Source: Nitrososphaeria archaeon (lineage in GTDB: Archaea; Thermoproteota; Nitrososphaeria_A; Caldarchaeales; JAVZCJ01). From it: a DNA stretch of 64,000 bases. How positions within the stretch are numbered: position 1 is the stretch's first letter; the number at the start of each line of letters is the position of its first letter. The translations under genes were made by a program, and so were the position numbers. Location of the stretch: positions 16,479-80,478 of the forward strand of contig JBGVSY010000035.1 of assembly GCA_041862235.1 (NCBI GenBank), read 5' to 3'. The notes under the pieces were generated by a model. The model ran no database searches and had not been told where the DNA came from. It was given only the letters and a program-made list of their open reading frames with translations. Positions 1 to 64,000 of the stretch are shown one piece after another.

Positions 1-1126
1 AAAGCTCCCAGGTGAAGCTGACATCACTCGACTCCGGTCGAATCGCCATGAGAACATATCGCCAAACATCTGGCTCTGCAATCTCAAGTGTCTCGTCAAT
101 CCAAACGCCTATCCCGTGACTCCGCGAAAAACGCTGTCCTTCAAACGTGATGAATTCCGTTGATGAGACCTGCCAAGGCAGAACGTAGCCGCGGCGCGTA
201 GCGAGCAGTAGCGCTGGAAATATGATGATATGAAACGGAACGTTATCTTTCCCAATGAAATGGACGTTCTTCGTATGCTCATCAAGCCAAAACTCGTCAG
301 CCCGATCTGCTTTCCCAATTCTTTGGAACCATTCTACCGTAGCTGAGAGATACCCCAGCACCGCCTCCATCCAAACATAAATGGTCTTTCCCTCAGCACT
401 TGGAAAGGGTGCGGGAATCCCCCATCTGCTGTCACGGGTTAGGGCGCGCGGTCGAAGTCCCTCCTCAATCCATCCATAGGAAAAGTTGCGTGCATTATCA
501 GGGAGTTGAGGATTTGAATCGAGATACTCCCTCACAGCATCGCTAAACTTCGGAAGATCAAAAAACCAGTGTTTCGCCGAGCGAATGGTTGGCCTAGCGC
601 CACAGAGCACGCAACTTGGCTCGATGAGCTGAATCGGATCCAAGACCCGATCACAGTTCTCACATTGGTCGCCGCGGGCGCCGTCGGATTTGCAGAAAGG
701 ACAGATGCCCTGCACAAATCGGTCCGGCAGAAACAGATCGTCTTTCTCGCAATATGTCAGCTCAACCTCCTTGGTGAACACGTATCCATTTTCATAGATC
801 CTCCGGTAGAAATCCTGAACAAACTGAATGTGCACCGGGTTCTCGGTACGCGTATAGTTATCAAGCTCTATGCGGTAGCATCTCAGCAACTCACAAATCG
901 CGGCGTGTTGCTTATCCGTTAGAGCCCTTGGCTCTATCCCCTCTCTGATAGCTTCGACCTCTATCGGTGTTCCATGCTCATCGGAGCCTGAGACCGAGAC
1001 GACCTCCTCTCCCTTGGCGCGTAGGTAACGCGTGAAAACATCTGCGGACAACAAGTGGAGGAAGGTTCCTAAATGAGGCGTCGCGTGGACGTACGGCCAC
1101 GCTGAACACACAACCCATTTGCCCAC
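1..1126 (-). CDS. metG: Methionyl-tRNA synthetase, N-terminal ~375 codons. The gene runs off the window start; a GTG start is proposed at 1126.
   Basis: Continuous minus-strand reading frame with motifs AWPYVHATPHLG (HIGH-like), the zinc knuckle CPFCKSDGARGDQCENC, and HFIGKDNVPFH. It is absent from the ORF track because it is truncated at the window edge. Confidence 0.8.
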   Translation of the reverse strand, partial: MGKWVVCSAWPYVHATPHLGTFLHLLSADVFTRYLRAKGEEVVSVSGSDEHGTPIEVEAIREGIEPRALTDKQHAAICELLRCYRIELDNYTRTENPVHIQFVQDFYRRIYENGYVFTKEVELTYCEKDDLFLPDRFVQGICPFCKSDGARGDQCENCDRVLDPIQLIEPSCVLCGARPTIRSAKHWFFDLPKFSDAVREYLDSNPQLPDNARNFSYGWIEEGLRPRALTRDSRWGIPAPFPSAEGKTIYVWMEAVLGYLSATVEWFQRIGKADRADEFWLDEHTKNVHFIGKDNVPFHIIIFPALLLATRRGYVLPWQVSSTEFITFEGQRFSRSHGIGVWIDETLEIAEPDVWRYVLMAIRPESSDVSFTWEL

Positions 1127-1502
1127 TTCCGGCCCCCCAAGTCCTCGATCCAGCTCTACTTTGCGCTGCCAAGCTTTTTTAGGCTTAGAAATGCTCCTCG
1201 GGGTGGCAGGTAGCCCTTGATTCTTCCCATAGCCAACCTAGCGAGCTTAATCCCCTCTCTAGACGCCTGAGCGCTGTAAGGTCATATAAATATTGTTTAC
1301 TGGCTACGCAGACGGTGGATCAATCAACCGCAATACGAAGCAACGATCGCGCCTTCTCGGTTGCTTTCTCGATATGGTCACCGAAAATGACGTTGAAGGG
1401 CGACGGTGCCTGAAGTTTCAGCGTCGTCGAAACGATCGATCGATCTTCACAGTCGGTGCCGTCGTTCCTCGTGCTGCTGGTTATCGTAGGTCATTAGCGG
1501 GT

Positions 1503-2855
1503 CTAGAACACGTAGTCACCCTTTGACCGGGAAGTCTTCTTTATGCCGAGGTCAGACACAAGCCTTCTCAGTTCTACGTCGATTTCGTCCTCGATTCTTC
1601 TCCGATCATCGTCTGAAACGTCTACTGAAATAGGTGTAGAGATCGGGCTTGGAGGAGCGGGCGGTTCGGGGGCCATCTCACCGCCGCTCTCACCAGGCCC
1701 GTTTCCACCGGACGAAGCTAGGACGGTTGGAGCAGGTTCGACTTTAGTTCCTAGGGGAATAGCAGCCAGGGCATCCAGTGGCTGTTGTTTCGGCTTTGGC
1801 TCTACTCCGGTGAGCACAAGCGAGACCTGCACCGTGGACGTCAAGTATGGATCAATTCTCGCACCCCAAATCACTAAGGCATCATCACTCATCAGCTCCG
1901 AGACTATCTCTCCAGGGCGGGAAGCTTCGTTCAAGCTCATGTCCTCGCCGCCACTCACATGTACTATCGCTCCGGAGATTCCTTCGTAAGTTACGTCGAG
2001 TAGAGGGGAGTTGAGTGCGTTGTACGTTGCTTCTTCAGCACGGTTTACAGTTGAAGACCAACCCATACCGATGGATGCCAGTTCCCCTCGGGACACTATC
2101 GTCTTGAAGTCGGCGTAATCTACGTTTATGAGGCTCGGCTTGGAAATGCAGTCTGTGATGCTCTGAACCATGTTTCGGATAACTTCATCTGCTAGCTCGA
2201 AAGCTGTCCTCAAGCTGTAGTGTGGGTAGAGCTCGCGAAGCCTGTTATTGTCGATCACAACCACGGTGTGGCACGAATTCCTCAGTTTTTCTAAGCCATC
2301 CATGGCAATCCTCTGACGCACCGCTCCCTCAAACCGAAATGGAGTTGTGATGACGCCGATGACTATAGCCCCGTTGTTCTTGGCGACATCTGCTATCAGT
2401 GGGGAGGCACCTGTACCTGTTCCGCCTCCCAGGCCGGTGGAGACGAAGATTATGTCGGCATCCCTAACGTATTTCTGGATTTCTTCAATCGACTCCTCAG
2501 CGGCCATCCTACCTGTCTCGGGGTTTCCACCACAGCCCTGCTCATGAGTAATAGTCGGTCCGATCAGTATCTTTCGGTTTGCTCTGACCATGTTCAGGTG
2601 GGTGGCGTCGGTGTTTATGGCTATGTTGGTTACCCCTTGAAGACCTCCTAGTGCTAACCTGTTGGCGGTGTTGCAGCCTGCGCCGCCGACCCCGACCAAC
2701 AGAATCCTAGTTGGTTGAGGCAGAACATCTTTGTCGAGCTTCCTCGGAACGAGCTCTGGCTTAGATAACTCGGGAGCAACAGGTGCGCGGAGGTCTGCTC
2801 GCGAGCTATCCTCTGAAAGAGAAGATCTTGGAGCAAATAGGTCTACGAAGGTCAT
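1503..2855 (-). CDS. ftsZ: FtsZ/tubulin-family cell-division GTPase
   Basis: The tubulin signature GGGTGTG, GVGGAGCNTANRL near the N-terminus, and a Pro/acidic-rich C-terminal tail. 450 aa. Confidence 0.85.
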   Translation of the reverse strand: MTFVDLFAPRSSLSEDSSRADLRAPVAPELSKPELVPRKLDKDVLPQPTRILLVGVGGAGCNTANRLALGGLQGVTNIAINTDATHLNMVRANRKILIGPTITHEQGCGGNPETGRMAAEESIEEIQKYVRDADIIFVSTGLGGGTGTGASPLIADVAKNNGAIVIGVITTPFRFEGAVRQRIAMDGLEKLRNSCHTVVVIDNNRLRELYPHYSLRTAFELADEVIRNMVQSITDCISKPSLINVDYADFKTIVSRGELASIGMGWSSTVNRAEEATYNALNSPLLDVTYEGISGAIVHVSGGEDMSLNEASRPGEIVSELMSDDALVIWGARIDPYLTSTVQVSLVLTGVEPKPKQQPLDALAAIPLGTKVEPAPTVLASSGGNGPGESGGEMAPEPPAPPSPISTPISVDVSDDDRRRIEDEIDVELRRLVSDLGIKKTSRSKGDYVF

Positions 2856-3010
2856 GCCATGGGTCCTCCGCTGGCCTCAGCTTCTTCCTTGATGAAGTCA
2901 CGCAGGGCTGTGCGTATGGCCTCGGCTCTGTTGGGGTACAGACGCCTCTCGATAAGTCCATCTATGGCTTCAATGTATAATTCCGGTAGATGTACGGTAA
3001 CGACTTTCAC
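2852..3010 (-). CDS. cdrS: CdrS-like small RHH DNA-binding protein (52 aa, GTG start). Its stop overlaps the ftsZ start as ATGA.
   Basis: Translation is VKVVTVHLPELYIEAIDGLIERRLYPNRAEAIRTALRDFIKEEAEASGGPMA. It has a beta-strand plus two helices with an RAEAIR motif typical of RHH/CopG proteins. Its position immediately upstream of ftsZ mirrors the haloarchaeal cdrS-ftsZ2 unit. Confidence 0.55.
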   Translation of the reverse strand: MKVVTVHLPELYIEAIDGLIERRLYPNRAEAIRTALRDFIKEEAEASGGPMA

Positions 3011-4016
3011 ATTTACTCACCTGTACTCTGTTCGAGTACCTGTGGTCTGGCGAAAGACACACACTAGATAATCGTCAGGACTACCGCCGAACATCCGGGC
3101 GAAATACCCTGAACGTCTTTCTTCGAAAGGAGATATCTCATTGTGGTAATCTCAGCCTCCTTGTTTGTGTTTGATGCTCACTTCTTGGTAGGGAGCGTTT
3201 GGCCTGCAGCTGTTTGCCACCAAGAAATTCAGGAAAAGAAGAGGCTCCGCTTGATTTGAGGCCGGTTTCGCAGAAGACTGGGAGATCAGGTGTGTACTGT
3301 TGAGTGTTGGACTGTTGCGTGACGCCAGACCGATTCCATGTTTGAGTCAAAACCTCCATCCCATCCGGAGTTTCCGATCCCTTCTTCGACTGGCCAAGTA
3401 GCTCACAGCCTCTCACAGTTTCGAGGCTCTTGAGGTAGCACGTGTCGTGAAGTCTCCACAATATGGGCGACGCGCCTTCTAGAGAGTTGCTGATCCTAGC
3501 CTCCCAGAAGTTTTCGATCGATCGAAGCTGGAGATAACGGACAGGATCGATTGAGTCGTCATCCCTAGCTTGTGAGCCACTTGGTCTGACAAAGTACTCG
3601 GCTTGGCTTCAACGATCTATTTATTCACAGCTTACAGTGTTGTGAGTAGTCATTAACGGTGGGGGCAAGTGAGAGCCCAAGGCGCGAAGTACTTCTTCAA
3701 GTTGTGTCGAAACATTGCGGATCAGATCGAAGTTGAGTTTGCGAGAATGGAGCTAGAAGGCCTCTTCCCAATTCCGCTACGTCCCGTCTCTAACTTTGTC
3801 GATGTTCTTTCTAAGCCTCCTCTAAGCAGTTTTTGCTGAGATGAAATGAGAGTTCAGGACATTCTGATGAGAGATGTGTGCTACAGTTCAACTCAGAGGT
3901 TTCAGTCAAGTCAGGATGAACGATCGATCGATCTACAACACTTCTGAGGTCCTTCGAAGCCGGGTCAGATGTAGCTCTTCCTTGAAGTGGTCCATTGATC
4001 CAAAATCGTTTTATCA

Positions 4017-5015
4017 ATGGATCATCTGACCGATCGTGGGGTTCCGCGGATGAGCTTTGGGGATCAAAGGGTTCTGGTTACCGGGGGAGCAGGCTTCATA
4101 GGAAGTCACTTGGTGGATGCCTTGATGGAGAGGGGAGCCTATGTAACCGTACTAGACAACCTGAGCACTGGGTCCAAAGAGAACGTTAGACGGTGGATTG
4201 GTCACAGCCGATTCTCCTTAGAAGCTGGAGACTGCCTCGAAGCAGAGGTTCTGAGAAGAGCCATCAAAAATCAGGAAATGGTCTTTCACGCGGCAGCGAA
4301 TCCGGAGGTAAGAGCAGCTCTCACAGATCCCCAAATAGACTTCCAGCAGAACGTCGCGGCCACCAAGATGGTGTTGGAAGAGATGAGAAAAAGCCGAACT
4401 GCAAGAATCCTGGCGTTCACGTCGACATCAACGGTCTACGGTGAAGCGAAGCAAATTCCCACGCCAGAGGACTACGGTCCGTTGATTCCGATATCGTTGT
4501 ATGGGGCATCCAAACTTGCGTGTGAGGCGCTAATATCAGGTTATTGTCATATGTTTGGTCTACGAAGCGTCATCTATCGCTTCGCCAACATCGTCGGCTC
4601 AAGGTCGAGGCATGGCGTAGTCTGGGACTTCATTCAAAAGCTCAGGAAGAACCCAAGAGAGCTTGAGATACTGGGTGATGGGACGCAATCCAAGTCCTAT
4701 CTTCTCGTCGATGACTGTGTTGAGGCTTTCCTGATCGCCCTCAAGAAGTTACCTGAAAGACTAGAGACATACAACGTTGGCTCTAGCACACGAGTTACCG
4801 TAATTGAGGTAGCTAAGGTAGTATCGGATGAAATGAACCTGAAGGATGTCAGCCTCACCTTTACAGGAGGAGTTGAGGGTGGACGGGGCTGGAAAGGCGA
4901 TGTGAAGACAATGTTGCTCGACATATCCAAGATCGAGAAGTTGGGCTGGAGAAGCAAACACGACAGTGCAGAGAGCGTACGCATCGCAGCCAGGCAGTTG
5001 TTGAGGGAAATCTAG
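4017..5015 (+). CDS. NAD-dependent epimerase/dehydratase (SDR family, UDP-sugar epimerase/decarboxylase-like)
   Basis: VLVTGGAGFIGSHLV Rossmann motif and a YGASK catalytic YxxxK. 332 aa, with a likely true start at the Met around 4050. Confidence 0.8.
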   Translation: MDHLTDRGVPRMSFGDQRVLVTGGAGFIGSHLVDALMERGAYVTVLDNLSTGSKENVRRWIGHSRFSLEAGDCLEAEVLRRAIKNQEMVFHAAANPEVRAALTDPQIDFQQNVAATKMVLEEMRKSRTARILAFTSTSTVYGEAKQIPTPEDYGPLIPISLYGASKLACEALISGYCHMFGLRSVIYRFANIVGSRSRHGVVWDFIQKLRKNPRELEILGDGTQSKSYLLVDDCVEAFLIALKKLPERLETYNVGSSTRVTVIEVAKVVSDEMNLKDVSLTFTGGVEGGRGWKGDVKTMLLDISKIEKLGWRSKHDSAESVRIAARQLLREI

Positions 5016-5479
5016 ATCTTGAAATGGTCTACGGAGCCGCCTTGCGAGCGCCCTCTGAAGTAGCGAGACGATCTGTCGGTCTTCTTGCGCGTTGCCTGGA
5101 GACCCAAGGTTTTTACTGCATACATGTCACAGAGGCCTTCCCTGCCATCCATGGCAACTTCATTCACCCAATCCAAATAGTGCCTAAATTCATGGAGGAA
5201 ATTGAAAAGAGCAAGCTCCTTGGCGTTCTCCAACTCAACGCTCAAGGTGTGGTTTCTGTCTTCACGAATCAGCGTTGAATATGGATAAGTGTTTTGCCTA
5301 TCAACGCGAACCGTGATCTCTATTGGCCGGGTCTTCCAACACATCTGGGCACTGTACTCTGTGCCGTCTCTGGCATACTTGAAAACCACCCTTAAATCGT
5401 GTCTCAGCTTACCCTTTACAAACTGCTCGACATCTTCTTGTCCTAGCGGGACATCAGTCCTGTTGTCGACCCTAATCAA
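5012..5479 (-). CDS. Hypothetical protein with an HEFRH (HExxH-like) motif
   Basis: 155-aa ORF containing the motif NFLHEFRHYLDW. It is convergent with the epimerase gene with a 4-bp overlap. Confidence 0.4.
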   Translation of the reverse strand: MIRVDNRTDVPLGQEDVEQFVKGKLRHDLRVVFKYARDGTEYSAQMCWKTRPIEITVRVDRQNTYPYSTLIREDRNHTLSVELENAKELALFNFLHEFRHYLDWVNEVAMDGREGLCDMYAVKTLGLQATRKKTDRSSRYFRGRSQGGSVDHFKI

Positions 5480-6265
5480 AGGGCTTCTTGGTTCGAAGAA
5501 CTCACAAGAGTAACGTTCCCAGTCGGGCCTTACCTCAGCGTAAGGCGGAAGGTGAAGTTTCTTTCGAATATTCTCAACAAGTGAAACAACATGTCGCTGT
5601 AGATCTATGTTTCTCTTCGTGCACCAAGGGGTTCTTCCAGCCCAGTAGCTCGGCCAGCACTTTCCCTCCTTGTCTCTATAGCTTCTCCACCTACATTTCC
5701 GACATGACCTTTCCTCTGTCAGACTGGTTCACCTACAGTTCAGGCAACATCAGATCGCTTCCAGCCCAAGGCCAGGAAGCTGTGGCAATCTCTCCAAAGC
5801 TTCATCCCAACTAGCTCCGACTCAGTTCTCCGCTGCGTCAGCCTCAGTCTTGATTGCTTTTAATGAGTTATGGGTTGCCTCTTCAGCGTTTGACTTTCTC
5901 TAGCGCAGGAACTTGATCAACACAGCAGTTTGTTGATTGAAACCAGGGCTGTTCGTCTCCAGCCAGCCGCTTTGCCGGCGAAGACACCCTAACACTCCCC
6001 AACGTATTCCTCAAAGTTGGATATCCCCACGTGGCTGATCCTTATCCTTCTAATCATCCTATGACTATTGATTCCCGCTAGCTTGGTCAGTAACGCCAAT
6101 CAATGAGAATGTTCTGGAGCCTATTGTGAACGGATTTTACGGAGAGCTAGGTTTCATTTGTCTATTGGATATGTCAGAGTATTACTCAACATTCACAACT
6201 CTTTTGAGATGGTCTGCAGCGCTTTCATTCGGTAACTCGAGCTGACCCCAAGCAAGAAGATCCGA

Positions 6266-6655
6266 ATGGAACTCGTCGATGAATCAGGAGACAAGGTTAC
6301 AGTGATCTTCGAGGGACGGTTATCTAGGGAGAAAATACTTCAGTTGGCGGACCTAGCGGAGCTTTACGGAGGCAGCTTTGAGGGGAGACTGGGAGGGGGG
6401 AGTGAAAGCAAGCTCGATCGTCTTCTGAGAGTTGTGGAGAAATGCTTTCCCTTCGGTTATTTCACCTCCAGAGACGTTCTGGAAGCTTTCCAAGCCGAGT
6501 TCAGAGAACCGATCCCCCTCACGACTGTTTCAACATACCTCTGCCGGCTGGCTGACAGAGCGGTCTTGCAAAGAGTTGGGTCAGGCCGGGGATGCATCAG
6601 ATACAGGGTAGCCCGAGGCGAGTACAAACCTCTTCACGAGCAGAGAATGGCCTAG
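6266..6655 (+). CDS. Hypothetical protein with a C-terminal winged-helix-like DNA-binding region
   Basis: 129-aa ORF. The C-terminal segment TTVSTYLCRLADRAVLQRVG...IRYRV resembles a winged-helix recognition helix and wing. Confidence 0.45.
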   Translation: MELVDESGDKVTVIFEGRLSREKILQLADLAELYGGSFEGRLGGGSESKLDRLLRVVEKCFPFGYFTSRDVLEAFQAEFREPIPLTTVSTYLCRLADRAVLQRVGSGRGCIRYRVARGEYKPLHEQRMA

Positions 6656-6660
6656 TGCTT

Positions 6661-7122
6661 CTATCGACTCGGACCGGAACTGGCTCTCCGCCTCCGTATG
6701 ATTCTCCGTCCTTCCTCGCTACCGGAATAGGTATATGGTCTTCCCTGCCTTGTGACAAGCCCCTTCTCATGGAGATCCTTCAGCGTTCTGGAGACGTACT
6801 CTCGATTCTTGTTGAGGTGATCACTCAGTTCCTTGGCGGTCCTGGGCTGTTGGACGAGCAGTCTCAAAACATGTAGTTCACTCTCGGTCACAGAGAGTCT
6901 CTTTTCCTCGGCTTTTCTGGACGCTTTGTTCATTGCGTCCTCGATCCGGGAAAGAGACTGCTGTATTCTGACGAGCTCTCTTAGAAAATCATCTGAGTCC
7001 TGCTCGGATTTCGGGTTTCTAGACTGGGAGGATTTGGTGAGACGTGCTCTATAAACGTAGGAGAATATGACACCTTCAACAATGAGTAGGGCTGCAAAGA
7101 GATACACGGTTGGATCCATCAT
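6661..7122 (-). CDS. Membrane-anchored MarR/winged-helix transcriptional regulator
   Basis: An N-terminal hydrophobic helix (VYLFAALLIVEGVIFSYVY) followed by an HTH segment LTESELHVLRLLVQQPRTAKELSDHLNKNREYVSRTLKDLHEKGLVTR. Confidence 0.55.
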   Translation of the reverse strand: MMDPTVYLFAALLIVEGVIFSYVYRARLTKSSQSRNPKSEQDSDDFLRELVRIQQSLSRIEDAMNKASRKAEEKRLSVTESELHVLRLLVQQPRTAKELSDHLNKNREYVSRTLKDLHEKGLVTRQGRPYTYSGSEEGRRIIRRRRASSGPSR

Positions 7123-7130
7123 GTTCTCCC

Positions 7131-7700
7131 CTAGAGCTCAGCCCCTAGAACATCGATCTTGGTTATAATCCCTACCATCCGTATCCGCTCATCCATCACC
7201 AAGACTGCTGGGCTGCGTCTCAGAAGCCGTGTCACCTCTGTCAAGCCCGAGTCCAATCTCACCTCAGGAAAGGGGGGATCCATCAAGGTCTCGACCCTGG
7301 CCCTCATGACTTTTTGGGCATCATCCGCTTCGCTGAGATGTTTCAGTATCGTGCTTTCTGATATACCTCCTACAACCATTCCGTTCAGCGACACCGGCAG
7401 CTGAGAGAAACCGCTCTCCCTCATCACTGCCACCGCTCGCTTCACTTTTTCTCTGACCTCTACATGGATCGCTGGATGGCTCATTATGTCTTTGGCTTGG
7501 GAAGGCTTTGAGGCCTGAAGCGCCTGGAATATACTGTTCATCGTGGAAATCCGGGGATTGACTGTGCCCCTTTCTATCTTCGCTATCAGCGATTGACTCA
7601 CACCCGCTCTAGCTGCAAGTTGCTCTTGTGTCAACCCTCGTTTTCTTCGTATTTGTCGAATTTCCTGCCCTTTCGGCAGCCTAAACATCATGGGGTTCAC
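7131..7700 (-). CDS. XRE-family HTH plus CBS-domain transcriptional regulator
   Basis: LTQEQLAARAGVSQSLIAKIERG (Cro/C1 HTH) followed by a CBS-like region. This is a common archaeal domain architecture. Confidence 0.7.
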   Translation of the reverse strand: MNPMMFRLPKGQEIRQIRRKRGLTQEQLAARAGVSQSLIAKIERGTVNPRISTMNSIFQALQASKPSQAKDIMSHPAIHVEVREKVKRAVAVMRESGFSQLPVSLNGMVVGGISESTILKHLSEADDAQKVMRARVETLMDPPFPEVRLDSGLTEVTRLLRRSPAVLVMDERIRMVGIITKIDVLGAEL

Positions 7701-8181
7701 CGGCTTCTAAACCCTTGGACATCCGCTTGGGCTGGGTGATTTCCTCGATCATTTGAATAATTACTCTTCTGTTCTCATCGATAAACTGAGAGGAGGCGCT
7801 CCCTTGGCGGTACGAGGTTGACAGCTCCGAGAGCCTTTCACCTAGCTCCGAGAAGGAGGCTAGGCTTGGTGACTCCAGCAGACCCAGGTACCCCATTAAG
7901 AGGGTTGTGAAGAGAGACTCCCGAACGTTCTTGTGTGCTTGACTCAGACTTCGGTTGAAAGCTCCCTTGCTCACCTTCCTTCTTCTTAAGCTAGCCTTTT
8001 GATCGCTTGTTAGATTGAACGCCTCTTCCGTGGATAGAGCATCTATAAGCAAAGTTTCGAGCTGGGCTTTGGCAAGAGAGCTGTTTCTACTCAAGAGATT
8101 AAATAAGGGGTCTTGGCGAAGACTCGAGATAAGACTGCCGATTGTTTGCCTAACTTCTCGAGATACCCGCGACCGTCGCAT
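7681..8181 (-). CDS. Hypothetical protein, probably co-transcribed with the HTH-CBS regulator
   Basis: 166-aa ORF overlapping the downstream gene by 20 bp on the same strand. Confidence 0.4.
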   Translation of the reverse strand: MRRSRVSREVRQTIGSLISSLRQDPLFNLLSRNSSLAKAQLETLLIDALSTEEAFNLTSDQKASLRRRKVSKGAFNRSLSQAHKNVRESLFTTLLMGYLGLLESPSLASFSELGERLSELSTSYRQGSASSQFIDENRRVIIQMIEEITQPKRMSKGLEAGEPHDV

Positions 8182-10421
8182 GCTGTGTGTCTCCCAAGCT
8201 TAATTGATAGCTAGGTATTAATCTGTACACGCTGAAACGTTGTTCTGAGACCGTGGGCTGAGGCAAGTCCTTTTGAATAACGCCTCAGAGCGCCTCTTTG
8301 TCTCAAATTGTCAGTTTTCTGGCTTTGTGGGTCTTCAGCTCGCTCCACGTCCATTAGATTTCTCAGGCCATGACAACCGTCGCCAAAAGGCATGGGTAGT
8401 CTACGCGCATTCGAGGCGGTAGTTTCGTTAGGTCACAAAGGGGGATTACACTCCCGGACGAATGCAGGAAGGCTTTAAGCTACCTTCCGCGATCATAGCG
8501 GAAGTCTCTGCCGCTACTTCTGGGACACGTCCGCTGAGTCTAGGTGTGTTCGGTAGAGCGATTCAACAATCTTGACGACCGAGGAAATGTGCTCAAGATA
8601 TAACTAGTTTTTGCTGTGACGAAAGAATCTCCTCGCAAAGCCTGAGGGTTTGCTCCAGCCCTTGCTACTTCCATTCTTCCTCTGATCTCTCATGCATGAC
8701 TCACAAGTAACTGACTGGGCTGCCGCTGATCATCATGATGTCAAGCATGAAGAGAATCGCCAGCAACCGTAAGTTCATTTACCGATCGATCTATCTAGAG
8801 GCCCCAGACTGACTGCGAAGATCTTACCTGAGATGGCTCCTCCGAGGTCTCCGCCACCCGAAACAGGCTTCTCGTTCGACAGTGGTATGTCGTTCTCTGC
8901 CTCCGCTTGATTCACCGGTTCTCATTCATCGATTGGTGGAGGCCAGCTCGAAAGCGACATGTGCGCCACAGAGGCAGGACGTTTCAGGTCATCACTACAT
9001 TTTCTCGCAGCAACGAAATTCATCTTCTCGCGGGTAGACATTCTGACAACTCGATCGATCGAGACTGCCCCAGATACATCTTGCACCCACAATTTGAGTG
9101 AGAGAGTTCGAGACTCCATTGATGTTGGTTGGAAGATCAGTCGATCTGAGCAAGATGCAGGAGACGATGTCACCTGTGTCAGACGGAATGCCGTATGGGC
9201 TGTTGCGAATGCCCCGCAAGCAGAACGCTCTATCGACGGATATAGTCAGGTCTGACTTGACCAAGAAGAATCGGTGGCAGGTTTGTCTGACATAGGAACC
9301 GCGTCGGAACGTGGAACACAGTTCCAGCATTACGTACTGATCTATGATCCGGATCGATATGCAACGTCCCCCCATAGCTGTGAGCGAATAGCAGTTGCTT
9401 CACAGCCGTTGTTACTTGGTCGATCGTCGATCGATAACAACAAAAAGTGTCGCCCGATCGGTTGGAAGCCAACGTCAAATGACGACAACAACTCGCCGAT
9501 TCGAAGTGAGTGTTGGAGAATGTCACGTCATCATCACAATGCGATTTGTTGCAGAGAAGTTTACACCTCTACCAAGAGCTTGGTGGAGGGATCGTTGATA
9601 ACCGGAAGAAGAAGCATGCAAGAGGGTGTTCTCCGAGTTTGGAGGGTTAAGGTTCGAAATACACATACAAGCTAGAGGTCAAACCCAGAGGTGTAGATGT
9701 GCTAGACATCCTCGGCTAAGACAGACCTGTCATGAGTTATTGGGTATACAATTGTGTATTTCAGGACAAGACGACTCTTATTGTCTTGTAAAGTGGCTGG
9801 AGAAGCAGAAATAGGGCTCCTCGCGCGATTCGTCATACGTCACTCATGTTTGGTGAACAACGTTCGTAGTGTCTCGTCAGGTTTGTCGATAGGCCAATTT
9901 CGTTGGGTTACTCAGATCTTGTACAGTGGGATGACACGCGAGTACGATGGATCTACACTTGAAGAATCAGCTGAAGGATGTGCCGCCACCGACAAAACTT
10001 ACACAATGTGCAAGATTTGTCAAGGCACAACAAGACTGTGAGAGATGGAATGGTAGTTTGCATACAGGCCGTTATGATCGCAGACTAGATCTCATCGGAT
10101 TGTTCGAGTTCTGTGATCTTCATTGCTTACTGGAGAACACTGTTCTACACAAATCTCACTAACGCGTCCTATTAGACCAAACATCCCTCCCGTCTGACAA
10201 CGTTGTCGGATTGCAATCCTCGGCTCCAGTTGGGTATGCTGTTGACAGACCACGTTATCGTTACCTGCCAACGCGCTGAGTTCACACCTGCAAAATACTC
10301 AGAAAATGTGTTAAACCTGGCAAAACTGGCACATTGTGTAAGACCTATGAGCTCTTCCACGTCTTACACAATGTTAAAGGAGCGTCTGTGTCGAGCAGCC
10401 CGCGGCAATGTGAACGAGATC

Positions 10422-11222
10422 ATGCATAGCAACGGCACCGGAACGGTGATCACGTTCGCCAACCAAAAAGGAGGCTGTGGGAAGAGCACAACAGTGGTCA
10501 ACGTGGGAGCCATACTATCATGGTGTCAAAACATGAATGTGTTGCTTGTGGATATGGATCCCCAGGCTAACACCACTAGCGGAGTCGGGATAATCCCTCA
10601 TGAGGTCGACACAACGGTATACAATGTACTTCTGACAGCCGCAGGTTTCAAAGATATGCGAGTTGGGCCTGCAACAGCCGAGGAGGCGATCATAAGAACA
10701 GCGTTCCCAAACCTCGACATTCTTCCGTCCAACCTGTATCTGGCAAGGGCCGAATCCGAGCTGCAGTCAGTTGTCTCGAGAGAAACGCTTCTCAAGCGAG
10801 CGTTGAATTCGATTAAAAGCCACTACGACTACGTGCTTGTAGACACACCCCCATCACTGGGGATCTTAACGTTGAATGCTTTAGTGGCTTCGGACGACGT
10901 TATCGTCCCTGTGCAAGCTCACTTCTATGCCGCTTCAGGAATACCTCTGCTGTTTGGCGCCATAGAAGATCTCAGGGTTGCGGGTTATGATGTCAAGGTA
11001 AGAGGGTTCCTAATGACAATGGTGGACAACAGAACCAGACTTGCACGAGATGTGAGGAAACTCCTTAGAGATCAGCACGGTAACCTCGTCTTCCAAACAG
11101 AGGTGCCCTCAAATATCCGTCTAGCCGAGGCCCCAAGCCACGGGAAACCTGTGATATTCTACGACTCCAGGTGCACTGGTGCTCAAGCATACCAAAAACT
11201 GACGGAGGAAATGATCAGTTGA
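10422..11222 (+). CDS. ParA/MinD-family partition ATPase (SegA-like). The start is chosen about 10 residues before the Walker A motif.
   Basis: Deviant Walker A ANQKGGCGKSTT and ParA-like downstream motifs (VLVDTPPSLG). The ORF track gives a longer N-terminal extension from 10203 that is probably not translated. Confidence 0.75.
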   Translation: MHSNGTGTVITFANQKGGCGKSTTVVNVGAILSWCQNMNVLLVDMDPQANTTSGVGIIPHEVDTTVYNVLLTAAGFKDMRVGPATAEEAIIRTAFPNLDILPSNLYLARAESELQSVVSRETLLKRALNSIKSHYDYVLVDTPPSLGILTLNALVASDDVIVPVQAHFYAASGIPLLFGAIEDLRVAGYDVKVRGFLMTMVDNRTRLARDVRKLLRDQHGNLVFQTEVPSNIRLAEAPSHGKPVIFYDSRCTGAQAYQKLTEEMIS

Positions 11223-11263
11223 ACCAAAAAAAGAAAGATGATTCGTATTCTGTTCTAGGAAAC

Positions 11264-11662
11264 ATGGGAAGAAGGCTCAGCGTTGTGGGAGCCTTCATAG
11301 GAGAGAAGCGATCTCAAGGCGACAATCTCGTCCGCGACAACGTGGAAGCTCTGCAAAACATACCCCGACCAACAGTACGACAAGAAGAAAAGCTGGATTT
11401 TCAGAGGCGCTGGAAACCGAAAAAGATGAGGAAAAGCTTCTATGAAACCAACGACAGAATTCAGAAATCGGTATGGATCAACAAAACGCTGAGACAAGAA
11501 GTCGTAGGCATAATAGACGAGTTGAATGGAAAAAGTCTTCCTTTCACAGAAGGCCAATTGCTGCGAGAATCTGTCGAGACGGGATGGCCGACCGTTAGGG
11601 AAAAATATCTTGAGATGTTGCTTAGGCTGGGAGACCTCAAGACCAACGACCAGGAACCCTAA
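11264..11662 (+). CDS. Small basic protein downstream of parA, a candidate SegB-like or centromere-binding partner
   Basis: Same strand, about 40 bp after parA. The sequence is K/R/E-rich and reads as a real protein, whereas the overlapping minus-strand ORF 11255-11716 is F/S/L-rich and looks spurious. Confidence 0.4.
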   Translation: MGRRLSVVGAFIGEKRSQGDNLVRDNVEALQNIPRPTVRQEEKLDFQRRWKPKKMRKSFYETNDRIQKSVWINKTLRQEVVGIIDELNGKSLPFTEGQLLRESVETGWPTVREKYLEMLLRLGDLKTNDQEP

Positions 11663-11899
11663 CTCTTCTGTCACGTTTGAACATTGAACAAAGTAGGAGC
11701 AGTATACATCTTGCACAATGTGTCAGGTGTGGCAGCCCTACCTGTACCGATTCTCGCCCAACAGACGTTTTCGATGAACTTCAACCGATCTCAGCCAATC
11801 GATCAAAACGTGAAAAGAAAGGGATCGACATTCACTTGGGAGAGATGGTAGACCAACTATCCCAAGGAGCCATGATCGATCGAGGTTCTGTGAACCCAT

Positions 11900-12715
11900 T
11901 CACCCGCTCTTTTTCATCCTAAAGACTGAACTCATCAGCGCCGACACATATGCACGTTGCCGCTCATCTACACTTGCAAGCGAACTCAGCGACACTGGTG
12001 TAACACTGATGTTCTTCCTAACGTAGACGTTGTACGCGTCGGTGTCGACACCGAATCTCTTCACCTTTCTTCCGTCCAGCCAATAGTAGGGCACACCGTT
12101 GGGATCAACTTTCCTGCGCAGGAAATTCCTGAACTTGAACCTCGCCAAACTCGTGATCTTAACTCGGGTCTGTAGATCTATCCTCTCCGGAAAGTTGACG
12201 TTGATGAAGTCTATCTCCTTCGGAAATGGATTCCTGTCTACGAAGTCCATAATCATCCCTGAGAGGTCCGCGGCCTTCTTCATATACGGATTTCGATGTG
12301 TAGCTGAAAACCATGCCTCTCTGCGTGTATCTATAGAGAGAGCCATCCCAGGTATACCTACTATCGCCGCCTCCAACACGGCTGCTACGGTTCCACTTGT
12401 GAAGATAGAGTGAAGCGTGGTGTTATCCCCTCCATTGATCCCGGAGACAACGAAATCGGGTTCACCCTCGAGGAGTAAGAGAGCGGCGTACACGGCGTCG
12501 GCTGGTGTCCCGTTGATGGCATACGCCTTGCCGTTTCCTCTAAGATTGGTTTCGCGTATCCTTAGAGGCTTATGAAACGTGAGAGCCTTCCCGTCTCCAC
12601 TCCGCTGGGACTCAGGGACAACAACTAACACTTTGTGCTTCTTCTTCAATACGTTGTACAATTCAATGAGGCCTGGAGACTCAGGCCCATCATCGTTCGT
12701 CAGGGCGATCTGCAT
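11900..12715 (-). CDS. surE: 5'/3'-nucleotidase SurE
   Basis: N-terminal LTNDDGPESPG motif and overall SurE length of 271 aa. Confidence 0.8.
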   Translation of the reverse strand: MQIALTNDDGPESPGLIELYNVLKKKHKVLVVVPESQRSGDGKALTFHKPLRIRETNLRGNGKAYAINGTPADAVYAALLLLEGEPDFVVSGINGGDNTTLHSIFTSGTVAAVLEAAIVGIPGMALSIDTRREAWFSATHRNPYMKKAADLSGMIMDFVDRNPFPKEIDFINVNFPERIDLQTRVKITSLARFKFRNFLRRKVDPNGVPYYWLDGRKVKRFGVDTDAYNVYVRKNISVTPVSLSSLASVDERQRAYVSALMSSVFRMKKSG

Positions 12716-12868
12716 TTCTTGCTTCGTGAGGAGGCTGCGTCTGGGCTTGGAGTTAAGTCTTGTCTCATAGAAGCGTCCTTCGATCTATCCTTGGTCTGTG
12801 CTAGACCTATTTGGGGGATCAGAGAAGGAAGAAAAACCATTATCTTCTAGCTTCCAGCGTAGAATAGA

Positions 12869-12992
12869 GGGCCCGTAGCCTAGAATGGATAGGGCGGCAG
12901 CCTCCTATCCTCCTTTGCGAGAGTCAGCTGCAGAGAGGTGGGACGAGCACCCCCTCGTGGAGATCGCGGGTTCAAATCCCGCCGGGCCCGCC
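12869..12992 (+). tRNA. tRNA-Arg (anticodon CCT, tentative), about 124 nt with two introns: a canonical one at 37/38 and a second in the variable-loop region
   Basis: Acceptor GGGCCCG pairs with CGGGCCC, then G and an encoded CCA. The D arm is GCCT/GGGC, the anticodon stem GCAGC/GCTGC, the loop CUCCUA, and the T arm GCGGG-TTCAAAT-CCCGC. There are about 18 extra nt after position 37 and about 29 extra nt between the anticodon stem and the T stem. Confidence 0.65.
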
Positions 12993-13100
12993 ATCGGCAA
13001 ATAATCAGATCGGCTTGTTCTCGGCTCTTCTTTAGGCGATCAGCTTGACTCAGATGGTTTCGGCCGTAGGATAAGACTTATTCAAGCCAGATCCCGCACA

Positions 13101-13463
13101 ATGTCTTCGAAACACTTCATGAACGACAGGGAGTTCGAGGTGAGGATAGTTCAGTTGATACTCTCAGGGGAAAGTCAGAAGGCTTTGGAAGCACTGAGCA
13201 AAAGCTATGGTGTGGGGACCCCGAAGCTCCGGGTTGGAGCTGTGAAGGGAAGGGTGAAGAGCCCGGCGGTCTACGTTGCACGAAGCAAGACAATACATGT
13301 CTCAAACGCTGACGGGTTATCAAATCCCAGGCTTATTCTTCACGAGTTTTATCATCACCTTCGCACCATTGACGAGAAGCACCGAGGAACCGAGAAGCAC
13401 GCCGACAGGTTCGCTGAACACTACGTCCGCTCATATATCGAGAGAGGAAGATCGACCCAGTGA
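13101..13463 (+). CDS. Small putative zinc metallopeptidase-like protein (HEFYHH motif)
   Basis: 120-aa ORF with LILHEFYHHL, an HExxH motif similar to ImmA/IrrE or SprT-like small peptidases. Confidence 0.45.
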   Translation: MSSKHFMNDREFEVRIVQLILSGESQKALEALSKSYGVGTPKLRVGAVKGRVKSPAVYVARSKTIHVSNADGLSNPRLILHEFYHHLRTIDEKHRGTEKHADRFAEHYVRSYIERGRSTQ

Positions 13464-13537
13464 ACGTAGAGAAAATCTGTGGCACAAAGCCTTTGGAGGT
13501 TGCTGTTCAGCCGAGCCCTGATAGTCCTTTGATTTGG

Positions 13538-14245
13538 TCAGTCGATCGATCGGAGAACGGATAGGAGTTCCGACAGGCTGTGGATTACGTAGTCGGGATT
13601 CTCAAGATCCGGCCAATCACGCCTCATGACAAGGGTCACCAGCATCCCTGCGCGTTTCGCTCCTCGAACATCGCTGAACGGCTTGTCGCCTACGACAAGA
13701 CATTGCTTGGGGGAGACGGCCAGTTGGGAGGCAGCCATCAGGAATGGTTGAGGGTGTGGCTTGAGCATCACGCCGTCCTCTCCGCCGACTACAACAGCCG
13801 AGAAGTAGCGCTCCAAACCTGAAACACTGATGCGTCGACGTTTCACGCCAGGCGTGCCGTCCGTGTTGGTCACAATCCCTAGGGAGTATCCTCGCATAGC
13901 CTCCAGGGTTGACACAACGTCTGGGAACGGTCTTCCCTTGGCGTACTCCTCCCAGTAACGCTTCGTCCAGCGTCGTAAGGCTTCACTCGAGGCGGCTACT
14001 TTCGCGTTCACCCTCTGCAGAACTTCAACCCACCACAGATTACGGTTGAACTCCAGACTCCTCTCCATCTCCTCTCCCGTCTCCCGGATCGCGGTGAGAA
14101 GCCTTCGAATCGTAGATGCTGGGCTTGTGGGATGCATATCCCGCGCGATCTCTCGAGCCACACTGTCACTGGCCATCCTCGCCACTGCCGAAGAGTCGAT
14201 CAGCGTGTCGTCGAAGTCACACAGCACCGCCTCCACTCTCTTCAT
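13538..14245 (-). CDS. HAD-superfamily hydrolase
   Basis: DxDxT motif (LCDFDDTLIDS) at the N-terminus and GDKPFSDVRGAKRAGM near the C-terminus. Confidence 0.75.
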   Translation of the reverse strand: MKRVEAVLCDFDDTLIDSSAVARMASDSVAREIARDMHPTSPASTIRRLLTAIRETGEEMERSLEFNRNLWWVEVLQRVNAKVAASSEALRRWTKRYWEEYAKGRPFPDVVSTLEAMRGYSLGIVTNTDGTPGVKRRRISVSGLERYFSAVVVGGEDGVMLKPHPQPFLMAASQLAVSPKQCLVVGDKPFSDVRGAKRAGMLVTLVMRRDWPDLENPDYVIHSLSELLSVLRSID

Positions 14246-14403
14246 CTCTTAACCCTCCTTCAAAATGGGCTGCAAGGTCTTGATAATGAGAAGGTGTCAG
14301 GCCCGATGATCGATCGATACTCCGGCGGAAGGACGCGCAGATGGTACCTTAAACTCAACGAGGAAAACGAGCTAGACCGATGATTTAGCTACTCGCTACC
14401 GAG

Positions 14404-14598
14404 TTATTCCTCAACGATGATAGCGTTTTCAGGGCATTGCTCAACGCAGGCCATACAGACCAAGCAAGCGTCGGGGTTCGCGGGTATGGATACTTCTTTG
14501 TCGTTGTGTTTCCCTTTTTCGAATACTTCCACCGGGCAGACTTCTATGCACGTCCAGTCTCCATTGCATTTTTCACAGTCCACTGTTACTTTGGGCAT
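14404..14598 (-). CDS. 2x[4Fe-4S] ferredoxin, about 65 aa, with a start at the internal Met
   Basis: Two cysteine clusters, CEKCNGDWTCIEVCP and CLVCMACVEQCP. The upstream 48 codons of the tracked ORF are basic and low-complexity, and are unlikely to be translated. Confidence 0.6.
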   Translation of the reverse strand: MPKVTVDCEKCNGDWTCIEVCPVEVFEKGKHNDKEVSIPANPDACLVCMACVEQCPENAIIVEE

Positions 14599-14996
14599 GT
14601 AGCTCACCCTGTTCGTGCCGCTATTTGCGCGGTATTTAGGGTTTTTCCTTCGAGAATTAGCGGCTGTGGATGCGTTCGGTCGATCGACCTTCGCGACCTC
14701 TGCACGTACTTCGCCGCAGTCTCCTTGCAGTCTTCTCTCCATAGAGGTGAGGTTCTCAGTGATCCCGTTGAGGTAGGCTGGGTTTTCCAGAGTTTAGTAA
14801 CCTGTTTGTTGGGTTCGGTCGAAGTTGTTCCACGACGTGAAGGGAGTTTGACTAGGACCCTCATGCAAAGATCGTGTCCAGCCGGCGCATATGACTTTTC
14901 TAGGGGTCATCGATCACTCGTGTGTGACTGACCAGCCAATCGATGGATCAAAAGCGTTAATAGTCCATCGTGTAACCAAAGCTGTGAGTGAACGTC

Positions 14997-15773
14997 ATGA
15001 GTTTCAGGATGAGAATTCCTAATGCCAAATCCTTCTCTGACCTTGTAAACGCTGTGTCAGCTGTTGTTGAAGAGGGAACTTTTCGTGTGGATGAGTCGGC
15101 TGTGAGGTTAACCGCAATGGACCCAGCCCACATCAGTCTGGTGGACTTCGAGTTTCAGAAGGCGGGGGCGGAGGAGTTCTCTTGTGAGACGCCTGTTGAG
15201 ATATCTGTCAGTATTACGGAGCTGCTGAAGTTCCTCAAGAGGGCGAGAGGAGGTGAAGGTCTGGAGTTATCTTATGACTCTGAGAGGAGGCGTTTGACGA
15301 TATCGTTCACAGACCCCTCGCTTTCGACAGAGAGAATGTTCACAGTAGGCGCCTTGGAGACGGCGGGTGAGAAGCCTCCTTCGCCGAAGTTGACGTTCGA
15401 TGCTAGGGCGAGGATGGAGATAGATGTGTTCAAAAATGCGGTAGATGACAGTATGTTGGTGAGCGATTATGTGAAGGTTACCATCAGCCCCAGCGGTGTA
15501 ACTCTCGCCGCTAAGGGAGAGCTTGGTACTTCTCAGACGAAGGTGGTGAAGACCCCAGAAAAGACAGATACAGCTCTCTATGATTTGCAGGCGGAAGCCG
15601 AAACCTCAGCGCATTTCAGCATAAACTATCTGAGCAAGATCCTGAGAGCCGCAACTGCCGTCTCGAAGGAGCTCACAGTTGAGTTATCAACAAGCAAACC
15701 CATCAGGCTTGACTTTACCATACCCGCTGGTCACCTGACTTATCTGATCGCTCCTCGCATTGAGTCGGCGTAG
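14997..15773 (+). CDS. pcn: DNA polymerase sliding clamp PCNA
   Basis: PCNA-like N-terminus FRMRIPNAKSFSDLVNAVSAVVEEGTFRVDESAVRLTAMDPAHISLVDFEF. About 258 aa. An upstream ttaata element lies about 35 bp before the ATG. Confidence 0.8.
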   Translation: MSFRMRIPNAKSFSDLVNAVSAVVEEGTFRVDESAVRLTAMDPAHISLVDFEFQKAGAEEFSCETPVEISVSITELLKFLKRARGGEGLELSYDSERRRLTISFTDPSLSTERMFTVGALETAGEKPPSPKLTFDARARMEIDVFKNAVDDSMLVSDYVKVTISPSGVTLAAKGELGTSQTKVVKTPEKTDTALYDLQAEAETSAHFSINYLSKILRAATAVSKELTVELSTSKPIRLDFTIPAGHLTYLIAPRIESA

Positions 15774-15950
15774 AATTTTTGAAGTGATAAAGAGAAAGGA
15801 AGTCGATCGATGCTCACTTTGCCGGCTTAAGGCTCTCCCATGTATTCCTCTTCAGCCGCTTCATTACTCTTCAGATAGTCTCCTCTTGGTTCGGTGGTGA
15901 ACTAAACCTTAACACTGGCTTGTTCGAATGGTTCGAGAAGGCGATGACCG

Positions 15951-16994
15951 TTGGTAACGGGTATAGTCTATCACAAAGCATATCTCGCCCATGATTTGGG
16001 TTACGATCATCCTGAGAGGCCTGAGCGAATAGAGAACATACTCAAGGCGATGGAGGAGATCTTAGAGAGGCAGGACGTTACTCTCCTTGAGCCGAATCCA
16101 GCGTCAACGACGGATCTGTTGAGAGTTCACACCGCAGACTACGTGGCCAAGATACAGAGTATGAGTGAGACTGGAGGGGTTCTTACAATGGACACTCCAG
16201 TTCCACAGGGGGTCTACGAAACAGCGAGGCTGGCTGCTGGAGGAGCGATACTAGCTGGCGAGTCGGTTGTAGAGGGGAAGGTCGATAACGCGTTTGCGTT
16301 AACCAGGCCCCCAGGTCATCACGCTGGCAGAGCTTTTGGGGGAGGTTTCTGTTTCTTCAACAATGTAGCTGCAATGGTAGAGTACATTAGGTTTCGTCAT
16401 CACCTTGGGAAATTCGCTATTTTGGACTGGGATGTTCATCATGGAAATGGAACCCAAGAGATATTCAATCGTGACCCCGACGTACTGTACTTTTCAACCC
16501 ATCAGAGCCCTCTCTACCCGGGCACTGGAGCCATAGAACAAATTGGAGAGGGATCCGGTCTTGGATCCAAGATTAATGTTCCTCTTCACCCAGGGACTTC
16601 TGGAGCGTCCTTCAAATACATTTTGGCCGAGCTTTTCGCGCCGTTGGTGGAGCAGTTTAGACCCGACCTTATCGCTGTTTCAGCTGGTTATGACGCATAC
16701 TTTGATGATCCGCTTGCGAACCTGAACTTCACAATCGAGACTTATTCCTACTCAGCCAAGTTTGTCAAGGACTTGTCGGATAAGTTATGTGATGGAAGGC
16801 TTGCGGTTGTATTGGAGGGCGGATACAACCTACAGGCGGTTTCACTCGGTGTTCTTGCTACATTGTCTTCTATGCTTGGACTAGGAGACGTTGAGGAGCC
16901 CTCCACAACACCATCACAGGTTGTTGATGAGGTCGTCCGAAGAGAGGTCTCACACATTAAGGAAATTCTGTCTCCTTACTGGAACCTGCGGTGA
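15951..16994 (+). CDS. Histone deacetylase/acetoin-utilisation (AcuC) family deacetylase
   Basis: Motifs HPERPERI, RPPGHHA, FCFFNNVA, LDWDVHHGNGTQ and SAGYDAYFDDPL. Confidence 0.8.
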   Translation: MVTGIVYHKAYLAHDLGYDHPERPERIENILKAMEEILERQDVTLLEPNPASTTDLLRVHTADYVAKIQSMSETGGVLTMDTPVPQGVYETARLAAGGAILAGESVVEGKVDNAFALTRPPGHHAGRAFGGGFCFFNNVAAMVEYIRFRHHLGKFAILDWDVHHGNGTQEIFNRDPDVLYFSTHQSPLYPGTGAIEQIGEGSGLGSKINVPLHPGTSGASFKYILAELFAPLVEQFRPDLIAVSAGYDAYFDDPLANLNFTIETYSYSAKFVKDLSDKLCDGRLAVVLEGGYNLQAVSLGVLATLSSMLGLGDVEEPSTTPSQVVDEVVRREVSHIKEILSPYWNLR

Positions 16995-17665
16995 AGGCTG
17001 TCTGGTACGATGATTGGCGAAGAGTTCAAATACAGTATTTGGAAATGGATCTAGTGATGGGTTTGCCTTATGCTCGCCCCTACCACCCAACGTGGAATTG
17101 GGATCGCTGTCTGGATGACGTTAGGGGTCTCAACGGCCGTCTCGGTTTCCCGAGAGACAAAGCCGGTTGTCTGGCCTTCCTTGGTCTTAAGGTCTTGCCG
17201 GAAGAGAGGCTGGTTAAGGACTCTCTAGATAACCGCGCCGTTACCGATGATTCAGTGATACTCTCGCTTCTTCATCACTACTCGAAAGCACATCACCGTA
17301 GGTTAACAGGTACATTTGTTCCTTTTCGCAAGTTCTCAGGCGGCTCATCCTATCAACCAACATTTGGGAGACGCGTCTTGGACAAGATTTCACTTACGTT
17401 TGGTAGTCGCCCAGAGATGCTAGGCCCCGCTGCTGAGATGCTTGGGGGAGCAGAGACTCAGCTAGAAACCTACTCATGGCAAATCCCTGCACTTCCTCTC
17501 ATTCCGTTGACCATCGTCCTGTGGCCACAGAGTGAGGAGTTTTCCGCGTCCTCCAACGTACTGTTCGATTCCTCAGCAGATTCGTTTCTACCCACCGAGA
17601 TGCTGGTGCTTCTAGCTGAGTTGACGTCCGCTAGACTGAAGAAGGTAGCAGAGTACCTCGATTGA
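16991..17665 (+). CDS. Hypothetical protein translationally coupled to the deacetylase (ATGA overlap)
   Basis: 224-aa ORF whose start overlaps the upstream stop by 4 bp. No confidently recognised domain. Confidence 0.4.
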   Translation: MKAVWYDDWRRVQIQYLEMDLVMGLPYARPYHPTWNWDRCLDDVRGLNGRLGFPRDKAGCLAFLGLKVLPEERLVKDSLDNRAVTDDSVILSLLHHYSKAHHRRLTGTFVPFRKFSGGSSYQPTFGRRVLDKISLTFGSRPEMLGPAAEMLGGAETQLETYSWQIPALPLIPLTIVLWPQSEEFSASSNVLFDSSADSFLPTEMLVLLAELTSARLKKVAEYLD

Positions 17666-17919
17666 TGCACGTAGAACCAGCTATCGTCAATCGATAGAAT
17701 GTGTGCTCCATCCAAGCCCGGTGTTCACTCTAGCATTATCCACCGATCGATCGAGAGGTATGCAAGCAGATGGAACATATAGAGCGAGTGTTATACATGC
17801 CGTGGCGTAAGTCTCAGGGAGACCGAGGAGCCAAATCAACCAGACGAACAAACAGGTCGATCGATCTTCTTATAAGTTTTGATAGAAGAGCAATCGTTCG
17901 GCTGCTTGCGGGGAACCTG

Positions 17920-19359
17920 ATGAAGTTCGCGTTCATCCACCCTAGACCAGATCTAGAGACCCCTGACCCTGACAAAAGGAAGGCTCCCGCATCATGGCCT
18001 CCTTTAGGAATACTTTACATGGCATCGTTCCTCAGAGAACGTGGAGTTGATGTCTCGGTACTTGATCAAGCAGCCAGCACCATTTCTTTTAGTGAAACAG
18101 TTGGATGGGTAAAACGTCAAGACCCGGATATTCTGGGAATCTCAACGCTCAACAACTCCGGTCTTACAGCGGCCAGGATTTCCCGTGAAGTCAAATCCAT
18201 CAACGCAGATGTCGTCGTTGTATGGGGAAACGTTCTCGCGTCATTCAACGCAGAGAGGATCCTACGGGATCATCCATTTGTGGACATAGCGGTCAGAGGA
18301 GAGGGTGAACTAACTTCTCTCGAGATAGCTAGGTGTATGGAGAGAGGAGATGATCTAGAATCGGTCCGTGGGATCACGTTCCAAAGGAATAGACATGTGA
18401 TCTCTACGGAGGACAGGCCGCTTCTGAAGAATGTGGACTCACTTCCCCTTCCCGCTCGCGATCTGTTGGATGCGGAATACCATTCAGCAATCTTCGGGGT
18501 GCAGGTGGCGCCTAAGAGGTTCACGACTATGGTATCATCTCGGGGCTGCCCATACAGGTGTCGTTTTTGCGGTGGAAGCAGGCTGTTCCATAATGTTTGG
18601 CGACCTAGGTCAGTGGACAGCATAATGGACGAGTTGACGCTAATCGTTGATGAAGGATATCGCCAACTTCTTTTTGTCGATGACAATTTCACTTTGAGCC
18701 AAGAAAGAGTTGAGGACTTATGCAGGCGAATGAGGCGGGAAAGACTTGATCTCGAGTGGTTCTGCGACTCAAGGGTTGATCGTTGTTCAAGTCAGATGTT
18801 GAAGGAGATGGCGCGGTCAGGCTGCAAGATGCTCTACCTTGGGATCGAGAGCGCAAATCAAAGGATACTAGACTATTACAATAAGAGGATCACTCCATAC
18901 CAATCTGAGAATGCGGTTCAAACTGCGAGGGATGCTGGAATAGACGTGATCGTGGGTTCATTCATAGTGGGAGCTCCTGATGAGACTCGAGCGGAGATAC
19001 TTGACACTTTAAGGTTTGCTCATAATTTGGATATAGATATCGCGCAATTCAACATCCTGAGGGTATTTCCTGGAACAGAGATATGGGATGAGCTCAGAGA
19101 GAAGAGTCTGATAGACGAGGACAGGTACTGGGAGACAGGGATTTATGTGCCAGACATATGCTTTACTGCACAGAACGCAGAGGAAATGAAGCGTTTGATC
19201 TCGAATGTCTTCAGGGACTTCTATTTGCGGCCAAGGTTCATCCTGAGGCAGGGGGTAAGAACATTGACAAGTTGCTACCGTCTTCATGTGGTCGCCAGCA
19301 ACCTTCGAAGCGTAGGTGCGGTTAGGGAAGGTTTCAGCCAGGCGGCTGTTGCGTACTGA
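17920..19359 (+). CDS. B12-binding-domain radical SAM protein
   Basis: A CxxxCxxC cluster (SRGCPYRCRFCGG) preceded by an N-terminal Rossmann-like B12-binding region. The start is chosen at MKFAFIHP; the tracked ORF starts at 17770. Confidence 0.7.
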   Translation: MKFAFIHPRPDLETPDPDKRKAPASWPPLGILYMASFLRERGVDVSVLDQAASTISFSETVGWVKRQDPDILGISTLNNSGLTAARISREVKSINADVVVVWGNVLASFNAERILRDHPFVDIAVRGEGELTSLEIARCMERGDDLESVRGITFQRNRHVISTEDRPLLKNVDSLPLPARDLLDAEYHSAIFGVQVAPKRFTTMVSSRGCPYRCRFCGGSRLFHNVWRPRSVDSIMDELTLIVDEGYRQLLFVDDNFTLSQERVEDLCRRMRRERLDLEWFCDSRVDRCSSQMLKEMARSGCKMLYLGIESANQRILDYYNKRITPYQSENAVQTARDAGIDVIVGSFIVGAPDETRAEILDTLRFAHNLDIDIAQFNILRVFPGTEIWDELREKSLIDEDRYWETGIYVPDICFTAQNAEEMKRLISNVFRDFYLRPRFILRQGVRTLTSCYRLHVVASNLRSVGAVREGFSQAAVAY

Positions 19360-19777
19360 ATTTCATCCAAGCGCTTACTCATGTGCTGTTTGTTAGCAAC
19401 ATGGAGATGGCGGACCTAGTAAGTACGCTGCAGGTCACACTCTCACCAAACAGCTCTGCTAACTTGACAGAAACGAGGAAACAAAAATCGAGATGAGACT
19501 TCCACATCGGGCGTTGAGAGTGTTGAGTTGACGAGCTATCCATGGAATGTTCTTGCCAAAGGAGTATTTTCTAACCAGTGGGTAGGGAACCAGCACAGAG
19601 TCTCCTTTGAACGCTTTTGACGATGTTCCTAGCGAAGCGGGTGATCAATCGATCGCAGTTGGACGGAGATCTGTAGGCCAAAGAAAACTGGGAGGATAAG
19701 TCTCCAGTGCAGAGCTTAGTACCTTTCTCGGTGAATTGCGATCAGTTGAGAACTGCGTGACTCGACGATATTGATTT

Positions 19778-20419
19778 TCAAAATAAGGTGTATAGATATA
19801 CGCACGTTGCCGCGACGAAAGGAATGGTCACGTTATCATCGATTCTTGGTATCCTTTCAATCATGCTAACGAGCGCACTTACAGCGATACCGTATATCCC
19901 CAGTTTCCACAAGGCGATTGTAGAACACACGATGAACATTGCAAGGGTTCCATCCCATGATTTGATGTGTCTCTTCTGGGTGAAGGCTCTGACAACTCCA
20001 GTGACGGCATCCCCAAAGGACATGAAAAGTACAGGAATCAAACCTACCCATATATTTCCAAGATAGAATCCAAGGAGAATCATCAATCCGTAAGCGATTG
20101 CGAAGTGTACTTCGTAGGAGTTTTCTTCTATCTGAAACCAATACATCCTTCTCCATTTTCTTCTGAAGAATACGTAACCCGCGAGCAGAAATGCCATGAT
20201 AGCCACTATCCAGTAGTAGCCCTCATAGAATAGGGGCACTAATAGGGCTGTGATGCCTCCCCCTAGGATGTGGACTATCTTTCTTCCAATGTATTCTGCA
20301 GGGACGCTCCTACCCCTTCTGAAGAACTCATAGAACAATCTCGAGATGTAATGTATTACCGCGAGGTTCCACACGAGAAGAATCGCGGTAACAACTGCTA
20401 CCTGTCCAAGAACATCCAT
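19778..20419 (-). CDS. Polytopic membrane protein, dolichol/polyprenol kinase or cytidylyltransferase-like
   Basis: Six or seven hydrophobic helices, and an FGDAVTGVVRAF motif near the C-terminus like CTP-dependent polyprenol kinases. Confidence 0.4.
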   Translation of the reverse strand: MDVLGQVAVVTAILLVWNLAVIHYISRLFYEFFRRGRSVPAEYIGRKIVHILGGGITALLVPLFYEGYYWIVAIMAFLLAGYVFFRRKWRRMYWFQIEENSYEVHFAIAYGLMILLGFYLGNIWVGLIPVLFMSFGDAVTGVVRAFTQKRHIKSWDGTLAMFIVCSTIALWKLGIYGIAVSALVSMIERIPRIDDNVTIPFVAATCVYLYTLF

Positions 20420-20614
20420 ACTTCTATGGTCGTCTGACCTACACCTATAATTTTTTCCGTCAATTCGGTCGATCGACCATCATGAAATGAACTCTATCAG
20501 TAGCGCCATACACACTGCAAATGTGAGACAAACGTGTTCAGCATTTACAGTAACGCGAGCAAGCGCTGGTGACTCAAGTGACGGGAACCGAGCTTCAAAG
20601 AATCGTTGCGGTCC

Positions 20615-20727
20615 TGGTGCGGGGGGTGGGATTTGAACCCACGAACCCATCCGATCGACCCTGGTGAGTCGAGCTTCGGGACAAGGGCCTGAACCTTGCG
20701 CCGTTGACCAGGCTTGGCGACCCCCGC
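20615..20727 (-). tRNA. tRNA-Leu (anticodon CAG), type II, with about 22-25 extra nt in the variable region (possible intron) and an encoded CCA
   Basis: The minus-strand sequence is GCGGGGG...CAAGG-UUCAGGC-CCUUG...GUGGG-UUCAAAU-CCCAC-CCCCCGC-A-CCA. A TATA-like ctataaaa lies about 35 nt upstream. Confidence 0.7.
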
Positions 20728-20915
20728 CACAGTGGAAATGAGGACGCCTGGGGTTTTATAGTTTTTCAAGGATCTCATGAATGTGAGATCGTTCGGATCA
20801 GCACCGTTCTTCCGCTATTTATTTGGGTATCCAGAGTATGCCTTATTCTTTGTGGAGTGATATCCATGCTTCTCCTCAACCTCGACCTATTCATCGAAGA
20901 TGTTTGCTCATAATG

Positions 20916-21968
20916 TCAAGGGGCTAGTTTCTGATTTCTTTCTTCAAGGTTGTGGTACAGAGTCTTCGCTTCCTCGATCGCTCTCTCTCTCAGCCACTGA
21001 GAGATCACTTCTTGCTCGTATGCGCTTTCCAAATCATCTTGGTCTATTATTTCAGGTTCGCCGTTAGGTCTATCTATCACATCGATCCCTAGATCAACGT
21101 ACGTGACATAGTTCTCGTATAGTTGGGTAGGAGTGCAGATGCTGTAGTGCCCTCCCTTGTAGCTATGATCTGCTCCGTAGTACCGCGATGCCACAAACCA
21201 GTTTCCTTGATTTATTGCTGTCAGTCCGTAATCCCCAGCGCCTACTTGTGTTCCGAGGCCATCATAGCGCCCTCTTCCTGAGAATGTCCTTCTCAGGACA
21301 ACAGATCCCTTTCCTCTTCTAACTACTTTTCCCGGCGTGAGGATGACCGTTCTTCCATCAAGCTTCACGTGTTCTATGCTTACCAACTCTCCCTTTCTTG
21401 GAGCGAATGAACTCATGATTGAAGAGAACAGTTGGGAGACTACATCGTTGGACACATAACCATCTATGACCAGTTTCTCAGCGAACGTGACTAGGTTCGA
21501 AAGAGCTTCGCTTCCAGCTCTACAGAAATGATGTCCGGGAACGGTGTAAGCAACCTCATTTCTAATTTTATCTAGCTCTTGCTTTGCTAAAAGCGGTACC
21601 TCAATCTCCACCACAGCTTCTGGTCTTAGGTTTCCTTCAACTCGGGTCGCTTCCCAATGAGATTCAACGTTTCTCCTCACAATAGGGTAGATCGTGCCTC
21701 TATTTTGTTGACTCATCCAGATAGCTACATCAGGAAGCCTGTCCTTCAACAGTTCGACAAAGTCTATGAGCACCTCACTTTTGCCTGTGAGTAGGACCCG
21801 ATGTTTTCCGCTGTACTCCTTGATCAAGAGATCAGCTGCTTTATGCTCTTGACTAAGGTTGAACCTCTGAGCCTGAGTCCAAGTTGGGTTCACGACATCG
21901 TATCCATTGTCTAGAGCAAGCTTACCCATAGACGTGCTGTAGATGCCACGGATCATCACTCTGGCCAT
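20916..21968 (-). CDS. Probable ribonuclease FAU-1 (archaeal RNase E/G-like RNA-binding protein)
   Basis: The N-terminus MARVMIRGIYSTSMGKLALDNGYDVV resembles the recalled FAU-1 N-terminus. 350 aa. Confidence 0.45.
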   Translation of the reverse strand: MARVMIRGIYSTSMGKLALDNGYDVVNPTWTQAQRFNLSQEHKAADLLIKEYSGKHRVLLTGKSEVLIDFVELLKDRLPDVAIWMSQQNRGTIYPIVRRNVESHWEATRVEGNLRPEAVVEIEVPLLAKQELDKIRNEVAYTVPGHHFCRAGSEALSNLVTFAEKLVIDGYVSNDVVSQLFSSIMSSFAPRKGELVSIEHVKLDGRTVILTPGKVVRRGKGSVVLRRTFSGRGRYDGLGTQVGAGDYGLTAINQGNWFVASRYYGADHSYKGGHYSICTPTQLYENYVTYVDLGIDVIDRPNGEPEIIDQDDLESAYEQEVISQWLRERAIEEAKTLYHNLEERNQKLAP

Positions 21969-22012
21969 TTATGCACGCCTGCCATCAAAGACCTGCTTCG
22001 GAGTCATCCTCC

Positions 22013-22333
22013 TTAACCTTGAAGCTTCCTGCTCTCGGACAGGATCGCGATAAGCGACCTTATGGCCTCTCCGATCTCCTTCACCTCGCGTATGTCTGTT
22101 GCTTTCGAGAGAGCAACCGTTAGCTCCTCAATCTTCCCAATAACAGATTGGTCTATCTGCTTCAGGGCGTATGGAGTTCCGATAGTTGCGGCTTCAACAT
22201 CATCCGTGATCTTAACAACCTTCTTGTTACACTTCAAGCATCGAAGCTCTCCAGATATCTGGAAAAGAGGGCTCCCACACGCAGGGCAGATATCTGTGGT
22301 CATCTTGCCTCCAGAGCGCAGGGCATCCGCCAT
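22013..22333 (-). CDS. UPF0148-family zinc-ribbon protein
   Basis: A CPACGSPLF...CLKCNKK zinc ribbon followed by a helical tail. The start is chosen at the internal Met; the tracked ORF extends to 22465. Confidence 0.5.
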   Translation of the reverse strand: MADALRSGGKMTTDICPACGSPLFQISGELRCLKCNKKVVKITDDVEAATIGTPYALKQIDQSVIGKIEELTVALSKATDIREVKEIGEAIRSLIAILSESRKLQG

Positions 22334-22454
22334 CCTACGCACGTCGTCAGCAGAAGCCCTCTCAGCCACGCCAATCCACCACCCTCTGGTTGTAACTCTT
22401 AAATTTAAGCGAATATGCTTAGAGATACGGCGGCCTTTGCGCCAGCGTAGGGGT

Positions 22455-22733
22455 ATGTCACCCATGATTCAAGAAGAAGAATGGCAAGGAAAGAAGGTTC
22501 AGATCACGCAGATACTTGAAGGGATCTCCAATGATACAGGCACCCCCAGAAATATTCGTCGTACAGCTAAAAACGCAGCTGATGAACTCGACAACGAGAA
22601 GCTTTCACCGCCAGTTCGAGCAGCTAACGCGATAGAGATGATAAACGAGATACTTTCTGATCCCAATATGCCAAGTTGGACGCGGACAGCTCTTTGGTCA
22701 GCAATCTCCCTCTTGGAAACCGTGCGTCGCTAA
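22455..22733 (+). CDS. UPF0147-family protein
   Basis: C-terminal part of ORF 22062-22733. It carries SNDTGTPRNIRRTAKNAADEL...RAANAIEMINEILSDPNMPSWTRTALWSAISLLE, characteristic of archaeal UPF0147 proteins. Confidence 0.55.
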   Translation: MSPMIQEEEWQGKKVQITQILEGISNDTGTPRNIRRTAKNAADELDNEKLSPPVRAANAIEMINEILSDPNMPSWTRTALWSAISLLETVRR

Positions 22734-22809
22734 AACGATTGATCGCACATGATTCTGATTCGCAGCCGCGGTCTTGAGGATTGTTGACTTTCGTCGCTGA
22801 CACGTTGCA

Positions 22810-23655
22810 CTAATTGTCGTTGTGTTGCTCGCCTTCGTTTTTGGGATATTTTGATGTTAGGATTTCCCTAATGCTTTCTGCTATTTTCTTACCTATTCCG
22901 CGCACATGACTTAGTTCTTCTTCATCTTTTGTGAATACCTCTTCCACTGTTTCGAATGCTTCCAAGAGCCTCCTAGCTCGAATTGTGTCTACATTTGGAA
23001 GGCCTGCGACTACAAATTCCTGAGCTTCCTTCATCGTAGCAGGCCTATGCTTCACCCTTACTCGCGGTTCTCGCTTCTTCTCCAGTTGCTCTCTTCTGGC
23101 TATGGATGCAAGAAGTAAGGCAGTTTCTTCACAGCTCTCGGTTCTTAGGACAGATACCCCGTAGTCAACGAGGACACTCGCTAGGGCCCCCAAGATTGCT
23201 TGTGGGAGGACGTTTCTTGAACCATATAGTGTTTCTCCCTCCACCAGGACAATAGGTTTCTCATACAAGTCTCTTAGACTTGCTACTTGAGTGAAGAGTC
23301 TGCCGTCTATTATGGAGGTGCAAAAATCAGACACAGCCTTTCGTTCAACCACACATCTGTCGCTCAGCACGTAGTCACCGGTTTTCAACGTCTCGACCTT
23401 GAGTTCTACTCCAAGATCGATGAGCTTTTTTACCACGTCAGAGTTCATTTCTCGGGAGTCAGCAATGACCCGGATTCCCTGGGTTCCCTGTTGACGTTTC
23501 TTCACGAACTGGTCTAGGCTGGGTTGCTTGTCTTCCGCTTCCTCCCTCTGCCTTCTTTTTCTGGTTGGGGCTTCACTTGCCCTCCATTTCCGGGCCCTGC
23601 AGTTGGATCTCGCTTCAACTCCTGAATGAAAAGTTGGTTTCGACAATTCTTTCAC
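22810..23655 (-). CDS. xpf: Short-form XPF/ERCC4-family structure-specific endonuclease (nuclease plus HhH2, no helicase domain)
   Basis: ERCC4 motifs (ADSRE...GDYVL...VERK), a C-terminal tandem helix-hairpin-helix region, and a basic N-terminal extension. Confidence 0.7.
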   Translation of the reverse strand: MKELSKPTFHSGVEARSNCRARKWRASEAPTRKRRQREEAEDKQPSLDQFVKKRQQGTQGIRVIADSREMNSDVVKKLIDLGVELKVETLKTGDYVLSDRCVVERKAVSDFCTSIIDGRLFTQVASLRDLYEKPIVLVEGETLYGSRNVLPQAILGALASVLVDYGVSVLRTESCEETALLLASIARREQLEKKREPRVRVKHRPATMKEAQEFVVAGLPNVDTIRARRLLEAFETVEEVFTKDEEELSHVRGIGKKIAESIREILTSKYPKNEGEQHNDN

Positions 23656-23728
23656 GTCCCTCCGGGATCACGGGGAAATAAGGCTTATCAGGTTGGCTTC
23701 GGACGATGTTGTGTCAAGAGTGACCGTC

Positions 23729-24355
23729 ATGTCTACTTCGGCCTTGATTTGTCTCGAAGGAATTGATGGCTCAGGTACCAGTACTCAGGCAAGAAGGTTG
23801 GGGAAGAGACTGGAGAAATTAGGTGTAAGATGGAGGGTCACCCACTTTCCAGACTATGGGACACCCATAGGAAAGCTGATCGAAGGGTTCCTTTTACACG
23901 ACATCCGTCTTGAAGCAAGAACGATCCGTCTTCTATACACAGCGAACCGCTGGGAAAGAGCCTCGGAAATGGAAAGAGCATTGAGGAAGGGGGTAGTGGT
24001 GATTCTTGATCGTTATTCTTCATCGAACATAGCCTACGGTGTTGCTGACGGCCTAGACAAGAAGTGGCTGGAAGACATTGAAAACGCCTTGCCCCAGCCA
24101 TCGCTGACCATCCTGATCGATCTATCTTCTCGCGAAGCTTTGAGGCGCAAAAGAAGAGTGAAGAAGCTAGATCGTTATGAGAAGAACATTGAGTATGTAG
24201 AGAGGGTAAGGCATGCCTACCTTCGTCTAGCTAAGGAGAAGGGATGGAAGATATTAGACGGAGTTAAATCGAGAGAAGAACTTGAGGAAGAAATCTGGGA
24301 CTACGTCAATAAGCGTCTTCCGAGGCGATCGATCCATCGAGATCCACGACCCTGA
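23729..24355 (+). CDS. tmk: Thymidylate kinase
   Basis: P-loop LEGIDGSGTSTQ and a DRY-like region. The tracked ORF begins at 23693. Confidence 0.8.
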   Translation: MSTSALICLEGIDGSGTSTQARRLGKRLEKLGVRWRVTHFPDYGTPIGKLIEGFLLHDIRLEARTIRLLYTANRWERASEMERALRKGVVVILDRYSSSNIAYGVADGLDKKWLEDIENALPQPSLTILIDLSSREALRRKRRVKKLDRYEKNIEYVERVRHAYLRLAKEKGWKILDGVKSREELEEEIWDYVNKRLPRRSIHRDPRP

Positions 24356-24514
24356 GGCTGTTCAGAGCCTCAAATTATAGCCCAGTTTGCCTTTGCAATC
24401 TACGTTCACCCCTGGGAGATGCCATCAGCAGGCTCAATCACCGTCTTGGAAGACTTCCTGTAGATCAATCGATGTGAGCCAAACCACACGGCGCCACTAA
24501 ATTGATTAGTCACT

Positions 24515-25933
24515 TTGAACCTGAAGAATATGGTGAAGATGAGTAATAAGGAGGGCGTCGGTCGAAGATACTTCGGCACTTCTGGAATGAGAGGGGTCTT
24601 TGGCGCGGATTTTCGTATAGATCTCTTCTACAGGTTAGGTCTATCTATAAGACAAGCAATGCCATCTGTATCCAAGGTCTGTGTTGGCAGAGATGCTAGA
24701 ACAACTTCGGAGACGATGCAGAGGTCTCTGATGTCAGGTCTGCTGATGAGCGGTGTAGAGGTCTTCGACTGCGGGTTGTGCGCCACGCCTGTACTGCCGT
24801 CAACTGTTGTTGAAACAGGTTCAGATGCCGGGGTCATGGTTACAGCCTCTCACAATCCGCCCCAGTACATAGGAGCTAAACTCTTTGACAGTCGTGGAGC
24901 CGGTTTTCCTAGGGAAATAGAGAGAAGAGTCGAGCATATCTTGAATGAACCTGAAGAATCTCGTCTTGTAAGCAAAACTCGGCTGTACGATATTCAAGAT
25001 AAAGCGCTGAGCCTCTACATCAGGAGGCTCATGGCACATTTCTCCAAGTCAGACTTCTCCTCAGATATTAAGGTCTTGGTGGACTGTGGGCACGGAGCGA
25101 CGTCCACACTAGCCGATAAGGTATTTCTGAATCTTCCGATTCAGGCCAGAATCATCAACAATATCCCGGATGGATTGTTCCCATCGCATCCGCCAGAGCC
25201 GACCGTGGAGAACCTCAAGGTCTCATCCAGATTGGTGAAACCTCTGAAGTCTGATCTCCTTCTGGCGTTCGATGGGGATGGTGATCGGTTGGCGGTAATC
25301 GATGGAAAAGGAAACCTGATTGAGACGGATCTGGTCCTAGCGCTCCTGTTAGAGCAAATAGTCAGGCGCAGCCCCGGCAAGGTGGTGCTGTCGGTTAACA
25401 TGTCCAATGGAGCTAGAGAGCTCGTTGAGAAAGCAGGGGGAAAGGCGGTGTACGCGCCGCTGGGGAAGACCTACAGAAAGATGATGGAACTGAATGGGGT
25501 GGCCGCAGCAGAGCCGTGGAAGCTCATAGACCCAGCGTTTGGTCTTTGGGAGGACGGCGTGTACTCTTCTCTCCTGCTACTGAAGACGGTCACCGAACTT
25601 GGCGGTATTGAGCAGTTCCTTGACTCGCTTCCCAACTATTATAAATTCGAGATCGATGTTAAATGTCCGAACGAGCTAAAGCAACAAGCTCAGGAAAGAG
25701 CGGAGAGAGAGCTCCTCAAGCAAATGGGAACCTCAAAAGTTATGAAGATCGACGGTACGCGTTTAGACTTCTCAGATGGGTCTTGGATATTGATACGGCC
25801 CTCTGGCACCGAAGCCAAGATGAGAGTCTACGGGGAAGCAAGAGAGAAGAATGTCAGAGACAAACTCATGGACACTGGAAGATCTATAATCGAAGAATCC
25901 ACAAACCTAGCGGTTGATAGACAGAACGCCTAG
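24515..25933 (+). CDS. Phosphohexomutase (phosphomannomutase/phosphoglucomutase/GlmM family)
   Basis: Active-site TASHNPPQY, the sugar-binding loop, and FGTSGMRG near the N-terminus. Confidence 0.8.
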   Translation: MNLKNMVKMSNKEGVGRRYFGTSGMRGVFGADFRIDLFYRLGLSIRQAMPSVSKVCVGRDARTTSETMQRSLMSGLLMSGVEVFDCGLCATPVLPSTVVETGSDAGVMVTASHNPPQYIGAKLFDSRGAGFPREIERRVEHILNEPEESRLVSKTRLYDIQDKALSLYIRRLMAHFSKSDFSSDIKVLVDCGHGATSTLADKVFLNLPIQARIINNIPDGLFPSHPPEPTVENLKVSSRLVKPLKSDLLLAFDGDGDRLAVIDGKGNLIETDLVLALLLEQIVRRSPGKVVLSVNMSNGARELVEKAGGKAVYAPLGKTYRKMMELNGVAAAEPWKLIDPAFGLWEDGVYSSLLLLKTVTELGGIEQFLDSLPNYYKFEIDVKCPNELKQQAQERAERELLKQMGTSKVMKIDGTRLDFSDGSWILIRPSGTEAKMRVYGEAREKNVRDKLMDTGRSIIEESTNLAVDRQNA

Positions 25934-25951
25934 AAGGGGTTTCACACATCC

Positions 25952-26377
25952 ATGTGTCCAATAACCTATTTATCTCATGAGATCTTCGACGAGATCGTAG
26001 ACCATTGCCAAGCGGAATACCCGCTAGAAGCTTGTGGGATACTTCTGGGAACAAGCGCGCCTCGACAGACTCGAGTCACAGACATCGTAAGAGCGAAGAA
26101 TATCAAGAGATCCAGCGTGAGGTATGAGATAGACCCATCAACCCTTCACAGGACTCATTTCACCGCGGAGATGAAAGGTCTAGAGGTAGTAGGATTCTAT
26201 CACTCACACCCAGACCTTCCATCCGAGCCATCGGAATACGATGCTGAACACGCACTATCAGGTCAGATATATCTTATCGTATCGTTACAGGTCAAAGGCA
26301 GAAAAAAACCAACCGCTTGGAGATGGAGCTCGGAAGTAGATCGATTCCTTAAGGAGGAACTGGTCATCCAGCCGTGA
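25952..26377 (+). CDS. JAMM/MPN+ metalloprotease (Mov34 family)
   Basis: EACGIL plus the HSHPDLPSEPSEYD JAMM motif (E...HxH...S..D). 141 aa. Confidence 0.75.
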   Translation: MCPITYLSHEIFDEIVDHCQAEYPLEACGILLGTSAPRQTRVTDIVRAKNIKRSSVRYEIDPSTLHRTHFTAEMKGLEVVGFYHSHPDLPSEPSEYDAEHALSGQIYLIVSLQVKGRKKPTAWRWSSEVDRFLKEELVIQP

Positions 26378-26702
26378 ACAGCTGAAAACTGACCGACATC
26401 CTTAATCCAACGCTTTGGCAACAGTTTCTCGATCCATGGTGTTTCATACCAGAGTCTCGCTCTTATCTATTGTCGACGGTTATGACGATTCATGCGCGTT
26501 AGACCCCTGGCAGGGTAGAGGACGGTGATGTCTAGCGTGGAGACGAGAGAACATCCCTCGGAATTGTTGATATTAACTGAGGCCTGACTGTACCTCCTAA
26601 TTCTTTCAAGCGTCCTCGCAGGCCAGCCTGTACCTGCTTGTGTGGCTAGACCAATAGAGATATGTAGATCTCCTGTTCAAGTGACCTGCAGAGGATGGGT
26701 GC

Positions 26703-27377
26703 TTGCCCAAGCTCTTGGAATACAGATTTGATCTCCACACCCACACCACGTGCTCCTTCGACTCCATCACCTCTCCAAAACAACTGGTGAAGGCGGCCGT
26801 TCGAGAGGGTTTATCGGGCCTCGCGGTAACCGACCATAATTCTGTGGAATGTATAGCACAAGTCAAACGTGCAGCCGGCGAGAACCTAACGGTTATCTCA
26901 GGAATAGAATGTAAGACAAGACATGGAGACTTGATCGGACTCTTTGTCTCCGAGAGGCCTTTGGGAAGTAATATACTGGAGATTGCTGACCAGATCAAAG
27001 AGATGAATGGGCTCGTTGTGTTGCCACATCCGATTTCATACTTCCGAAAGAACATCTACTCTCGTCAAGAAATGGAGGTGATCAGGAAAGTAGATGCAAT
27101 TGAGACATTCAACGCGCGTAACGTCTTCGGACGGCTGAACCGGGAGGGTGAAAGACTTGCTGCCAAGTTCAGTAAGACACGGGTTGGAGGAAGCGATGCA
27201 CACACGCTCAGAGAAGTCGGACGCGGATACACCGTGTTCGCCTGTGGAGAAGAAGACGAGGTCAGAAAAGCCATACTATCCGGGGAGACCGATGTTGGAG
27301 GCTCCCTCTCGCCTTTCATAGTGAGAGTCCATTCGATCGCAGCGCGAATAAGGAAAAGAAGACTGTCACCAGACTAA
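26703..27377 (+). CDS. PHP-domain metal-dependent phosphoesterase
   Basis: DLHTHTTCSFD, AVTDHNS, GIE, LPHP and GGSDAH motifs, with an apparent TTG start. Confidence 0.7.
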   Translation: MPKLLEYRFDLHTHTTCSFDSITSPKQLVKAAVREGLSGLAVTDHNSVECIAQVKRAAGENLTVISGIECKTRHGDLIGLFVSERPLGSNILEIADQIKEMNGLVVLPHPISYFRKNIYSRQEMEVIRKVDAIETFNARNVFGRLNREGERLAAKFSKTRVGGSDAHTLREVGRGYTVFACGEEDEVRKAILSGETDVGGSLSPFIVRVHSIAARIRKRRLSPD

Positions 27378-27479
27378 CTGAATATTAGCCCTTCACATCT
27401 GCCTGTGGGATGTCGGATCAGCTAAACAAGTTCCGCCAGCAACCGCAAGATTAATCCATTAGAACCCTCCACACCAACT

Positions 27480-27611
27480 AGCCCGGTGGTGTAGCGGCCA
27501 AGCATGGCGGGCTTTGGAGGGTGAATCCTGGAAGGGAACCCGGTGAGACCCGTCGATCGGGAGTTCGAAACTTGGAAGGGGAAGTTCCGAGCGACAGTCT
27601 CCCCCGGGCTA
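27480..27611 (+). tRNA. tRNA-Gln (anticodon TTG) with two introns: about 31 nt in the anticodon loop at 37/38 and about 27 nt in the T-loop at 59/60
   Basis: Acceptor AGCCCGG pairs with CCGGGCT. The D arm is GTGT...GCAT, the anticodon stem GCGGG/CCCGU, the loop CUUUGG[A], and the T stem GGGAG/CTCCC with TTCGAA[intron]T. Removing the insertions leaves a 74-nt cloverleaf. Confidence 0.7.
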
Positions 27612-27760
27612 CTATTCTTACCGATGATGTCAACCTAGCGCGGCTTCATATAACACCATGGGGTGAAGATTCTTCATAAATTTCTCCAAGCCCCTTTGTA
27701 GTTCTTCACAGATTCTTTGAGGCGCCTCTTAATATGTAGCAACTGATCAGATGAGTTGGT

Positions 27761-28723
27761 TTATGATGGTATCGGTTTCAGTTTCGTTGCGTGCTTGCTT
27801 CGGATCGAGTCAATGATAGCTTGAGCAATGACTGTGGCTCTGTAACCATCATCTATCGTAACAAGAGGCTTGGTCCTCTTCTTTACGCATGCGGCGAAGT
27901 GACTTAACTCTAACTTTAGTGGTTCCTCAAACTTCACTGTAGGTGTGATCTCGTGTTCCATCTTCTCGATTGAGACATTTTGTGCGAGGAAGTCAAGCTT
28001 AATTACGCCGTTTGTTCCTGTGACCTGCATTTCTCTCTTCTTTCTCGGTGTCAGCCAATTTGCCTCTACCAGTGCAGTCTTGTTGCGTGGGAAAACTAGC
28101 GTGGCCTGTACGTAATCAGTAAACTTATGACGCCGTAGCTTTCCTCCTCTGGCAAAGACCGCTTTCGGCCACTGATTGAACATATAGGTTGCGAGATCGA
28201 CATCATGTATCGCCGTGTCTCTTATCACCCCGACATCTCCTATTCTCACTGGCCAGCTGCCTATTCTCCTGGCGTATGAAAGCAGAACCTCCCCGATCTG
28301 TCCTTCTTCTATCATATTTCTTGTCTTCTGTACAACAGGGTTGAATCTCTCTATGAACCCCACTGACACTATGTTATCGAGTTTTCTGGCAAGATTGAGG
28401 ACCCTTCTTGCTTCGGTTACCTCGACGGCCATCGGTTTCTCAATCAGCACATCCTTGCCTGCTCGTAGAGCCGCTGTTGCGACCTCTCCATGTGTGTTGG
28501 AAGGCGTACAAATGGTGACGGCATCAACATTATCGTCCCTGAGAAGATCCTTGTAATTTGGGTACACTACAGGCACCCCATACCTTTGGGCTACACCTCT
28601 AGCCCTTTCTTCATCTAAGTCGCACAGAGCTTCGAGCTTGACATTAGGAAGCTCGGTGAACACGCGTGAATGGTTGCGCCCCCAGAACCCGGTTCCAATC
28701 ACGCCCATGCCAACTCGGTCCAT
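27761..28723 (-). CDS. Gfo/Idh/MocA-family NAD(P)-dependent oxidoreductase
   Basis: N-terminal Rossmann fold MGVIGTGFWGRNH...EKPM. Confidence 0.8.
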   Translation of the reverse strand: MDRVGMGVIGTGFWGRNHSRVFTELPNVKLEALCDLDEERARGVAQRYGVPVVYPNYKDLLRDDNVDAVTICTPSNTHGEVATAALRAGKDVLIEKPMAVEVTEARRVLNLARKLDNIVSVGFIERFNPVVQKTRNMIEEGQIGEVLLSYARRIGSWPVRIGDVGVIRDTAIHDVDLATYMFNQWPKAVFARGGKLRRHKFTDYVQATLVFPRNKTALVEANWLTPRKKREMQVTGTNGVIKLDFLAQNVSIEKMEHEITPTVKFEEPLKLELSHFAACVKKRTKPLVTIDDGYRATVIAQAIIDSIRSKHATKLKPIPS

Positions 28724-28732
28724 TCGTGCTCA

Positions 28733-29896
28733 CTACCGGGGTAAAGCCTGTAGCATACTAAAGTCGAACAAGGCCTTCTTGTCGCTGATTTCTGCTGAAG
28801 CAAATTCACGCAGTCCACTGTGGCTAGTGAGTAGGATGGCTAGATCCGCCTTGTTCAGTCTTTCACTTAGATCTCTCTGTTCACTGCTGTGAAGCTTGTC
28901 AACTACATCCGCCGTCAAATAGCTCTCGGTGACGCATCTTCGAGATTTTACGCCAGTCAATATTCGTTTCCTCTCTTCTTCCGTGTCAGCTACTACAAAC
29001 AGCTTGATCCTCCCTCTTTGGTCTCTAGTCCTCTTCTTTATCAAGCCCTTCAGATGAGCTATCCCATAGTTAACACCTGCATCCATTGTTTTCTCGACTT
29101 GATGCAGAAGCCTTGTCCCTTGAAACAATATACCTTCACCCTGAGTCAGGTAGCGGATGATTCCAGTAGCTTTGGGATCCCTTACAGCACTAGGAGCTAG
29201 GTGTTCTCCGACGTATTCAAAAACCTTTCTCACGTCTACGTCCAGCTGTTCGAAGAGGAGGAGAGCCTCGTACGCTACAGCTTTTAGGGCTTCATTCTCC
29301 ATCAGCTTGAGGGTGGAGGCCGCTTCTGCCTCCTTAATGCCATCCAACTTGACGATTTTTTCGTCTCCCCAAAGGTTTGAAGCTAACTCCATTGTCCTCC
29401 CCTGTAGCTTACTCTTCTCAGCCACGAATTTCACTCCTTTCGTCGGTGAGATATATGCAAGGTCCACGTCAAAACCGACTTGAAGTCCAGAGGCCTTCTC
29501 CACATTCTGTATTACCACGTCTTCCACGGTCCCCGGAAGACATACGCCGCTATACACTATCAGGGAACCTCTCCTGATGGCAGAGCCCACCAGTTTACTC
29601 AGGGTGTTCAACTCCATCCGACTATCTCCTTCTAGAGACTGGGCGTCTCTCGTAAGAATCACGATCTCCTGGTCCCCAATGACTTTCTGAACATCTACTG
29701 CGACCGAGATTCTTTCCTCTAGCATCAACTGCAGCTGAGTTCTCCTCGAAACTCCGGGTGCGTTTCCCTTTCTTATCACTGATAACACATATTCGTTGGG
29801 CGAGGAATAGGTTATCTTGAAACCTCTTAACGCCGCCTGAAAGGCTAGTGAAACCCCATCGAGCGAGGTGTCGACAACAACTAGTTCCTTACCCAT
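28733..29896 (-). CDS. Nucleotide-sugar dehydrogenase-like protein (UDP-glucose/ManNAc dehydrogenase architecture) lacking a canonical GxGxxG
   Basis: Three-domain layout of 387 aa like the UDP-sugar 6-dehydrogenases, but the N-terminal dinucleotide-binding glycine motif is degenerate (VVVDTSLDGVSLA). Confidence 0.45.
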   Translation of the reverse strand: MGKELVVVDTSLDGVSLAFQAALRGFKITYSSPNEYVLSVIRKGNAPGVSRRTQLQLMLEERISVAVDVQKVIGDQEIVILTRDAQSLEGDSRMELNTLSKLVGSAIRRGSLIVYSGVCLPGTVEDVVIQNVEKASGLQVGFDVDLAYISPTKGVKFVAEKSKLQGRTMELASNLWGDEKIVKLDGIKEAEAASTLKLMENEALKAVAYEALLLFEQLDVDVRKVFEYVGEHLAPSAVRDPKATGIIRYLTQGEGILFQGTRLLHQVEKTMDAGVNYGIAHLKGLIKKRTRDQRGRIKLFVVADTEEERKRILTGVKSRRCVTESYLTADVVDKLHSSEQRDLSERLNKADLAILLTSHSGLREFASAEISDKKALFDFSMLQALPR

Positions 29897-30149
29897 GAAG
29901 TCCTCTCCGTCCTGTCTTCTGCTCAGAGTTACGTTTGGGGGGGTACCATATAAGAAGAATCGAGAAAAGAGACATCCGATGGGTAACGCCTGGCTCGATC
30001 GATTGACGCGGTTCAGCTAACAGACCGGAGTCACAGCCACGTAAACGGACATTCTCTCAGTGCTTGCCAACTCACGAGTCTGGTGCCTCCACGCCGCTCA
30101 GGAACAGAGTATATATACCTTAATCTAGGTCTTGCCTTGGTACCACTAG

Positions 30150-31223
30150 ATGAAGATCTGGTTTGACGCTCTCACTCCAAAGCAGTTCTTGCTCTTTCAT
30201 TCTCTGAAGAATGAATTCGAGAAGCGAGGAGTGGATGTTTGGTTTACATCTCGGGACTATGAACAAGTTCTACCTTTGATACGAATGCTGAATGCTGATG
30301 TTGAGATTGTGGGAAAATTCGGGGGAGGTACGATGAAAGGCAAACTGCAGGCAAGCATCCTCAGATCGAAGAAACTCCTGAGGAGTGTGTCTCGAGAGAA
30401 ACCCGACGCCGCGATGTCCGGAGGTTCACCTGAATCAGCAAGGATTGCCTATGGTCTTACCTTTCCACATTTCTGCATGTCAGATTCCCCTCACTCACCA
30501 GTCTTTCCCTTGTGCCTACCGATCACTGAGATCCTTTTCTCTCCGTGGATCATTAGATTTGAAGAGTGGAGAAAACATGGGATATCGCGCTCTCATGTTA
30601 GGCATTACAAGGCGTTAGACCCGGTCTTTTGGTTGACCAACGTCTCTCCGAAAAGATCTGTCTTGCAAGATCTGCGGCTCAAAGAGGGCCAATATGTTTT
30701 AGTTAGGGTTCCAGAGGTACTTGCCTCATACTTGCTGGGAGTCAAGGGCGGCGGCAATTCAAAAACTATGAATTTTATTCGGGGACTCCCTTCAATTTTT
30801 CCGGAGCAAAGGATAGTGATCATGACTAGGTACTCAAGGCAAGGCAAAATCTTTAGAAGACTCGGCAACAGAATACTGTTGGTCGATAGAGTAGTCGATG
30901 GAACTAACTTGGTTCGTTTCGCCTCCCTTTTCATAGGCGGTGGCGGAACCATGACGCAGGAAGCAGCGCTGCTCGGGGTTCCAGCGATCTCCATCTTTCC
31001 AGGGCCTAAGCTGACCGTCATGGAATACCTACGTAGAAAAGGGCTGGTAACCAATTTCTCTGATCCAGACCTGGCGCTGAAATATTTGCGTAGAGCGTCC
31101 ACAAGAATTATAGAGTTGGCCGAGAAACAGAGAAAACTCTGCCGCTCGCTCTGGCGGATTATGAACGACCCCAAACCCCAGATAGCTACAGATGTGATTT
31201 CGTGGACGGAACGATCGAGTTGA
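30150..31223 (+). CDS. DUF354-family protein (GT-B fold, UDP-GlcNAc 2-epimerase-like)
   Basis: N-terminus MKIWFDALTPKQ and a length of 357 aa, typical of archaeal DUF354 proteins found in glycosylation clusters. Confidence 0.5.
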   Translation: MKIWFDALTPKQFLLFHSLKNEFEKRGVDVWFTSRDYEQVLPLIRMLNADVEIVGKFGGGTMKGKLQASILRSKKLLRSVSREKPDAAMSGGSPESARIAYGLTFPHFCMSDSPHSPVFPLCLPITEILFSPWIIRFEEWRKHGISRSHVRHYKALDPVFWLTNVSPKRSVLQDLRLKEGQYVLVRVPEVLASYLLGVKGGGNSKTMNFIRGLPSIFPEQRIVIMTRYSRQGKIFRRLGNRILLVDRVVDGTNLVRFASLFIGGGGTMTQEAALLGVPAISIFPGPKLTVMEYLRRKGLVTNFSDPDLALKYLRRASTRIIELAEKQRKLCRSLWRIMNDPKPQIATDVISWTERSS

Positions 31224-31244
31224 CGATCGATCGCCCAAACGTAG

Positions 31245-31832
31245 AGGAGAAAGGTTGCTGAGGAGTGTAAAGACTGTTCTCAAGGGACAGTTCGTTTGTT
31301 ACTCCTCTTCATTGTGGGCAGCTTCTCCATTGGGGCCTTCAACTACTCGTTTGTCCTGTTGAAGGCAAGGGATGTTGGCATACCATAAACTTAAGTCCCG
31401 ATAGTGTACTCAGTAATCCAGGTAGCTCACACAGCCATGGCAATACCAGCATGCTTCCTATCCGACAAGATAGGCAGGGAGGAGGTTCTCATCATGGGCT
31501 ATGTGACTTTCCTTCTCTCAGCTCTCTTTCTCTTTCTACCCTTTGAAAGCTTTTTCTACGCTTTCCTTGTCGCCGCTGTTTACGGAGCCTACTTAGGAAT
31601 TGTGGAGACTGTCCAGAGCGTGTTAGTCCCAGGATACACGCATGGTGATCTAAGGGGCACAGCCTATGGACTCTACTACCTCGTTGTAGGAGCATCGTTT
31701 TCAGTGACTAACACGGTTGTTGGAGCATTATGGGAATACGTGAATCTAAGAATAGTGGAGAGTTACACCATCGTGACATCGATAGTCGCCGCGGTAGGCA
31801 TGATGGTTCTTCGAAAGATTCGAAGGGCTTGA
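31245..31832 (+). pseudogene. MFS transporter C-terminal remnant interrupted by two in-frame TAA codons
   Basis: Frame 0 reads ...LLLFIVGSFSIGAFNYSFVLLKARDVGIP-TAA-T-TAA-VPIVYSVIQVAHTAMAIPACFLSDKIGREEV... (MFS motif A) and continues for 142 codons. No N-terminal six-helix half is present upstream. Confidence 0.5.
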
Positions 31833-31927
31833 TTCTTTGATCGATCGCAAGTTCCTTCATTCCACTTAATGTTGAGGAATCAATCGAGAATGCGGCCAAC
31901 GATCAATGAGACTATCCGTTCCGCCAC

Positions 31928-34225
31928 TCATGGCGGGGTAGAGATGTGGGACACGGTCAAGCGGTAGGGGAGATACTTATTGGTATGATAGATCACGTAT
32001 CCGCCTCCGGGCAGGGATACGCTGAACTCGTTAACTTCATGCTGAAGAACCGCGGCGGGAGTGAGCCATCCCCGAGAGAAGTCTTGAGTGTAAATCGCGA
32101 ACAGGAGCCTCCCTTGAAGATCGGGGGGTGTCACTCGTAGGATTTGATTGATATAAGAGACGTAATCCCATAAGGTCCTGTTCTGCTTCATGTAGAATAC
32201 CGAGTTGATCCAAGGAGATGTCTTCAGTACAAGGTAGTCAGTCAAACGTATCATTGTCTGGTATTGATCGTGGGGCTGAATGTCGCCCGCATCCTCAACG
32301 AGCAGCAACTTGCCGCTTTCCTTGAATCTCGGAGAAACGGCGCTCAACAGCCGCGTGATGCTGTTAAACGTTTCTGCTGGGACAGTACTGCTGCTGTCTG
32401 ACCAATCCATCAGAGACACCCCATCCATCTTGAAGTCATCGACTATTTGGAGCATCCTGTCCGCGAAATACTCAGCGTATATTTCTCCTCTGATGATTCC
32501 ATAGTCAGAGTCATCTTCCAAGCTCGCGTCGAAAGCGATCTCTCCAGTTCGGTTGAGCAACTCTGGATGACGGTTGAGCAACCAATCAGACTCGTATCCT
32601 TGGAAACCCAGATGCACATCAACTATCTTGGGTTGCAGAAAGATTCCTAGCACGACTTGGTACCTGAAATTATGCAACGTTCTTGTCAGAGACAATAAGT
32701 CCCCCTGCGTCCACTCGTAGGCGCCCAACTTGTATCTGAAATACTTCGATATGCTATCTGAGGAGTTGAATCCTGAGTACGTGTTGATGAAATCTGGTCC
32801 AAGCGGCAGAACAACATGCGTCAAGTTGTACATGGATTGAAATGTGTCCATGTCATACTCGAGTTCTGGTCTGAAGGCCGAATCCAGACTCTCTGACACC
32901 CCTACACGTATCGTTCTGTAGGGAAGAACCACGCCGCTCGGGGTGGGGTATACAATAACAAACACTAACAGAGTTGCGAGCAAGGACGTAACGAGGATCT
33001 TACCGCGACGGCTGAGAATCTGACGCCGCATGCCCATGAACCTTGACAGTGCAGATATCACACCGCTGGTCCAGTAAAGAGCGAACAGTATAGCAGCCGC
33101 CCCGATCACACCGAAGAACTGGTGGCGAGGTTCGGAGACCTTTCCAATCATGTCCAAGCTGAAGAAGTTGACCAGCGGAAGGGTAACGGCGATCCACCCC
33201 ATCGCGGTGATCACTAGGATCACGAAGAAGCTCTTCATCTTGACGTCTCCTCGCTGGAAATAGTCGATTATCACAAGCGGAAGAACCCATGTCACATACT
33301 GCACGTTGACTTTGGTTGAAGTCGCAAAAAAAGCTAGAATGATTAGGAACGATAGCAGATATATGCCGTTGTGAGGATCTTCAAACATCTTGTTGGCTCG
33401 ACGGTAAGAAATAAACACTATCAACAGCATAATCGCTGTGGCAACCGCTCCAAGGATCTGGCTGTTCACTATAGACGATAGGAAGACCCAGTATGTGAAC
33501 TGGCCCACCTGCCCGAAATGCTTAAGCAACGCATTCAGATACGCAAGAGGATCTCCAAGATATGGAATTGATATAAGCAGAGGAAATGAGATGAAAGGTA
33601 GTATGTGTTTCCAAAGGACTTTGGAAGGTCTTAGTTTGACGCGGCGGACAAGTAGAGGGATGGTTGCCATTAGAAGAAGGCTGGGGAAGATCTTCACAGC
33701 CGCTCCTACTCCCAAGAAGAATCCGGCGCACGAGTACCTTCGGTTCCAGAAGTAATAGAGTCCGAGGAGAGCGAAGAATATTGCTAGAGAATCAAACATG
33801 CCCCAGACAGCCGAGATGTAGAATGAGATAGGGTTGAAGAGCCAGAACGACATCGCGAGTAAAGCCTTCTTGTTGTCTTTCTGACTCTGACCCTTCGTCA
33901 TGATTTTCCAGATGAGAACACCGACGGCAATATCAGCCAGGATGGGGAGAAGCTTTATCGCCGCTACATAGGCCCCCAGGTTTTGAAGGGACCTAGTCAA
34001 GATGTAGGCCGTTGCACACCAGCCCAGCCAGACCGGAGGATACGTGTAAGAACCCCATGGGTAGTCCACCTCACGGACTTCATACACATTAGTGTGTTGC
34101 TCAACAGTTTGGCTTCCCACTGTTGTCCAGATGCTCACATCCCACGGGTGTCCGAAGAAAGGAGCCACAATCAATCTTATTAGGAAAGCACCTAGCAACA
34201 AAAGCAGGACTTTCTTTGGCATCAC
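31928..34225 (-). CDS. Large GT-C-fold membrane glycosyltransferase-like protein (PMT/ArnT-like) with a C-terminal soluble domain
   Basis: 765 aa, with about 13 N-terminal transmembrane helices followed by a large hydrophilic domain. No WWDYG motif is seen, so it is not called as AglB. Confidence 0.45.
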   Translation of the reverse strand: MMPKKVLLLLLGAFLIRLIVAPFFGHPWDVSIWTTVGSQTVEQHTNVYEVREVDYPWGSYTYPPVWLGWCATAYILTRSLQNLGAYVAAIKLLPILADIAVGVLIWKIMTKGQSQKDNKKALLAMSFWLFNPISFYISAVWGMFDSLAIFFALLGLYYFWNRRYSCAGFFLGVGAAVKIFPSLLLMATIPLLVRRVKLRPSKVLWKHILPFISFPLLISIPYLGDPLAYLNALLKHFGQVGQFTYWVFLSSIVNSQILGAVATAIMLLIVFISYRRANKMFEDPHNGIYLLSFLIILAFFATSTKVNVQYVTWVLPLVIIDYFQRGDVKMKSFFVILVITAMGWIAVTLPLVNFFSLDMIGKVSEPRHQFFGVIGAAAILFALYWTSGVISALSRFMGMRRQILSRRGKILVTSLLATLLVFVIVYPTPSGVVLPYRTIRVGVSESLDSAFRPELEYDMDTFQSMYNLTHVVLPLGPDFINTYSGFNSSDSISKYFRYKLGAYEWTQGDLLSLTRTLHNFRYQVVLGIFLQPKIVDVHLGFQGYESDWLLNRHPELLNRTGEIAFDASLEDDSDYGIIRGEIYAEYFADRMLQIVDDFKMDGVSLMDWSDSSSTVPAETFNSITRLLSAVSPRFKESGKLLLVEDAGDIQPHDQYQTMIRLTDYLVLKTSPWINSVFYMKQNRTLWDYVSYINQILRVTPPDLQGRLLFAIYTQDFSRGWLTPAAVLQHEVNEFSVSLPGGGYVIYHTNKYLPYRLTVSHISTPP

Positions 34226-34726
34226 ACCTGTTCACCGAAAGTTGACACTCAACCGATGCTTAGCTTGGTTCATTTGCTCCGGGAGGTGCTTAATGCACTT
34301 GTCTGGCCACATCCCTAATTCACGCCTATGGAAATTCCTTGACGCTCTCTGTCAGCTGCTCGAGCTCCGACAACGCTATTCTGACTCCTTCTCGATCAGT
34401 TCGGAGCGTCGTCGAGTGGAACCTGTTTTTCACGGCCCTCGCCTGGTGTTCAATAGGTTTCGGTTTTCTCTCTCCAACCGATGTACGATGAAATATATAA
34501 CGTTCACCGGTCAGCTTCGACCTTCCACATACTTCTCTCCATAGTCATACCAGGCATTTTGCAGTCATGCATTCAATTTCCATCGATCGATAGTCAGTAC
34601 GACTAAGGAGCTTGTCAAGATTCAAACGACAAATCCACGAGCCATCATCGGTGAACCTTGGAGAGAGCCAAATCCTACATATAGGGTGGTGTGCGACCCT
34701 GCATCGTTCTACTACAAGAAGATTAA

Positions 34727-35467
34727 CTACCTAGATCTGACCGCCTTTATTATTTGAGAAAGTCTTCGACTGCTCTCTTCCGCAATCGTTCCTGTGACAA
34801 TAATCTTTGCTCCGGATCTAACTGCGTCGGAAGCAGCCCTTGGACTTCGAATCCCTCCTCCCACAACAACAGGCACATCCACAACCCTCACGACTGTCCT
34901 CACTGTTGAGGGAGGAATCGGCGAAGAAGCCCCTGAACCTGCCTCCAAATAGACAAAATGCATGCCGAGATACTGGGCTGCCAGTGCATAGGCGGAGGCG
35001 ACCTCTCCGTGGAAGGGAGAAAGCGGGATTACTCGTCCCATGACGGCAGCTGCTGTGTCGCTACCAAAGATCATATACCCTAGAGGAATCGCCTCGATCC
35101 CGAGTTTCTTCACGAGTAGTGCTCCCTGCATCTGAGCACCGATGATATAGTACCACTCGATGGAGTTCAATAAGGACATAAACCAGACAGCATCGCAATG
35201 ACGACTCAACGCGTTAATGTTGTTGGGGAACACTATTGCTGGAATGGAGATTTCTTCCTTGATTCTCTTGAGGAAGTGGTCTAAGTCCTGTATAGAGGTG
35301 AGTGTTGATCCTCCTACCATTATTGCTGAAGTGCCTTGAGATTCAGCGAATGCGGCTTGCTTGGCTCCTTTCTCTGGGTCTAGGTTTATGGGATCCAGTA
35401 GAGTCATATGAATAGGGTTCTTTTCAGTATTTTCGAGTATGTATTGTTCCACTCTCCCGATCTTCAC
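34727..35467 (-). CDS. Geranylgeranylglyceryl phosphate synthase (PcrB/GGGPS family)
   Basis: YLEAGSGA and VVGGGIRS motifs and an MTLLDPINLDP region, with a GTG start at 35467. The tracked ORF's N-terminal extension overlaps the upstream elf1. Confidence 0.7.
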   Translation of the reverse strand: MKIGRVEQYILENTEKNPIHMTLLDPINLDPEKGAKQAAFAESQGTSAIMVGGSTLTSIQDLDHFLKRIKEEISIPAIVFPNNINALSRHCDAVWFMSLLNSIEWYYIIGAQMQGALLVKKLGIEAIPLGYMIFGSDTAAAVMGRVIPLSPFHGEVASAYALAAQYLGMHFVYLEAGSGASSPIPPSTVRTVVRVVDVPVVVGGGIRSPRAASDAVRSGAKIIVTGTIAEESSRRLSQIIKAVRSR

Positions 35468-35495
35468 GCTGCTTCTTTCTCCTTGACTTGGCGTC

Positions 35496-35798
35496 TCAAG
35501 GCTCGCTTTTCTCTGCCGTCCTCTCCTGAGACACAGCAGTCTTGTCAGAGCTTGCCGCCGCGAGGGCTTCTCGCTTGACGATTCTGTCGTAGAAAGCACA
35601 GTATGCATCTACAGGCATGTGGATGGGGAGTATCTCGACCTCGTCAGTTAGGTTGCAGTTGGAGCAGATTATGATAGCTTTCTTCTCTTTCCTGTGAACT
35701 TCAGCCGTCACGGTTTCATGGTGACAAACAGGGCAGAGGAACATTGTGGGGTAGGGTTTTACTGTTCTCCTGATCACCTTTCGTCTACGTCGCCCCAA
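35496..35798 (-). CDS. elf1: Transcription elongation factor Elf1-like zinc-ribbon protein
   Basis: MGRRRRKVIRR...FLCPVCHHETV...IICSNCNL...PVDAYCAFYD matches the Elf1 pattern F.CPFCNHE...C..C...EPVDVYS.W.D. Confidence 0.7.
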   Translation of the reverse strand: MGRRRRKVIRRTVKPYPTMFLCPVCHHETVTAEVHRKEKKAIIICSNCNLTDEVEILPIHMPVDAYCAFYDRIVKREALAAASSDKTAVSQERTAEKSEP

Positions 35799-35956
35799 GG
35801 TTCGAAGCCTCCAAGCATCATTGAAGACTTGATCAAGTCAGATATAAATAGCTTGAGAGGTGTGGCATGCTTAGTTCCTGAATTATCGTTGTACGGGTTC
35901 TCCGGGGGTTTCTTGCTTCAGCGATATGTCTAAGGTAAATGTAATACGGATTGATT

Positions 35957-36110
35957 GGCGCCGGGAGTGGGACTTCCAGTGGTCTTCACCACCTTTGAAC
36001 CCACGAGACCCCGAAGGGTCACAGGCTCTCTGGCCATTGTCATATAGGATCTCGAGGCCTGCGCTTCAGCGAGAGCTGAAACTGCGCTTTAACCACTCAG
36101 CCATCCCGGC
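35957..36110 (-). tRNA. tRNA-Ser (anticodon CGA) with three introns, near the 26/27 junction, in the anticodon loop at 37/38, and in the T-loop at 59/60. CCA is encoded.
   Basis: The minus-strand sequence has acceptor GCCGGGA pairing with UCCCGGC followed by GCCA, a D arm GCU...AGC-G, and an insert of about 23 nt flanked by a GCGCAG direct repeat. The anticodon stem is CAGGC/GCCUG with loop CUCGAG plus a 23-nt intron, a Ser-type variable arm ACCCUUCGGGGU, and a T stem GUGGG/CCCAC with UUCAAA, a 21-nt intron, then U. A TATA-like agtattaagg lies about 35 nt upstream. Confidence 0.65.
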
Positions 36111-36271
36111 GATTTCATCGTCTGAGAACGTTGCCTTAATACTTTGCTGAGGTGAGCGATGAGAGGCTGGGGTTTGTTTCAACTTAGCTAGCAGGTCAAT
36201 TGTAATTGATGAGTACACGTGGTTGGACGGGTTCCCAGTAGTTTATTGAAACACCGAAGTTATCCTGAAGA

Positions 36272-37504
36272 TCAGCTTCTTTTCATGGCCTCCTCGAGCG
36301 CGGCGACTCCTGGGAGGGTCTTTCCGGACAGATAGGTGATGAGTGCTCCGCCTGCAAGGCTCACGTAGCCGAACTTTGACGGGTCTATTCTCAGAGCTTC
36401 GATGGCTGAGAGGGTGTCACCTCCTCCCACGAGGGAGAAGCCCTTGGAAGCGGCTACCGCTTCAAAAACCGTCTTAGTTCCTTTTTGGAAGTTCTTATCC
36501 TCGTAGACTCCTGGGGGTCCCTTCAATATTATTGCGTTGGCTTTACGTGCGATCTCCCCGTACCTCGTAGCAGTCTCTGTTCCTATATCCATGATCATGG
36601 CGTCCACTGGAAGATTACCCACGAGCATTTCCTTCCTTTGATCTCCTACGTTTGCTGCCACGTCTACGGGAACGCCTATCTTCGCACCGTAGTTCCTCAC
36701 TGTTTCTTTTGCTTCCTCTAGTATGCTCAAGAAGTTCTTTTTCTCCATGAAATCCTCAGTAGGTTTTCCAAGTGTGTGGCCCTGCGCTACGAGGAAGATC
36801 TGTCCTAGAACTCCGCAGGACAATACTTTCTCTACAGTTTCGGGTTTAGTGGCTAGAACGTGTTGCGCTATGCTGAGGCAGTCATCGGGTTTCGCTCCAC
36901 CCAGCAAGAAGACGTTGCCTCCCCTTGGGTCCCAAACCTTGTCCACCGAGGTTAGTTCGCGTTCCATCACTCTACCGGCTGCTGATGGAAGAACTTTGGT
37001 GAAGCCGACGATTGAAGCATGAGATCTGTGAGATACAGAGAAGGCGTCATTCACAAATATATCTGCCAGGGGCGCCAACATCTTGACTAGTTGTCCCTCC
37101 TCGTGTTCCTCGGGCGGTAGCTTTTTCGTCTCTTCGTCCAGCAGCCTCACGTTGTTCAGAAGAATGATCTCTCCGTTCCTCATCGCCTTGATTGTTCGCT
37201 GGGCCTCCTCACCTATCACGTCTGCCACAAAAATCACCTTCTTTCCCACGTGTTTGCTCAGTAGTTGACTATGTTGTTCGAGAGAGGTGAAGTCTGGGTC
37301 TCCCTTTCTTCCCTGATGACCCATCACCACTACTTTAGCTCCTTTGTCCGACAGCTCCCTGATGGTCTCACCGTGTGCCTTTATCCTCTCGGAGTCCGAG
37401 ATCTCCTTTGTCCCCTCGTCATAGGGAGAGTTTACATCTACTCTGAGCAGAACGGTCTTTCCCTCAAAATTGAAGTCGTCCATCGTGAGATACTTCTTCG
37501 CCAA
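36272..37504 (-). CDS. pgk: Phosphoglycerate kinase
   Basis: Full-length 410 aa with conserved PGK blocks (LLRVDVNSP, GGGDT, VGGGAL-like C-terminus). Confidence 0.85.
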   Translation of the reverse strand: MAKKYLTMDDFNFEGKTVLLRVDVNSPYDEGTKEISDSERIKAHGETIRELSDKGAKVVVMGHQGRKGDPDFTSLEQHSQLLSKHVGKKVIFVADVIGEEAQRTIKAMRNGEIILLNNVRLLDEETKKLPPEEHEEGQLVKMLAPLADIFVNDAFSVSHRSHASIVGFTKVLPSAAGRVMERELTSVDKVWDPRGGNVFLLGGAKPDDCLSIAQHVLATKPETVEKVLSCGVLGQIFLVAQGHTLGKPTEDFMEKKNFLSILEEAKETVRNYGAKIGVPVDVAANVGDQRKEMLVGNLPVDAMIMDIGTETATRYGEIARKANAIILKGPPGVYEDKNFQKGTKTVFEAVAASKGFSLVGGGDTLSAIEALRIDPSKFGYVSLAGGALITYLSGKTLPGVAALEEAMKRS

Positions 37505-37948
37505 ATGTACTCAGATCCTCCTCCAGCTAAGCGGGACAACAACAATAAAAGAATGTTGCTGAGGATGACCCCGCTGGACCTGCGTCGGGAGTAGGTATGG
37601 GTCGAGGTACGCAGTTCAGCTGACTTCTGACCTCCGCCTAGACAAGGCTTGAACGTGCATGTGTTGGTTGATGCAGCTAGAACAAATCCGAACGTTTCTG
37701 GCACTGGCGTCAACTACAGTCGAAAGTATTCACTCGACATCAAACTGATTGATCAAATGGTTTTGGCGCGAGTTCGTTCGATCCACCTTCATACGCGAAG
37801 CTTAAATACACAATAACGGGGGTCTTGCATTGGAGAAACACAGCACGGGTGGTGGAGGGTTCTCTCGGGCGCACCAGCGCTCGCGCCTCTGACTTCGTTA
37901 GGGTCGACCACCCGTCAATAAACAACCCATTCTCTTTTTGAACCATTC

Positions 37949-38482
37949 TTACGTGAGCCTTATCTCGTCTGCAATTTCATCCAAGGATATGTATAGATCA
38001 GCGGTCGTCTTCAATTCCCTTCCTATCCCTACGGTGAAGGCAGCTACTTCTACCCTCTTACCCAGACGTTGGATCTCCTCAACGGCTCCAATCAGATCGT
38101 TGTCTCCACTTACCACAATTGCTGTGTCGTATGTGTTTTGGAATGCTAGAGCCAGCATGTCTGTCACCAACGTCACGTCAACTCCTTTTTCGACATGAGT
38201 ATAGATTTTCTCGCTGCAGTAGGGGCATTGATACTCACGTCTCCTCAGCGGCGAGGTCTTTACGTTGATCCCGGAATGCCGCAGTGCGTCAAAGAACTGA
38301 ATCTGCCCCTTGTTGGGAGGGACTCCATGAGGCCCGTAGAAATATGGCCTAACAAGCTTTCGTCCAGCAACTAATCTTTCTATTAGCTTTCCATAGTGTA
38401 CCTTGAAGCCTCGAGAAAACTTCGGGGCCGTATGAAATATGTTTGATCCATCGATGAATATGGCAACTCTCTCCTCAGACAC
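37949..38482 (-). CDS. NYN/LabA-like (PIN-fold) domain protein with an inserted zinc ribbon
   Basis: VAIFIDGSNIFH NYN signature, CPYCSEK, and a GDNDL acidic motif. Confidence 0.65.
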   Translation of the reverse strand: MSEERVAIFIDGSNIFHTAPKFSRGFKVHYGKLIERLVAGRKLVRPYFYGPHGVPPNKGQIQFFDALRHSGINVKTSPLRRREYQCPYCSEKIYTHVEKGVDVTLVTDMLALAFQNTYDTAIVVSGDNDLIGAVEEIQRLGKRVEVAAFTVGIGRELKTTADLYISLDEIADEIRLT

Positions 38483-38709
38483 AGTTACCCCTCGCCTTAT
38501 ACAGCTACAAACACAGCTTTTGAGAAAACGATATTTAAGCGTGCTACGCAGATGGATTGAACGGATGGTCTATGGGGATCTTTAACGTCCCGATTGAGGG
38601 GGCAGGGGATGCTTTCCGGGTTTGAGGGCTTTTTGTGCCTTCTAATCGGGGACTTGCACACTACCTGACCGATCGGGGCTTTGGAGGGAGAGATTCTATT
38701 GGAGGTCTA

Positions 38710-39717
38710 TCAGGGTCTGACTCCGCAGAGTATTGCGGTCAGTAGTGATGATGCGGTCAGGTCAGCTGTCGTTCCTGGGTTCAGTTCATTGCCAGCTGTA
38801 CGTAGCTCTTTATCAAACGCCTTTAGTTCCCGTTGTCCGTTGAGAGTTAAGAGTCCTCCTGCTTTCAGCACTTGGGACGCCCTCGACGACACCCTACGTG
38901 CTTCCTTCAAACCTATCTTTGTGGCGTGACGAATATCCTTTGTAAACCGTGTTCCAACTTTTCGTGCGATGAATGTATCTGGGACTCTATCCAGTATTGT
39001 AAGAAACGTGTGAACTGTGGCTGTGTTGATGTCGCCTGTGTCTCTATAGGTTTTGATGAAGGTAGGGCACCCAATCTCGAAAGTGATGCGCATGTCGCTT
39101 GTCCATTCTCTTGCTATGTTATCCCACTCGGCTGAGGTCTTCATGACTGCAAAAAGGGTGATCCCCTCTTTGGCTATCCTTGATTCAGCGTTCTTCTCGT
39201 TTAGGCTGGGAGCCATCAAGCTCTCTAATTCTCCTAAGCCAGCAGGTTTCGCAAGCCGGATTGCTCTGTAGACATCCAACGTGTCTTTTGTTGTGGTCGC
39301 GCGCACCACCTTTGCAACGTTCTTTCTAAGGGAGCGGATTGTCAGCTTGCCAGATGATGCAAACGTGAGACCCGCTGATGCTGCCAGAGGGATGAACAGT
39401 AGCGATACGCCTAGGTGTGTATTGCCTCCTCTGTGCCACGAACGAACATCGGAGACGGCCTTCTTGATGCAGTTCCCTAGGCCCAGTTCTTCCATTGATA
39501 TCTTACCTGAAGCCTCCAGAACTCCACGTTTGGCTGCTCGCCTCACTGCTGGACCAAGCGCGATTGATCCTGCTAAGAATTGTTCGAACCTAGTATCGGC
39601 GAAATCAGCCACTCTGTGCACGTTTCCCGGCTTTGGCCAGCCACTCACTTCTAGGGCGCCTGCCAGTTGAGCCGCCCGCATCACTTCATCTGGGAAACTC
39701 CGCAACCGTATCTGCAT
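38710..39717 (-). CDS. Triphosphoribosyl-dephospho-CoA synthase (CitG/MdcB) family protein
   Basis: GNVHR and NPGTTADL motifs, 335 aa. Confidence 0.7.
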   Translation of the reverse strand: MQIRLRSFPDEVMRAAQLAGALEVSGWPKPGNVHRVADFADTRFEQFLAGSIALGPAVRRAAKRGVLEASGKISMEELGLGNCIKKAVSDVRSWHRGGNTHLGVSLLFIPLAASAGLTFASSGKLTIRSLRKNVAKVVRATTTKDTLDVYRAIRLAKPAGLGELESLMAPSLNEKNAESRIAKEGITLFAVMKTSAEWDNIAREWTSDMRITFEIGCPTFIKTYRDTGDINTATVHTFLTILDRVPDTFIARKVGTRFTKDIRHATKIGLKEARRVSSRASQVLKAGGLLTLNGQRELKAFDKELRTAGNELNPGTTADLTASSLLTAILCGVRP

Positions 39718-40058
39718 CCGTTCCTCGCCGTTTCACGTTCTGTCATCTACCGCGATAGAATGGTCATTTATCCTTTTTGCGCCTCCCGTCTGTTTCTTGG
39801 TGTTCCTGACGGACATGCAATAAACGGGTTGTTCCAAACCTTTGAGGATTCGTTCTTGAAGCTTTGTGTAATGGTGAGGGGGTGGCATAGTATAGATAAA
39901 ACCTAAAGCATCGCTGTAACTATGTGGGCTAAGCTTCGACCTCAGAGATGACTGCCCATGACGAACACAAGGAAAGCTTAAACAAGACTCTCAATGGAGG
40001 AGCAAGAGGGAAGCGCGCTAGCATCGACCTTTGAAACACCTGAAAGAAGTGTTGCGGT

Positions 40059-41105
40059 GTGGGTGACTGGACGAAGTTTAAGCGGGTTATGGCTGCGGTT
40101 CAGTTGCGTGAAGCTGACCGCGTCCCCGTGGTTCCGCAGATAACCTACACCACTGCGCATATTGCTGGAGTGAATTTCTTAGATGGGTTAAAAGATCCTC
40201 AGACCATGGCGCGATTGCTGGTCACAGGTTTCCGGTTAGCTGGATATGACGGGGTCTATGTCGGTTGGGAGTCCTCTTTCGACCTTGTAGCAGAAGCTAT
40301 GGGATGTAAACTGGAGTTCAAGCCGGACGGGATACCGGTAGTGAGAGAAAGAGTCGTCAAGAACAAGGAAGACGTGAAGCTGTTGCAGGTAGTAGACCCT
40401 GAGAGCAGCGGCAGGATTCCGGTTCACCTTAAGGCCATTCAGCTCGTGAGAGAACAGATTGGAACTAGCGTCCCTATTTTCAGATATGTGCCAGGCCCAT
40501 TAACCTTAGCTGGCGCACTCATAGGGCCAGAAAAAATGTTGGTGAGTCTCATTAAGGATCCTTCTTTCATCCGCCAGGCCTTGGAACCCGCAACCGAGTC
40601 CACCATTAGATTTGCTGCTGCCGCTGTCAAGTATGGATCTGATATCATCGTGGTCGCTGATCCCATAGCTTCTACTACTGTGATCTCACCGCGAATGTTT
40701 AAGGAGTTTGCTTACCCTTCGTTGTGTCAAGTAGTAGAAAGAGTATTGGAGGTTGGAGGTATACCGTCTCTGCACATTTGTGGAAAGACAGAGTCCATAC
40801 TTGAAGAGATGACGCGTACAGGGAGCAAGATACTGGAGTTAGACCACTCGGTAGATCTTGCAGTGGCAAAGGCTAGGATCGGCACGCGAGTTTGCATCCA
40901 AGGTAACTTGAATCCAACCGGTGTCTTGCTAACAGGTGACTCAAAGGATGTCGAGGCAGAGTCTCGAATATGTATCGAAAAGGCTTCGAAGCACGGAGGG
41001 TTCATACTTAGTTCTGGCTGTGAAGTACCACTACGCGCGTCCCTGCAAAACATCAAGGCTATAGTCTCTGCTGCTGAGAGGTTTGGTGTTTATCGAGATG
41101 CCTAG
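40059..41105 (+). CDS. URO-D-family methylcobamide methyltransferase (MtaA/MtbA-like)
   Basis: Uroporphyrinogen-decarboxylase fold, 348 aa, directly upstream of a corrinoid protein and an MttB homologue. A likely start lies at 40089. Confidence 0.65.
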   Translation: MGDWTKFKRVMAAVQLREADRVPVVPQITYTTAHIAGVNFLDGLKDPQTMARLLVTGFRLAGYDGVYVGWESSFDLVAEAMGCKLEFKPDGIPVVRERVVKNKEDVKLLQVVDPESSGRIPVHLKAIQLVREQIGTSVPIFRYVPGPLTLAGALIGPEKMLVSLIKDPSFIRQALEPATESTIRFAAAAVKYGSDIIVVADPIASTTVISPRMFKEFAYPSLCQVVERVLEVGGIPSLHICGKTESILEEMTRTGSKILELDHSVDLAVAKARIGTRVCIQGNLNPTGVLLTGDSKDVEAESRICIEKASKHGGFILSSGCEVPLRASLQNIKAIVSAAERFGVYRDA

Positions 41106-41115
41106 GAACTTCATG

Positions 41116-41772
41116 AGAATGAAGGAGAATGAACTGTTCAGTGAGATTCGTCGAGCTGTGATCGGCTACGATGAGAAGACAGCCGTGCAAACTGTGAAGA
41201 AGACAGTGGAACTTGGAATGAGCCCCAAGCGAGTGTTGGAGGAGGCATTAATACCTGGCATACAGGAGGTCGGCACCCTCTTTGCTCAGGAGAGAATCTT
41301 CATACCGGAAGTCATGCTCAGCGCAGAAGTCTTCAGCTTAGCCATGAAAATAATCAAGCCTGCAATCCTTAGCAAGGGAGAAGAGGTGGAGAACCTTGGA
41401 ACCGTTTTGATAGGAACTGTTGCGGGTGATGTCCATGACTTGGGAAAGAGCTTGGTAGCCACCTTGCTTACGGTCGCGGGGTTCGAGGTGTTCGACCTGG
41501 GAATAGATGTCTCGACCGAACTGTTTGTTAAAAAAGTGAGAGAGCTAAACCCAGACGTTCTGGCACTAAGCGCTCTTATGAGCACGACTATGCTTGAACA
41601 ACGCGAGGTGATAAGAAGTCTGAAAAAGCAAGGACTGCGAGACAAAGTCAGAGTAATTGTTGGCGGCGCTCCAGTCACGAATGATTGGTCCACTCAAATC
41701 GGAGCGGATGGATATGCTCCTAATGCTCATGAAGCTGTTGAATTAGTTAAGAGAATTCTAAGAGAACGCTAA
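41116..41772 (+). CDS. Corrinoid (B12-binding) protein, MtaC/MttC-like
   Basis: B12-binding motif GDVHDLGKSLV (DxHxxG) with a downstream SALMSTTM and G-G motif. The tracked ORF starts at 41083, overlapping mtaA. Confidence 0.8.
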   Translation, partial: RMKENELFSEIRRAVIGYDEKTAVQTVKKTVELGMSPKRVLEEALIPGIQEVGTLFAQERIFIPEVMLSAEVFSLAMKIIKPAILSKGEEVENLGTVLIGTVAGDVHDLGKSLVATLLTVAGFEVFDLGIDVSTELFVKKVRELNPDVLALSALMSTTMLEQREVIRSLKKQGLRDKVRVIVGGAPVTNDWSTQIGADGYAPNAHEAVELVKRILRER

Positions 41773-41784
41773 CTGTGAATAAAT

Positions 41785-43254
41785 ATGGATGAGCGTGGTG
41801 TAAAGAATAGGCCCAACCTGAGGTTGCTGTCGAATGAGGTCATAGAGCGAATCCATGAGTCCTCTATTCGGTTGCTTGCGGACATAGGAGTAACAGTAGA
41901 AAGCCGTGAAGCTTTGGATATCCTAAGAGAAGGAGGTGCCAAGGTCGACGAAGTGAAGAGAAACGTAAAGATTCCTTCATCTTTAATCGAGGAAACATTG
42001 AGGAAGGCTCCTCATAGATTAACCATCTACAGCCGCGATAGAAGACATGATCTCAACCTTGCAGAAAACAACGTTTATTTTGATCCTGGATCAGCGGCTA
42101 TATCCATCTTTGATTATAGCAAGGCTTCACCAAGACCTCCCGCTCTCAAGGACGTAAAGGACTTCGCTGTTGTTGTGGATTCATTGAAGAATATTCATGC
42201 TCAAAGCACAGCACTAGTGCCAATGGATATGCCAGAGACTATGAGGGACAGGATTCGTCTCTATGTTGTTCTGAAGTACTCGACGAAGCCTATCGTAACT
42301 GGGGCCTTTACTGTTGATGGAATTTCAGACATGAAACACATGCTTGACATTGTTTCAGATAGCGGGTCAAAGAAGGCGGGGGCTATGGCTATTTTCGATG
42401 TTTGTCCGTCACCTCCCTTGAAGTGGAGTCACCTAGCTGCCAAGAATGTGATTGATTGTGCTGAAGCGGGTCTGCCCGTTGAGTTGGTCTCTATGCCCCA
42501 GATCTCGGCGACAGCACCAGCCACTCTCGCTGGGTGCCTAGTGCAACATAACGCTGAGGTGCTTTCAGGAATAGCGTTGGCTCAATTAGCATATCCCGGA
42601 ACACCAGTTATCTATGGGGGATCTCCCGCACTATTCGATCCGCGATACGGTACATCGGTAATGGGTTCTCCAGAAGTGTTACTTCTGTCCTGTGGATACG
42701 TAGATATGGCTAAACACTATGGACTACCCAGCCACGCCTACCTCGGTATGAGCGACGCCAAAGTGATTGATTACCAAGCTGGTTTCGAAAGCGCATTCGG
42801 GGCTTTGATGGGTGCTTTGAAAGGGATAAACATCATTTCTGGCGCAGGTATGATCGAGTTTGAGTCTTGTCAAAGTTTGGAGAAACTGGTGCTTGATGAT
42901 GAGATATGTGGTTATGTACATAGGGTTGCCACAGGCATCGACGTGACTGAGGAGACTCTAGCCAACCAAATCTTTCAAGAGTGTGTGGCAAAGGGACATT
43001 TCCTTTCACATAAGCATACAGTCAGGTGGCTAAGAAGAGAGCAATACATACCAAGTGAGTTGGTTGACCGCAGGGATAGGAGCATGTGGAGAGCTCTCGG
43101 TAGGCTTGATGCCCTGAAACGAGCACGAACACGAGTGGAACAAATACTCTCTGACCATCAACCGGAACCTCTAGAGCCCGACATCGAGAAAGAACTCACC
43201 CGTTTTGCCGTTTCGATCTGTAGATCACATGGAGTCCCCCGCCTGACACTCTAA
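41785..43254 (+). CDS. MttB-superfamily methyltransferase (trimethylamine/quaternary-amine:corrinoid methyltransferase family) without pyrrolysine
   Basis: Uninterrupted 489-aa ORF of MttB length and context, with no in-frame TAG. Confidence 0.7.
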   Translation: MDERGVKNRPNLRLLSNEVIERIHESSIRLLADIGVTVESREALDILREGGAKVDEVKRNVKIPSSLIEETLRKAPHRLTIYSRDRRHDLNLAENNVYFDPGSAAISIFDYSKASPRPPALKDVKDFAVVVDSLKNIHAQSTALVPMDMPETMRDRIRLYVVLKYSTKPIVTGAFTVDGISDMKHMLDIVSDSGSKKAGAMAIFDVCPSPPLKWSHLAAKNVIDCAEAGLPVELVSMPQISATAPATLAGCLVQHNAEVLSGIALAQLAYPGTPVIYGGSPALFDPRYGTSVMGSPEVLLLSCGYVDMAKHYGLPSHAYLGMSDAKVIDYQAGFESAFGALMGALKGINIISGAGMIEFESCQSLEKLVLDDEICGYVHRVATGIDVTEETLANQIFQECVAKGHFLSHKHTVRWLRREQYIPSELVDRRDRSMWRALGRLDALKRARTRVEQILSDHQPEPLEPDIEKELTRFAVSICRSHGVPRLTL

Positions 43255-43427
43255 GGTTTCTATACACGCGGTCATGCTGCATTCTTGTCCGCAGATAGTC
43301 TTCTCCTTGTCCTCGACGTTCCAGTCGTGTCGTAAGAGCGCGTATCTGCATTCAATGCTACCAGTAGGTACTTCAAGACAAATGCTGGTCCTAAAGGTTT
43401 AAACCCATCGTTGTCTCGCATGGTACC

Positions 43428-45392
43428 GTGAGATCGTTAGTAACGAAGCTCAGCGCGGCCTTTCTTCTGGGCTTTTTTTGTCTAACGCCGCTGTTCAGAG
43501 TACGTGGAAAAGGATTGTTTGTAGATCAGTTAGAGCTCTCGGACTTGGAAGTAGAGGTCGTGACTTGGATCCAACCTCATACTGCACGGCCCCTCGCACG
43601 GTATGACGTGAAAGCAGAAGTAATTATGGAAGGCATGTTGATTGAGAAATCTACGGTAACCGATGACGACGGAAAAGCCTTCATACCAGCCTTGGTTTGG
43701 CTTGGGGCAAAGCTGAACATCTCCGTTAAACCCGAGAATGAGCTGGTGAACCCCGGAAGTGATTACCACCGTGAACTCCTCAAGAGTCAGGGAGTCGACT
43801 ATGTGGACAGGTCCAATGAGTCAGTAAAGAGCTCAGTGCCGGTTGAAAAGAAAAAGATTGCTTTGACCGTCGACAAGATCAGCCCCAACCTACCCTTTGA
43901 GGTTAGAGTGGATTACACGGCTGTCACTGCGGTTATCACGGATGCTCTTGGAAGACCCCTACCAGGCGCTTGGGTGGCTTTGGTGGATGTTTCAACCGGG
44001 CTCCTCGCCGGATGGTCGTACACAAATTGGTCTGGACACACCTCACTGATTAATGTTCCAGTCTCAGAGGGAGAAGATGGAGAGTACTCAGTCCAGGCTC
44101 ATTATCTTGGAGAAGGATTACAGGGAAAACCTGTCTGGCCATTCGGGGCTTATGGCGTTTGGCCCTGCATATATGATTCGTGGCTAGACGAACAGCTAAA
44201 CAAGTCTATCACGGTTTATGGTCTTTATGGAAGACATTTGAATATCACTACTCATGTCTATAAAACAGAGCTGAACTTCTTCTACGGGCGACGAATACCG
44301 ATAGATGTCTCAGTAGTTATTCATCCAAAACATCTCCGAATCGAGAATGTACGTGTTACTCAAGGAACCGTCGGGATAGAGAGGCTTCCCAGAGGACTTT
44401 ACGGTGTCACCGCAAAGTGGGCTGACATCGTAGTTGGTTCAGACAACGTGAACGTCACCAAAGTAGGGGGGGGTCACTTTCTCTTTGAGATGAATGTAGC
44501 AGTGTACGACCTGAACCTAACGATAAAGGATGCGGCAAACACTCACACAGTTCCAGATGTAGAGTGTGAAATACACGATCCGCTCGGAAGGATTACCTAT
44601 GCTGAGGCCCGCGCTGGTAGGCTGATAGTTCAAAGACTTCCGAAAGGGTACTATGCAATAACATTTAATTGGATTTCACCCTACACAGGTGAAAGGATAG
44701 ACATCGCTAGCTTCGCAGGGAACATATCATATTTAGCGTCAAACACGGAAATCTACACAAACACGTACGATGTTGCCTTTGCTGTGAGAGATGGAAATGG
44801 AAGGCCGGTGAGCGGAGTTACAATCATGGTGGGAAGGAGAACAAATCCAACGAATCCAATGGGCGAGGCTGTATTCACCCTCGTTCCCGCTGGAGAGTAC
44901 CAGGTGACGGTCTCCAAGGAACATATAGTCCTAGAAAAAAGGACAATTATCATACATTTCTCTTTCAGGAATTTCTCTTTTACCCTACCGAACTTGCTGG
45001 ATTTGAATGTGAAGGTAGTAGACCAAGAGGGTCGGCCAATTGATTCAGTCGTCGTCATGCTTAGGAAAGGTGACGAGATCGTCGCCTCCTCCAACACCAA
45101 CGAGCAAGGCTTGGCAACGTTAAGCCAGATGGTTGTAGACAACTACACTGTCGAAGCGACCTATGATCAGTTCACTGGAAAGCTTCTGGTAATGGCGCGG
45201 GAGTTCCACAAGTCAACTCCAATTGTAATAGAGTTGCCCTTGAGTCAGGGAACAGTCTCGACTACACAAACAACCACGATGGAAGGCGGACTCCCGGATG
45301 GAACCTTGGTCATCATTGCTGTGGTTGTAGTAGCGTTGGTACTCATCGTACTCGTCGTCTCACAACGGCTGAAGCGTACGGTTGCACCATAG
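43428..45392 (+). CDS. Cell-surface protein with a signal peptide, repeated beta-sandwich (CarboxypepD_reg-like) domains and a C-terminal transmembrane anchor
   Basis: N-terminal hydrophobic leader, recurring DGxG and VxVxV beta-rich repeats, and a C-terminal GTLVIIAVVVVALVLIVLVVSQRLKR. Confidence 0.55.
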   Translation: MRSLVTKLSAAFLLGFFCLTPLFRVRGKGLFVDQLELSDLEVEVVTWIQPHTARPLARYDVKAEVIMEGMLIEKSTVTDDDGKAFIPALVWLGAKLNISVKPENELVNPGSDYHRELLKSQGVDYVDRSNESVKSSVPVEKKKIALTVDKISPNLPFEVRVDYTAVTAVITDALGRPLPGAWVALVDVSTGLLAGWSYTNWSGHTSLINVPVSEGEDGEYSVQAHYLGEGLQGKPVWPFGAYGVWPCIYDSWLDEQLNKSITVYGLYGRHLNITTHVYKTELNFFYGRRIPIDVSVVIHPKHLRIENVRVTQGTVGIERLPRGLYGVTAKWADIVVGSDNVNVTKVGGGHFLFEMNVAVYDLNLTIKDAANTHTVPDVECEIHDPLGRITYAEARAGRLIVQRLPKGYYAITFNWISPYTGERIDIASFAGNISYLASNTEIYTNTYDVAFAVRDGNGRPVSGVTIMVGRRTNPTNPMGEAVFTLVPAGEYQVTVSKEHIVLEKRTIIIHFSFRNFSFTLPNLLDLNVKVVDQEGRPIDSVVVMLRKGDEIVASSNTNEQGLATLSQMVVDNYTVEATYDQFTGKLLVMAREFHKSTPIVIELPLSQGTVSTTQTTTMEGGLPDGTLVIIAVVVVALVLIVLVVSQRLKRTVAP

Positions 45393-45517
45393 ATAGCTCG
45401 GGTCAAGCGAGAAATGGGCGATGGCGATGCACCGCATTTGGTGAAGATTGTATAGCTGGGTCTTGCCACACATCACCAGATTTATTAGTTGCTCAAAGAC
45501 TGATAGAAGCCTAGGAC

Positions 45518-45766
45518 ATGAGAGTTAAAGTGGTTCCTGCAGTGGGTGGGGGAGAGCCGCTTGAGCTTGAAGTGGCGCCTACAGCTACTGTGGCAGCCGT
45601 TAAGGCGAAGGTGTGCAGCATCAAACGTCTACCTGAGGATGTGACACGGCTAACCTACAGAGGACGAGCACTGAAGGAGACGGAGACCCTGTCAGAGATT
45701 GGTGTAGAGGATGGAGACAGGTTAGTTCTCCTCACTCGAACCGGCGGCGCGGCTTTACTTAGATGA
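45518..45766 (+). CDS. Ubiquitin-like protein (beta-grasp) ending ...TRTGG followed by a 5-residue tail (AALLR)
   Basis: Alignable along its length with eukaryotic ubiquitin: LEVAPTATVAAVKAKV against LEVEPSDTIENVKAKI, and RLVLLTRTGG against LHLVLRLRGG. Confidence 0.7.
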   Translation: MRVKVVPAVGGGEPLELEVAPTATVAAVKAKVCSIKRLPEDVTRLTYRGRALKETETLSEIGVEDGDRLVLLTRTGGAALLR

Positions 45767-46183
45767 TCTCTACGGCCGATAAGTCTCGAATACCTCCACA
45801 ACGAACCTTCAGCGACTGATCAGACATTACGATCGATCGACCGCTTGCTGTGGCGGATTGTTGAGACGACCTCTGAAAACGTGATCGATCCGTCTCCTGC
45901 GTTGATGATAATAGAGGCGCTGTACTTCCTAGTGTCGAAGATCTGAATCACGTCCGGCAGGTGATTTTGCTGCAACGGATTCTTCGTCCCCTTTCTGTAC
46001 TTCCCACCTGTAAATTTGGGGCGTGACTCACAATAATGTGTGACTGCGTCGGCATTTATCTCTCGCCAACTAATTGAACTGGTTTCTATTGATCGATCTG
46101 TTCAATGAGCAGAGATGTTCTCTTGTCTTGCTTGTCGGAAGAATGTTCATTCTAATCGGCTTATGACTGAACTGTGATCCTGC

Positions 46184-46498
46184 CTATGTTTTCTTGACCC
46201 TAGCTTTCAATATCTCGGTCATTCTCGTCCTAAGCTTCTCTCCCTTCAGGTTCTTCTTCGACAAAGAGTCGAGTTGTCGTATTACTCTCTTTTCTCCGAG
46301 GAGGGTAAGCCACTTCTGGAAATCTCCTCTGTCAAGGTGAAACTCGAGAGATTGAGCGTTTACCTTTTCGACACAGTTCACGAACTCAGGGAGATTCGTG
46401 GCGAGGAATTCGGTGGGCATGTCAGTTCCATGATAGAAATGGAAGCCTTTTTCTAGGGGGACTGTCTTCAGTTTTTTCACCGTACAGCTCACTTTCAT
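46184..46498 (-). CDS. Hypothetical small protein
   Basis: 104-aa ORF, divergent from the GT4 gene. Confidence 0.4.
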   Translation of the reverse strand: MKVSCTVKKLKTVPLEKGFHFYHGTDMPTEFLATNLPEFVNCVEKVNAQSLEFHLDRGDFQKWLTLLGEKRVIRQLDSLSKKNLKGEKLRTRMTEILKARVKKT

Positions 46499-46765
46499 GA
46501 AGCCGCTGACAAGCCCCTACATAAGTTTTACTTATGTTACTCTTTGACTCCGAGGAATGTCTCCTGTTCTCCACCATTCAGCCCGTCCGCAAACCTCGTC
46601 CACAGATCCTTCAGATGGAATCGAAGGCATCGGACTTCGATCATTGAGCTTCGAGATACAAATCTAAGACTCTTTGAGGGAACGCTGAAAGGTTATCTGT
46701 ATACGAAGGGTTTTTATCTGCTTCATGTAGTGGAGGTGAGCATTACCATCGTGAGCGTGGAATTG

Positions 46766-48019
46766 ATGAAGCTCCTTGAGCTCTCTTGGGAGTTCTACCC
46801 TTCATTGGTCGGCGGGCTCGGAACCTACGCATCCGAGATATGTCGACAATTTGTAAAGCTGGGCACTGATGTGACAGTGTTGACGATCAACAGAGGTGAC
46901 CTGAAGAAGAGAGAGATCTGGCAGGGAATCGACGTTCATCGACCTATAATAGTCAACACCGAGGACTTCTTCGGAAGCATAGTCTCTGAGGAACTGACGG
47001 GGTGGGGGGGAAGAGGCATTGAATTCTTTTCGAACATAATTTCTTACAACATCTTGTCTGCAAGTAAGGCAGCCAATGATTTGGTCCGTCTTGAGGGGAT
47101 GGAGTTTGACCTGATCGTGTCTCATGACTGGCTCTCAATACCTGGCGGGCTAAGTCTGAAGCGGGAACTGAACCTCCCTCTGGTTTTCCATGTTCATTCC
47201 ACTGAGCATGGAAGAAGCCTTGGAAACCCGTCACGAACCGTACAGCAACTTGAGTTAATTGGCGCGAAGAGAGCTGACTTGGTTGTTACTGTGTCTTGCG
47301 CTATGAAAGAAGAGATATCTACCATAGGTTTTCCCCCAGAGAAAATCAAGGTAATCTACAATGGTGTGGATGAAGAAAAGTATAGATCCTCTAACGTGGC
47401 CACAGAAAGAGTGAAGGAGATTAGAGAACAGTACGCCGTTAGAGAAGACGAGATCATGATACTCTTCATCGGCCGCCTGGTTCCTGTCAAAGGGGTCGAC
47501 AAGCTGGTTCAATCCATGGCTTACGTGAAGTCCAAGTTTCCGAGTGCCAAGCTTTTGGTCATTGGGTTGGGGGATTTACAGGAACACTTGAAAAACTTAG
47601 TTCGTCAGTATTCATTGGAGAAAGAAGTGCGTCTGAGATACGAGTTCATAGGCGAGAAGGAAAGGGTGGAGCACTACGCAGCTTGCGATGTCACAGTGTT
47701 CCCCAGTCTTTACGAGCCATTTGGCATAGTTGCCTTAGAAGCGATGAGCATGGAGAAGCCCGTTGTTGTCGGCGCGCGAGGCACAAGCGGCCTCAGGGAG
47801 ATAGTAATTCCGAATGGAGAGAATCAGTGTGGCTACCATGTTAATCCATATGATCCTGCCGACATAGCCTGGGGAATTAACAGCTTGCTGGTTGACAGAG
47901 AGAATATGAAGCGGTTAGGAAAGAATGGGCGAAGCCGTGTTCTCGAGAAATTCACGTGGAGTGCGATAGCAACCGAGACACTAGGTGCTTATCAAGAGCT
48001 CCTTCAATCTAGTCGATAG
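46766..48019 (+). CDS. Glycosyltransferase family 4 (GT-B, glycogen-synthase-like)
   Basis: EPFGIVALEAMSMEKPVV (the E-x7-E region) and an N-terminal YPSLVGGLGTY. The tracked ORF starts at 46544; the start is chosen at MKLLELS. Confidence 0.75.
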   Translation: MKLLELSWEFYPSLVGGLGTYASEICRQFVKLGTDVTVLTINRGDLKKREIWQGIDVHRPIIVNTEDFFGSIVSEELTGWGGRGIEFFSNIISYNILSASKAANDLVRLEGMEFDLIVSHDWLSIPGGLSLKRELNLPLVFHVHSTEHGRSLGNPSRTVQQLELIGAKRADLVVTVSCAMKEEISTIGFPPEKIKVIYNGVDEEKYRSSNVATERVKEIREQYAVREDEIMILFIGRLVPVKGVDKLVQSMAYVKSKFPSAKLLVIGLGDLQEHLKNLVRQYSLEKEVRLRYEFIGEKERVEHYAACDVTVFPSLYEPFGIVALEAMSMEKPVVVGARGTSGLREIVIPNGENQCGYHVNPYDPADIAWGINSLLVDRENMKRLGKNGRSRVLEKFTWSAIATETLGAYQELLQSSR

Positions 48020-48307
48020 TGTTCGATGAGTCGACCTGAGGAGGAATACGGCTGTAACTCTCGTCAGAAACGAAACTAGCTGTAAAATGAGAGTGCTTTG
48101 ATCAACCCCAGTTGAGAAACGAAGTACTTATCTCCAACCCGAATCATGTACCCGTTCTCCTCGAGTTTCTTGACGTTTTCGCTTACTGTGTCCAGATCGA
48201 GTCGAGGCTGTCTGAGATCTCCCTCGATCGATCGGACTAGAGATGTGGAACAGTTCGGGTGGCGAGTAGGGCGAGTAGATGGGTGGAAAAGAAATAATAG
48301 TGGCCGT

Positions 48308-48850
48308 GTGTTGGTAGCTGAAGAGGAGACGTTGAAGACAGCTGATCAGGTGAAAAAGGAGATAGCTAGGAGATACAGCGTCGACCCTGATGGATGGCAG
48401 GTTCTGTACGGCAGAAAACCGGGTGGGAGCAGCGATCTCATGGTAGTCCATGGCTCTGACATGTGGATCATAAAAGAGAATCCTGTAAATCCCCGGCGAA
48501 CGATCGGATTGGGAGCGAAGGGACATCTGAGGGAAGGCGAAGAGATTAGGGGTTTCTCTCCATATCCATTTGGCCTCAGACCGCTGCCGAGAGAACAAAT
48601 GGAGGAGCTCATCCTACGACTGGTGAGCGGAAAAAGCACACGGAAAACTATGAGAGCGATAATGATGACTAGACCATCGTCTCCAAAAGACATAACAAGT
48701 GCTGTGGTTATGCAGGGGCCGGTCGTCTATTCAGACAGGCCAATTGAATTGATTAGCGAAACTCACAGGGAACTCAGTGAGAAATTGGATGAAGAGTTGG
48801 AGAAACTCCTCTACAAAAAATATCCAAGCCGGATGGGCATGTATCGATAG
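48308..48850 (+). CDS. Hypothetical protein
   Basis: Plus-strand ORF with an acidic/basic helical C-terminus. A GTG start at 48308 is proposed. The overlapping minus-strand ORF looks low-complexity. Confidence 0.35.
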   Translation: MLVAEEETLKTADQVKKEIARRYSVDPDGWQVLYGRKPGGSSDLMVVHGSDMWIIKENPVNPRRTIGLGAKGHLREGEEIRGFSPYPFGLRPLPREQMEELILRLVSGKSTRKTMRAIMMTRPSSPKDITSAVVMQGPVVYSDRPIELISETHRELSEKLDEELEKLLYKKYPSRMGMYR

Positions 48851-49435
48851 CAAGCGCAGGAATGCTGGAAAAATCTTCATGTACCACATTACGTAGGCGA
48901 GGTTGTCTTGATGAATGAGGACGCAGCGAAAATACGTTCTTCACAAAACGACCGAAGTTGAATCGCACAGCCTAGCGACAGTGGTGAAAGTATCTGTCAA
49001 GCCCATCTTTGGATAAGCTTGTTTGGCTGGCCGTCGTCATCTTGGAAGACTCAGTTTCTATCGAGCGTTCACGTCAGCGTTGATCCTCTCTAAAAGAACG
49101 TGGTTATGGCAAAAGACCATCACTTTCTTCACCTCCTTTTGAGCTAGCAACCTCTCTGATTACTAAAGCAACGCTATAGACTACTGGGCTGTAGGGTGTG
49201 CTAGGTACAAAATCTATCTTCAGCACCCCCTCCTCGGTCTCATTCACACCTGTGATTAACCTCATAGCTCCAAGAAATAGCTCTGTGATAGGATCAACCG
49301 TCTTCTCGATCTTCTCCCGGACAGCAGCTTCGATAGAGAACTGGACCACTTCTCTCAAAAGCGAAATAAGTATAAGTTTTTATTACGCGCGGAGATTGAA
49401 ACTCACTGCAAGCTTGCACGAAGGCGGAACCTACC

Positions 49436-51094
49436 TTGAATAGAGCCTCATCAATCCTACTCGCGGTGACGCTGGTTCTCGTGTTGACCTCCACCTTAAG
49501 CGCCCGCGTGGCTCGAGCGTCCGTCGTTCAGAGTACGCCCACCAGCATATCTAGGCTCGTCTCCGTCTCGAACTACGGTCTCACGTTTATCACGGATGAG
49601 ATCATCCTTCAAGAAGGAAGCTCCATATCCATAGGCATTCCATCAGAATACAAGGGTAATTTAGTCGAATACTACACCGCCGATCCGGAAGTAACGGTAG
49701 CTGCGTTCACTGATTCGCAACACCCTAACATTATCTTCCTTAATGTAACATCGCAAAGCCCTCGGCACCAGCTGAGTTTAGTGACCGTTCTTCGGGGAGT
49801 AATCTGGCAGGAGATGTCGGGGGCGTTCAACCTTACGTTCCCTGAAACTCCTGTGCTACTACAAGAGCTTCAAACCTTCAACATATCGATCGTGCTTCCA
49901 AAGGACGCAGACATCAAGATACCGCCCGTTGGCTTCAACTTGACAAAAACAAACGAAACGGTGACGCTCTACACAGAAGCGAGAGCCCTAGCGCCTGTAA
50001 CGAAAGATGATTTATCCATCTCCTTCAACTCGGAAACAATTGACTTGTTCTCAGTAAGGAGCGACGAAGTCACCATAAACTTCGACGGAGAGCTAAATAT
50101 ACAAGAAAAACTCTGCGTCACATTCCAAGGAACGGGGGAGACAGACACATTAAGCTTACGCATACCCAAAGAATCGCAGATCACCCTGCTGAAAGGACTG
50201 CTTGGTGAACTGGATAGAACGGTGGGAAACGAAAGCCAAGGCCTAGTAACCGTGGCGGTCAAGCTCAGACAAGCTATCACAAGGGGAGAGAACGCCTCTT
50301 TGACAATACAATACAAGGCGCCGGTCGAGGCGTTCACAACAGAATCCGACGGGGAACACATCATTCACTTCCCTCAGTCTCTGAACAGTACGTACAATGA
50401 TTACAAGATATGGATCATCTTTCCTTCTACATATGTTCTCAAAAAATTCGAACCCAAACCCCAGGGGTTCATTAGAGAGGACCCATACCGTGTCAAACTC
50501 ATGTATCAAAGAGAAGACACTGCGCTAAAGAGACAAAACAGCGCCCAACTCCATTATGAGATGTCATTCAGCATGTCGCAGTACTACAGTTGGATCTGGG
50601 GTGCCGCGATCCTCCTCGGAGCAATAGGGCTAGCAACACGTCTCACACCCGTAGCAGGCCTCAAACCTGCAGCGATGGCGCCCGAAACCAAGAGACTTAT
50701 CGAGGAGGCACTGGAAATATACGTTCGAACCAATAAAATGAGGCAACAGGTGTTAACACGATCAACAGTCGAAACTGCGAGAAAAGGAGACACCGCGCTT
50801 CTAAGAGAAAGCATGCGAACAATCAAAAGAGACAGTGAACGAATGAGGGATCCATTAAGAAGGTTAAGAAAGGTGCAGCCAGCGCTAGCGTCCACTCTCG
50901 CAGAACTAGAAAAAACGGAGGGCGTGATCCAAGAACTCCTTAGCGCTTACAATCGAGTGAATGAAGATCTAAGGAGAGGCAGAATTTCTAAGAAAGTTGG
51001 ACAAAGGATCCAGAGAGAGTACAGCAAACAAATACACGGACACATAAGCACGGAAGAGGAACTGGTTGAAGAAATCAAAAGAAGTGCAGAATAG
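49436..51094 (+). CDS. Membrane-anchored surface protein (signal peptide, large ectodomain, one transmembrane helix, cytoplasmic coiled-coil tail)
   Basis: N-terminal ILLAVTLVLVLTSTLSA, many N-x-S/T sequons in the ectodomain, a transmembrane helix WIWGAAILLGAIGLA, and a K/E/R-rich C-terminus. Confidence 0.55.
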   Translation: MNRASSILLAVTLVLVLTSTLSARVARASVVQSTPTSISRLVSVSNYGLTFITDEIILQEGSSISIGIPSEYKGNLVEYYTADPEVTVAAFTDSQHPNIIFLNVTSQSPRHQLSLVTVLRGVIWQEMSGAFNLTFPETPVLLQELQTFNISIVLPKDADIKIPPVGFNLTKTNETVTLYTEARALAPVTKDDLSISFNSETIDLFSVRSDEVTINFDGELNIQEKLCVTFQGTGETDTLSLRIPKESQITLLKGLLGELDRTVGNESQGLVTVAVKLRQAITRGENASLTIQYKAPVEAFTTESDGEHIIHFPQSLNSTYNDYKIWIIFPSTYVLKKFEPKPQGFIREDPYRVKLMYQREDTALKRQNSAQLHYEMSFSMSQYYSWIWGAAILLGAIGLATRLTPVAGLKPAAMAPETKRLIEEALEIYVRTNKMRQQVLTRSTVETARKGDTALLRESMRTIKRDSERMRDPLRRLRKVQPALASTLAELEKTEGVIQELLSAYNRVNEDLRRGRISKKVGQRIQREYSKQIHGHISTEEELVEEIKRSAE

Positions 51095-52087
51095 ATTAGA
51101 GCTACCGTGAGTACTATTGTAGAGCGCTAGACTTCAGTAACTGTTCTGTCGGTATCAAAGGAAGAAGCACGATAGAGAAGCAGTAGTCGACTTGGTTGAA
51201 AGTGTGGATCAAGTCCATCGAAGGATAACGTGAGGAAGGTGGACGTGTTTTGGAGTTAGTCTTGCACACCTGACCGCCCAGTGTATGGATAGAACATCGA
51301 TCGATAAGTCGATCCAGTAAAACGTTTTATCGACTTTTATAAGTGGATTGTACGGTGATGAAAATACCCGCTAGCCCGCTTCACTACCCGTTGGTGTGCC
51401 TTCTCTACCGTCTGTGTCCGAGGCGTCTTCACCTTCCAGTTCTGGTGGTGGGAGGCGCGATGGCAGATTTTGAGATTGTGTTCTTCGAGTTGGCGGGGCA
51501 GCCCGGCAGGCTCAATAGATTGGTGGTTCACGCTTTGTTCGGCGCCTCAGTGTTATGCTCAGGCTTGGTGGTGTTGCTGCGTTGGGCGGTGTACGCTTCT
51601 CTAATGAAGGGGCTACTGAGAGCCAAGATCAGCGATAGGAGTGTGGGGTTGCAGTTACTTTCAGGGGTACGGGGCGCGGTTTCACACATCTTGCTGGACC
51701 TGCCAGGTCACCCATACAACGCGTTCCTGTAGCTCCTAACGGCTGAGTTGATAAACGTGGTCCATAACCTCGTGGCCATCGACCAGGCTTAAGCTGTAAC
51801 CCATGTATTCATGACGGTGGTCGGAGTGATCCTTGTCATGGCTGTTGCTACAGACGCGCGTGTCTGGGGAGGGTACCTGTGCAGACTCCTCTGCAATCGA
51901 GGCATGTGTTTGTCATCGATGGCTACGTTCGGGGAAGACCATTCGATCGATTCGTTAACCGTCCTGTCTGTTCAGGTGTACTGCGTGCCTGAATCGACTA
52001 CACACTTTAGTCCAATGGTTGGACTCGATAAGTCGGTGTCCATCGATGACGCCGTTTCAACTTCGTAAACAATTATAAGGAGAACGC

Positions 52088-52987
52088 GTGGCCTCGGTAT
52101 GTACACCTGCAGAATTCGATGAATCTAACGTGTGTGTGACAACGTTGAAGAGGTCTGTTGCGCTGATCAGACTTTGCAGACCAATCAACGGCGTGATGAT
52201 GCTGGTTGCGCTCTTTGTCGGCTTTGTCTTTTCAAGTCGGCCGCCCAGACCGGAAGAGGCGATCCTTGGAATGTTAGCTGCCTTCACGTTGAACTCGAGT
52301 TCCAACGTTATGAATGACTACTTTGACAGAGAGGTGGATGCTCTGAACGCCCCCGACAGACCGATACCTTCGGGGGTGGTGACGGGGCGGGAAGCCATCA
52401 CCATGGCTATATCGTTGGCTGTCTTAGGCGAGTCCGCCGCAGCGCTAACATCGGCTCCATGTCTTCTAGCGGCCACAATCTTCTACTTGTTCGCTGTATC
52501 TTACAACGCTTGGATCAAGAAAATGGGGCTTGTTGGGAATCTATTTGTGAGCGTGGGCGTGTCAGCTCCGTTTCTATACGGCATGATTGTGATCGATGGA
52601 ACTGTAACCTGCAAAATAGCTTTGTTGGCAGCCATCGCGTTGGTAGCCAACGTGGGCAGGGAAGTGGTTAAGGGCATATCGGACATAGAAGGTGATGCCG
52701 CGAGAGACATACAGACAGTTGCTAGGAAGCACAGTGAGAGGATCGCCGCCAAGGTCGGCGCTGGTCTGTATGTGATGGCAGTAGGGTTGAGCATTGTCCC
52801 ACTCTGGGTGGGGTATGTGTCGTTGTATTATGTACCGTTCATCCTAGTTACAGACGTTGGTTTGCTACATCTTTCTTGGGCGATCACGAGGGAGAGAGGA
52901 CATGAGAACGCTCTCAGAGTGAAAAACTGGACCCTTATATGGATGGCGACTGCTATGGTTGCGTTCCTAATGGGAGGATTGTTGTGA
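52088..52987 (+). CDS. UbiA-family prenyltransferase, probably digeranylgeranylglyceryl phosphate synthase
   Basis: NDYFDREVDALNAPDRPIPSG (NDxxDxxxD motif), about 8 transmembrane helices, and an apparent GTG start. Confidence 0.65.
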   Translation: MASVCTPAEFDESNVCVTTLKRSVALIRLCRPINGVMMLVALFVGFVFSSRPPRPEEAILGMLAAFTLNSSSNVMNDYFDREVDALNAPDRPIPSGVVTGREAITMAISLAVLGESAAALTSAPCLLAATIFYLFAVSYNAWIKKMGLVGNLFVSVGVSAPFLYGMIVIDGTVTCKIALLAAIALVANVGREVVKGISDIEGDAARDIQTVARKHSERIAAKVGAGLYVMAVGLSIVPLWVGYVSLYYVPFILVTDVGLLHLSWAITRERGHENALRVKNWTLIWMATAMVAFLMGGLL

Positions 52988-54309
52988 GCCCTTACCAACC
53001 TCCAAAAGGCATGGATGACCTGTTGCCGCGAGAGATGGATATCAAGCGGCTGGTAGAGGATGAGGTTAGAAGACAGTTCAAGCTCTATGGGTACCGAGAG
53101 GTGGAGACGCCAACTCTGGAATATTTTGACTTATTTGAGAAGAAGTCAGGGGAAGAGATACGGGAGCGGATGTATGTGTTCCCAGATCGACATGGAAGGA
53201 GGCTGGCTCTTCGTCCGGAGGTCACCCCTTCGATCGCCAGGATCGTTGCTACGAGGTTGAAGGCGGCTCCCATGCCCCTAAGGCTTGGCTACATAGCGGA
53301 CTGTTATCGGTACGATGAACCTCAGTGGGGCAGACGGAGGAGATTCTGGCAAGCGGGCTTTGAGATGATTGGGACTAGTGCAGCAGAATCAGACGCCGAG
53401 ATCCTCTTGGTTTCGGAGGACCTGTTTGAGGGGTTAGGGCTTCTCAACCAGCGGTTTGTAGTAGGACATGTAGGGATTCTGCGGGCAATTATGTCGGAGT
53501 CTGGAGTTGAGGAAACGGATCAAGATCGAGTGCTGGGAAGGATAGACAGAGGAGACGAGGAGACTGCTTTCGAGATATTGACACAGGCAGGTGTGGCGAC
53601 GTCCACGCAAGAGATCATACGTGAGCTGACAGAAAGATCGAGCGAGGATGTTGACCAAATCGTTCGAGAAGGGTACGAAATTTTACAGCCGTGGAGTAAG
53701 GCTGTTGGGTGTCTCCACAATTTGGAGACAATCCTGAAATTGGCTAGGAACGGTGGCATGGCGAGGACCGTTACGTTGAGGCTGGGCTTCGCGAGGGGGC
53801 TCGAGTACTACACGGGCTTTGTGTTTGAGCAGTACGTCCCCAAGGTTTCAGTTGCTCTGAATGGGGGTGGAAGATACGATCACTTGGTAAAGCTGTTCGG
53901 CGGAAGGGATCTACCAGCGGTTGGGTGCGCTGTAGGCATTACTAGAATTCAGCAGTACCTTGCTGAGAAGACAGAGCGAAAAAGTTGGAGAACATGGGGA
54001 ATGCCTGTCGCGATCATCTATAGGAAGGGATGTGGCGCGTACGCACTGAGGGTCGGCTCAAAGCTGAGGGAGATTGGGGTAGCGGCGGAGGTCGCGGTTG
54101 GCGGTAAAAAGCTAGGTCAGGCGATCAGCCAGTATTCTAAGAAGGGCCATGGGTTCCTGGTCATTGTGGGTGAAGAGGAGGAGAAGACGAGAACGGTGAC
54201 GGTCAGGAACCTCAGTGAGCGGCGGCAGGTGAAAGTAGATTTGGATGATTCGGAGGGTCTGAGGAAAGTCGTAGGGGACAGTGTCTTGCCTACGAAATCG
54301 TTTGGGTAG
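52984..54309 (+). CDS. hisS: Histidyl-tRNA synthetase
   Basis: Class II motifs (LRPEVTPSIAR, GGRYD), with a GTG start overlapping the UbiA-family stop codon as GTGA. Confidence 0.8.
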   Translation: MSPYQPPKGMDDLLPREMDIKRLVEDEVRRQFKLYGYREVETPTLEYFDLFEKKSGEEIRERMYVFPDRHGRRLALRPEVTPSIARIVATRLKAAPMPLRLGYIADCYRYDEPQWGRRRRFWQAGFEMIGTSAAESDAEILLVSEDLFEGLGLLNQRFVVGHVGILRAIMSESGVEETDQDRVLGRIDRGDEETAFEILTQAGVATSTQEIIRELTERSSEDVDQIVREGYEILQPWSKAVGCLHNLETILKLARNGGMARTVTLRLGFARGLEYYTGFVFEQYVPKVSVALNGGGRYDHLVKLFGGRDLPAVGCAVGITRIQQYLAEKTERKSWRTWGMPVAIIYRKGCGAYALRVGSKLREIGVAAEVAVGGKKLGQAISQYSKKGHGFLVIVGEEEEKTRTVTVRNLSERRQVKVDLDDSEGLRKVVGDSVLPTKSFG

Positions 54310-54311
54310 CT

Positions 54312-55187
54312 TTGAGTAAGGAAGGCGAAAAGGAGAGGCAAGCTTTGTTGCCCTCGCCTTCGTTGGCGGTGGAAGCGGGATTGGTTGTGGGGACCCTGGG
54401 GGTAATATCATATCTGTCGAGGGTGGTTGATAGGCAGGGGCTTCTTGCTGGACTGCTCGTAGGTTATGTCACCTATGCGTTTGGCGGAAGGTTTCTGTTT
54501 CTACCCATGGTCGTTTTCCACGTTATAGCTGGAGTGTCTACGAAGTACAAGTATGATGTGAAGAGAGAGAAGGGAGTCGCTGAGGAGAAGATGGGGGCAC
54601 GGGGATGGTGGAATGTGCTGGCAAATGGGGCCGTAGCAGCCGCCTTCGCTTTTGGAAGCGGGGTCAGTGGGAGTTCCGTCAATCTGGTGTGGTTAGCGGG
54701 TTTCTTGGGCGCGATAGGAACGGCGGCGGCGGACACTGTGGCTACAGAGATTGGACTACTTTCTAGGAAACCGCCGCGCTTGATAACTGATCTGAAGACG
54801 AGGGTTCCTCCAGGTACGTCGGGAGGCGTGTCTGTGTTGGGAGAGTCAGCCCAGATCGTGAGCTCGGTCTTGACAAGCGCAGCGGTCGTCATATTCATCC
54901 CGTCTGCGGATTTTGCTAGGTGGGTTTTCGGGGTAACGGTGGTTTCTAGCTTCGTGGGGTCCACGCTGGATAGTGTAATTGGAGCGACTGTGCAGGGGAT
55001 TTTTAGATGTGAGGTTTGCCAGGGAACAACGGAGAAGAGGGTTCATTGTGGTAGGAAGACGGTTCACGTTAGAGGCAGTCCTTCGATCGACAACAACGTC
55101 GTGAACCTGTTGGCCACAGCGTTCGGTGCCGCGGTGGCAATAGCCTTGCATTTGTTAGGAGTGTTCGGGTTTGCTTTTAGGGTCTGA
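54312..55187 (+). CDS. DUF92/TMEM19-family integral membrane protein
   Basis: Multiple transmembrane helices with G-rich motifs (GGR, ANGAVAAAFA) and a C-terminal CEVCQGTTEKRVHCG zinc-ribbon-like tail. Confidence 0.55.
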   Translation: MSKEGEKERQALLPSPSLAVEAGLVVGTLGVISYLSRVVDRQGLLAGLLVGYVTYAFGGRFLFLPMVVFHVIAGVSTKYKYDVKREKGVAEEKMGARGWWNVLANGAVAAAFAFGSGVSGSSVNLVWLAGFLGAIGTAAADTVATEIGLLSRKPPRLITDLKTRVPPGTSGGVSVLGESAQIVSSVLTSAAVVIFIPSADFARWVFGVTVVSSFVGSTLDSVIGATVQGIFRCEVCQGTTEKRVHCGRKTVHVRGSPSIDNNVVNLLATAFGAAVAIALHLLGVFGFAFRV

Positions 55188-55341
55188 CCGAGCAATACGA
55201 GAAGGAAGCCCGCAAGCATTGCCGAAGACCCTTTGGCTCGAGAGGCCAGTTGACGGACGAAGATGGTTGAGGATCGAGAAGGGGGACGCTTCGGCCACGA
55301 CCAGGACCCCAACCTGGGCATCAGCCTCTTCGATGGGTCCC

Positions 55342-55572
55342 TCAGAGATAGAACACCGGACGATCGATGCCTCGAACACGGTTAAAGTCCTTCAAGGGGT
55401 CAGCCGCCTTGGCGTTGTTGGCTGTCCTGACAGTGTCCAGATAGATTTCTACCCTTGACCAAAAACGCCACAGTTGCCGCGTCTCCACGTGGAACAGGCG
55501 TCGAGCCCACTCCCGGTCAGGCAGCGTAAGCATGACTACCCCGTTGTCGGTGACGACACACTTCTCAGCCAC
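55342..55572 (-). CDS. Small hypothetical protein (76 aa, GTG start) immediately downstream of the RHH gene
   Basis: Its start lies 1 nt after the TAA stop of the upstream RHH gene. Confidence 0.35.
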   Translation of the reverse strand: MAEKCVVTDNGVVMLTLPDREWARRLFHVETRQLWRFWSRVEIYLDTVRTANNAKAADPLKDFNRVRGIDRPVFYL

Positions 55573-55573
55573 G

Positions 55574-55906
55574 TTATTCACCAACCTCCTCGAGCAGCTG
55601 ACGCGCTCGCTCACGCAGCTTGACAATCTCGTCTAGGGTAATCCTGAGTTTCTCGTAGGTGGCCTTCTTGGTGGCAACACCTTGGCGCACTAGGTATGCC
55701 ACCGCTTCACTTCTGCTGCCATACAGACCCAGTCCAACCAACACATCCACTAACTCCAAGTCGTGATCAGTCATCCTTGTCAAGACAACGTTACCTCGCT
55801 TCCTGGACGGGAGAGGAGGAAGTTCAGCTGCGAACGGACCCATCCTACTCAATTGTTGGGAGAACTCATCCTGCAAGCGCTGTAATTGGCGAGCCACCCG
55901 TCTCAC
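55574..55906 (-). CDS. RHH (CopG/NikR-like) DNA-binding protein
   Basis: NVVLTRMTDHDLELVDVLVGLGLYGSRSEAVAYLVRQGV has the RHH strand-helix-helix pattern with an SRSEA motif. Confidence 0.6.
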   Translation of the reverse strand: MRRVARQLQRLQDEFSQQLSRMGPFAAELPPLPSRKRGNVVLTRMTDHDLELVDVLVGLGLYGSRSEAVAYLVRQGVATKKATYEKLRITLDEIVKLRERARQLLEEVGE

Positions 55907-55956
55907 CTCGTCACGGAGAGGTTCTTGGTCTTCCAGCGCCTCTCTCCTCCCATCCA

Positions 55957-56044
55957 GTAATCACGTAATAATTCGTAATTGCGTAATATAAAACATTTTC
56001 TGGGCATCGTCGAAGATGATGTAACGATGTAATCGCGTAATCGC
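55957..56044. repeat. AT-rich tract with seven (C)GTAAT direct repeats, a candidate RHH operator or origin unwinding element
   Basis: cagtaatc acgtaata ttcgtaatt gcgtaatat ... atgtaacg atgtaatc gcgtaatc, lying 50-140 bp upstream of the RHH gene start. Confidence 0.5.
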
Positions 56045-56433
56045 CCTACAAGTTCACGATCTGTTTGCACCCAACTAACTTAGTCGAGTGGCCGCTGTGA
56101 ACGTCAAGCATTCTTGAGAAAAGGCGTAATTTTCCGGTTTCAGGGTGTGAGAAGGAGAAATTGAGGGCGGGTGGAAACGGACTACTTACGGCTATTAACC
56201 AAGAAGGGCGTATGTTTGAGCAATTTTGTATAAACAGTAGGAGCAAACACAAGTTGGAGAAGGTTCCTCTCTCCATGTTTTGAGTCAAAGGTCGTGCGTC
56301 GCACATGATGATGCCCAGAGAATGATGAATTACAAGCTCAGCTTGGAGCTTGCGCCCCGAAGGTCGACCGCGAGGTCCCTCCATCACGGGGTTCACATAA
56401 AAGAACTAGTGAATCGCAGTGACTGACGAGCAC

Positions 56434-56456
56434 GTTCCACCGGAAATGAAGGGGTT
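56434..56456 (+). promoter_or_regulatory. ORB-like element 1 of the predicted oriC
   Basis: gTTCCAccGGAAAtgAAGGGGtt matches the archaeal mini-ORB/ORB pattern TTCCA-nn-GGAAA-n-GAA-GGGG. Confidence 0.6.
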
Positions 56457-56603
56457 ATTTAAATGAGCAGATCTACAGGAGAGGACCGCGTTTTGGTGCC
56501 GATCTGTATGTAGAGGATTGGAGAGAACCTTTCCTTGTACATTTGGTCACGCGGTTTGACAGGATGTGAAGGAATGTGGAAGCGGTTGTGTATGGCCACG
56601 CAA

Positions 56604-56630
56604 CCCCTCACCCCCTCGTTTCCGGTGGAG
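56604..56630 (-). promoter_or_regulatory. ORB-like element 2 of the predicted oriC, inverted relative to ORB1
   Basis: The reverse complement reads cTCCAccGGAAAcGAGGGGGtgaggg. Together with ORB1 it brackets about 147 bp about 200 bp upstream of orc1/cdc6. Confidence 0.6.
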
Positions 56631-56826
56631 GCGTCTTAACGGGAGTCCAGACATCAGAATGGCTGTGGAGATCTTCCTGTATCTTTAGGTTTAGGAAAGT
56701 GTATCATAGGTTTCTTCCGTCTTTCAGCTGTCTGACTCCCCCGAGGCTAGCTCGCTTGTCTCTCACACTATCTCACAATCAACAACTCCGCCTCGCGTTC
56801 CATGCGTCAACCAGGGGTGTCTGTCT

Positions 56827-58071
56827 TTGGAAGATCCCCTCGCCAACTTAGTCTTCAGCGCACACAGCGCCTCTCCCATATTTCTCGATAGGGAGGTTCT
56901 GCGCGCAGACTATCTTCCCTCCTCCCTGCCCCACCGCGTCGACCATCTGAGGCGCGTTGCACAGATGCTTTCGCCAGCGCTTGCTAGGTCGAGGCCGTCC
57001 AACATTTTCATCTACGGAAAGACCGGAACCGGCAAAACCGCCGTGCTCAAACGCGTTTTCGACCGCTTCTCCTCCGAAGCAAATAGGCTTCAGCGCAACG
57101 CCAGGTTTGTGTATGTCAACTGTAGGCTCTTGGGAACAGAATACCGGGTCCTAGCTGCGCTTGCCGCGGCCGTCAGGGTGCGGGTCCCCTTCACCGGCTT
57201 AGCTACAGCTGAGGTCTTCCGTCGGCTCACCTCCGGGCTCGCCAAGAGGCCAGGCTTCTTCGTGCTTGGTCTGGACGAGATCGACGCCTTAGTCAAGCTC
57301 TCAGGCGACAACCTTCTCTACGAATTGACTAGGATAAACGAGTCTCTTACCTCCTCCCGTGTGTCTCTCGTTGGTGTTTCCAACGACCTCATGTGGAAGG
57401 ACCTTCTGGGACCCCGCGTGTTAAGCAGCCTAAGTGAGCAAGAACTTGTCTTCCACCCGTACTCTGCGCTTGAATTGGCCGACATTCTAAGGGAGCGTGC
57501 TCGGCCAGCTTTCAGACAGAGCGCCATTTCAGATTCAGTGATAGCTCTCTGCGCGGCTCTGGCCGCGTCTGAGCATGGCGATGCACGCCGAGCGCTCGAT
57601 CTTCTCAGGGTGTCCGGCGAAGTTGCTGAGCGCGACCAGTCAACTGCTGTCAGTGAGAAACATGTGCGTATGGCCCAAGGTGTCATCGAGCGAGGCAGAG
57701 TTTTCGAAGCTCTCACCTCGCTGCCACTTCATTCTCGGATGGTTCTGGCATCAATTCTCTCCCTAAGTCGCCAAGGCTGCGATGTTACGTCCGGGACCGT
57801 TCACTCAACATACAAGGACTTCTGCAGTCTTCTCAACGTTGACCCGCTCACCCAGCGCCGAGTCAGCGGCCTAATATCTGAGCTGGATATGATGGGCGTC
57901 TTGGGGACCAAGCTAATCAGCTTTGGTCGATACGGCAGGACAAAGAAACTCAAGCTCCTCGTCCCCATTGATGACGTCGCCTCGGTCTTAGAGTGCGATG
58001 AACTCCTCTCACCAGTGCTTACGCATCCTCCCCCGAACACAACTCCACAATATTCTGACAAACACCTCTGA
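56827..58071 (+). CDS. orc1: Orc1/Cdc6 replication initiator (apparent TTG start)
   Basis: N-terminal ...LRADYLPSSLPHRVDHL, Walker A GKTGTGKT, Walker B FVLGLDEIDAL, and a C-terminal winged helix. Confidence 0.85.
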   Translation: MEDPLANLVFSAHSASPIFLDREVLRADYLPSSLPHRVDHLRRVAQMLSPALARSRPSNIFIYGKTGTGKTAVLKRVFDRFSSEANRLQRNARFVYVNCRLLGTEYRVLAALAAAVRVRVPFTGLATAEVFRRLTSGLAKRPGFFVLGLDEIDALVKLSGDNLLYELTRINESLTSSRVSLVGVSNDLMWKDLLGPRVLSSLSEQELVFHPYSALELADILRERARPAFRQSAISDSVIALCAALAASEHGDARRALDLLRVSGEVAERDQSTAVSEKHVRMAQGVIERGRVFEALTSLPLHSRMVLASILSLSRQGCDVTSGTVHSTYKDFCSLLNVDPLTQRRVSGLISELDMMGVLGTKLISFGRYGRTKKLKLLVPIDDVASVLECDELLSPVLTHPPPNTTPQYSDKHL

Positions 58072-58197
58072 ATGAATACGAGGCACGTCATCGTCCCAAA
58101 AGGGCAGCAACGGGGTACTTAGCCGTCCTGTTGACCCACATTTCATACCATGGGCGTAGGCGCCTTGACCGGTTGTTTCTCTCCTAGAACACGCTGT

Positions 58198-58953
58198 CTA
58201 TGGCGGTTCGTAAACAAATCGGGTTCTCTTTTTCCCGCTTCTTCTTGATACATATTGGACCCGCCTCGGTCTCTCATAGTCATGTTCTGGTGCCTCGACT
58301 GCTGTACGGGTCCAATAGGCTTTTCCTCGGGTGTCCCATAGTATAGCGTTGATCAAGCCCTTCTCGTATTGCTGGACATCAAGTTCTCCCCTCATGCGCT
58401 TCACTATCTCGAACGGGAGTCTAACTTGCCGTATCGCCCTTGAAAGACTTAGACGGAACGTCCGCGGATTCAGCGACCTCAGTTCCTTCCCCTGCGGAGA
58501 CCACCAGAGTGCAACCAACTGTTCAAAAAACTCATCGCGCCGCCTTCTCTCAGCCCTGCTTTGGGGCCGTGAAATGAGTTTGGCCCATGCTATCGCTCTG
58601 AGAGGTGGCTCGTCCACATCATCCTCCCTTATCTCATAAACAACTCTCCTTCCGCTTTTGCTCTTGGAAACCAGACCTCTAGAAAGAAGGTGTCCGAGGG
58701 TTCTCCAGACTGTGTTTCTCGCTAGCTCAGTCTCTCTGACCAGCCGATCAAACCAAGTTGGCCCCTTAGACAAGACCCGATGCACTTTGAGAGTGCTTCT
58801 TGCTGAGGGTCCACGCGGCCTACCTCTGGACCTTCTCACACCTGAACCCGTATCAATAAATTCGCTGTTCCGGATATACTTATTGAGGCAAACTTCTTCT
58901 TTCTTGACGGGATGCCAACGTATTAGACAGAATTGTATTGCACACGTCATCAT
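58198..58953 (-). CDS. Hypothetical basic protein with a winged-helix and AT-hook (RGRPRGP)
   Basis: 251 aa, with the HTH-like segment TWFDRLVRETELARNTVWRTLGHLLSRGLV and an RGRPRG AT-hook. Confidence 0.45.
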   Translation of the reverse strand: MMTCAIQFCLIRWHPVKKEEVCLNKYIRNSEFIDTGSGVRRSRGRPRGPSARSTLKVHRVLSKGPTWFDRLVRETELARNTVWRTLGHLLSRGLVSKSKSGRRVVYEIREDDVDEPPLRAIAWAKLISRPQSRAERRRRDEFFEQLVALWWSPQGKELRSLNPRTFRLSLSRAIRQVRLPFEIVKRMRGELDVQQYEKGLINAILWDTRGKAYWTRTAVEAPEHDYERPRRVQYVSRRSGKKRTRFVYEPP

Positions 58954-60143
58954 CTGATATCGACTGCTATGGAGGGTTCTGATCCAGCGTTTGTGGCTCG
59001 TCCATCTTCATGCCATCGGTACACCCTAAGTCCCCGACCACACTTGTTCACTCTGACTCCCTATACCGCGTAGCGCAGAAACCAGCAATCAATCCATCGC
59101 GATAGGATCCTTGATGTGGATGGAAGATCGTGTTGAGCACGCGCACTGGAACTTCCTTCTCCTCACACAAGCAATCCTTGTCCATCCTACCTACTAACTG
59201 CAAACATACGGGTTACTTCTTACTCGCCTTACATTGTTATGCCTCCATTCACTAGACAGAGTTACCATTTTGAGTCGTCTCTTTGACGAGGTACACCAAG
59301 CAGTTTGTCGGTCGATTACATATGCGCATCATTTTTTGAGAGCTTACTGTGGGGCGTGAATCTAGGTCATCTCCAATGGAAGCACTCGATTATGTCCCCA
59401 ACTATCTAGCGTACTTCCTCCCCCGAAGGATCGAGCGATCTATACTCTCCAAAGTCCTGCCGCTTCGCATTGGACTAACTTGTGGCATCGATCACGTTCG
59501 ACGCCAAGATTATCACATTACTGAAAGTTTCGTGGCATCGACCACAACAGTGATAAGATGCACAATACATCTTGAGGCGGATAGATTTCGGTGAACTCTG
59601 AATAATTGGGTCTTTTTATGAACGCACAACTTTTCGATTGGTGCCAACTGTGCATCCTCACAAACGGTGGGCACGACACTTAGACATCCTGAAGACATGT
59701 TCGATCAATCGACACAGGTGTAGCCTTCATCCGTTTGGAGAACACAGCAACATTCTAAGACACCGAAAGGATGTGGAGATCATGTCTGTTCAACTAAATG
59801 CGAAGATACGCCGACAACTGGGGGCTGGTTGTGGGTGCCTAGGGGAGGTTGGCCCAAATGGTCAGACCTTCCCCCTGACCACCTGGGACCTCTATATGGA
59901 AGGTTTATCCCCTGGAGACGGTGGACGTCCCTTCATGGGCGGCCCTAGGCACTATAATAAATAATTCTTCTGCATCTTAAATGTTTATGCGTTCAGGGAG
60001 ATTGAACCTACACGCCTAGCCTTTATAGATAGTGGCCAATCATTCGTACTCGAGCTATTGATTGATACTAAATGCGCAAACATTCGGGCGCAACGAAAAC
60101 GATAAAAGATAAGCTCTGACCTCTTGCGTCGGCGTTTCACGGG

Positions 60144-60854
60144 ATGATGGACATGTTCGGAAAGGCGTTGATGGCCTTCTACGAGGGAGACCCAACACCC
60201 TGTAACATTCAGCGTGATGATGGATATACACGCCAACATGATCTTGCCCTTTACTTTCGAGTGTACGAGGACTGGCCTGACTATGAGAAGAGTGCACTTG
60301 AGTACGTTAGAGGAAGAGTACTCGATATAGGTTGTGGAGCAGGCAGACACGCATTGTATCTGCAAGAAAAAAACTTCGAAGTAGTCGCTGTAGATGCTTC
60401 TCCTCTGGCAGTTGAGGTGGCACGTCTCAGGGGGGTGAAAGATTGTAGCAGAATGTACGCGCTTCAGTTAGACTTTCCACCAAAGTCATTCGACACAGTA
60501 CTACTTATGGGAAACAACTTCGGCATCGCAGGAAATGTTGAAGATACAAAGAAGTTGTTGAATTCATTAAGTGAGTTTACAACACGGAGCGCTCGTGTGA
60601 TTACGACTTGTCGCAATCCTCTTCAAACAAACAAACCCGAGCATCTTGTGTATCACGATCTAAATAGGCGGCGGGGTAGACCTATCGGTCAGATAACTAT
60701 CAGAACAGAGTACAAGGGTGAGCTCAATGATTGGTTCGATCTTTTGATGGTAGAACCCGAGGTTATGGCCGAGATTTGTGCTGAAGCTCATTGGGGCGTG
60801 GAGACATTGTTCGAATCGGAAGATACCTACTCCTCAGTTCTAACAAAGCAGTAA
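60144..60854 (+). CDS. Class I SAM-dependent methyltransferase
   Basis: Motif I VLDIGCGAGRHALYL and an acidic motif II, 236 aa. Confidence 0.7.
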   Translation: MMDMFGKALMAFYEGDPTPCNIQRDDGYTRQHDLALYFRVYEDWPDYEKSALEYVRGRVLDIGCGAGRHALYLQEKNFEVVAVDASPLAVEVARLRGVKDCSRMYALQLDFPPKSFDTVLLMGNNFGIAGNVEDTKKLLNSLSEFTTRSARVITTCRNPLQTNKPEHLVYHDLNRRRGRPIGQITIRTEYKGELNDWFDLLMVEPEVMAEICAEAHWGVETLFESEDTYSSVLTKQ

Positions 60855-61066
60855 TCTACAAGACCTCGTCCTGTAAGAGCACTTGGATCGATGTATTGTT
60901 TAGAAACTCTTCCTCAACTCCCGTGTTTTTCTGAGTCAATCGATAGACATATGTTGGTCGCTTCTTAGTCATGATCTCGGGAAGGTTAACAACTATCTTG
61001 AGCCTTGGAAAGCCTGCAAACGAATAAATTGTACTTCTCCAACCTCCTCAGCAAAAGGGTCTTCAC

Positions 61067-61870
61067 ATGTCAATCGTTTACGCGAGGAAGACCGCGGATA
61101 GACCTAGGTTTGTTCACGACATTATGAAGATCTACCAGCAAGACCTAAAAGAGATCGACGAGGTCCTTATCAAGCCAAACATAGTGTCACACGAAGAGTA
61201 CCCAACCACTACCCATCCGGAGACCCTTAGATCAGTACTCTCGTACTTAACGGAATCAGGGAAGAAATGTGTAGTCGCTGATGGACCCGCTTTTGATGCC
61301 GGGAACTCGTCGAAAATTATTGAGAACCATACACTCAACCGAGTGTGCAAGCAATTCGACGTTCGGCTTATCGACCTCTGCGGACAGAAAATGGCGAAGA
61401 GGAAATCTCCACGCGGATTCTCTCTGAAGGTATCCAAGGTTGCAAGCGAATCGACCTACACTATATCTCTCCCAGTGCTGAAGACCCACTTCCAATGCTA
61501 CTTGTCAGGTGCGCTGAAGAACCAGTTCGGATGCTTGTCAAGAATGGACAGAATCGCGGCACATATAGGACTAAAGAACATCCACAAGTGTATAGCCGAA
61601 CTGAATGTTCTTGTCAAGCCAGATCTCTTCATCGAAGATGTAGTGTACACTATGGTGAAAGCTCAGGAGATAAGACATGGAGGAGAACCAGCTCCAATCG
61701 GCCAGATGATTGGTGGGAAGGATCCAGTAGCTCTGGACGCCTATGGCCTAACACTGCTCCAGCAACTCGAGGAGACGCTGTTGCAAAGAGATGCAAACAG
61801 CATTCCGTTCATCAAACTCGCTCAACAATATGGTGTTGGGACAACACGATATAAGTTAAAATATATCTGA
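61067..61870 (+). CDS. DUF362-family protein
   Basis: IKPNIVSHEEYPTTTHPETLRSVL, LKTHFQCYLSGALKNQFG and other conserved DUF362 blocks. Confidence 0.55.
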   Translation: MSIVYARKTADRPRFVHDIMKIYQQDLKEIDEVLIKPNIVSHEEYPTTTHPETLRSVLSYLTESGKKCVVADGPAFDAGNSSKIIENHTLNRVCKQFDVRLIDLCGQKMAKRKSPRGFSLKVSKVASESTYTISLPVLKTHFQCYLSGALKNQFGCLSRMDRIAAHIGLKNIHKCIAELNVLVKPDLFIEDVVYTMVKAQEIRHGGEPAPIGQMIGGKDPVALDAYGLTLLQQLEETLLQRDANSIPFIKLAQQYGVGTTRYKLKYI

Positions 61871-62023
61871 AGCATGCAGCAACTTAACGTCACGTTGATG
61901 GATTTTTACTGCCGGTAGCTCCAATCGATCGCTAGTTCAACGGATCATGACTCCTTGGTTGGATTTGAGCGCCTCGATTTTGCCCGCTCGGAGCTAGCGC
62001 TTCAATCAACCAACAAAACACAA

Positions 62024-62602
62024 TCAAACGTTGATCAGTTCGACGAGGGCAGACAAATAGTAGACTATCTCGTTTCGACGATCCACGACCGACAGAATCA
62101 CCTTCTTCTTTAGCGCTCTGGAAACAGCAAGAAGGTGTTTTAGGCTTTCCGCACCGACATTTTTTCCCTCTACCACGGGCACCACTAAGAACTTTGCGGT
62201 GTCGGTTTCGTAAGATCCCCTCTCGAACACTCGAAACCTGAAGTCTGGACCGAAGCCTTCCTTTACTACATAGCCTCGCTTCCTGAGATCCCTGAAGACT
62301 ACATAGTCTGTCCAGATGTTTGGACTATTCGATCGATCGATCGATAGAAGTTGGTTGAAGTTTACGGTGTCTTTGTTTTTATCGGTAACTTCGATTTTCT
62401 GTCTTTCTAGCAGGTACAATGCCTCACAGGGGTGGAGAACTATCTTTCCGGTATGTTCATCTTTTTCTCCGTATCCTCTAGCAAGGTATGCGCTGCTTAG
62501 CTCGGTTATCTCTGCAGTTATCGTATCTCCGTCTAGGTGGACCGTGAAGGGTTGTTCCGGTAACTCTGTTTCCTGCTTGCCCACCTTTCTTCTCCAGATC
62601 AT
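62024..62602 (-). CDS. endA: tRNA-splicing endonuclease (EndA) catalytic subunit
   Basis: C-terminal catalytic-domain pattern YVVFRDLRKRGYVVKEGFGPDFRFRVFERG, 192 aa. Confidence 0.65.
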   Translation of the reverse strand: MIWRRKVGKQETELPEQPFTVHLDGDTITAEITELSSAYLARGYGEKDEHTGKIVLHPCEALYLLERQKIEVTDKNKDTVNFNQLLSIDRSNSPNIWTDYVVFRDLRKRGYVVKEGFGPDFRFRVFERGSYETDTAKFLVVPVVEGKNVGAESLKHLLAVSRALKKKVILSVVDRRNEIVYYLSALVELINV

Positions 62603-62655
62603 GCTAATGCTCTTATGCTTTTATCCTTTCGGTCTCGAATTCGAACACGGCTGCC

Positions 62656-63699
62656 TTACCTGAGGGCTCGTCGAATAGACTGTGACAAGGGAGGATACAG
62701 CACGCCCTTCTCCGTTATTATCCCTGTAACAAATTGCGGTGGAGTAAGGTCAAATGCAGGGTATCGGGCTTCAACTCCTTTTGGTGCTATTCTTGTTGGT
62801 CCAATCCAGATGACTTCGCGTGGATTTCTTTCCTCGATTACCACTTCCCTCACCTTGGACGCTCTGTCGAATGTTGACAACGGTGCAGCCGAGTAGAACG
62901 GTATTTTGTGTTCTCTGGCCAGTACAGCGATCTGGTACGTGCCAATCTTGTTGAAGACATGTCCCGTCGTGAGGATCCTGTCGGCTCCGACCATAACCTT
63001 GTTTACCCATTTCTTCTTCATCGTATATCCGACCATACTGTCGCTGATCAGGGTCACTGGTATCCCGTCGGTCTGAAGCTCGAAGCACGTTAGACGCGCT
63101 CCTTGAAGTGCAGGCCTTGTCTCTGTAGCGATAACTTGAATTTTTTTCCTTTGATCTATAGCCGCCCTCACTACTCCTAGAGCTGTTCCGTATCCTACAG
63201 TGGCGAGTGCTCCTGCGTTGCAATGTGTTAATACCGTGTCTCCGTCTTTGAGCAACTTAGCCCCATGTTTTCCGAGAGTTTTGTTGCAATCGACGTCTTC
63301 ATCCGCGATGAGCTGGGCCTCTTTCATGACGACATCCTTTATCTCTTCCACGTCTCCATGGACGTTGTACGCTTTTCTAAGGACTCTGTTCAAGGCCCAT
63401 GAGAGGTTGATGGCGGTTGGTCGGGTCCTCTTGATTACCAACGCAGCTTTTTCCAGCGCCCTAATCAACTGCTTTCTTCGTCTAGCGCGACTGTGATACG
63501 CGACTAGAGCCAAGCCCATCCCGGCAGCGGCACCTATCGCGGGAGCGCCTCTTACCACCATACTACGTATTGCTTTAGCCACTTGTCTGTAGTCGTCGTA
63601 AGCTAGATAGCGTAGTCGTTGTGGGAGAGCCTTCTGGTCTATCATCAATACTCGTCCATTCTTCCATTTCACACTTCTGAGATTGAAGAAGCTCCTCAT
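62656..63699 (-). CDS. eIF-2B alpha/beta/delta-family protein (MtnA-like methylthioribose-1-phosphate or ribose-1,5-bisphosphate isomerase family)
   Basis: An N-terminus with VKWKNGRVLMIDQKALP and a central GADRILTTGHVFNKIGT, 347 aa. Confidence 0.75.
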   Translation of the reverse strand: MRSFFNLRSVKWKNGRVLMIDQKALPQRLRYLAYDDYRQVAKAIRSMVVRGAPAIGAAAGMGLALVAYHSRARRRKQLIRALEKAALVIKRTRPTAINLSWALNRVLRKAYNVHGDVEEIKDVVMKEAQLIADEDVDCNKTLGKHGAKLLKDGDTVLTHCNAGALATVGYGTALGVVRAAIDQRKKIQVIATETRPALQGARLTCFELQTDGIPVTLISDSMVGYTMKKKWVNKVMVGADRILTTGHVFNKIGTYQIAVLAREHKIPFYSAAPLSTFDRASKVREVVIEERNPREVIWIGPTRIAPKGVEARYPAFDLTPPQFVTGIITEKGVLYPPLSQSIRRALR

Positions 63700-63865
63700 C
63701 GTCCTCGGGTTGACAAGGTTATCCTCTCTTAGTTAAGGTTAGCCTCGGGATGGAGGGCGTGAGTTCTCCTGAGGCTTGTCCACTGTTTTTAGGACATGTA
63801 GGCTGTGATATCTCTTGGTCAAGGTTGATGGAGGTATCACTAGTGAATGACAGGATAATCGACAG

Positions 63866-64000
63866 TTAGGACCAAACCTCGTCTGCGATATCTTCAAGAC
63901 CTACCTCTCTCAGTGTGCTTCGCCAAGGCTTCCCGGTCTTCTCATCCCACCCCATCAACCGATACACCTCCATCACCATTCCCCTTACATAAGGAGCCAT
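63866..64000 (-). CDS. C-terminal fragment of an aldehyde:ferredoxin oxidoreductase (AOR)-family protein. The gene continues beyond the window end.
   Basis: The minus strand reads MAPYVRGMVMEVYRLMGWDEKTGKPWRSTLREVGLEDIADEVWS*, matching the AOR C-terminal motif ...YYelrGWDe.tG.P...tLeelGL.... Confidence 0.5.
   Translation of the reverse strand: MAPYVRGMVMEVYRLMGWDEKTGKPWRSTLREVGLEDIADEVWS

Follow-up and report, generated by a model that had tools for sequence, protein, structure and literature searches.

The plus strand of the window (the whole 64-kb stretch of DNA analyzed here) very probably carries, at positions 27480–27611, a functional archaeal tRNA-Gln(UUG) gene whose 132-nt precursor body is interrupted by two short introns, both predicted to be of the protein-spliced bulge-helix-bulge (BHB) type. 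One lies at the canonical 37/38 site and the other in the T-loop, at the non-canonical 59/60 site (Table 1). Read from its sequence, the gene is almost certainly functional.

Table 1. Positions of the parts of the tRNA-Gln gene and of the other tRNA genes in the window
Feature	Position	Strand	Details
Promoter-like A/T box	27447–27457	+	AAGATTAATCC; TATA-like ATTAAT, −30 to −25 from mature 5′ end
tRNA-Gln exon 1, positions 1–37	27480–27517	+	Acceptor 5′ AGCCCGG, D-arm, anticodon stem 5′ GCGGG, loop CUUUGG, anticodon UUG
tRNA-Gln intron 1, canonical 37/38	27518–27547	+	30 nt; AGGGTGAATCCTGGAAGGGAACCCGGTGAG; with intron 2 excised, ARAGORN intron mode gives i(39,30)
tRNA-Gln exon 2, positions 38–59	27548–27569	+	A38, anticodon stem 3′ CCCGU, variable loop CGAUC, T-stem 5′ GGGAG, T-loop UUCGAA
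tRNA-Gln intron 2, non-canonical T-loop 59/60	27570–27597	+	28 nt; ACTTGGAAGGGGAAGTTCCGAGCGACAG; independently from BHB scan and ARAGORN
tRNA-Gln exon 3, positions 60–73	27598–27611	+	U60, T-stem 3′ CUCCC, acceptor 3′ CCGGGCU, discriminator A
tRNA-Arg(CCU)	12869–12993	+	Introns 37/38 (12908–12925, 18 nt) and 45/46 (12934–12962, 29 nt); spliced product verified
tRNA-Leu(CAG)	20727–20615	−	Single 25-nt variable-arm-loop intron (20673–20649), perfect BHB CCGA/UCGG
tRNA-Ser(CGA)	36110–35956	−	Introns 29/30 (36081–36059), 37/38 (36050–36028) and 59/60 (35993–35973); encoded CCA

The tRNA-Gln locus and its predicted splice motifs

Excision of both introns leaves AGCCCGGTGGTGTAGCGGCCAAGCATGGCGGGCTTTGGACCCGTCGATCGGGAGTTCGAATCTCCCCCGGGCTA, a product of 74 nt, including discriminator A73, in which every stem is Watson-Crick or G-U paired and which ARAGORN recognizes as tRNA-Gln(ttg). 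The anticodon loop and the T-loop have the standard size of 7 nt. The molecule is a class I cloverleaf with UUG at positions 34–36 and A1-U72, the usual first pair of archaeal tRNA-Gln and one that the search pattern fixed in all 115 complete genes among the matches listed in our comparisons. It matches an intron-free tRNA-Gln of the Nezhaarchaeales except at position 38 and for a single additional base in the variable loop. The earlier note had placed the gene at exactly these coordinates and had described the same fully paired 74-nt cloverleaf, both of which were reproduced here. The sum of its insert sizes (31 and 27 nt, together 58) also stands, with each value off by one: the true sizes are 30 and 28 nt, since with inserts of 31 and 27 nt the anticodon loop would be left with 6 nt and the T-loop with 8. 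The layout of the locus is AGCCCGG UG GUGU AGCGGCCAA GCAU G GCGGG CUUUGG (30 nt) A CCCGU CGAUC GGGAG UUCGAA (28 nt) U CUCCC CCGGGCU A. The gene does not encode CCA; the bases that follow the discriminator are CTA. The motif GATGATG just downstream (27623–27630) was considered as a C/D box and rejected, the sR7 match being weak (11.8 bits) and the motif not conserved in two other loci (L130 and L240). A mir-5360 match at the locus, obtained with 500 nt in the E-value mode of Rfam, scored 26 bits against a cutoff of 79 and was dismissed as spurious; it mirrors the hairpin-rich 3′ half.

Canonical archaeal pre-tRNAs use the anticodon stem as outer helix; bases 32–35 of the loop pair with the four intron bases before the last two, and each of two 3-nt bulges is cut after its second base. 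Both introns have exactly this hBHBh′ spacing, with outer helices of 5 bp and inner helices of 4 and 7 bp. The central helix of intron 1 consists of C32-G, U33/U (a non-pair), U34-G and U35-G, flanked by bulges GG↓A and AG↓A (arrows, predicted cuts), with GGGU/ACCC as the inner helix. For intron 2, the T-stem GGGAG/CUCCC is the outer helix, the central helix is U54/C (a non-pair), U55-A, C56-G and G57-C, the bulges are AA↓A and AG↓U, and the inner helix is CUUGGAA/UUCCGAG (7 bp). Each 4-bp central helix has three of its four pairs, and both motifs are therefore relaxed rather than strict hBHBh′; the two non-pairs are kept in all nine orthologues described below (U33 facing U or C; U54 facing C). 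A blind scan for BHB motifs on both strands of the whole window, requiring at least three of four central pairs and outer and inner helices of 3 bp and followed by ARAGORN, recovered exactly the two tRNA-Gln introns at this locus. The assignment of one intron to 37/38 and of the other to the T-loop at 59/60, as originally proposed, is one on which ARAGORN, the BHB scan and a deletion test (described below) agree.

Folding energies treat the two motifs differently. The BHB fold of the T-arm lies within 0.6 kcal/mol of the local minimum free energy (MFE) and that of the anticodon arm 8.7 kcal/mol above it. For the whole 132-nt precursor, the MFE is −57.2 kcal/mol against −41.4 for the cloverleaf-plus-BHB structure, the fold z-score is only −1.68, and MFE folding of the whole precursor did not recover the cloverleaf. 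As BHB motifs are recognized by protein, this result was not taken to settle the matter. Two alternative pairings were rejected. Using CGAG as the partner of UUCG would give intron 2 a perfect central helix and would leave a 7-nt 3′ bulge with no inner helix. The MFE register of the anticodon arm (C32-G-1, U33-A-2, U34-G-3) requires an A at intron position −2, where seven of the nine orthologues have U, whereas the BHB pairs of this arm hold in all nine.

With the exon bases on either side, each intron would fold into a BHB whose outer helix is the anticodon stem (intron 1) or the T-stem (intron 2); in both, the first four bases of the loop would pair with the four intron bases immediately before the 3′ bulge. 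Cleavage at the four bulge sites would fall to EndA, the archaeal splicing endonuclease; an RNA ligase, which in archaea is RtcB, would then join the three exons, and the non-encoded CCA would last be supplied by the CCA-adding enzyme. Mismatches in the central helices point to a need for the broad-specificity (alpha-beta)2 form of EndA with an L1 loop, which would be the form acting in TACK and Asgard archaea; enzymes of this form are found in Asgard and throughout TACK, Aigarchaeota included (PMC5829648). For cleavage, ligation, the enzymes and expression, this scheme draws on established knowledge of the pathway; the anatomy, cloverleaf restoration, conservation and covariation are read from the locus and its relatives.

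Conservation among close relatives

The gene that follows the tRNA (27761–28723, minus strand) encodes a Gfo/Idh/MocA oxidoreductase, with its called start 5 codons downstream. A homologue search with this protein found environmental contigs with identities of 99, 90, 89, 84 and 81% and the same gene order as the window; every syntenic contig that reaches far enough has a tRNA-Gln with both inserts. Two further variants of the window-type gene came from a metagenome scan. The resulting ortholog set comprises nine distinct 132-nt sequences, the window and eight others, which align without gaps and agree in the sites and lengths (30 and 28 nt) of both introns. The earlier note had proposed a comparison with orthologous tRNA-Gln genes, and the architecture does recur in these eight further distinct sequences.

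Identity to the window sequence is 97–100% in the exons, 75–97% in the introns and 48–99% in the flanks. Among the nine orthologues, 2 of the 74 exon columns are variable as against 21 of the 58 intron columns (Fisher p = 6e-7). Exons 1 and 3 are invariant, apart from which the only two exon changes fall in the anticodon stem and the variable loop; the former converts G28-U74 to G28-C74 and preserves pairing. Overall, 93.2% of the cells in the cloverleaf-plus-BHB structure pair, compared with 32–56% when the partners are slid by 1–3 columns. In the inner helix of intron 1, pair 40-62 changes from G-C to A-U in two distinct sequences, one of them identical in five loci, and in the inner helix of intron 2, pair 98-106 changes from A-U to G-C in a single sequence (L135). 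Pairs 93-111 and 94-110 of intron 2 show U-A/U-G swaps, and all other changes in the intron helices are one-sided G-C/G-U/A-U swaps that keep pairing. Compensatory pairs number only two, a count reached by 76 of 500 shuffles, and among orthologues this closely related covariation lends only thin support. These substitutions are a modest indication, from a small and closely related set, that the helices are maintained by selection across relatives.

Upstream of the gene, a box of the form AAGrTTAATyC at about −31 to −24 is conserved in all nine loci, with the surrounding upstream sequence down to 51–66% identity. The box is consistent with an archaeal TATA element and, given its TATA-typical position, we regard it as a putative promoter.

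Four interrupted tRNA genes and alternative readings of the locus

All four tRNA genes in the window are interrupted, by eight introns in total. Five of the introns are non-canonical; two of these are at 59/60 and the rest at 29/30, 45/46 and in the tRNA-Leu variable arm. ARAGORN in default mode detects none of the four genes and the Rfam tRNA model two (tRNA-Arg and tRNA-Leu), so that tRNA-Gln and tRNA-Ser are missed by both. The 45/46 motif of tRNA-Arg(CCU) uses the 3′ strand of the anticodon stem, CUGC, in its central helix (CUGC/GUGG); unspliced, this gene scores 45.3 bits with Rfam, and ARAGORN intron mode misreports it with one 28-nt intron. The tRNA-Leu(CAG) gene has no 37/38 intron, and its unspliced form is miscalled as tRNA-SeC(tca) in intron mode. 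Spliced tRNA-Ser is recognized by ARAGORN as tRNA-Ser(cga). The earlier note had observed that tRNA-Ser (which it gave as 35957–36110) uses the same 59/60 site, and this is so; the gene lies on the minus strand, extends to 35956 with its encoded CCA and has three introns. Its 59/60 intron, GGTGGTGAAGACCACTGGAAG, forms a perfect BHB with central helix UUCA/UGGA, bulges AA↓G and AG↓U and inner helix GUGGU/ACCAC. The 29/30 intron of the same gene lies between direct repeats (GCGCAG...GCGCAG), with a perfect GCGC/GCGC central helix and no outer helix (HBh′-type relaxed). CCA is encoded in tRNA-Arg, tRNA-Leu and tRNA-Ser and not in tRNA-Gln. An apparent tRNA-Val(tac) with a 365-nt intron, reported by ARAGORN intron mode at 54415–54876 (plus strand) inside an ORF (54312–55187) just downstream of HisRS, does not come up in the BHB scan and is probably a false positive.

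One observation that would have counted against two introns, according to the earlier note, is an alternative fold with a single intron that explains the tRNA-Gln sequence equally well, to which an expanded T-loop or variable region can be added. Every segment of 8–99 nt across 27470–27625 was deleted singly and the 8,596 constructs were run through ARAGORN; not one gave a tRNA, and in each of the 65 intron-mode solutions a T-loop deletion is accompanied by one and the same 30-nt anticodon-loop intron. When the T-loop insert alone was removed, intron mode reported that 30-nt intron, and when intron 1 alone was removed, nothing was found, even in intron mode. A one-intron reading can draw on the tolerance of ARAGORN for T-loop deletions of 26–31 nt with shifted borders, on account of which the exact borders are not fixed by cloverleaf restoration alone. 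Set against the deletion results, we give it practically no credence. Somewhat more room is left for a tRNA-derived pseudogene or relic, in which the inserts are scars of decay or insertion and no functional tRNA is made. Both standard finders make no call at the unspliced locus (ARAGORN in default mode, Rfam at its gathering threshold), and there is a mismatch in both BHB central helices. The exons, however, remain 97–100% identical in relatives whose flanks have fallen to 48–66%, their changes are limited to two with the stem pair kept, the intron helices show compensatory change, the promoter-like box is conserved, and the 64-kb window holds no second tRNA-Gln. A pseudogene is thus very unlikely.

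The remaining alternative concerns where the introns came from: the 59/60 introns of tRNA-Gln and tRNA-Ser would be copies of one mobile intron transposed between genes within the lineage. Intron transposition between tRNA genes was reportedly proposed for Thermoproteales by Fujishima et al. in 2010 (cited in PMC4090602). In the window, introns 1 and 2 of tRNA-Gln have the 8-mer TGGAAGGG in common (shuffle p about 0.017), and CTGGAAG is common to intron 3 of tRNA-Ser and intron 1 of tRNA-Gln (p about 0.05). Neither value survives correction for the 28 comparisons among eight introns, so intron-to-intron similarity was set aside as evidence of transposition. The two 59/60 introns themselves, moreover, show no significant similarity, and they differ in length (28 versus 21 nt) and in their inner helices. 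Common descent by transposition is accordingly a doubtful account of the two sites, and we retain the reading of a functional tRNA-Gln gene with two predicted introns in what follows.

Distribution of the 59/60 intron, host and significance

The pattern used to scan species-representative genomes came solely from the 5′ exon and so is unbiased as to introns; the scan returned at least 120 loci, and the genome loci listed are all from genomes other than that of the window. Among the matches listed were 92 intron-free tRNA-Gln genes. A T-loop insert after UUCGAA is present in 9 of the 14 Promethearchaeota (Asgard) loci among the matches listed, one contig ending inside the insert, and also in an unlabelled locus (L031) with an Asgard-type tRNA sequence. 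Genes with both 37/38 and 59/60 introns occur in a Bathyarchaeia MAG (L024) and an unclassified archaeon (L042); these two and two further loci (L008 and L038) all gave tRNA-Gln(ttg) in ARAGORN when spliced. A metagenome scan with the pattern GGAGTTCGAA-N12-42-TCTCCCCCGGGCTA found at least 120 contigs with a 59/60 insert, representing at least 110 unique genes, many of them with three or four introns. Among at least 112 unique T-arms of 59/60-insert tRNA-Gln genes, 104 have a perfect 4-bp central helix, and the eight with three of four pairs include the window clade. Ten of the metagenome contigs have tRNA-Gln(UUG) genes of 158–159 nt. By their sequence, these appear to hold four predicted inserts, after 9/10, in the D-loop, at 37/38 and at 59/60, and their host is presumably Bathyarchaeia. 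Published multi-intron archaeal tRNA genes have up to three introns per gene (PMC4090602).

The site is therefore not the lineage-specific one that the earlier note had suggested: 59/60 is already listed as a known archaeal non-canonical site, with 29/30 and 45/46 (Yoshihisa 2014, PMC4090602), and recurs in tRNA-Gln of Asgard, of L024 and L042 and of the metagenome contigs described above. Nor is it clearly preferred, with two of the five non-canonical introns in the window. In the nearest outgroup with the same neighbourhood (four loci, L137–L140, with oxidoreductases 54–56% identical), the syntenic tRNA-Gln(UUG) has D-loop and 37/38 introns instead, with an intact UUCGAAU T-loop and no 59/60 intron. 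The tRNA-Gln genes of Nezhaarchaeales and most Bathyarchaeia among the matches listed have no introns. A D-loop intron in a neighbouring outgroup, together with 59/60 introns across phyla, indicates that intron positions turn over between neighbouring clades.

The Asgard and Bathyarchaeia 59/60 genes share with the window their tRNA identity, insertion after UUCGAA, BHB layout, in several cases (L024, L042) the 37/38 intron too, and a neighbourhood with Gfo/Idh/MocA and DUF354 genes. They differ in that the 59/60 introns of Asgard, Bathyarchaeia and metagenome genes mostly have perfect UUCG/CGAA helices (104 of at least 112) and are 13–47 nt long, whereas the window clade has its conserved U54/C non-pair and an intron sequence unrelated to those of Asgard and Bathyarchaeia. 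We infer that the recurrence of 59/60 is a matter of geometry: with its 5-bp stem and 7-nt loop, the T-arm is isosteric to the anticodon arm, and 59/60 corresponds in it to 37/38; both sites lie between the sixth and seventh loop bases, so that a 37/38-style BHB can be built at 59/60 with the mature tRNA unchanged. It is possible, and we put it forward tentatively, that the tRNA-Gln 59/60 intron is ancient or a repeatedly regained hot spot, shared by three groups of phylum level (Aigarchaeota-like archaea, Bathyarchaeia and Asgard/Promethearchaeota), kept beside a conserved set of neighbouring genes and replaced in neighbouring clades by D-loop or other introns. At 13 loci, tRNA-Gln adjoins a gene for a Gfo/Idh/MocA oxidoreductase (UDP-GlcNAc 3-dehydrogenase in some sources) and/or a DUF354 gene, as it does in the window (27761–31223), and the arrangement is found in Nitrososphaerales, Bathyarchaeia and Asgard at only 33–40% protein identity, an unusually deep conservation for a tRNA gene beside glycan genes.

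Genes with several introns, and non-canonical BHB introns, are said to have been described in Thermoproteales and other Crenarchaeota by Marck and Grosjean in 2003 and by Sugahara et al. in 2007. The window resembles the multi-intron tRNA genes of that group in combining 37/38 with non-canonical sites, in its strict or relaxed BHB motifs and in yielding a cloverleaf on their removal (PMC4090602). It differs in that its host is not a crenarchaeote, encodes FtsZ and has a HisRS closest (88%) to an 'Aigarchaeota archaeon' MAG; nor do its introns support families spread by transposition. Candidatus Caldiarchaeum subterraneum, of the same broad lineage as the window, has introns in the D-, V- and T-arms and at 37/38, with several in some genes (Sugahara et al. 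2012, PMC3293823). There, 13 of 45 tRNA genes have introns and three have more than one, compared with four of four genes and eight introns in the window; the window proteins are only about 50% identical to those of Caldarchaeum.

The window also encodes FtsZ, an MttB-family protein, HisRS and PGK. Its HisRS is 86–90% identical to environmental proteins, 88% to the partial 'Aigarchaeota archaeon' protein and about 50% to those of Caldarchaeum/Nitrososphaerota; judged by these proteins, the source is an uncultured Aigarchaeota-like member of the Nitrososphaerota/TACK group. The FtsZ homologue (1503–2855, minus strand) has a Tubulin/FtsZ GTPase domain and FtsZ_C, and helps to exclude a Thermoprotei (crenarchaeal) origin despite the crenarchaeote-like load of tRNA introns. 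The MttB-family methyltransferase ORF (41785–43254, plus strand) is uninterrupted, encodes 489 aa and appears from its sequence to be a non-pyrrolysine member. A sub-threshold Rfam PYLIS_3 match inside it (42748–42847; 30 bits against a cutoff of 38) is probably coding-sequence homology, not a Pyl insertion element.

A tRNA-Gln gene with two introns is a well-documented archaeal design of a kind known since 2003–2008, correct but ordinary, here in a poorly described lineage, and the locus reveals no new mechanism. More interesting is the residue: the wide distribution of the tRNA-Gln 59/60 intron and the ease with which standard finders miss it. Because such finders miss interrupted genes, genomes of this group will look tRNA-deficient unless a BHB-intron search is made; the practical value thus lies in annotation, where tRNA-Gln may be systematically 'missing' from MAGs with 59/60 introns. 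The locus also offers a well-anchored syntenic series for the turnover of tRNA introns, with 37/38 and 59/60 here, D-loop and 37/38 in the outgroup and none in Nezhaarchaeales and most Bathyarchaeia. If the 59/60 intron does prove to be ancient or a hot spot, charting its gains and losses systematically at this one locus could put models for the origin of archaeal tRNA introns to the test, as well as the idea that introns protect tRNA genes from integrating elements.

Follow-up and report, generated by a model that had tools for sequence, protein, structure and literature searches.

A tRNA-Ser(CGA) gene on the minus strand (36110..35956) of the 64-kb stretch of DNA that we analysed, hereafter the window, is in our judgement a functional, expressed gene carrying three protein-spliced bulge-helix-bulge (BHB) introns, at positions 29/30, 37/38 and 59/60, with a probability of roughly 0.88. 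A preliminary description of this DNA had proposed one tRNA-Ser(CGA) with three introns, and the BHB geometry, splicing in silico, 16 orthologous copies and comparator genes that lack introns 1 and 3 support this proposal. The range given at that time, 35957-36110, located the gene correctly and left out the final A of the encoded CCA, the gene starting at 35956, while the insert lengths, put at about 23, 23 and 21 nt, were measured as 23, 23 and 21 nt.

Numbered from p1 at 36110, the 155-nt precursor consists of four exons and three introns, all on the minus strand. Exon 1 (p1-29; 36082..36110) carries the 5' strand of the acceptor stem, the D-arm, position 26 and anticodon-stem positions 27-29, and is followed at position 29/30 by intron 1 (p30-52, 23 nt; 36059..36081). 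Exon 2 (p53-60; 36051..36058) holds anticodon-stem positions 30-31 and loop positions 32-37 with the anticodon CGA at p57-59, and intron 2 (p61-83, 23 nt; 36028..36050) occupies the canonical position 37/38. Exon 3 (p84-117; 35994..36027) spans position 38, the 3' strand of the anticodon stem, the long variable arm (GACCC-UUCG-GGGUC), the 5' strand of the T-stem and T-loop positions 54-59. Intron 3 (p118-138, 21 nt; 35973..35993) lies at T-loop position 59/60, and exon 4 (p139-155; 35956..35972) supplies U60, the 3' strands of the T-stem and the acceptor stem, G73 and CCA. In-silico removal of the three segments yields an 88-nt class II tRNA-Ser(CGA) with G73 and an encoded CCA, which ARAGORN calls as tRNA-Ser(cga), with a complete cloverleaf and a variable arm of 5 bp. 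The acceptor stem of the 88-mer has 7 bp, the D-stem 3 bp and the anticodon stem 5 bp (plus G.U), the 5-bp stem of the variable arm closes on a UUCG loop, and the T-arm combines the stem GUGGG/CCCAC with the loop UUCAAAU. Cloverleaf, long variable arm, serine anticodon and G73 together identify the 88-mer as a class II serine tRNA. The unspliced precursor, which folds better than its own shuffles (z = -3.6), escaped both ARAGORN and the Rfam tRNA model. A SPLITS-like sweep of both strands, run with positive controls, recovered the gene only after three removals and with the same junctions; a 'tRNA-Ala(ggc)' alternative that the sweep also returned is an artefact of exon sequence removal.

BHB motifs were scored as two 3-nt bulges on opposite strands with a 4-bp helix (H) between them and a cut after the second nucleotide of the bulge (3-4-3, hBHBh'), the definitions, including the recognised relaxed forms HBh' and hBH, being those of PMC3239211 and PMC5829648. 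Significance was assessed by shuffling each insert; for intron 1, any of the 7 possible registers counted. The scorer returned a single best junction for each of the three inserts and detected no strict BHB motif in a 4-kb control stretch. Scoring of the precursor revealed a BHB motif at all three junctions, that of intron 2 with one mismatch in H, and placed two of the introns at non-canonical sites (29/30 and 59/60), both as had been anticipated. The strict hBHBh' motif belongs to intron 3, whose outer helix (h) is the 5-bp T-stem, whose H is UUCA/UGGA (4/4), whose bulges are AA↓G and AG↓U and whose h' has 5 bp (GUGGU/ACCAC). It sits +2.8 kcal/mol above the minimum free energy (MFE), its geometry departs from the shuffles at p = 5e-5, and its junction is unique, in agreement with the T-loop split at 59/60 proposed earlier. 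Given that the T-loop consensus UUCAAAU fixes this junction independently, intron 3 validates the geometry used for introns 1 and 2. For intron 2 the motif comprises H = CUCG/CCAG (3/4, with a C34.C mismatch), two AG↓A bulges, h of 7 bp and h' of 2 bp (p = 0.015). The motif is weak, with the C.C mismatch in H, an h' of just 2 bp and an energy +10.7 kcal/mol above the MFE. Nevertheless, 37/38 is the only one of 5 registers with h of at least 5 bp, in agreement with the anticodon-loop site first assigned, and nine independent Ser(CGA) genes share both the C34 mismatch and the AGA bulge.

The placement of intron 1 bears on the best of the alternatives, in which the number or position of the introns is wrong, either because insert 1 leaves in another register (23/24 to 28/29) or because the gene is a two-intron 'tRNA-SeC(UCA)'. 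A GCGCAG direct repeat occurs at p24-29 and p47-52, as the preliminary description had noted, and in the window copy 7 registers yield an identical mature sequence. The ambiguity that had been read into the repeat is nevertheless settled by BHB geometry and by a relative. Only 29/30 gives an H of 4/4 (GCGC/GCGC, p24-27 with p47-50), here with bulges AG↓U and AG↓G and an h' of 6 bp, whereas the other registers reach at most 3/4 with an h' of at most 3 bp. The outer exon helix is absent (h 0), making this a relaxed HBh' motif (p = 1.5e-4 against shuffles), and the motifs of introns 1 and 3 are both far beyond chance. Furthermore, in the relative L083 (G52T) the 3' repeat copy reads GCGCAT, and only the 29/30 junction retains G29-C41 in the mature tRNA; junctions 5' of it would set U29 against C41. 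Insert 1 accordingly does not lie between the D-arm and the anticodon stem, as first described, but interrupts the anticodon stem in its 5' strand. The GCGCAG repeat arises simply because the central helix is palindromic and AG follows it in each bulge. As for 'tRNA-SeC', ARAGORN does return SeC(tca) upon removal of p43-104 and the T-loop insert, but this product of the sweep discards 62 nt including the invariant anticodon arm and the variable arm, its 'anticodon' loop falls on a segment with variable sites (p37 and p39), and it is an artefact of exon sequence removal. A wrong number or placement of introns is thus very unlikely.

Orthologous copies from at least 12 metagenome samples (16 copies, 9 distinct sequences, 94-98% identical) are all 155 nt long and share the same layout without indels. 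Variable sites fall at 3 of 88 exon versus 15 of 67 intron positions (Fisher p = 3e-4; 9 distinct sequences), and within introns at 3 of 37 helix versus 12 of 30 loop or bulge positions (p = 0.003). The three helix changes in introns are all GC or UA to GU and break no modelled helix: the intron 1 pair G24-C50 becomes G.U in 3 sequences, and in h' of intron 3 two U-A pairs change to U.G with pairing kept. Overall, 43 pairs remain 100% paired in the 9 distinct sequences with 3 one-sided wobble changes. No helix displays a double compensatory change among these 9 sequences, whose divergence (94-98% identity) is too low for covariation, and the comparative support therefore rests on where the substitutions are placed. 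Exon 1 is invariant in the distinct orthologues save D-loop position p16, exon 2 is invariant throughout, exon 3 varies solely at p96 in the variable-arm loop, and exon 4 solely at the terminal A, which is T in L106 and L107. In other lineages, Ser(CGA) genes that have the same D-arm run uninterrupted through positions 26-31 and the T-loop and carry only the 37/38 intron, again with the C34 mismatch and the AGA bulge.

A TATA-like box, TATTAA, lies on the same strand at 36136..36141. It precedes the mature 5' end by 26-31 nt and forms part of the conserved stretch CAGCAAAGTATTAAGG. The box is conserved in the relatives L083-L086 and L089, L087 has the equivalent TTAAAATA, and an A/T box is found at -24 to -34 in all four tRNA genes of the window. 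From its position and conservation, the box probably acts as the promoter of tRNA-Ser(CGA).

These data also argue against a decaying pseudogene, that is, a former tRNA-Ser broken by three insertions whose tRNA function is lost. Such decay would account for the silence of the standard detectors and for the imperfect motif of intron 2, and the UCG codon could partly be covered by other serine isoacceptors. On the other hand, all exon stems are intact, the 9 distinct orthologues show no indels and vary at 15 sites in introns but in exons at only 3, all in loops or at the terminus, the intron substitutions either fall outside the BHB helices or keep their pairing, relatives retain the TATA-like box upstream, and excision geometry is present in all three inserts. 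Moreover, the other three tRNA genes of the window are likewise interrupted, indicating that this is the normal build of tRNA genes in the host genome. We consider a pseudogene slightly less probable still than a misplaced intron. Least probable of all, and hardly credible, is that the inserts are retained, are removed without a BHB endonuclease (self-splicing, expansion segment) or stem from an assembly artefact: the sole endonuclease homologue in the window lacks catalytic residues, but group I and group II introns are much longer than 21-23 nt, the L-shape could not survive 21 extra nucleotides in the T-loop or 23 in the anticodon stem, the geometry matches an endonuclease substrate exactly, a structural subunit implies an existing catalytic partner, and a chimera is ruled out by independent assembly of the same 155-nt sequence from many samples in the JGI, Logan and NCBI data.

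For a gene with three protein-spliced BHB introns we propose the following pathway. Transcription from the TATA-box promoter about 28 nt upstream would produce a precursor of about 155 nt, in which two 3-nt bulges with a 4-bp helix between them would form for each intron. The archaeal splicing endonuclease would cut after the second nucleotide of every bulge, and an RtcB-type ligase would join the exon ends to give the 88-nt class II tRNA. The strict motif of intron 3 would form atop the T-stem, and in the canonical-position motif of intron 2 the C34 mismatch would be tolerated. The central helix of intron 1 would borrow nucleotides 24-27 and thereby compete against both the D-stem and the supporting helix of intron 2. 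Since these helices compete, the three motifs could not all form simultaneously and splicing would be ordered, probably with introns 2 and 3 removed before intron 1. After removal of intron 2, all 10 pairs of the intron 1 motif are present in the MFE structure, and forcing all three motifs together costs +20.9 kcal/mol. The overlapping motifs of introns 1 and 2 offer a natural substrate for tests of ordered splicing.

The preliminary description had held that such a gene needs a splicing endonuclease of broad specificity, and the BHB geometry with its two non-canonical sites supports this view. It had also pointed to an EndA gene at 62024-62602. The 192-aa product of this minus-strand gene (62024..62602) does have the EndA-family fold domains (PF02778 and PF01974; TIGR00324, 68 bits), but it lacks the catalytic Tyr and His: alignment to 1a79 and 5x89 shows Phe at Y115 and Thr at H125 of M. 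jannaschii EndA with Lys (K156) retained, and the Tyr-His-Lys triad of a catalytic EndA alpha subunit is thus absent. None of the 16 aligned family members has the His, and 13 of them carry Phe instead of Tyr, while a VDRRNE..VYY segment is conserved in the family alignment. The protein reaches the TIGR00324 endA cutoff and falls below the NCBIfam beta-subunit cutoffs. Neither a second EndA homologue nor a catalytic alpha subunit, the specificity loop or RtcB was found within the 64-kb window. Judged by its sequence, the protein most probably serves an (alpha-beta)2 endonuclease as its structural beta subunit rather than as the nuclease itself, and it may be an independently derived structural paralogue. 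It resembles the 'EndA-like protein' of M. kandleri (PDB 5X89, PMC5829648) in having both EndA domains, Phe in place of the catalytic Tyr and no His, in a shared motif (FRAF-RG in the M. kandleri beta unit, FRVFERG here) and in keeping the C-terminal L10-like VD..E..YY segment. By sequence, however, catalytic alpha units score higher against it (55 bits) than the M. kandleri beta unit does (26 bits). Non-canonical positions together with a relaxed motif imply a broad-specificity (alpha-beta)2 enzyme, and given that the window encodes a non-catalytic beta-type subunit, the catalytic alpha subunit would have to be encoded elsewhere. The (alpha-beta)2 enzyme is the type of Aigarchaeota and Thaumarchaeota, and Korarchaeota, which do not have it, are the exception in TACK archaea (Thaum-, Aig-, Cren- and Korarchaeota; PMC5829648). 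The window thereby contributes one more case to the question of how (alpha-beta)2 endonucleases and disrupted tRNA genes co-evolved.

The nearest match to HisRS, at 88% identity, comes from an 'Aigarchaeota archaeon' (placed by NCBI in Nitrososphaerota), with Thaumarchaeota, Nitrososphaerota and Caldarchaeum forming the next tier at ~50%, and the neighbours of the EndA-family protein are Nitrososphaerota MAGs. The window also carries an FtsZ gene, and FtsZ is not known from Thermoproteales. On the strength of these proteins, the host is Nitrososphaerota/Aigarchaeota-affiliated and belongs to neither Thermoproteales nor Korarchaeota, the two groups to which the preliminary description had likened the pattern; a three-intron type is indeed known, but the host is of neither lineage. 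Among GTDB species representatives, the PGK relatives (Bathyarchaeia-labelled MAGs, 51-54% identical) have no tRNA downstream.

All four tRNA genes of the window are interrupted, with 8 introns in total and three of the four genes multi-intron. ARAGORN and the Rfam tRNA model at its gathering threshold detect at most one of the four, and a permissive Rfam scan two. Since standard tools miss such genes, only BHB-aware annotation will keep MAGs of this clade from appearing incomplete or poor in tRNAs. Two kinds of candidate were rejected: a two-intron 'tRNA-Leu(GAG)' in L084 and L091 is a false positive with acceptor mismatches, a degenerate D-arm and no T-loop consensus, and Rfam matches to mir-35, snoZ278 and mir-5360 near the locus score far below gathering and are explained by tRNA and intron hairpins.

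A three-intron arrangement is known but uncommon, is textbook for intron-rich archaea and changes nothing in the knowledge of tRNA splicing. Positions 29/30 and 59/60 are documented intron sites and three-intron tRNAs have been reported (PMC4090602, PMC8450103), and earlier work has found multi-intron tRNAs in both Aigarchaeota (PMC3293823) and Thaumarchaeota (PMC8450103). In Pyrobaculum islandicum, tRNA-Pro(UGG) has introns at 25/26, 37/38 and 56/57 (Sugahara et al. 2007, 2008, summarised in PMC4090602, PMC4033280 and PMC8450103); the gene described here differs in isoacceptor and in its set of positions, 29/30, 37/38 and 59/60. As a gene with at least two BHB introns, at least one of them non-canonical, tRNA-Ser(CGA) is multi-intron in the sense used for Thermoproteales, though its host lies outside that group. 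It shares with the Thermoproteales genes three short BHB introns, one canonical and two in or near the anticodon stem and T-loop, a mixture of strict and relaxed motifs, an overlap that needs sequential removal, and invisibility to standard tRNA finders. The difference is at phylum level, in a Nitrososphaerota/Aigarchaeota-affiliated host that encodes FtsZ. Heavy tRNA-gene disruption, including the three-intron maximum, is thereby extended to an uncultured, moderately GC-rich (about 50%) lineage of this affiliation. The 59/60 site is also that of the ARMAN-2 pre-tRNA-Cys(GCA) and pre-tRNA-Pro(GGG), whose introns are cleaved in vitro by the epsilon2 endonuclease (PMC3239211), so that a BHB at this site is an experimentally proven endonuclease substrate; ARMAN-2 differs in its epsilon2 enzyme and DPANN lineage, whereas the separate beta-type subunit found here implies an (alpha-beta)2 enzyme.

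Candidatus Caldiarchaeum subterraneum, of the same broad clade, has introns at 37/38 and in the D-, V- and T-arms, with 13 of 45 tRNA genes interrupted and 3 multi-intron (PMC3293823). The corresponding figures in the window are 4/4 and 3/4, and HisRS is only about 46-50% identical to Caldarchaeum-type proteins, indicating a different, distant lineage. In Thermoproteales the mean is 0.84 introns per tRNA gene, with a maximum of 1.54 in P. calidifontis (PMC8450103); the value of about 2 in the window rests on four genes in one 64-kb stretch and could be a sampling accident. That the clade gained tRNA introns in a separate burst, by which most or all of its tRNA genes became interrupted, is a tentative and rather doubtful idea. 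The 8 window introns show no similarity to one another (the best of 28 pairs has p = 0.013, not significant after multiple testing), unlike those of Thermoproteales, where similar introns across different tRNAs point to transposition. This dissimilarity hints at a mode of gain other than the transposition inferred for Thermoproteales.

The tRNA-Ser(CGA) gene lies on the minus strand at window positions 36110 to 35956, 160 nt downstream of the phosphoglycerate kinase (PGK) gene; the preliminary description had the right locus, but its range (35957-36110) was one base short at the CCA end. ARAGORN run on the whole window as is returned zero tRNAs, and the Rfam tRNA model gave no match to the locus even at E = 10. 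Excising p30-52, p61-83 and p118-138 in silico from the 155-nt precursor (p1 = 36110; 5' end GCCGGGAUGGCUGAGUGGUUAAAGCGCAG, 3' end UCCCACUCCCGGCGCCA) left an 88-nt sequence that ARAGORN identified as tRNA-Ser(cga), with a 7-bp acceptor stem, a class II D-arm, an anticodon arm of CAGGC-CUCGAGA-GCCUG, a 5-bp variable arm (GACCC-UUCG-GGGUC), a T-arm of GUGGG-UUCAAAU-CCCAC, G73 and a CCA encoded in the gene. The earlier claims that all cloverleaf elements are recognisable but split by inserts, here 23, 23 and 21 nt long, and that a GCGCAG direct repeat flanks insert 1 were thus borne out.

Junctions were scored in all registers yielding an identical mature sequence against the 3-4-3 bulge-helix-bulge (BHB) geometry, i.e. 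an outer exon helix (h), a central 4-bp helix (H), two 3-nt bulges and an inner intron helix (h'), assuming that each bulge is cut (↓) after its second nucleotide (definitions as in PMC3239211 and PMC5829648). For each of the three inserts one register, and no more, fitted. Intron 3, at 59/60, forms a strict hBHBh' motif (H UUCA/UGGA, 4/4; bulges AA↓G and AG↓U; h of 5 bp, the T-stem; h' of 5 bp). Since its junction is set independently by the UUCAAAU T-loop consensus, this perfect fit validates the geometry for introns 1 and 2. Intron 1, at 29/30, has a relaxed HBh' motif (H GCGC/GCGC, 4/4; bulges AG↓U and AG↓G; no h; h' of 6 bp), and its remaining six registers offer an H of at most 3/4 and little else. 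The GCGCAG repeat is simply the palindromic central helix plus AG in both bulges. Intron 2, at the canonical position 37/38, is imperfect (H CUCG/CCAG, 3/4 with a C34.C mismatch; both bulges AG↓A; h of 7 bp; h' of 2 bp). The scoring placed a motif at 29/30, 37/38 (imperfect) and 59/60, and the proposal of three BHB introns stood, but insert 1, which had been assigned to the D/anticodon junction, lies within the anticodon stem, in its 5' strand, because only the 29/30 register fits a BHB. Shuffling each insert with the exons held fixed gave an equal or better motif at frequencies of 5e-5 for intron 3, 1.5e-4 for intron 1 (any register) and 0.015 for intron 2, and a 4-kb control stretch contained no strict BHB motif.

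Close PGK homologues (83-92% identity) were found on metagenome contigs with the matching order PGK, gap, Elf1, PcrB, and the 155-nt gene, 94-98% identical and free of indels, is present in each PGK-Elf1 gap. A JGI metagenome scan with the 5' exon as query revealed nine loci arranged in this way, among them L096, which is the same contig as L089; the orthologue set comprised 16 copies and 9 distinct sequences. Among 18 variable sites in all, 15 fall in the 67 intron nt and 3 in the 88 exon nt (Fisher p = 3e-4), the latter being p16 in the D-loop, p96 in the variable-arm loop and the final A of CCA. Within the introns, 3/37 helix positions vary versus 12/30 in loops or bulges (p = 0.003), and the changes in helices comprise one G-C to G.U (p24-p50) and two U-A to U.G (p120-p131 and p123-p128). 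No double compensatory change was present in the helices of the 9 distinct sequences, indicating constraint without true covariation. As had been pointed out, the repeat makes the junction of insert 1 ambiguous in the sequence; in the orthologue on contig L083 its 3' copy reads GCGCAT, so that the mature tRNA retains the G29-C41 pair only if the junction is placed at 29/30. This resolves the ambiguity.

The 5'-exon scan also picked up Ser(CGA) genes from other lineages whose D-arm is identical. In these genes the sequence continues from position 26 into the anticodon stem without a break and the T-loops are intact, and they hence serve as natural controls without introns 1 and 3. The 37/38 intron of nine such genes has an H of CTCG/CA[GA]G with the C34 mismatch and AGA bulge of the window gene, indicating that the imperfect motif of intron 2 is a recurrent, tolerated trait of this isoacceptor; in one Ser(UGA) gene the H at the intron is perfect. 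In other metagenomic archaea, introns at 59/60 interrupt a tRNA-Ser(GGA) gene (102 nt; contig L095, 9101-9320, plus strand) and a tRNA-Ser(GCU) gene (41 nt; contig L101, minus strand, about 2736 in reverse orientation), and this site seems to be used for insertions repeatedly among the Ser tRNAs of several uncultured lineages. The Ser genes of contigs L098 and L103 carry large insertions within the anticodon stem-loop.

A TATTAA box is located 26-31 nt upstream of Ser(CGA), inside the conserved CAGCAAAGTATTAAGG stretch, and A/T boxes are found at -24 to -34 for the other three window tRNA genes; these predicted promoters would fit archaeal promoters of very short leader. The cost over the MFE was +2.8 kcal/mol for the motif of intron 3, +5.7 for that of intron 1 (full precursor) and +10.7 for that of intron 2, and +20.9 kcal/mol when all three were forced together, because the H of intron 1 uses nucleotides 24-27, in competition with the D-stem and the helix supporting the motif of intron 2. 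In the precursor MFE the 3' CAG copy of intron 1 replaces the 5' strand of the anticodon stem, and this stand-in thereby supplies the h helix for intron 2; with intron 2 taken out, the MFE contains all 10 pairs of the intron 1 motif. The competing motifs and this gain suggest ordered splicing, in which introns 2 and 3 would leave earlier and intron 1 last, a kind of dependence already on record for archaeal introns that lie close together (PMC8450103). The splicing endonuclease would make the cuts and RtcB would ligate the exons, as in the established pathway (PMC5829648).

The EndA gene reported at 62024-62602 is an EndA-family ORF (minus strand, 192 aa) that has both EndA domains and passes TIGR00324 (68 bits versus a cutoff of 59.6), but the catalytic Tyr and His are absent. 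Compared with M. jannaschii EndA (1a79), it carries Phe at the Tyr115 position (FRVFERG versus FRLYERG) and Thr at the His125 position (ETDTAKFLV versus DKEHSVYLV), while the Lys156 position is kept. None of 16 aligned family members (down to 32% identity) has the catalytic His, and 13 of the 16 have Phe for Tyr; in the structural unit of M. kandleri (5x89, first half), which is defined biochemically, Tyr is likewise replaced by Phe and the His is missing. Given these losses, the product is best read, from its sequence, as a structural beta-type subunit of a heteromeric enzyme, in agreement with the (alpha-beta)2 type of Thaumarchaeota, Crenarchaeota and Aigarchaeota, not Korarchaeota. Cleavage of relaxed motifs at non-canonical sites is known only for the (alpha-beta)2 and epsilon2 types (PMC5829648, PMC3239211). 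The 64-kb window contains no second EndA homologue, and the catalytic alpha subunit with its specificity loop was not seen in it. Automatic annotation of the ORF would be 'tRNA-intron lyase', and NCBI proteins of that name in Nitrososphaerota MAGs belong to the Tyr/His-lacking family; judged by these residues, such entries are probably mis-annotated structural subunits.

A SPLITS-like sweep, which excised BHB candidates one, two or three at a time and passed every product to ARAGORN, yielded four credible tRNA genes for the window and no more, each of them interrupted. Besides Ser(CGA), tRNA-Arg(CCU) (12869-12993, plus strand) has introns at 37/38 (18 nt, 12908-12925; H 3/4) and 45/46 (29 nt, 12934-12962; H CUGC/GUGG, both bulges AG↓A, HBh'-type); its spliced 78-mer is tRNA-Arg(cct), and unspliced it gave a 45-bit Rfam match and none from ARAGORN. 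tRNA-Leu(CAG) (20615-20727, minus strand) has one 25-nt intron in the variable-arm loop (20649-20673) with a strict hBHBh' motif (H CCGA/UCGG, h 3 bp, h' 7 bp); its spliced 88-mer is tRNA-Leu(cag), and Rfam matched the gene in a permissive scan only. tRNA-Gln(UUG) (27480-27612, plus strand), with introns at 37/38 (30 nt, 27518-27547) and 59/60 (28 nt, 27570-27597), has no encoded CCA and gave no tRNA match unspliced from ARAGORN or Rfam; its orthologue on contig L099 has both introns too. An overlapping mir-5360 Rfam match (27536-27612) is spurious. Five of the eight window introns are non-canonical, the eight share no similarity, and the 3' bulge is AG↓N in six. A further 84 kb of same-clade contigs held no uninterrupted tRNA. 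For Thermoproteales, a mean of 0.84 introns per tRNA gene has been published (PMC8450103); our counts hint at an unusually high intron load, from four genes only, a sample too small to generalise.

The core interpretation, three introns in one tRNA with two at non-canonical sites, is therefore correct; the hosts named for this pattern were Thermoproteales and Korarchaeota, and the organism belongs to neither. Its HisRS shares 88% identity with a protein from an 'Aigarchaeota archaeon' (Nitrososphaerota per NCBI), the next tier (~50%) is uniformly Thaumarchaeota, Nitrososphaerota or Caldarchaeum, and the EndA-family neighbours are consistent with this placement. Positions 29/30 and 59/60 and tRNAs with up to three introns are on record (PMC4090602, PMC4033280, PMC8450103), and multi-intron tRNAs were reported in the aigarchaeon C. 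subterraneum (PMC3293823), so that the gene belongs to a known kind of disrupted tRNA gene; what is new is the host lineage and the exact combination 29/30, 37/38 and 59/60, together with the four-gene hint of a high intron load. Exact window proteins occur only in metagenome assemblies. A weak pointer to Bathyarchaeia from PGK (51-54% identity) proved gene-specific, and in this clade PGK may have had an evolutionary history of its own. PGK and HisRS indicate different phyla, and one and the same 90% protein clusters are labelled both 'Nitrososphaerota archaeon' and 'Candidatus Aenigmatarchaeota archaeon' at NCBI; submitter-given taxonomy for these MAGs is unreliable.

The window has a GC content of about 50%, and its genes include FtsZ, Orc1/Cdc6 and an MttB-family methyltransferase. 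Two long ORFs, 31928-34225 (minus strand, 765 aa) and 49436-51094 (plus strand, 552 aa), had no Pfam or NCBIfam match. The MttB-family ORF (41785-43254, plus strand, 489 aa; Pfam MTTB, 1.9e-97) scores 419 bits with TIGR02369, under the cutoff of 525, and contains a sub-threshold PYLIS_3 Rfam match (42748-42847; 30 bits versus 38); as it is uninterrupted by an in-frame stop, it is probably a non-pyrrolysine member of the MttB superfamily. In relatives, URO-D (MtaA-like) and B12-binding genes lie close to PGK, which suggests methylotrophic corrinoid metabolism.

Follow-up and report, generated by a model that had tools for sequence, protein, structure and literature searches.

A three-gene methyl-transfer operon of a Nitrososphaeria archaeon encodes a non-pyrrolysine MttB homologue lacking the glycine-betaine contacts of MtgB

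Results

Three co-directional, nearly contiguous open reading frames lie on the + strand at positions 40059-43254 of the 64 kb stretch of DNA that was analysed (the window), and encode in order an MtaA-like protein, a corrinoid protein and an MttB homologue. A divergent intergenic region of 341 nt without a long open reading frame (39718..40058, no strand assigned) separates the operon from a CitG-like gene on the - strand and is the presumed promoter region. A sigma-70-type scan, which is not an archaeal promoter model, found no more sites in this region than in shuffled sequence. The TAG stop of the MtaA-like gene (41103-41105) overlaps a candidate start of the corrinoid gene, ATG 41098 ('ATGCCTAG'). 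Other candidate starts are TTG 41083 and GTG 41086, and the true start may be GTG 41086 or ATG 41098. A 12-nt spacer separates the corrinoid gene from the ATG of the MttB gene.

The first gene (40059..41105, + strand, 348 aa) encodes an MtaA-like methyltransferase of the URO-D family (PF01208, E=3.4e-76), the presumed MT2 (methyl-corrinoid:thiol) of the system. An alternative start, ATG 40089 (338 aa), is chosen by some gene callers; we favour GTG 40059 because homology to the solved Methanosarcina mazei MtaA (4ay7) begins at residue 2. The best NCBIfam match was TIGR01463 (mtaA_cmuA) with 224.8 bits against a cutoff of 235.4, while hemE scored 105.8. NF004889 gave 218.5 (cutoff 244), MtaA_Meth 193.8 (cutoff 400) and MtbA 154.9 (cutoff 600), and the protein lies under all NCBIfam MtaA and MtbA cutoffs. 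Among solved structures its best relative was 4ay7 with 148.9 bits, compared to 38.6 bits for CdmB. We found that His239-Ile-Cys241 (40773..40781, + strand) aligns with the zinc-ligand motif in 'LHICG' of M. mazei MtaA, and both the His239 and Cys241 positions are invariant in 120 of 120 MtaA-like homologues. The third zinc ligand, Cys321 in 'SGCE' (41013..41024, + strand), aligns with 'PGCG' of MtaA; this position is Cys in 109 and Asp in 11 of the 120 homologues. Asp262 aligns with a Glu of MtaA. The H-x-C...C zinc site is common to MtaA and MetE, where it serves thiolate alkylation (PMC539065). Proteins of the URO-D family can also be MT1 enzymes, as in the veratrol/vanillate O-demethylases, CmuA and CdmB, some of them with zinc (PMC13222342). 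From the scores for MtaA and CdmB (149 against 39 bits) together with the zinc site, we infer an MT2 role for the MtaA-like protein.

The second gene (41083..41772, + strand, 229 aa) encodes a corrinoid (cobamide-binding) methyl-carrier protein with B12-binding_2 (PF02607, E=6e-18) and B12-binding (PF02310, E=1.3e-27) domains. The DxHxxG motif can be read directly as 'DVHDLG' at residues 116-121 (Asp116-Val-His118-Asp-Leu-Gly121; 41428..41445, + strand). The histidine of this motif is the lower axial ligand to cobalt. In MttC its counterpart belongs to a triad of ligands, His-Asp-Thr (PMC9842639). The SxL motif is present as SAL at 163-165 and GG is present at 194-195. With the 229-aa reading frame, TIGR02370 (methyltransferase cognate corrinoid protein) scored 215.1 bits against a cutoff of 215.3. 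MtbC models gave 205, MtgC models 195-198 and MtaC 128, so the protein matches best with the methylamine/betaine-type carriers, at scores short of the 310-370 bits that the MtbC and MtgC equivalog models require.

[quoted passage not shown] The MTTB profile (PF06253) matched with E=1.9e-97 and 326.8 bits against a Pfam gathering cutoff of 25, over profile positions 26-491 of 500, and the protein spans the full length of the solved MttB and MtgB chains. Its best solved match was MtgB of Desulfitobacterium hafniense (DhMtgB, 256 bits), followed by MttB of Methanosarcina barkeri (MbMttB, 236 bits). The homologue is ~33% identical to each of glycine-betaine MtgB and pyrrolysine (Pyl) MttB, and is thus equidistant from the two. 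The reading frame is uninterrupted, has no in-frame TAG and stops at TAA; within the window TAG is an ordinary stop that ends 13 of 38 long open reading frames. In the Pyl column, 'AGSXSDAK' of M. barkeri MttB aligns with 'LGMSDAK', which places Met322 (ATG codon, 42748..42750, + strand) at X334 of 7xcl. Across 120 members of the clade this position is Leu in 112 and Met in 5. TIGR02369 scored 418.9 bits, under the NCBIfam equivalog cutoff of 525; for comparison, DhMtgB scored 399.8 and a Pyl-type representative 663.5. We rejected a Pyl-containing trimethylamine methyltransferase on the missing in-frame TAG, the TIGR02369 score, and the replacement of Gly110 by Ser103 and of Tyr364 by Ser352. 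This bears out the initial annotation, which had read the protein as free of pyrrolysine. In a neighbour-joining tree in which DhMtgB and MbMttB were the only characterised references, the MttB homologue falls in a large clade of its own, split from both in 40 of 40 bootstrap replicates. The placement outside Pyl-MttB that had been anticipated thus stands, and a placement with MtgB does not.

We then compared the substrate pocket with that of MtgB, in which Arg312 and His348 bind the carboxylate of glycine betaine and Tyr97 and Phe356 bind the quaternary nitrogen (PMC13080624). Ser103 (42091..42093, + strand), with conserved Pro-Gly flanks, occupies the position of MtgB Tyr97 and MttB Gly110, and is Ser in 120 of 120 homologues. 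His317 (42733..42735, + strand) follows directly after the conserved 'YG[LV]P[ST]', at the position of MtgB Arg312 and MttB Tyr329, and is His in 118 and Gln in 2 of the 120. Ser352 (42838..42840, + strand) aligns with MttB Tyr364 and, within one residue, with MtgB His348, a mapping made ambiguous by one column through a one-residue indel in MtgB. Since the residues neighbouring this column are Ile and Gly, no basic residue is found under either mapping. Position 352 is Ser in 112 and Ala in 8 of the 120 clade members. Glu360 (42862..42864, + strand), set by equal spacing between conserved 'AG' and 'EK' anchors, corresponds to the cation-pi residue Phe356 of MtgB and to MttB Gly372, and is Glu in all 120. 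All four glycine-betaine contacts of MtgB are therefore replaced (Y97 by Ser, R312 by His, H348 by Ser, F356 by Glu) in a mapping that depends on alignment at ~33% identity, and the Tyr97/Phe356 aromatic pair for cation-pi binding of the quaternary nitrogen is absent. The Ser/His/Ser/Glu pocket is near-invariant in the 120 homologues, which come from Bathyarchaeia, Asgard archaea, Methanomethylicia and Nitrososphaeria.

Arg312 is the carboxylate anchor and is conserved in every characterised non-Pyl (quaternary-amine) member; the MtgB R312L variant had no detectable activity, making R312 essential (PMC13080624). The signature of MtgB or of the other acidic quaternary-amine enzymes (MtcB, MtpB, MtyB, MthB) requires Arg at this position, which is His317 here, and was rejected. 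A quaternary amine such as a betaine had been proposed as the most likely substrate. The four replaced contacts and the clade separate from MtgB speak against that proposal, and judging from the aligned residues the substrate is probably something other than glycine betaine, carnitine or proline betaine.

We found the order URO-D, corrinoid protein, MttB to be kept in relatives whose MttB proteins are 88%, 79%, 60% and 53% identical, and because the order is kept we regard the three-gene unit as real and not as chance open reading frames. Together with the overlap and the 12-nt spacing this confirms the tightly packed gene arrangement first described for the locus, and the assignments to the URO-D family, the DxHxxG corrinoid proteins and the MttB superfamily hold by both profiles and motifs. 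The three-gene cassette is also present on a bacterial contig of Eremiobacterota type (L105), with an MttB of 47% identity and an unchanged pocket. Among 95 sampled loci of the MttB clade a URO-D partner is present in only 6, while MtrH is present in nine others, indicating that the MT2 is not fixed in this clade. RACo genes accompany 9 of the 95 loci.

The closest named relatives of the MtaA-like protein are from Bathyarchaeia, Asgard archaea and a bacterium, which are not known methanogens, and no methanogen-labelled homologue was among its best 120 matches, most of which carry no organism label. The methyl acceptor had been given as coenzyme M (CoM) or tetrahydrofolate (THF). Tetrahydrofolate is unlikely as the direct acceptor because the MT2 is of the zinc thiol type and not of the pterin MtrH/MtgA type. 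CoM is not to be assumed either, since the nearest named relatives are not known methanogens and the cassette occurs on a bacterial contig.

The host is labelled Nitrososphaeria archaeon at NCBI and its close relatives are labelled Aigarchaeota, in agreement with its earlier reading as a TACK archaeon. Relatives of its HisRS carry only Nitrososphaeria or Aigarchaeota labels, after which identity drops to ~50%. No mcr, mtr, hdr, pyl or Wood-Ljungdahl genes, and no transporter or CoM-biosynthesis genes, were found in the window or its ~15 kb flanks, and the window has no MtrH. The flank contains an aldehyde:ferredoxin oxidoreductase gene, suggestive of an anaerobic host. A methylotrophic lifestyle, as initially put forward, is plausible only. 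A tblastn search of the window with the RACo representative of L040 gave no match to a RamA/RACo-type activase and the flanks showed no activase gene either, though such a gene accompanies nine related loci, so the system at this locus cannot be called complete, as it had been.

Discussion

We consider it somewhat probable that the operon encodes a corrinoid-dependent three-protein methyl relay for a non-betaine, methylamine-type substrate with a thiol acceptor. The MT1, an MttB-superfamily TIM-barrel, would bind an N-methylated ammonium compound and pass one methyl group to the Co(I) of the DxHxxG corrinoid protein. The MT2, a zinc enzyme of the MtaA family, would then take the methyl group off methyl-Co(III) and attach it to a thiol activated by zinc. 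The substrate would be a methylamine-type compound recognised by the clade-specific pocket of Ser103, His317, Ser352 and Glu360, and not trimethylamine captured by pyrrolysine. The acceptor thiol would be CoM if the lineage has Mcr, as some Nitrososphaeria do, and otherwise a thiol such as homocysteine. A reductive activase would have to be encoded elsewhere in the genome. The gene content, motifs, clade, pocket replacements and kept gene order are observed, and from them we infer which way the methyl group moves, which proteins act as MT1 and MT2, the class of substrate and the acceptor. There is precedent for this architecture in the glycine betaine:CoM system MtgB-MtgC-MtaA of Methanolobus vulcani (PMC6855144).

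It is possible, if doubtful, that the host resembles 'Ca. Methylarchaeales' in being a methyl-reducing methanogen with Mcr, in which the operon would transfer methyl groups from a methylated amine to CoM for methane formation. Mcr-bearing Nitrososphaeria with mtaA plus mttBC exist (PMC6783470, PMC9478090, PMC10833072), a zinc MtaA-type MT2 adjoining MT1 and corrinoid genes is a methanogen-style architecture (PMC6855144), and the flanking aldehyde:ferredoxin oxidoreductase gene suggests an anaerobe. However, the window and its flanks hold no mcr, mtr, hdr or CoM-biosynthesis gene. The narrow range of labels among the HisRS relatives, the lack of methanogen labels among the best 120, mostly unlabelled, MtaA-like matches, and the bacterial copy of the cassette also argue against a methanogen.

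A further proposal, which we think unlikely, is a domain-crossing cassette, shared by Nitrososphaeria, unassigned archaea and an Eremiobacterota-type bacterium, that performs chemistry new to the superfamily on a carboxylate-free substrate with a thiol other than CoM. One candidate substrate would be a secondary or tertiary methylamine in its protonated form, bound through the invariant Glu360, which would amount to pyrrolysine-independent methylamine activation, and another would be a basic amino acid carrying an N-methyl group. The acceptor might then be a thiol such as homocysteine, yielding methionine.

We think it quite improbable that the MttB homologue and the URO-D protein are two MT1 enzymes on one corrinoid protein, the latter specific for a methoxylated aromatic, methylthiol or halomethane, with the true MT2 (e.g. 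of the MtrH type) encoded elsewhere: URO-D-family MT1 enzymes are well documented, TIGR01463 takes in both MtaA and CmuA, and MtrH is the partner at nine other loci of the clade, but the protein is far closer to MtaA than to CdmB, it conserves the full thiolate-binding zinc motif of MtaA and MetE, the window has no MtrH, and one pathway is the better fit for a cassette that is strictly 1:1:1 and translationally coupled across domains. A betaine-type quaternary-amine demethylase (for glycine betaine, carnitine or proline betaine) feeding CoM or tetrahydrofolate is equally improbable: all characterised non-Pyl enzymes of the superfamily use trimethyl- or dimethyl-ammonium compounds (PMC13080624, PMC12155760), DhMtgB is the top solved match and the corrinoid protein scores on the MtgC models, but those scores are far under the cutoffs, the MttB homologue is equally far from MtgB and MttB in a separate clade, the four contacts are replaced, including the Arg312 that is essential in MtgB (PMC13080624), and an MT2 that is not pterin-binding argues against direct transfer to tetrahydrofolate.

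Non-Pyl MttB clusters have been described before from both TACK and Asgard archaea, and this operon adds a member. To our knowledge non-Pyl MttB homologues number in the thousands and only six substrates are known, the non-Pyl ones all being acidic quaternary amines. In genome papers on TACK or Asgard archaea, non-Pyl mttB is routinely annotated as 'quaternary amine or TMA methylotrophy'. The operon falls in a large, mostly archaeal subfamily with neither the Arg that binds the carboxylate nor the aromatic pair in its pocket, so for all of this subfamily the usual annotation is probably mistaken. For the discovery of new substrates the subfamily makes a well-defined target. The zinc MtaA-type sub-group, including its bacterial member, raises the question of which thiol takes the methyl group outside methanogens. 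The identity of that thiol would decide whether these genes signal methane production, energy metabolism or biosynthesis.

Several known systems resemble the operon in part. Like MtgB-MtgC-MtaA of Methanolobus vulcani B1d (PMC6855144), it combines a non-Pyl MT1, a DxHxxG corrinoid protein and a URO-D zinc MT2. However, its MT1 belongs to another clade and lacks the glycine-betaine-binding residues, its MT2 is encoded within the operon and is only a distant relative of methanogen MtaA, neither CoM nor methane production is known from the host, and no RamM/RamA activase was found in the window. MttB/MttC/MtbA of M. barkeri (7xcl; PMC9842639) shares the superfamily and has an MT2 that is also of the URO-D family. 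The two MttB proteins share 'SM' (Met249) and the 'SDAK' after the Pyl column, whereas Met322, the Gly110 and Tyr364 replacements and the low TIGR02369 score set ours apart.

The mtrH-mttB-mttC(-RACo) clusters of Culexarchaeia, Freyarchaeia/Atabeyarchaeia and Brockarchaeota (PMC9723716, PMC11291895, PMC8065059) belong to the same archaeal non-Pyl MttB group, and matches labelled Jordarchaeaceae, Lokiarchaeia, Freyrarchaeum and Bathyarchaeia are 50-53% identical with the same S/H/S/E pocket. In those clusters the MT2 is the pterin-type MtrH and an activase is often encoded, in contrast to the MtaA-type zinc enzyme here, a partnership present at only six of the 95 loci sampled. Within the same class, 'Ca. 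Methylarchaeum tengchongensis' JZ-2 bin_220 and 'Ca. Methylarchaeales' (PMC6783470, PMC9478090, PMC10833072) have the mtaA, mttB and mttC set without pyrrolysine machinery, a likeness drawn from reported gene content only; those genomes carry mcrABG, which is absent from our window and flanks.

MtgB/MtgC/MtgA of D. hafniense (2qne, 9yce; PMC13080624), the best solved match, is likewise non-Pyl. It has Leu at the Pyl column in place of Met, its Y97, R312, H348 and F356 are S103, H317, S352 and E360 here, and its MT2 is a pterin-binding THF methyltransferase in contrast to our URO-D zinc enzyme. MtcB, MtpB, MtyB and MthB of Eubacterium limosum, with MtqC/MthC and MtqA/MthA (PMC8604678, PMC12155760), also combine a non-Pyl MT1 with a corrinoid protein and an MT2. 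The substrates of all these enzymes are acidic quaternary amines, the Arg312 equivalent is retained where our homologue has His, and their MT2 enzymes methylate THF.

Organization of the methyl transfer operon

We found three genes arranged together on the + strand of the window: a URO-D-family ORF (40059-41105, 348 aa; PF01208, E=3.4e-76), a corrinoid protein ORF with B12-binding_2 and B12-binding domains (41083-41772, 229 aa), and an MttB-superfamily ORF (41785-43254, 489 aa; MTTB PF06253, E=1.9e-97). Their spacing indicates translational coupling: a candidate ATG of the corrinoid gene ('ATGCCTAG') lies across the TAG stop of the URO-D gene, and 12 nt separate the corrinoid TAA from the MttB ATG. 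A promoter and terminator scan with a bacterial-type consensus was uninformative, as shuffled sequence gave at least as many matches. The same population assembled independently (Logan SRR29975709) and relatives whose MttB is 88% and 79% identical share this gene order and these neighbors. The ORFs, the Pfam families and the conserved order thus bear out the three-gene operon proposed in the initial annotation.

The MttB frame contains no internal stops of any kind and terminates in TAA, and its product aligns over the full length with the solved MtgB and MttB chains. The fold is evident from sequence. The column of the MttB pyrrolysine (Pyl334) is occupied by Met322 in the window protein and by Leu in MtgB. 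With a frame free of TAG and Met322 at this column, the protein lacks pyrrolysine, as the initial annotation had also proposed. TAG ends 13 of the 38 long ORFs of the window, the MtaA-like URO-D gene among them, indicating that amber is an ordinary stop here.

The operon had also been described as a full system. Since the activase gene is missing, the system is incomplete within the window. No mcr, mtr, hdr, pyl, cdh, RACo or MtrH genes were found within the 64 kb, and no methanogenesis or pyl genes in the ~15 kb beyond the window ends, where, apart from an aldehyde:ferredoxin oxidoreductase, we observed only housekeeping genes. Housekeeping functions (FtsZ, PCNA, Cdc6, HisRS, PGK, GGGP synthase and glycosyltransferases) likewise make up the rest of the window.

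The exact MttB (MFB0568587.1), PGK, Cdc6 and URO-D proteins are present in an NCBI MAG labeled 'Nitrososphaeria archaeon', where the contig measures 94,631 bp. The closest HisRS relatives are 72-90% identical, one of them labeled 'Aigarchaeota archaeon', and the next, at ~50% identity, belong to Thaumarchaeota, Aigarchaeota and Caldarchaeum. A scan of species genomes with the MttB protein returned relatives at 41-46% identity only. The host belongs to a sparsely sampled lineage of the TACK archaea.

The MttB homolog carries a distinct pocket

The window MttB scored 256 bits against the D. hafniense glycine betaine enzyme DhMtgB (2qne, 9yce) and 236 bits against the pyrrolysine-containing M. 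barkeri trimethylamine enzyme MbMttB (7xcl), with ~33% identity to each. On TIGR02369, the equivalog model for Pyl-MttB (cutoff 525), it reached 418.9, compared with 399.8 for DhMtgB and 663.5 for a Pyl-type representative. We rejected the idea that this high score places the protein nearer to true MttB, since DhMtgB and other non-Pyl members score 400-490 bits.

We then compared the substrate pockets. According to a 2026 study of MtgB (PMC13080624), the quaternary nitrogen is bound through cation-pi contacts with Tyr97 and Phe356, and the carboxylate through Arg312 and His348; activity of the R312L variant was undetectable, and Arg312 is kept in MtcB, MtpB, MtyB and MthB. We found that all four positions are substituted in the window protein. 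Tyr97 (Gly110 in MbMttB) is Ser103, Arg312 (Tyr329) is His317, His348 (Tyr364) is Ser352, and Phe356 (Gly372) is Glu360. Among the 120 nearest homologs, all at least 47% identical to the window protein, these residues are conserved in 120, 118, 112 and 120, respectively; labels in this set include Bathyarchaeia, Jordarchaeaceae, Lokiarchaeia, Freyrarchaeum, Odinarchaeota and Methanomethylicia. Conserved flanking motifs anchor three of the four positions, and an indel makes the His348 column ambiguous by one position, with neither alternative basic. Compared with MbMttB, in which Gly110 and Tyr364 position a pyrrolysine-bound water (PMC9842639), both of these residues are also replaced. By these comparisons the protein is neither MttB nor MtgB. 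The substituted pocket residues disfavor the betaine substrates (glycine betaine, carnitine, proline betaine) initially suggested for the operon.

To place the protein in its superfamily we searched 50%-identity cluster representatives exhaustively and recovered 8,604 relatives, 1,605 of them with E ≤1e-30. We aligned 149 full-length sequences, comprising representatives, a few clade members, the window protein and the two references DhMtgB and MbMttB. The S-H/Q-S-E signature occurs in 32 of the 149, and all 32 fall within one neighbor-joining clade of 68 that contains neither reference. In this tree, whose only characterized references are these two, DhMtgB groups with Y-R-type sequences and MbMttB with a protein above the MttB cutoff. 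The core clade stood apart from both references in 40/40 bootstrap replicates of this rough distance tree, placing the window MttB outside the Pyl-MttB clade.

A separate observation concerns the full-length cluster representative P0268, which scores 663.5 bits against the Pyl-MttB cutoff of 525 yet carries Trp where pyrrolysine would be expected ('GGWGDTK'). Either P0268 is a true close relative of MttB that lacks pyrrolysine, or its sequence reflects a gene-calling artifact.

The corrinoid and URO-D partners

The corrinoid protein contains DVHDLG (DxHxxG) at residues 116-121, as well as the SxL and GG motifs. Its highest scores are with carriers of the methylamine and betaine types (TIGR02370, 215.1 with a cutoff of 215.3; MtbC, 205; MtgC, 198), and the score with MtaC is far lower (128).

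The URO-D protein is closest to the MtaA/CmuA family (224.8 vs a cutoff of 235.4) and falls under every MtaA and MtbA cutoff. Among solved proteins M. mazei MtaA matches it best (148.9 bits), and the chloromethane MT1 CdmB reaches 38.6. The MtaA motifs have aligned counterparts in His239-x-Cys241 and Cys321, residues kept in 120, 120 and 109 of 120 homologs. We rejected HemE as its identity, given 105.8 bits vs a cutoff of 303 and the presence of the zinc motif. This motif supports a putative role in methyl transfer from the corrinoid to a thiol (MT2), and a pterin acceptor would not fit such a protein. Because URO-D-family proteins also act as substrate:corrinoid methyltransferases (MT1), known in O-demethylase and halomethane systems (PMC13222342), the MT2 role is one that we only infer.

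The cassette in a bacterium and the methyl acceptor

Among the best 120 MtaA-like homologs (46-96% identity) none is labeled as a methanogen, and most have no organism label. Those named are from Bathyarchaeia, Njordarchaeota, Atabeyarchaeum, Hodarchaeota, Nitrososphaerota and one Eremiobacterota bacterium. On a bacterial contig (L105, 6001-9408) we found the URO-D, B12 and MTTB genes arranged as in the window, with the URO-D protein labeled Eremiobacteraeota. FTHFS, RNase III, Fur and a family-9 glycosyltransferase are its neighbors, and its MttB is 47% identical to ours with the pocket S-M-H-L-S-E. This locus implies that the whole cassette has been transferred between domains.

Coenzyme M (CoM) is not generally known from bacteria, and with a bacterial cassette at hand CoM is therefore not to be assumed as the acceptor. 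Mcr-bearing Nitrososphaeria with mtaA and mttBC do, however, exist (PMC6783470, PMC9478090, PMC10833072). Of the two acceptors originally suggested, CoM is possible only with an Mcr-positive host, and the type of MT2 disfavors tetrahydrofolate.

Neighborhoods across the MttB clade

We collected 94 further loci of the clade (41-88% identity, some non-independent) and clustered their neighboring ORFs without prior assumptions, counting the window as one of 95. A corrinoid protein is a neighbor in 38/95 loci, MtrH (PF02007) in 9, a RACo-type activase (PF14574) in 9, and a URO-D gene in 6. The URO-D loci are the window, L015, L023, L016 and L019/L020 (one contig, counted twice), with identical gene order in all. 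By these counts the zinc MT2 is a minority solution, confined to the sub-branch of the window protein.

Methanomethylicia-type homologs (57% identity) stand alone. In Bathyarchaeota-type loci (L021, 3731-7109; L022, 5019-8385; also L027, L030, L033 and L035) a DDAH/ADI-like amidinotransferase-fold enzyme, a small Rieske protein and a glyoxalase-family protein flank MttB, and no corrinoid or MT2 gene adjoins it. A saccharopine dehydrogenase-family gene abuts MttB in seven loci, including L035, L043, L048, L070, L071 and L073, whose MttB homologs share only 34-81% identity. Such recurrence suggests a functional link to metabolism of the lysine or ornithine type. Together with an amidohydrolase, a class-III aminotransferase and an ornithine cyclodeaminase found elsewhere in the clade, these neighbors hint at amino-acid-derived N-methyl substrates, which we regard as a lead.

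In 11 loci of other sub-branches a ~200-aa family with the motif 'APGFRGWEVEEQ' lies between the corrinoid gene and MttB (L078, 4227-4835; L083, 1257-1853; L089, 2561-3166; L099, 4372-4974; and seven more). It has no Pfam match at 1e-5, is absent from the window, and may resemble MetH-activation-domain-like proteins.

Other genes of the window

Directly 3' of MttB lies a gene for a 654 aa protein (43428-45392, +) whose CarboxypepD_reg and Ig-like repeats lie between an N-terminal signal-like segment and a C-terminal membrane anchor. A CarboxypepD_reg protein is also found 3' of Methanomethylicia MttB homologs (L012-L014). We rejected a functional link as coincidence, since the proteins show no BLAST similarity and synteny is limited to relatives of at least 79% identity. 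Divergent from the operon is a CitG-family gene (38710-39717, -; PF01874, E=6e-74). Its product reaches just 34-43 bits with the curated CitG and MdcB models, whose cutoffs are ~270-280, and is therefore unlikely to be a true triphosphoribosyl-dephospho-CoA synthase. A tie to the operon was likewise rejected, as synteny is again limited to relatives of at least 79% identity and we found no literature link to cofactor biosynthesis.

At 15951-19359 (+) genes of the histone-deacetylase family and of DUF3786 share 4 nt, and a B12-binding radical SAM gene comes after them. DUF3786, for which we found no useful literature, was rejected as an accessory of corrinoid systems because comparison with the PF04060 FeS protein close to the L019 cassette showed no relationship (E=0.31). 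The sole Rfam match in the window is a tRNA (12869-12990, +) whose span of 122 nt implies an intron. An 82-aa ubiquitin-family protein (45518-45766, +; PF00240, E=6e-14) ends in '...TRTGG-AALLR', a Gly-Gly with a 5-residue tail as in precursor ubiquitins. Its gene adjoins a DUF5752 gene, as in the relatives L001 and L015, and we found neither an E1 nor an E2 gene close by.

Discussion

The reading that we consider most likely, and hold with moderate confidence, is that the operon encodes a genuine three-protein corrinoid relay from an N-methyl ammonium compound to a thiol. The MttB-type MT1 would take the methyl group from the N-methyl ammonium compound, the corrinoid protein would carry it, and the zinc MtaA-type MT2 would deliver it to the thiol. 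TACK and Asgard MAGs have repeatedly yielded operons of this general type, which is biochemically uncharacterized. What is new here is a defined pocket signature for the MttB subfamily and a URO-D-bearing cassette that spans domains, both of which offer concrete experimental targets.

Follow-up and report, generated by a model that had tools for sequence, protein, structure and literature searches.

We found that a 64,000-nucleotide stretch of the genome of a hot-spring archaeon of the Caldarchaeales (the window) encodes a conserved, selected and lineage-specific second ubiquitin paralogue. The gene lies apart from the ubiquitin operon, and we refer to it as the orphan ubiquitin; the genome of the window encodes a full canonical ubiquitin system besides it. 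The reading towards which we lean, with some reserve, is that this paralogue of the operon ubiquitin is a conjugatable modifier, trimmed by a JAMM-family protease and sharing the machinery of the operon.

Identity and fold of the orphan ubiquitin

The open reading frame at 45518..45766 (+ strand) was confirmed. It encodes 82 aa (MFB0568589.1, named 'ubiquitin-like domain-containing protein' at NCBI) ending in LVLLTRTGGAALLR, and the sequence was identical to that given in the original prediction. There the product had been called a genuine ubiquitin homologue, and the searches upheld this. The protein matched the Pfam ubiquitin model PF00240 with E = 6.2e-14 and 52 bits (cut-off 25.4 bits). 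A phmmer search of the PDB gave a full-length match to the ubiquitin of Caldiarchaeum subterraneum (CsUb; 2mqj, 6fj7, 5zew, 6fnn) with an E-value of ~1e-33, and each eukaryotic ubiquitin unit was matched at ~1e-7. Identity was 70% to CsUb and 30% to human ubiquitin. The ThiS model PF02597 aligned with residues 2-12 only, at E = 0.39 and 11.7 bits, under its cut-off of 22.5 bits.

The AlphaFold2 model had a mean pLDDT of 87.6 and a beta-grasp topology, with the elements E2-7, E15-18, H25-36, E43-47 and E68-73; residues 76-82 were disordered (pLDDT <50). Foldseek placed CsUb on top (TM 0.86-0.88, rmsd 1.6-1.8) and eukaryotic ubiquitin next, and ThiS/MoaD structures were absent among the top 50 matches. 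The structure prediction, for which a ThiS/MoaD fold had been named as the opposing outcome, thus gave the ubiquitin fold. The product of 45518..45766 is a member of the ubiquitin family, of the CsUb type, and not a ThiS/MoaD protein.

Genomic context of the orphan ubiquitin

Upstream of the gene is a surface protein of 654 aa (43428..45392, + strand) with CarboxypepD_reg/Ig-like repeats recognized by Pfam and a C-terminal TM segment. Downstream, and convergent with it, is a gene for a DUF5752 protein (Pfam; 46184..46498, - strand), after which comes a GT4 glycosyltransferase (46544-48019). The surroundings are therefore as had been described, with a surface-protein gene on one side and a glycosyltransferase locus on the other. 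The upstream neighbour was also found at loci L017, L019, L020, L021 and L022 (63-97% identity), and the DUF5752 gene at L017, L018 and L023 (73-98%). The surface protein is a context marker; there is no evidence of a functional partnership with the ubiquitin.

The ENA, Logan, JGI and NCBI assemblies contained homologues 86-99% identical to the orphan ubiquitin. On every contig that was long enough to tell, the context was the same: surface protein, ubiquitin, DUF5752 on the opposite strand, and glycosyltransferase. The identical protein occurred in four independent assemblies with unchanged neighbours, and the same arrangement in at least six independent assemblies (ENA, Logan, NCBI, JGI). 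In more distant relatives the neighbouring proteins were down to 53-73% identity, yet their order was kept, which indicates that the arrangement is old, stable within the clade and no assembly artefact.

The original prediction had reported no E1 or E2 in the window, and this held in every search. A Pfam scan of all ORFs of at least 70 aa found no ThiF/E1, UQ_con/E2, RING or second JAB domain in the window. When the window was searched by tblastn with C. subterraneum Rpn11, E2, E1 and two RING probes, only the ubiquitin (70%) and a weak match to a JAMM protein were obtained; with the operon proteins of the genome itself, nothing else matched at E <= 5. Contigs 99.6-99.98% identical to the window extended it by ~4.7 kb to its right and by 8.5-10 kb to its left; the operon genes were absent from these flanks, about 15 kb in all. 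We rejected an operon lying just beyond the window edge, given these flanks and the lack of synteny with any cluster-bearing locus. A thiamine-, molybdopterin- or cysteine-type carrier neighbourhood was not seen around the orphan ubiquitin, and the window has no gene of the ThiF family.

The ubiquitin operon in relatives and in the same genome

A GTDB scan with a ubiquitin alignment, using one genome per species, yielded 16 loci, each in a MAG of Caldarchaeum or Terraquivivens. Their ubiquitins were 65-71% identical to the orphan, and the genome of the window was not one of those hit. All 16 showed the order Rpn11 (- strand), then Ub-E2-E1-RING...RING2, although at two of them (L003 and L014) the contig ends early. 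When metagenomes were scanned with an E2 alignment, 80 loci were obtained, half of which (40) had a Caldarchaeales-type E2 (at least 57% identity to CsE2). Ubiquitin was directly upstream of E2 in ~38 of these 40; the other two were contigs starting at or inside E2. No Caldarchaeales cluster devoid of ubiquitin was found among the 80 metagenome loci. The claim that ubiquitin, E1, E2, E3 and Rpn11 are normally clustered is thus borne out by 16/16 reference genomes and ~38/40 metagenome loci.

An E2 profile search led to a cluster whose representative (P0022) corresponds to NCBI MFB0569501.1 with another start call. This E2, with a full operon (L117), was found only in SRR29975709, SRR29975710 and SRR31155648, and the first two of these also contain contigs 99.8-99.9% identical to the window. 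The operon begins with an Rpn11 homologue of 260 aa on the - strand (MFB0569499), followed by a linked ubiquitin of 78 aa (3732-3968 of L117; MFB0569500.1) immediately upstream of the E2 (MFB0569501.1), and then an E1 with a C-terminal ubiquitin-like region (MFB0569502). After the E1 come two small or coiled-coil proteins and a membrane RING protein. Identity between the Rpn11 homologue and CsRpn11 is 52.5%, and the homologue has a hydrophobic C-terminal segment.

The proteins of the window are MFB0568547-568606, on a 94,631-bp contig, and include 568547 (FtsZ), 568573 (JAMM), 568582, 568589 (the orphan ubiquitin) and 568601. Those of the operon locus, on a contig of 62,361 bp, are MFB0569497-569508; among them, MFB0569504 carries the locus tag ACETV0_07830. 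PGAP locus tags are numbered in steps of five. ACETV0_07830 is then roughly gene 1566, so that the protein block starts near MFB0568000 and the window accessions belong to the same record. A second MAG has both kinds of gene: an operon at MDH5702858-5702863 (AsnRS, Rpn11, Ub, E2, E1), an orphan-type 82-aa ubiquitin (MDH5703881) and a JAMM protein (MDH5704002). A third MAG repeats the pattern (MDH5361784, FtsZ; MDH5362020-5362023, operon; MDH5362907, JAMM). Among the listed accessions of GCA_041862275.1, a second MAG of the same species as the window, E2 was not found. The same-genome link consists of MAG bins, which are not closed genomes, and accession arithmetic. Composition speaks less clearly for one genome: GC content was 54.0% in the operon contig vs 49.8% in the window, and the tetranucleotide correlation between the two was r = 0.86, lower than the 0.92-0.96 obtained when chunks of the window were compared with its remainder. 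Even so, the operon lineage was the nearest to the window among all cluster-bearing lineages.

The E1, E2 and RING proteins that the original prediction had proposed to look for elsewhere in the genome were found in this operon, and the outcome it had set against itself, a genome with no E1, did not occur. The idea that the gene is the only ubiquitin of the organism did not stand, because the same MAG has a linked ubiquitin, E2, E1, RING and Rpn11 homologue on another contig.

Duplication, selection and a putative promoter

Since the operon retains its own ubiquitin, the window gene is a second copy, that is, a paralogue and not a relocated orthologue. Relocation of a single ubiquitin gene was rejected on two grounds: there was no operon lacking ubiquitin among the 80 loci, and the operon of this genome has one.

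We built a neighbour-joining tree on positions 1-75 (75 sites), from which the C-terminal motif was excluded. The orphan clade was monophyletic in 100/100 bootstraps and lay on a long branch. Its sister group included the linked ubiquitins of the same lineage in 88/100 bootstraps and consisted of them alone in 53/100. Four minority states (A20, T22, V25, R37) were, as a set, common only to the orphans and the linked ubiquitins of this lineage, and identity between the two was 73-74%. The tree and the shared states favour a duplication of the operon ubiquitin within or close to the lineage, probably followed by faster divergence of the orphan copy.

Comparison of the window gene with three orthologues gave a dN/dS of 0.04-0.13 at a dS of 0.7-1.4, with the constraint reaching through the motif TRTGGA. 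Upstream of the gene we found a TATA-like box, cagATTTATTAG (45477..45488, + strand), 31-38 nt before the ATG. The motif cag[a/g]TTTATTAG was kept in L021, L022 and L023, whereas the remaining intergenic spacer had diverged. From its position and conservation, the TTTATTAG box is a putative promoter.

Diagnostic residues and the C-terminus

We compared the residues of 36 distinct operon-linked Caldarchaeales ubiquitins with those of eight distinct orphan sequences. At eight positions the two groups shared no residue (linked to orphan: K2R, S13E, P40E, T42V, K68R, I72L, V76G, G78A). K68 was invariant in the 36 linked ubiquitins and Arg in all orphans. CsUb undergoes self-ubiquitylation at K4, K53 and K68 (Hennell James et al.); in the orphan clade K53 is kept, K4 is mostly kept and K68 is lost. 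The orphan also retains R74 (human R72) and the residues of the T46-centred patch.

The terminal motif differs as well. All 36 linked ubiquitins have TRTVGG, whereas all eight orphan sequences have TRTGGA, the altered codons G76-G77-A78 being at 45743..45751 (+ strand). In the alignment, orphan G76-G77-A78 corresponds to V76-G77-G78 of CsUb and to R74-G75-G76 of human ubiquitin. A di-glycine in the canonical register is thus not present in the orphan; its GG comes one residue early, and Ala78 stands at the position of human G76. Beyond it is a putative propeptide, A79-L-L-R82 (45752..45763, + strand), which varies among relatives: the tails found after A78 were ALLR, ALPR, ALLG, ALFQ, ASFPRSP, IS, TS and IL. 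Many linked ubiquitins, those of this lineage included, stop directly after TRTVGG.

The C-terminus can be aligned in two registers. The window has ACC GGC GGC GCG GCT... and the linked copy ACA GTA GGC GGC TAA. This codon comparison suggests that the Val codon and the stop codon were lost, so that GG would be the homologous pair and the tail one residue shorter. In the other register, Ala78 would occupy the position of the conjugating glycine. With CsRpn11, G78A is tolerated and G77A is cut slowly, while bulky residues immediately past the cleavage site block the enzyme (Fuchs et al.). By these tolerance data both registers are possible, and Ala78 and Ala79 would be acceptable after a GG cleavage site. 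The description of the C-terminus as GG plus a five-residue tail was right in that residues are encoded after GG; the register it assumed is one of two, as TRTGGA is invariant and the variation starts past A78.

In C. subterraneum, the full-length ubiquitin precursor is refractory to E1 until CsRpn11 takes off the propeptide (PMC5654768, PMC6043591). In the orphan, the GG lies one residue nearer to strand beta5 than in all operon ubiquitins and in eukaryotic ubiquitin, or else the terminal residue is Ala; with either change, an E1 and an Rpn11 co-evolved with TRTVGG might recognize it less well.

Proposed role of the orphan ubiquitin

The orphan would be translated as a precursor, unlike the operon ubiquitin of its lineage, which is translated ending in GG. 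A JAMM-family protease would have to trim this precursor before activation by E1; by analogy with CsRpn11, the likeliest enzyme is the Rpn11 homologue of the operon. The trimmed protein would then be conjugated through the single operon-encoded set of E1, E2 and RING. With its tail shortened or otherwise changed, and with K68 gone, it may have a distinct role, for example as a pool regulated on its own, as a mono-modifier or as a chain cap. We infer these steps of processing, activation and conjugation from the sequence; the whole course of trimming by Rpn11, ATP-dependent activation by E1 and transfer to lysines is known only for CsUb (PMC5654768, PMC6043591).

The main rival is that the orphan is a non-conjugated ubiquitin-like protein, which we consider rather unlikely. 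The shifted GG, or the Ala, together with an uncleaved tail would block E1, and the protein would serve as a non-covalent regulator or decoy for the Rpn11 homologue, the E1 or ubiquitin-binding proteins. The fixation of V76G and G78A in 8/8 orphans speaks for this, as TRTVGG is invariant in the 36 linked ubiquitins, and so does the orphan tail, which loses a residue when read in the GG register. The tailed pro-ubiquitin of C. subterraneum is itself refractory to E1. Moreover, the linked ubiquitin needs no processing, so that a dedicated maturation enzyme for the orphan is putative. However, modifier precursors typically look like the orphan, with small residues after GG and a short tail that is variable and disordered. 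Further points against this rival are that R74 and the T46-centred patch are retained, that purifying selection is strong through TRTGGA, and that CsRpn11 tolerates G78A.

A bolder extension of that reading is that the orphan is a functionally distinct second modifier, born from ubiquitin in a minimal E1/E2/RING system, which would be inactive as translated until a JAMM protease frees it. We regard this as possible but doubtful. If it is true, the altered tail (TGG, or TGGA with a final Ala) and the loss of K68 would give conjugates with other fates, for example caps that cannot be extended, or conjugates that are poorly reversed. The step that led from ubiquitin to ubiquitin-like modifiers, and so shaped the eukaryotic system, would then have been taken independently in a prokaryote.

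The small JAMM protease of the window

The original prediction had pointed to a JAMM/MPN+ open reading frame at 25952-26377 as a candidate ubiquitin enzyme. The frame is real: 25952..26377 (+ strand) encodes a small JAMM/MPN+ (M67) metalloprotease of 141 aa of the Prok-JAB class (MFB0568573.1, 'M67 family metallopeptidase' at NCBI), and its catalytic motif is intact (E26 ... H84-S-H86 ... S94-x-x-D97; PLEACG ... GFYHSHPDLPSEPSEYD). A place among the Rpn11-type enzymes was not upheld. The protein scored 82 bits (E = 3.7e-23) with Prok-JAB PF14464 and 40 bits with the eukaryotic-type JAB model. Its best PDB matches were 2kcq (5e-19), 2kks and PfJAMM1 (5ld9/5lda, 1e-8), while the CsRpn11 chains in the PDB were matched at 26 bits (E = 9e-5). 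Over ~100 aa, its identity is 26-28% with both CsRpn11 and the Rpn11 homologue of the same genome. We rejected it as an Rpn11 orthologue on this bit score and identity, the true Rpn11 homologue being in the operon.

The neighbouring genes, one for a phosphoglucomutase and one for a PHP-domain protein, are not part of the ubiquitin system. Between it and the orphan ubiquitin are 19 kb and ~16 genes, and in other assemblies the two are on separate contigs. We looked for an adjoining SAMP gene and rejected this candidate as well: there was no SAMP-like small ORF ending in GG near the JAMM gene, and no ThiS, CysM or ThiF in the window. In C. subterraneum, CsJAMM (Csub_C0703), which lies beside the SAMP gene Csub_C0702 much as Mec+ lies beside CysO, cleaved SAMP precursors and not the CsUb precursor (PMC6043591). 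The window JAMM is a small prokaryotic-type M67 protease, and nothing observed links it to the orphan ubiquitin.

A separate pathway, in which this protease matures or deconjugates the orphan and a SAMP-type E1 (UbaA/MoeB-like) possibly activates it, is accordingly one that we judge improbable. The intact catalytic motif is compatible with it. So is the distribution of the protein, whose homologues of at least 73% identity were found only in the lineage, the next being at most 49% identical, and which may thus be as lineage-specific as the orphan ubiquitin; this restriction is weak evidence, as 59 candidates were considered. The hydrophobic C-terminal segment of the Rpn11 homologue might also mean that a soluble precursor needs a soluble protease. 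The pathway lacks a genomic link, however, given the 19 kb, the ~16 genes, the different contigs and the phosphoglucomutase and PHP-domain neighbours, and CsJAMM cut only SAMP precursors and left the CsUb precursor intact. The Rpn11 homologue of the operon fits better as the trimming enzyme of a conjugatable orphan.

A duplicated gene outside the operon with an altered C-terminal motif might be suspected of being a decaying duplicate on its way to a pseudogene, or else an artefact of assembly or binning. The signs of selection and conservation effectively refute this: dN/dS is 0.04-0.13 at a dS of 0.7-1.4 across species pairs, the frame is intact in at least eight distinct variants, the promoter-like box is conserved, and the same context recurs in at least six independent assemblies.

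Comparison with known systems

Among prokaryotic models for how eukaryotic ubiquitylation arose, the ubiquitin operon of Caldarchaeales is the best characterised. The system has been described as minimal, having a single ubiquitin, a single E1 and a single E2. In the literature searched, the coverage of which was incomplete, there was one ubiquitin per operon and no description of a second ubiquitin paralogue in Aigarchaeota/Caldarchaeales. A selected second ubiquitin outside the operon shows that modifiers have diversified in a minimal archaeal system as well. The orphan and linked ubiquitins form a natural experiment on what the length of the tail and its last residue mean for recognition by E1 and Rpn11 enzymes of ancestral type, and the pair bears on precursor processing as a means of regulation. 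The tryptic remnants of the two would differ (TVGG for the linked ubiquitin, TGG or TGGA for the orphan), so they would be distinguishable by proteomics.

The orphan resembles CsUb (Csub_C1474; 2MQJ, 6FJ7, 6FNN) in sequence (70% identity) and in its beta-grasp fold (TM 0.86-0.88). The two also share a beta1-beta2 loop that is two residues longer (PAVGGG), conserved R74, T46, K4 and K53, and residues encoded past GG. In contrast to CsUb, the orphan lies outside the operon, its tail reads TRTGG-A... where CsUb has TRTVGG-CGEPIRRAA, it has Arg at K68, a mapped site, and at K2, and it coexists with a canonical operon ubiquitin in one genome.

The linked ubiquitins of the same lineage are 73-74% identical to the orphan, share A20, T22, V25 and R37 with it, and are the closest linked group in the tree. 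They differ from it in having 78 aa, stopping after TRTVGG with no propeptide, and lying immediately upstream of E2, whereas the orphan is set apart by a promoter-like box of its own, by its variable tail and by eight clade-specific substitutions.

The SAMP, ThiS and MoaD systems with their JAMM1 proteases (HvJAMM1, PfJAMM1, CsJAMM) also combine a small beta-grasp protein, a C-terminal GG and sometimes a propeptide that JAMM removes, and the window does contain a small JAMM. The orphan, however, belongs to the ubiquitin family by sequence (ThiS, E = 0.39), and the JAMM adjoins no carrier gene.

Eukaryotic ubiquitin-like paralogues (NEDD8 beside ubiquitin) and pro-ubiquitin have a GG-containing C-terminus, are made as precursors and are encoded at loci apart from the conjugation enzymes. 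The parallel is one of analogy and not of shared descent of the paralogy. A dedicated E1 or E2 was not found for the orphan, and its divergence is modest (73% identity). It is nevertheless like NEDD8 and pro-ubiquitin in being a diverged ubiquitin paralogue that contains GG, is encoded as a precursor and is separate from the enzymes.

Variation in the ubiquitin operon of Caldarchaeales

Rpn11 processes the ubiquitin precursor in C. subterraneum. In many Caldarchaeales loci, the operon ubiquitin ends right after GG and has no propeptide (loci L035, L038-L040, L042, L043, L045-L049, L054, L056-L064, and L117, the last carrying the operon of the window's own lineage). This shows that processing of a ubiquitin precursor by Rpn11 is not universal across the order.

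The layout of the operon also varied. A partial operon with the arrangement Rpn11|Ub-E2 was present at L032 (Rpn11, 8865-9386; ubiquitin, 9757-9990; E2, 10001-10474), and neither E1 nor RING was detectable within about 9 kb 3′ of it. Some Caldarchaeales can therefore have the operon divided differently. Loci L034, L036, and L037 also represent this Rpn11|Ub-E2 lineage.

In a Caldarchaeum relative (L029, contig FWWM01006349.1, 9764-10501), the ubiquitin frame continues directly into E2, giving a product of 242 aa that contains TRTVGGSENLYVELPE. A protein of 247 aa (P0010) likewise had ubiquitin and UQ_con domains on one chain. The joined Ub-E2 may be a natural fusion, or else the outcome of a frameshift or stop loss.

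The operon E1 proteins had a ubiquitin-like region at their C-terminus that matched both the ubiquitin probe and Pfam ubiquitin; it was seen at L012 (11696-11851) and in the E1 genes of L024, L111, and L117.

Other genes in the window and its flanks

Three neighbouring plus-strand genes (40059-43254) lie immediately 5′ of the surface-protein gene and encode a URO-D/MtaA-like methyltransferase, a B12-binding corrinoid protein, and an uninterrupted MttB-superfamily methyltransferase. This trio resembles a module for corrinoid-dependent methyl transfer, here in a genome of the Caldarchaeales.

A Cdc6/Orc1 gene was found at 56827-58071 (+), with sizeable noncoding stretches 5′ of it (about 55.5-56.8 kb), and a replication origin may be close to this gene. 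The window is flanked by aldehyde:ferredoxin oxidoreductase (AFOR), GAPDH, and Clp1-like genes (2659-4533 on L106, a contig reaching beyond the window, just past its right end).

Rfam gave a tRNA match of 45 bits at 12869-12990 (+). This tRNA probably contains an intron, since the match spans 122 nt; ARAGORN called zero tRNAs in the window.

Rpn11 homologue and membrane features

The Rpn11 homologue of the window's lineage is encoded on the minus strand at L117 (2499-3281) and L111 (8526-9407). In L117, its C-terminal end is hydrophobic and transmembrane-like (GLIAMALAAVAIMVLVAFIFAIG). Since the RING protein is a multi-pass membrane protein as well, the two features combined hint that the ubiquitin system of this lineage is membrane-associated. 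In comparison with C. subterraneum, the homologue is longer, at 260-293 aa versus 202 aa in CsRpn11.
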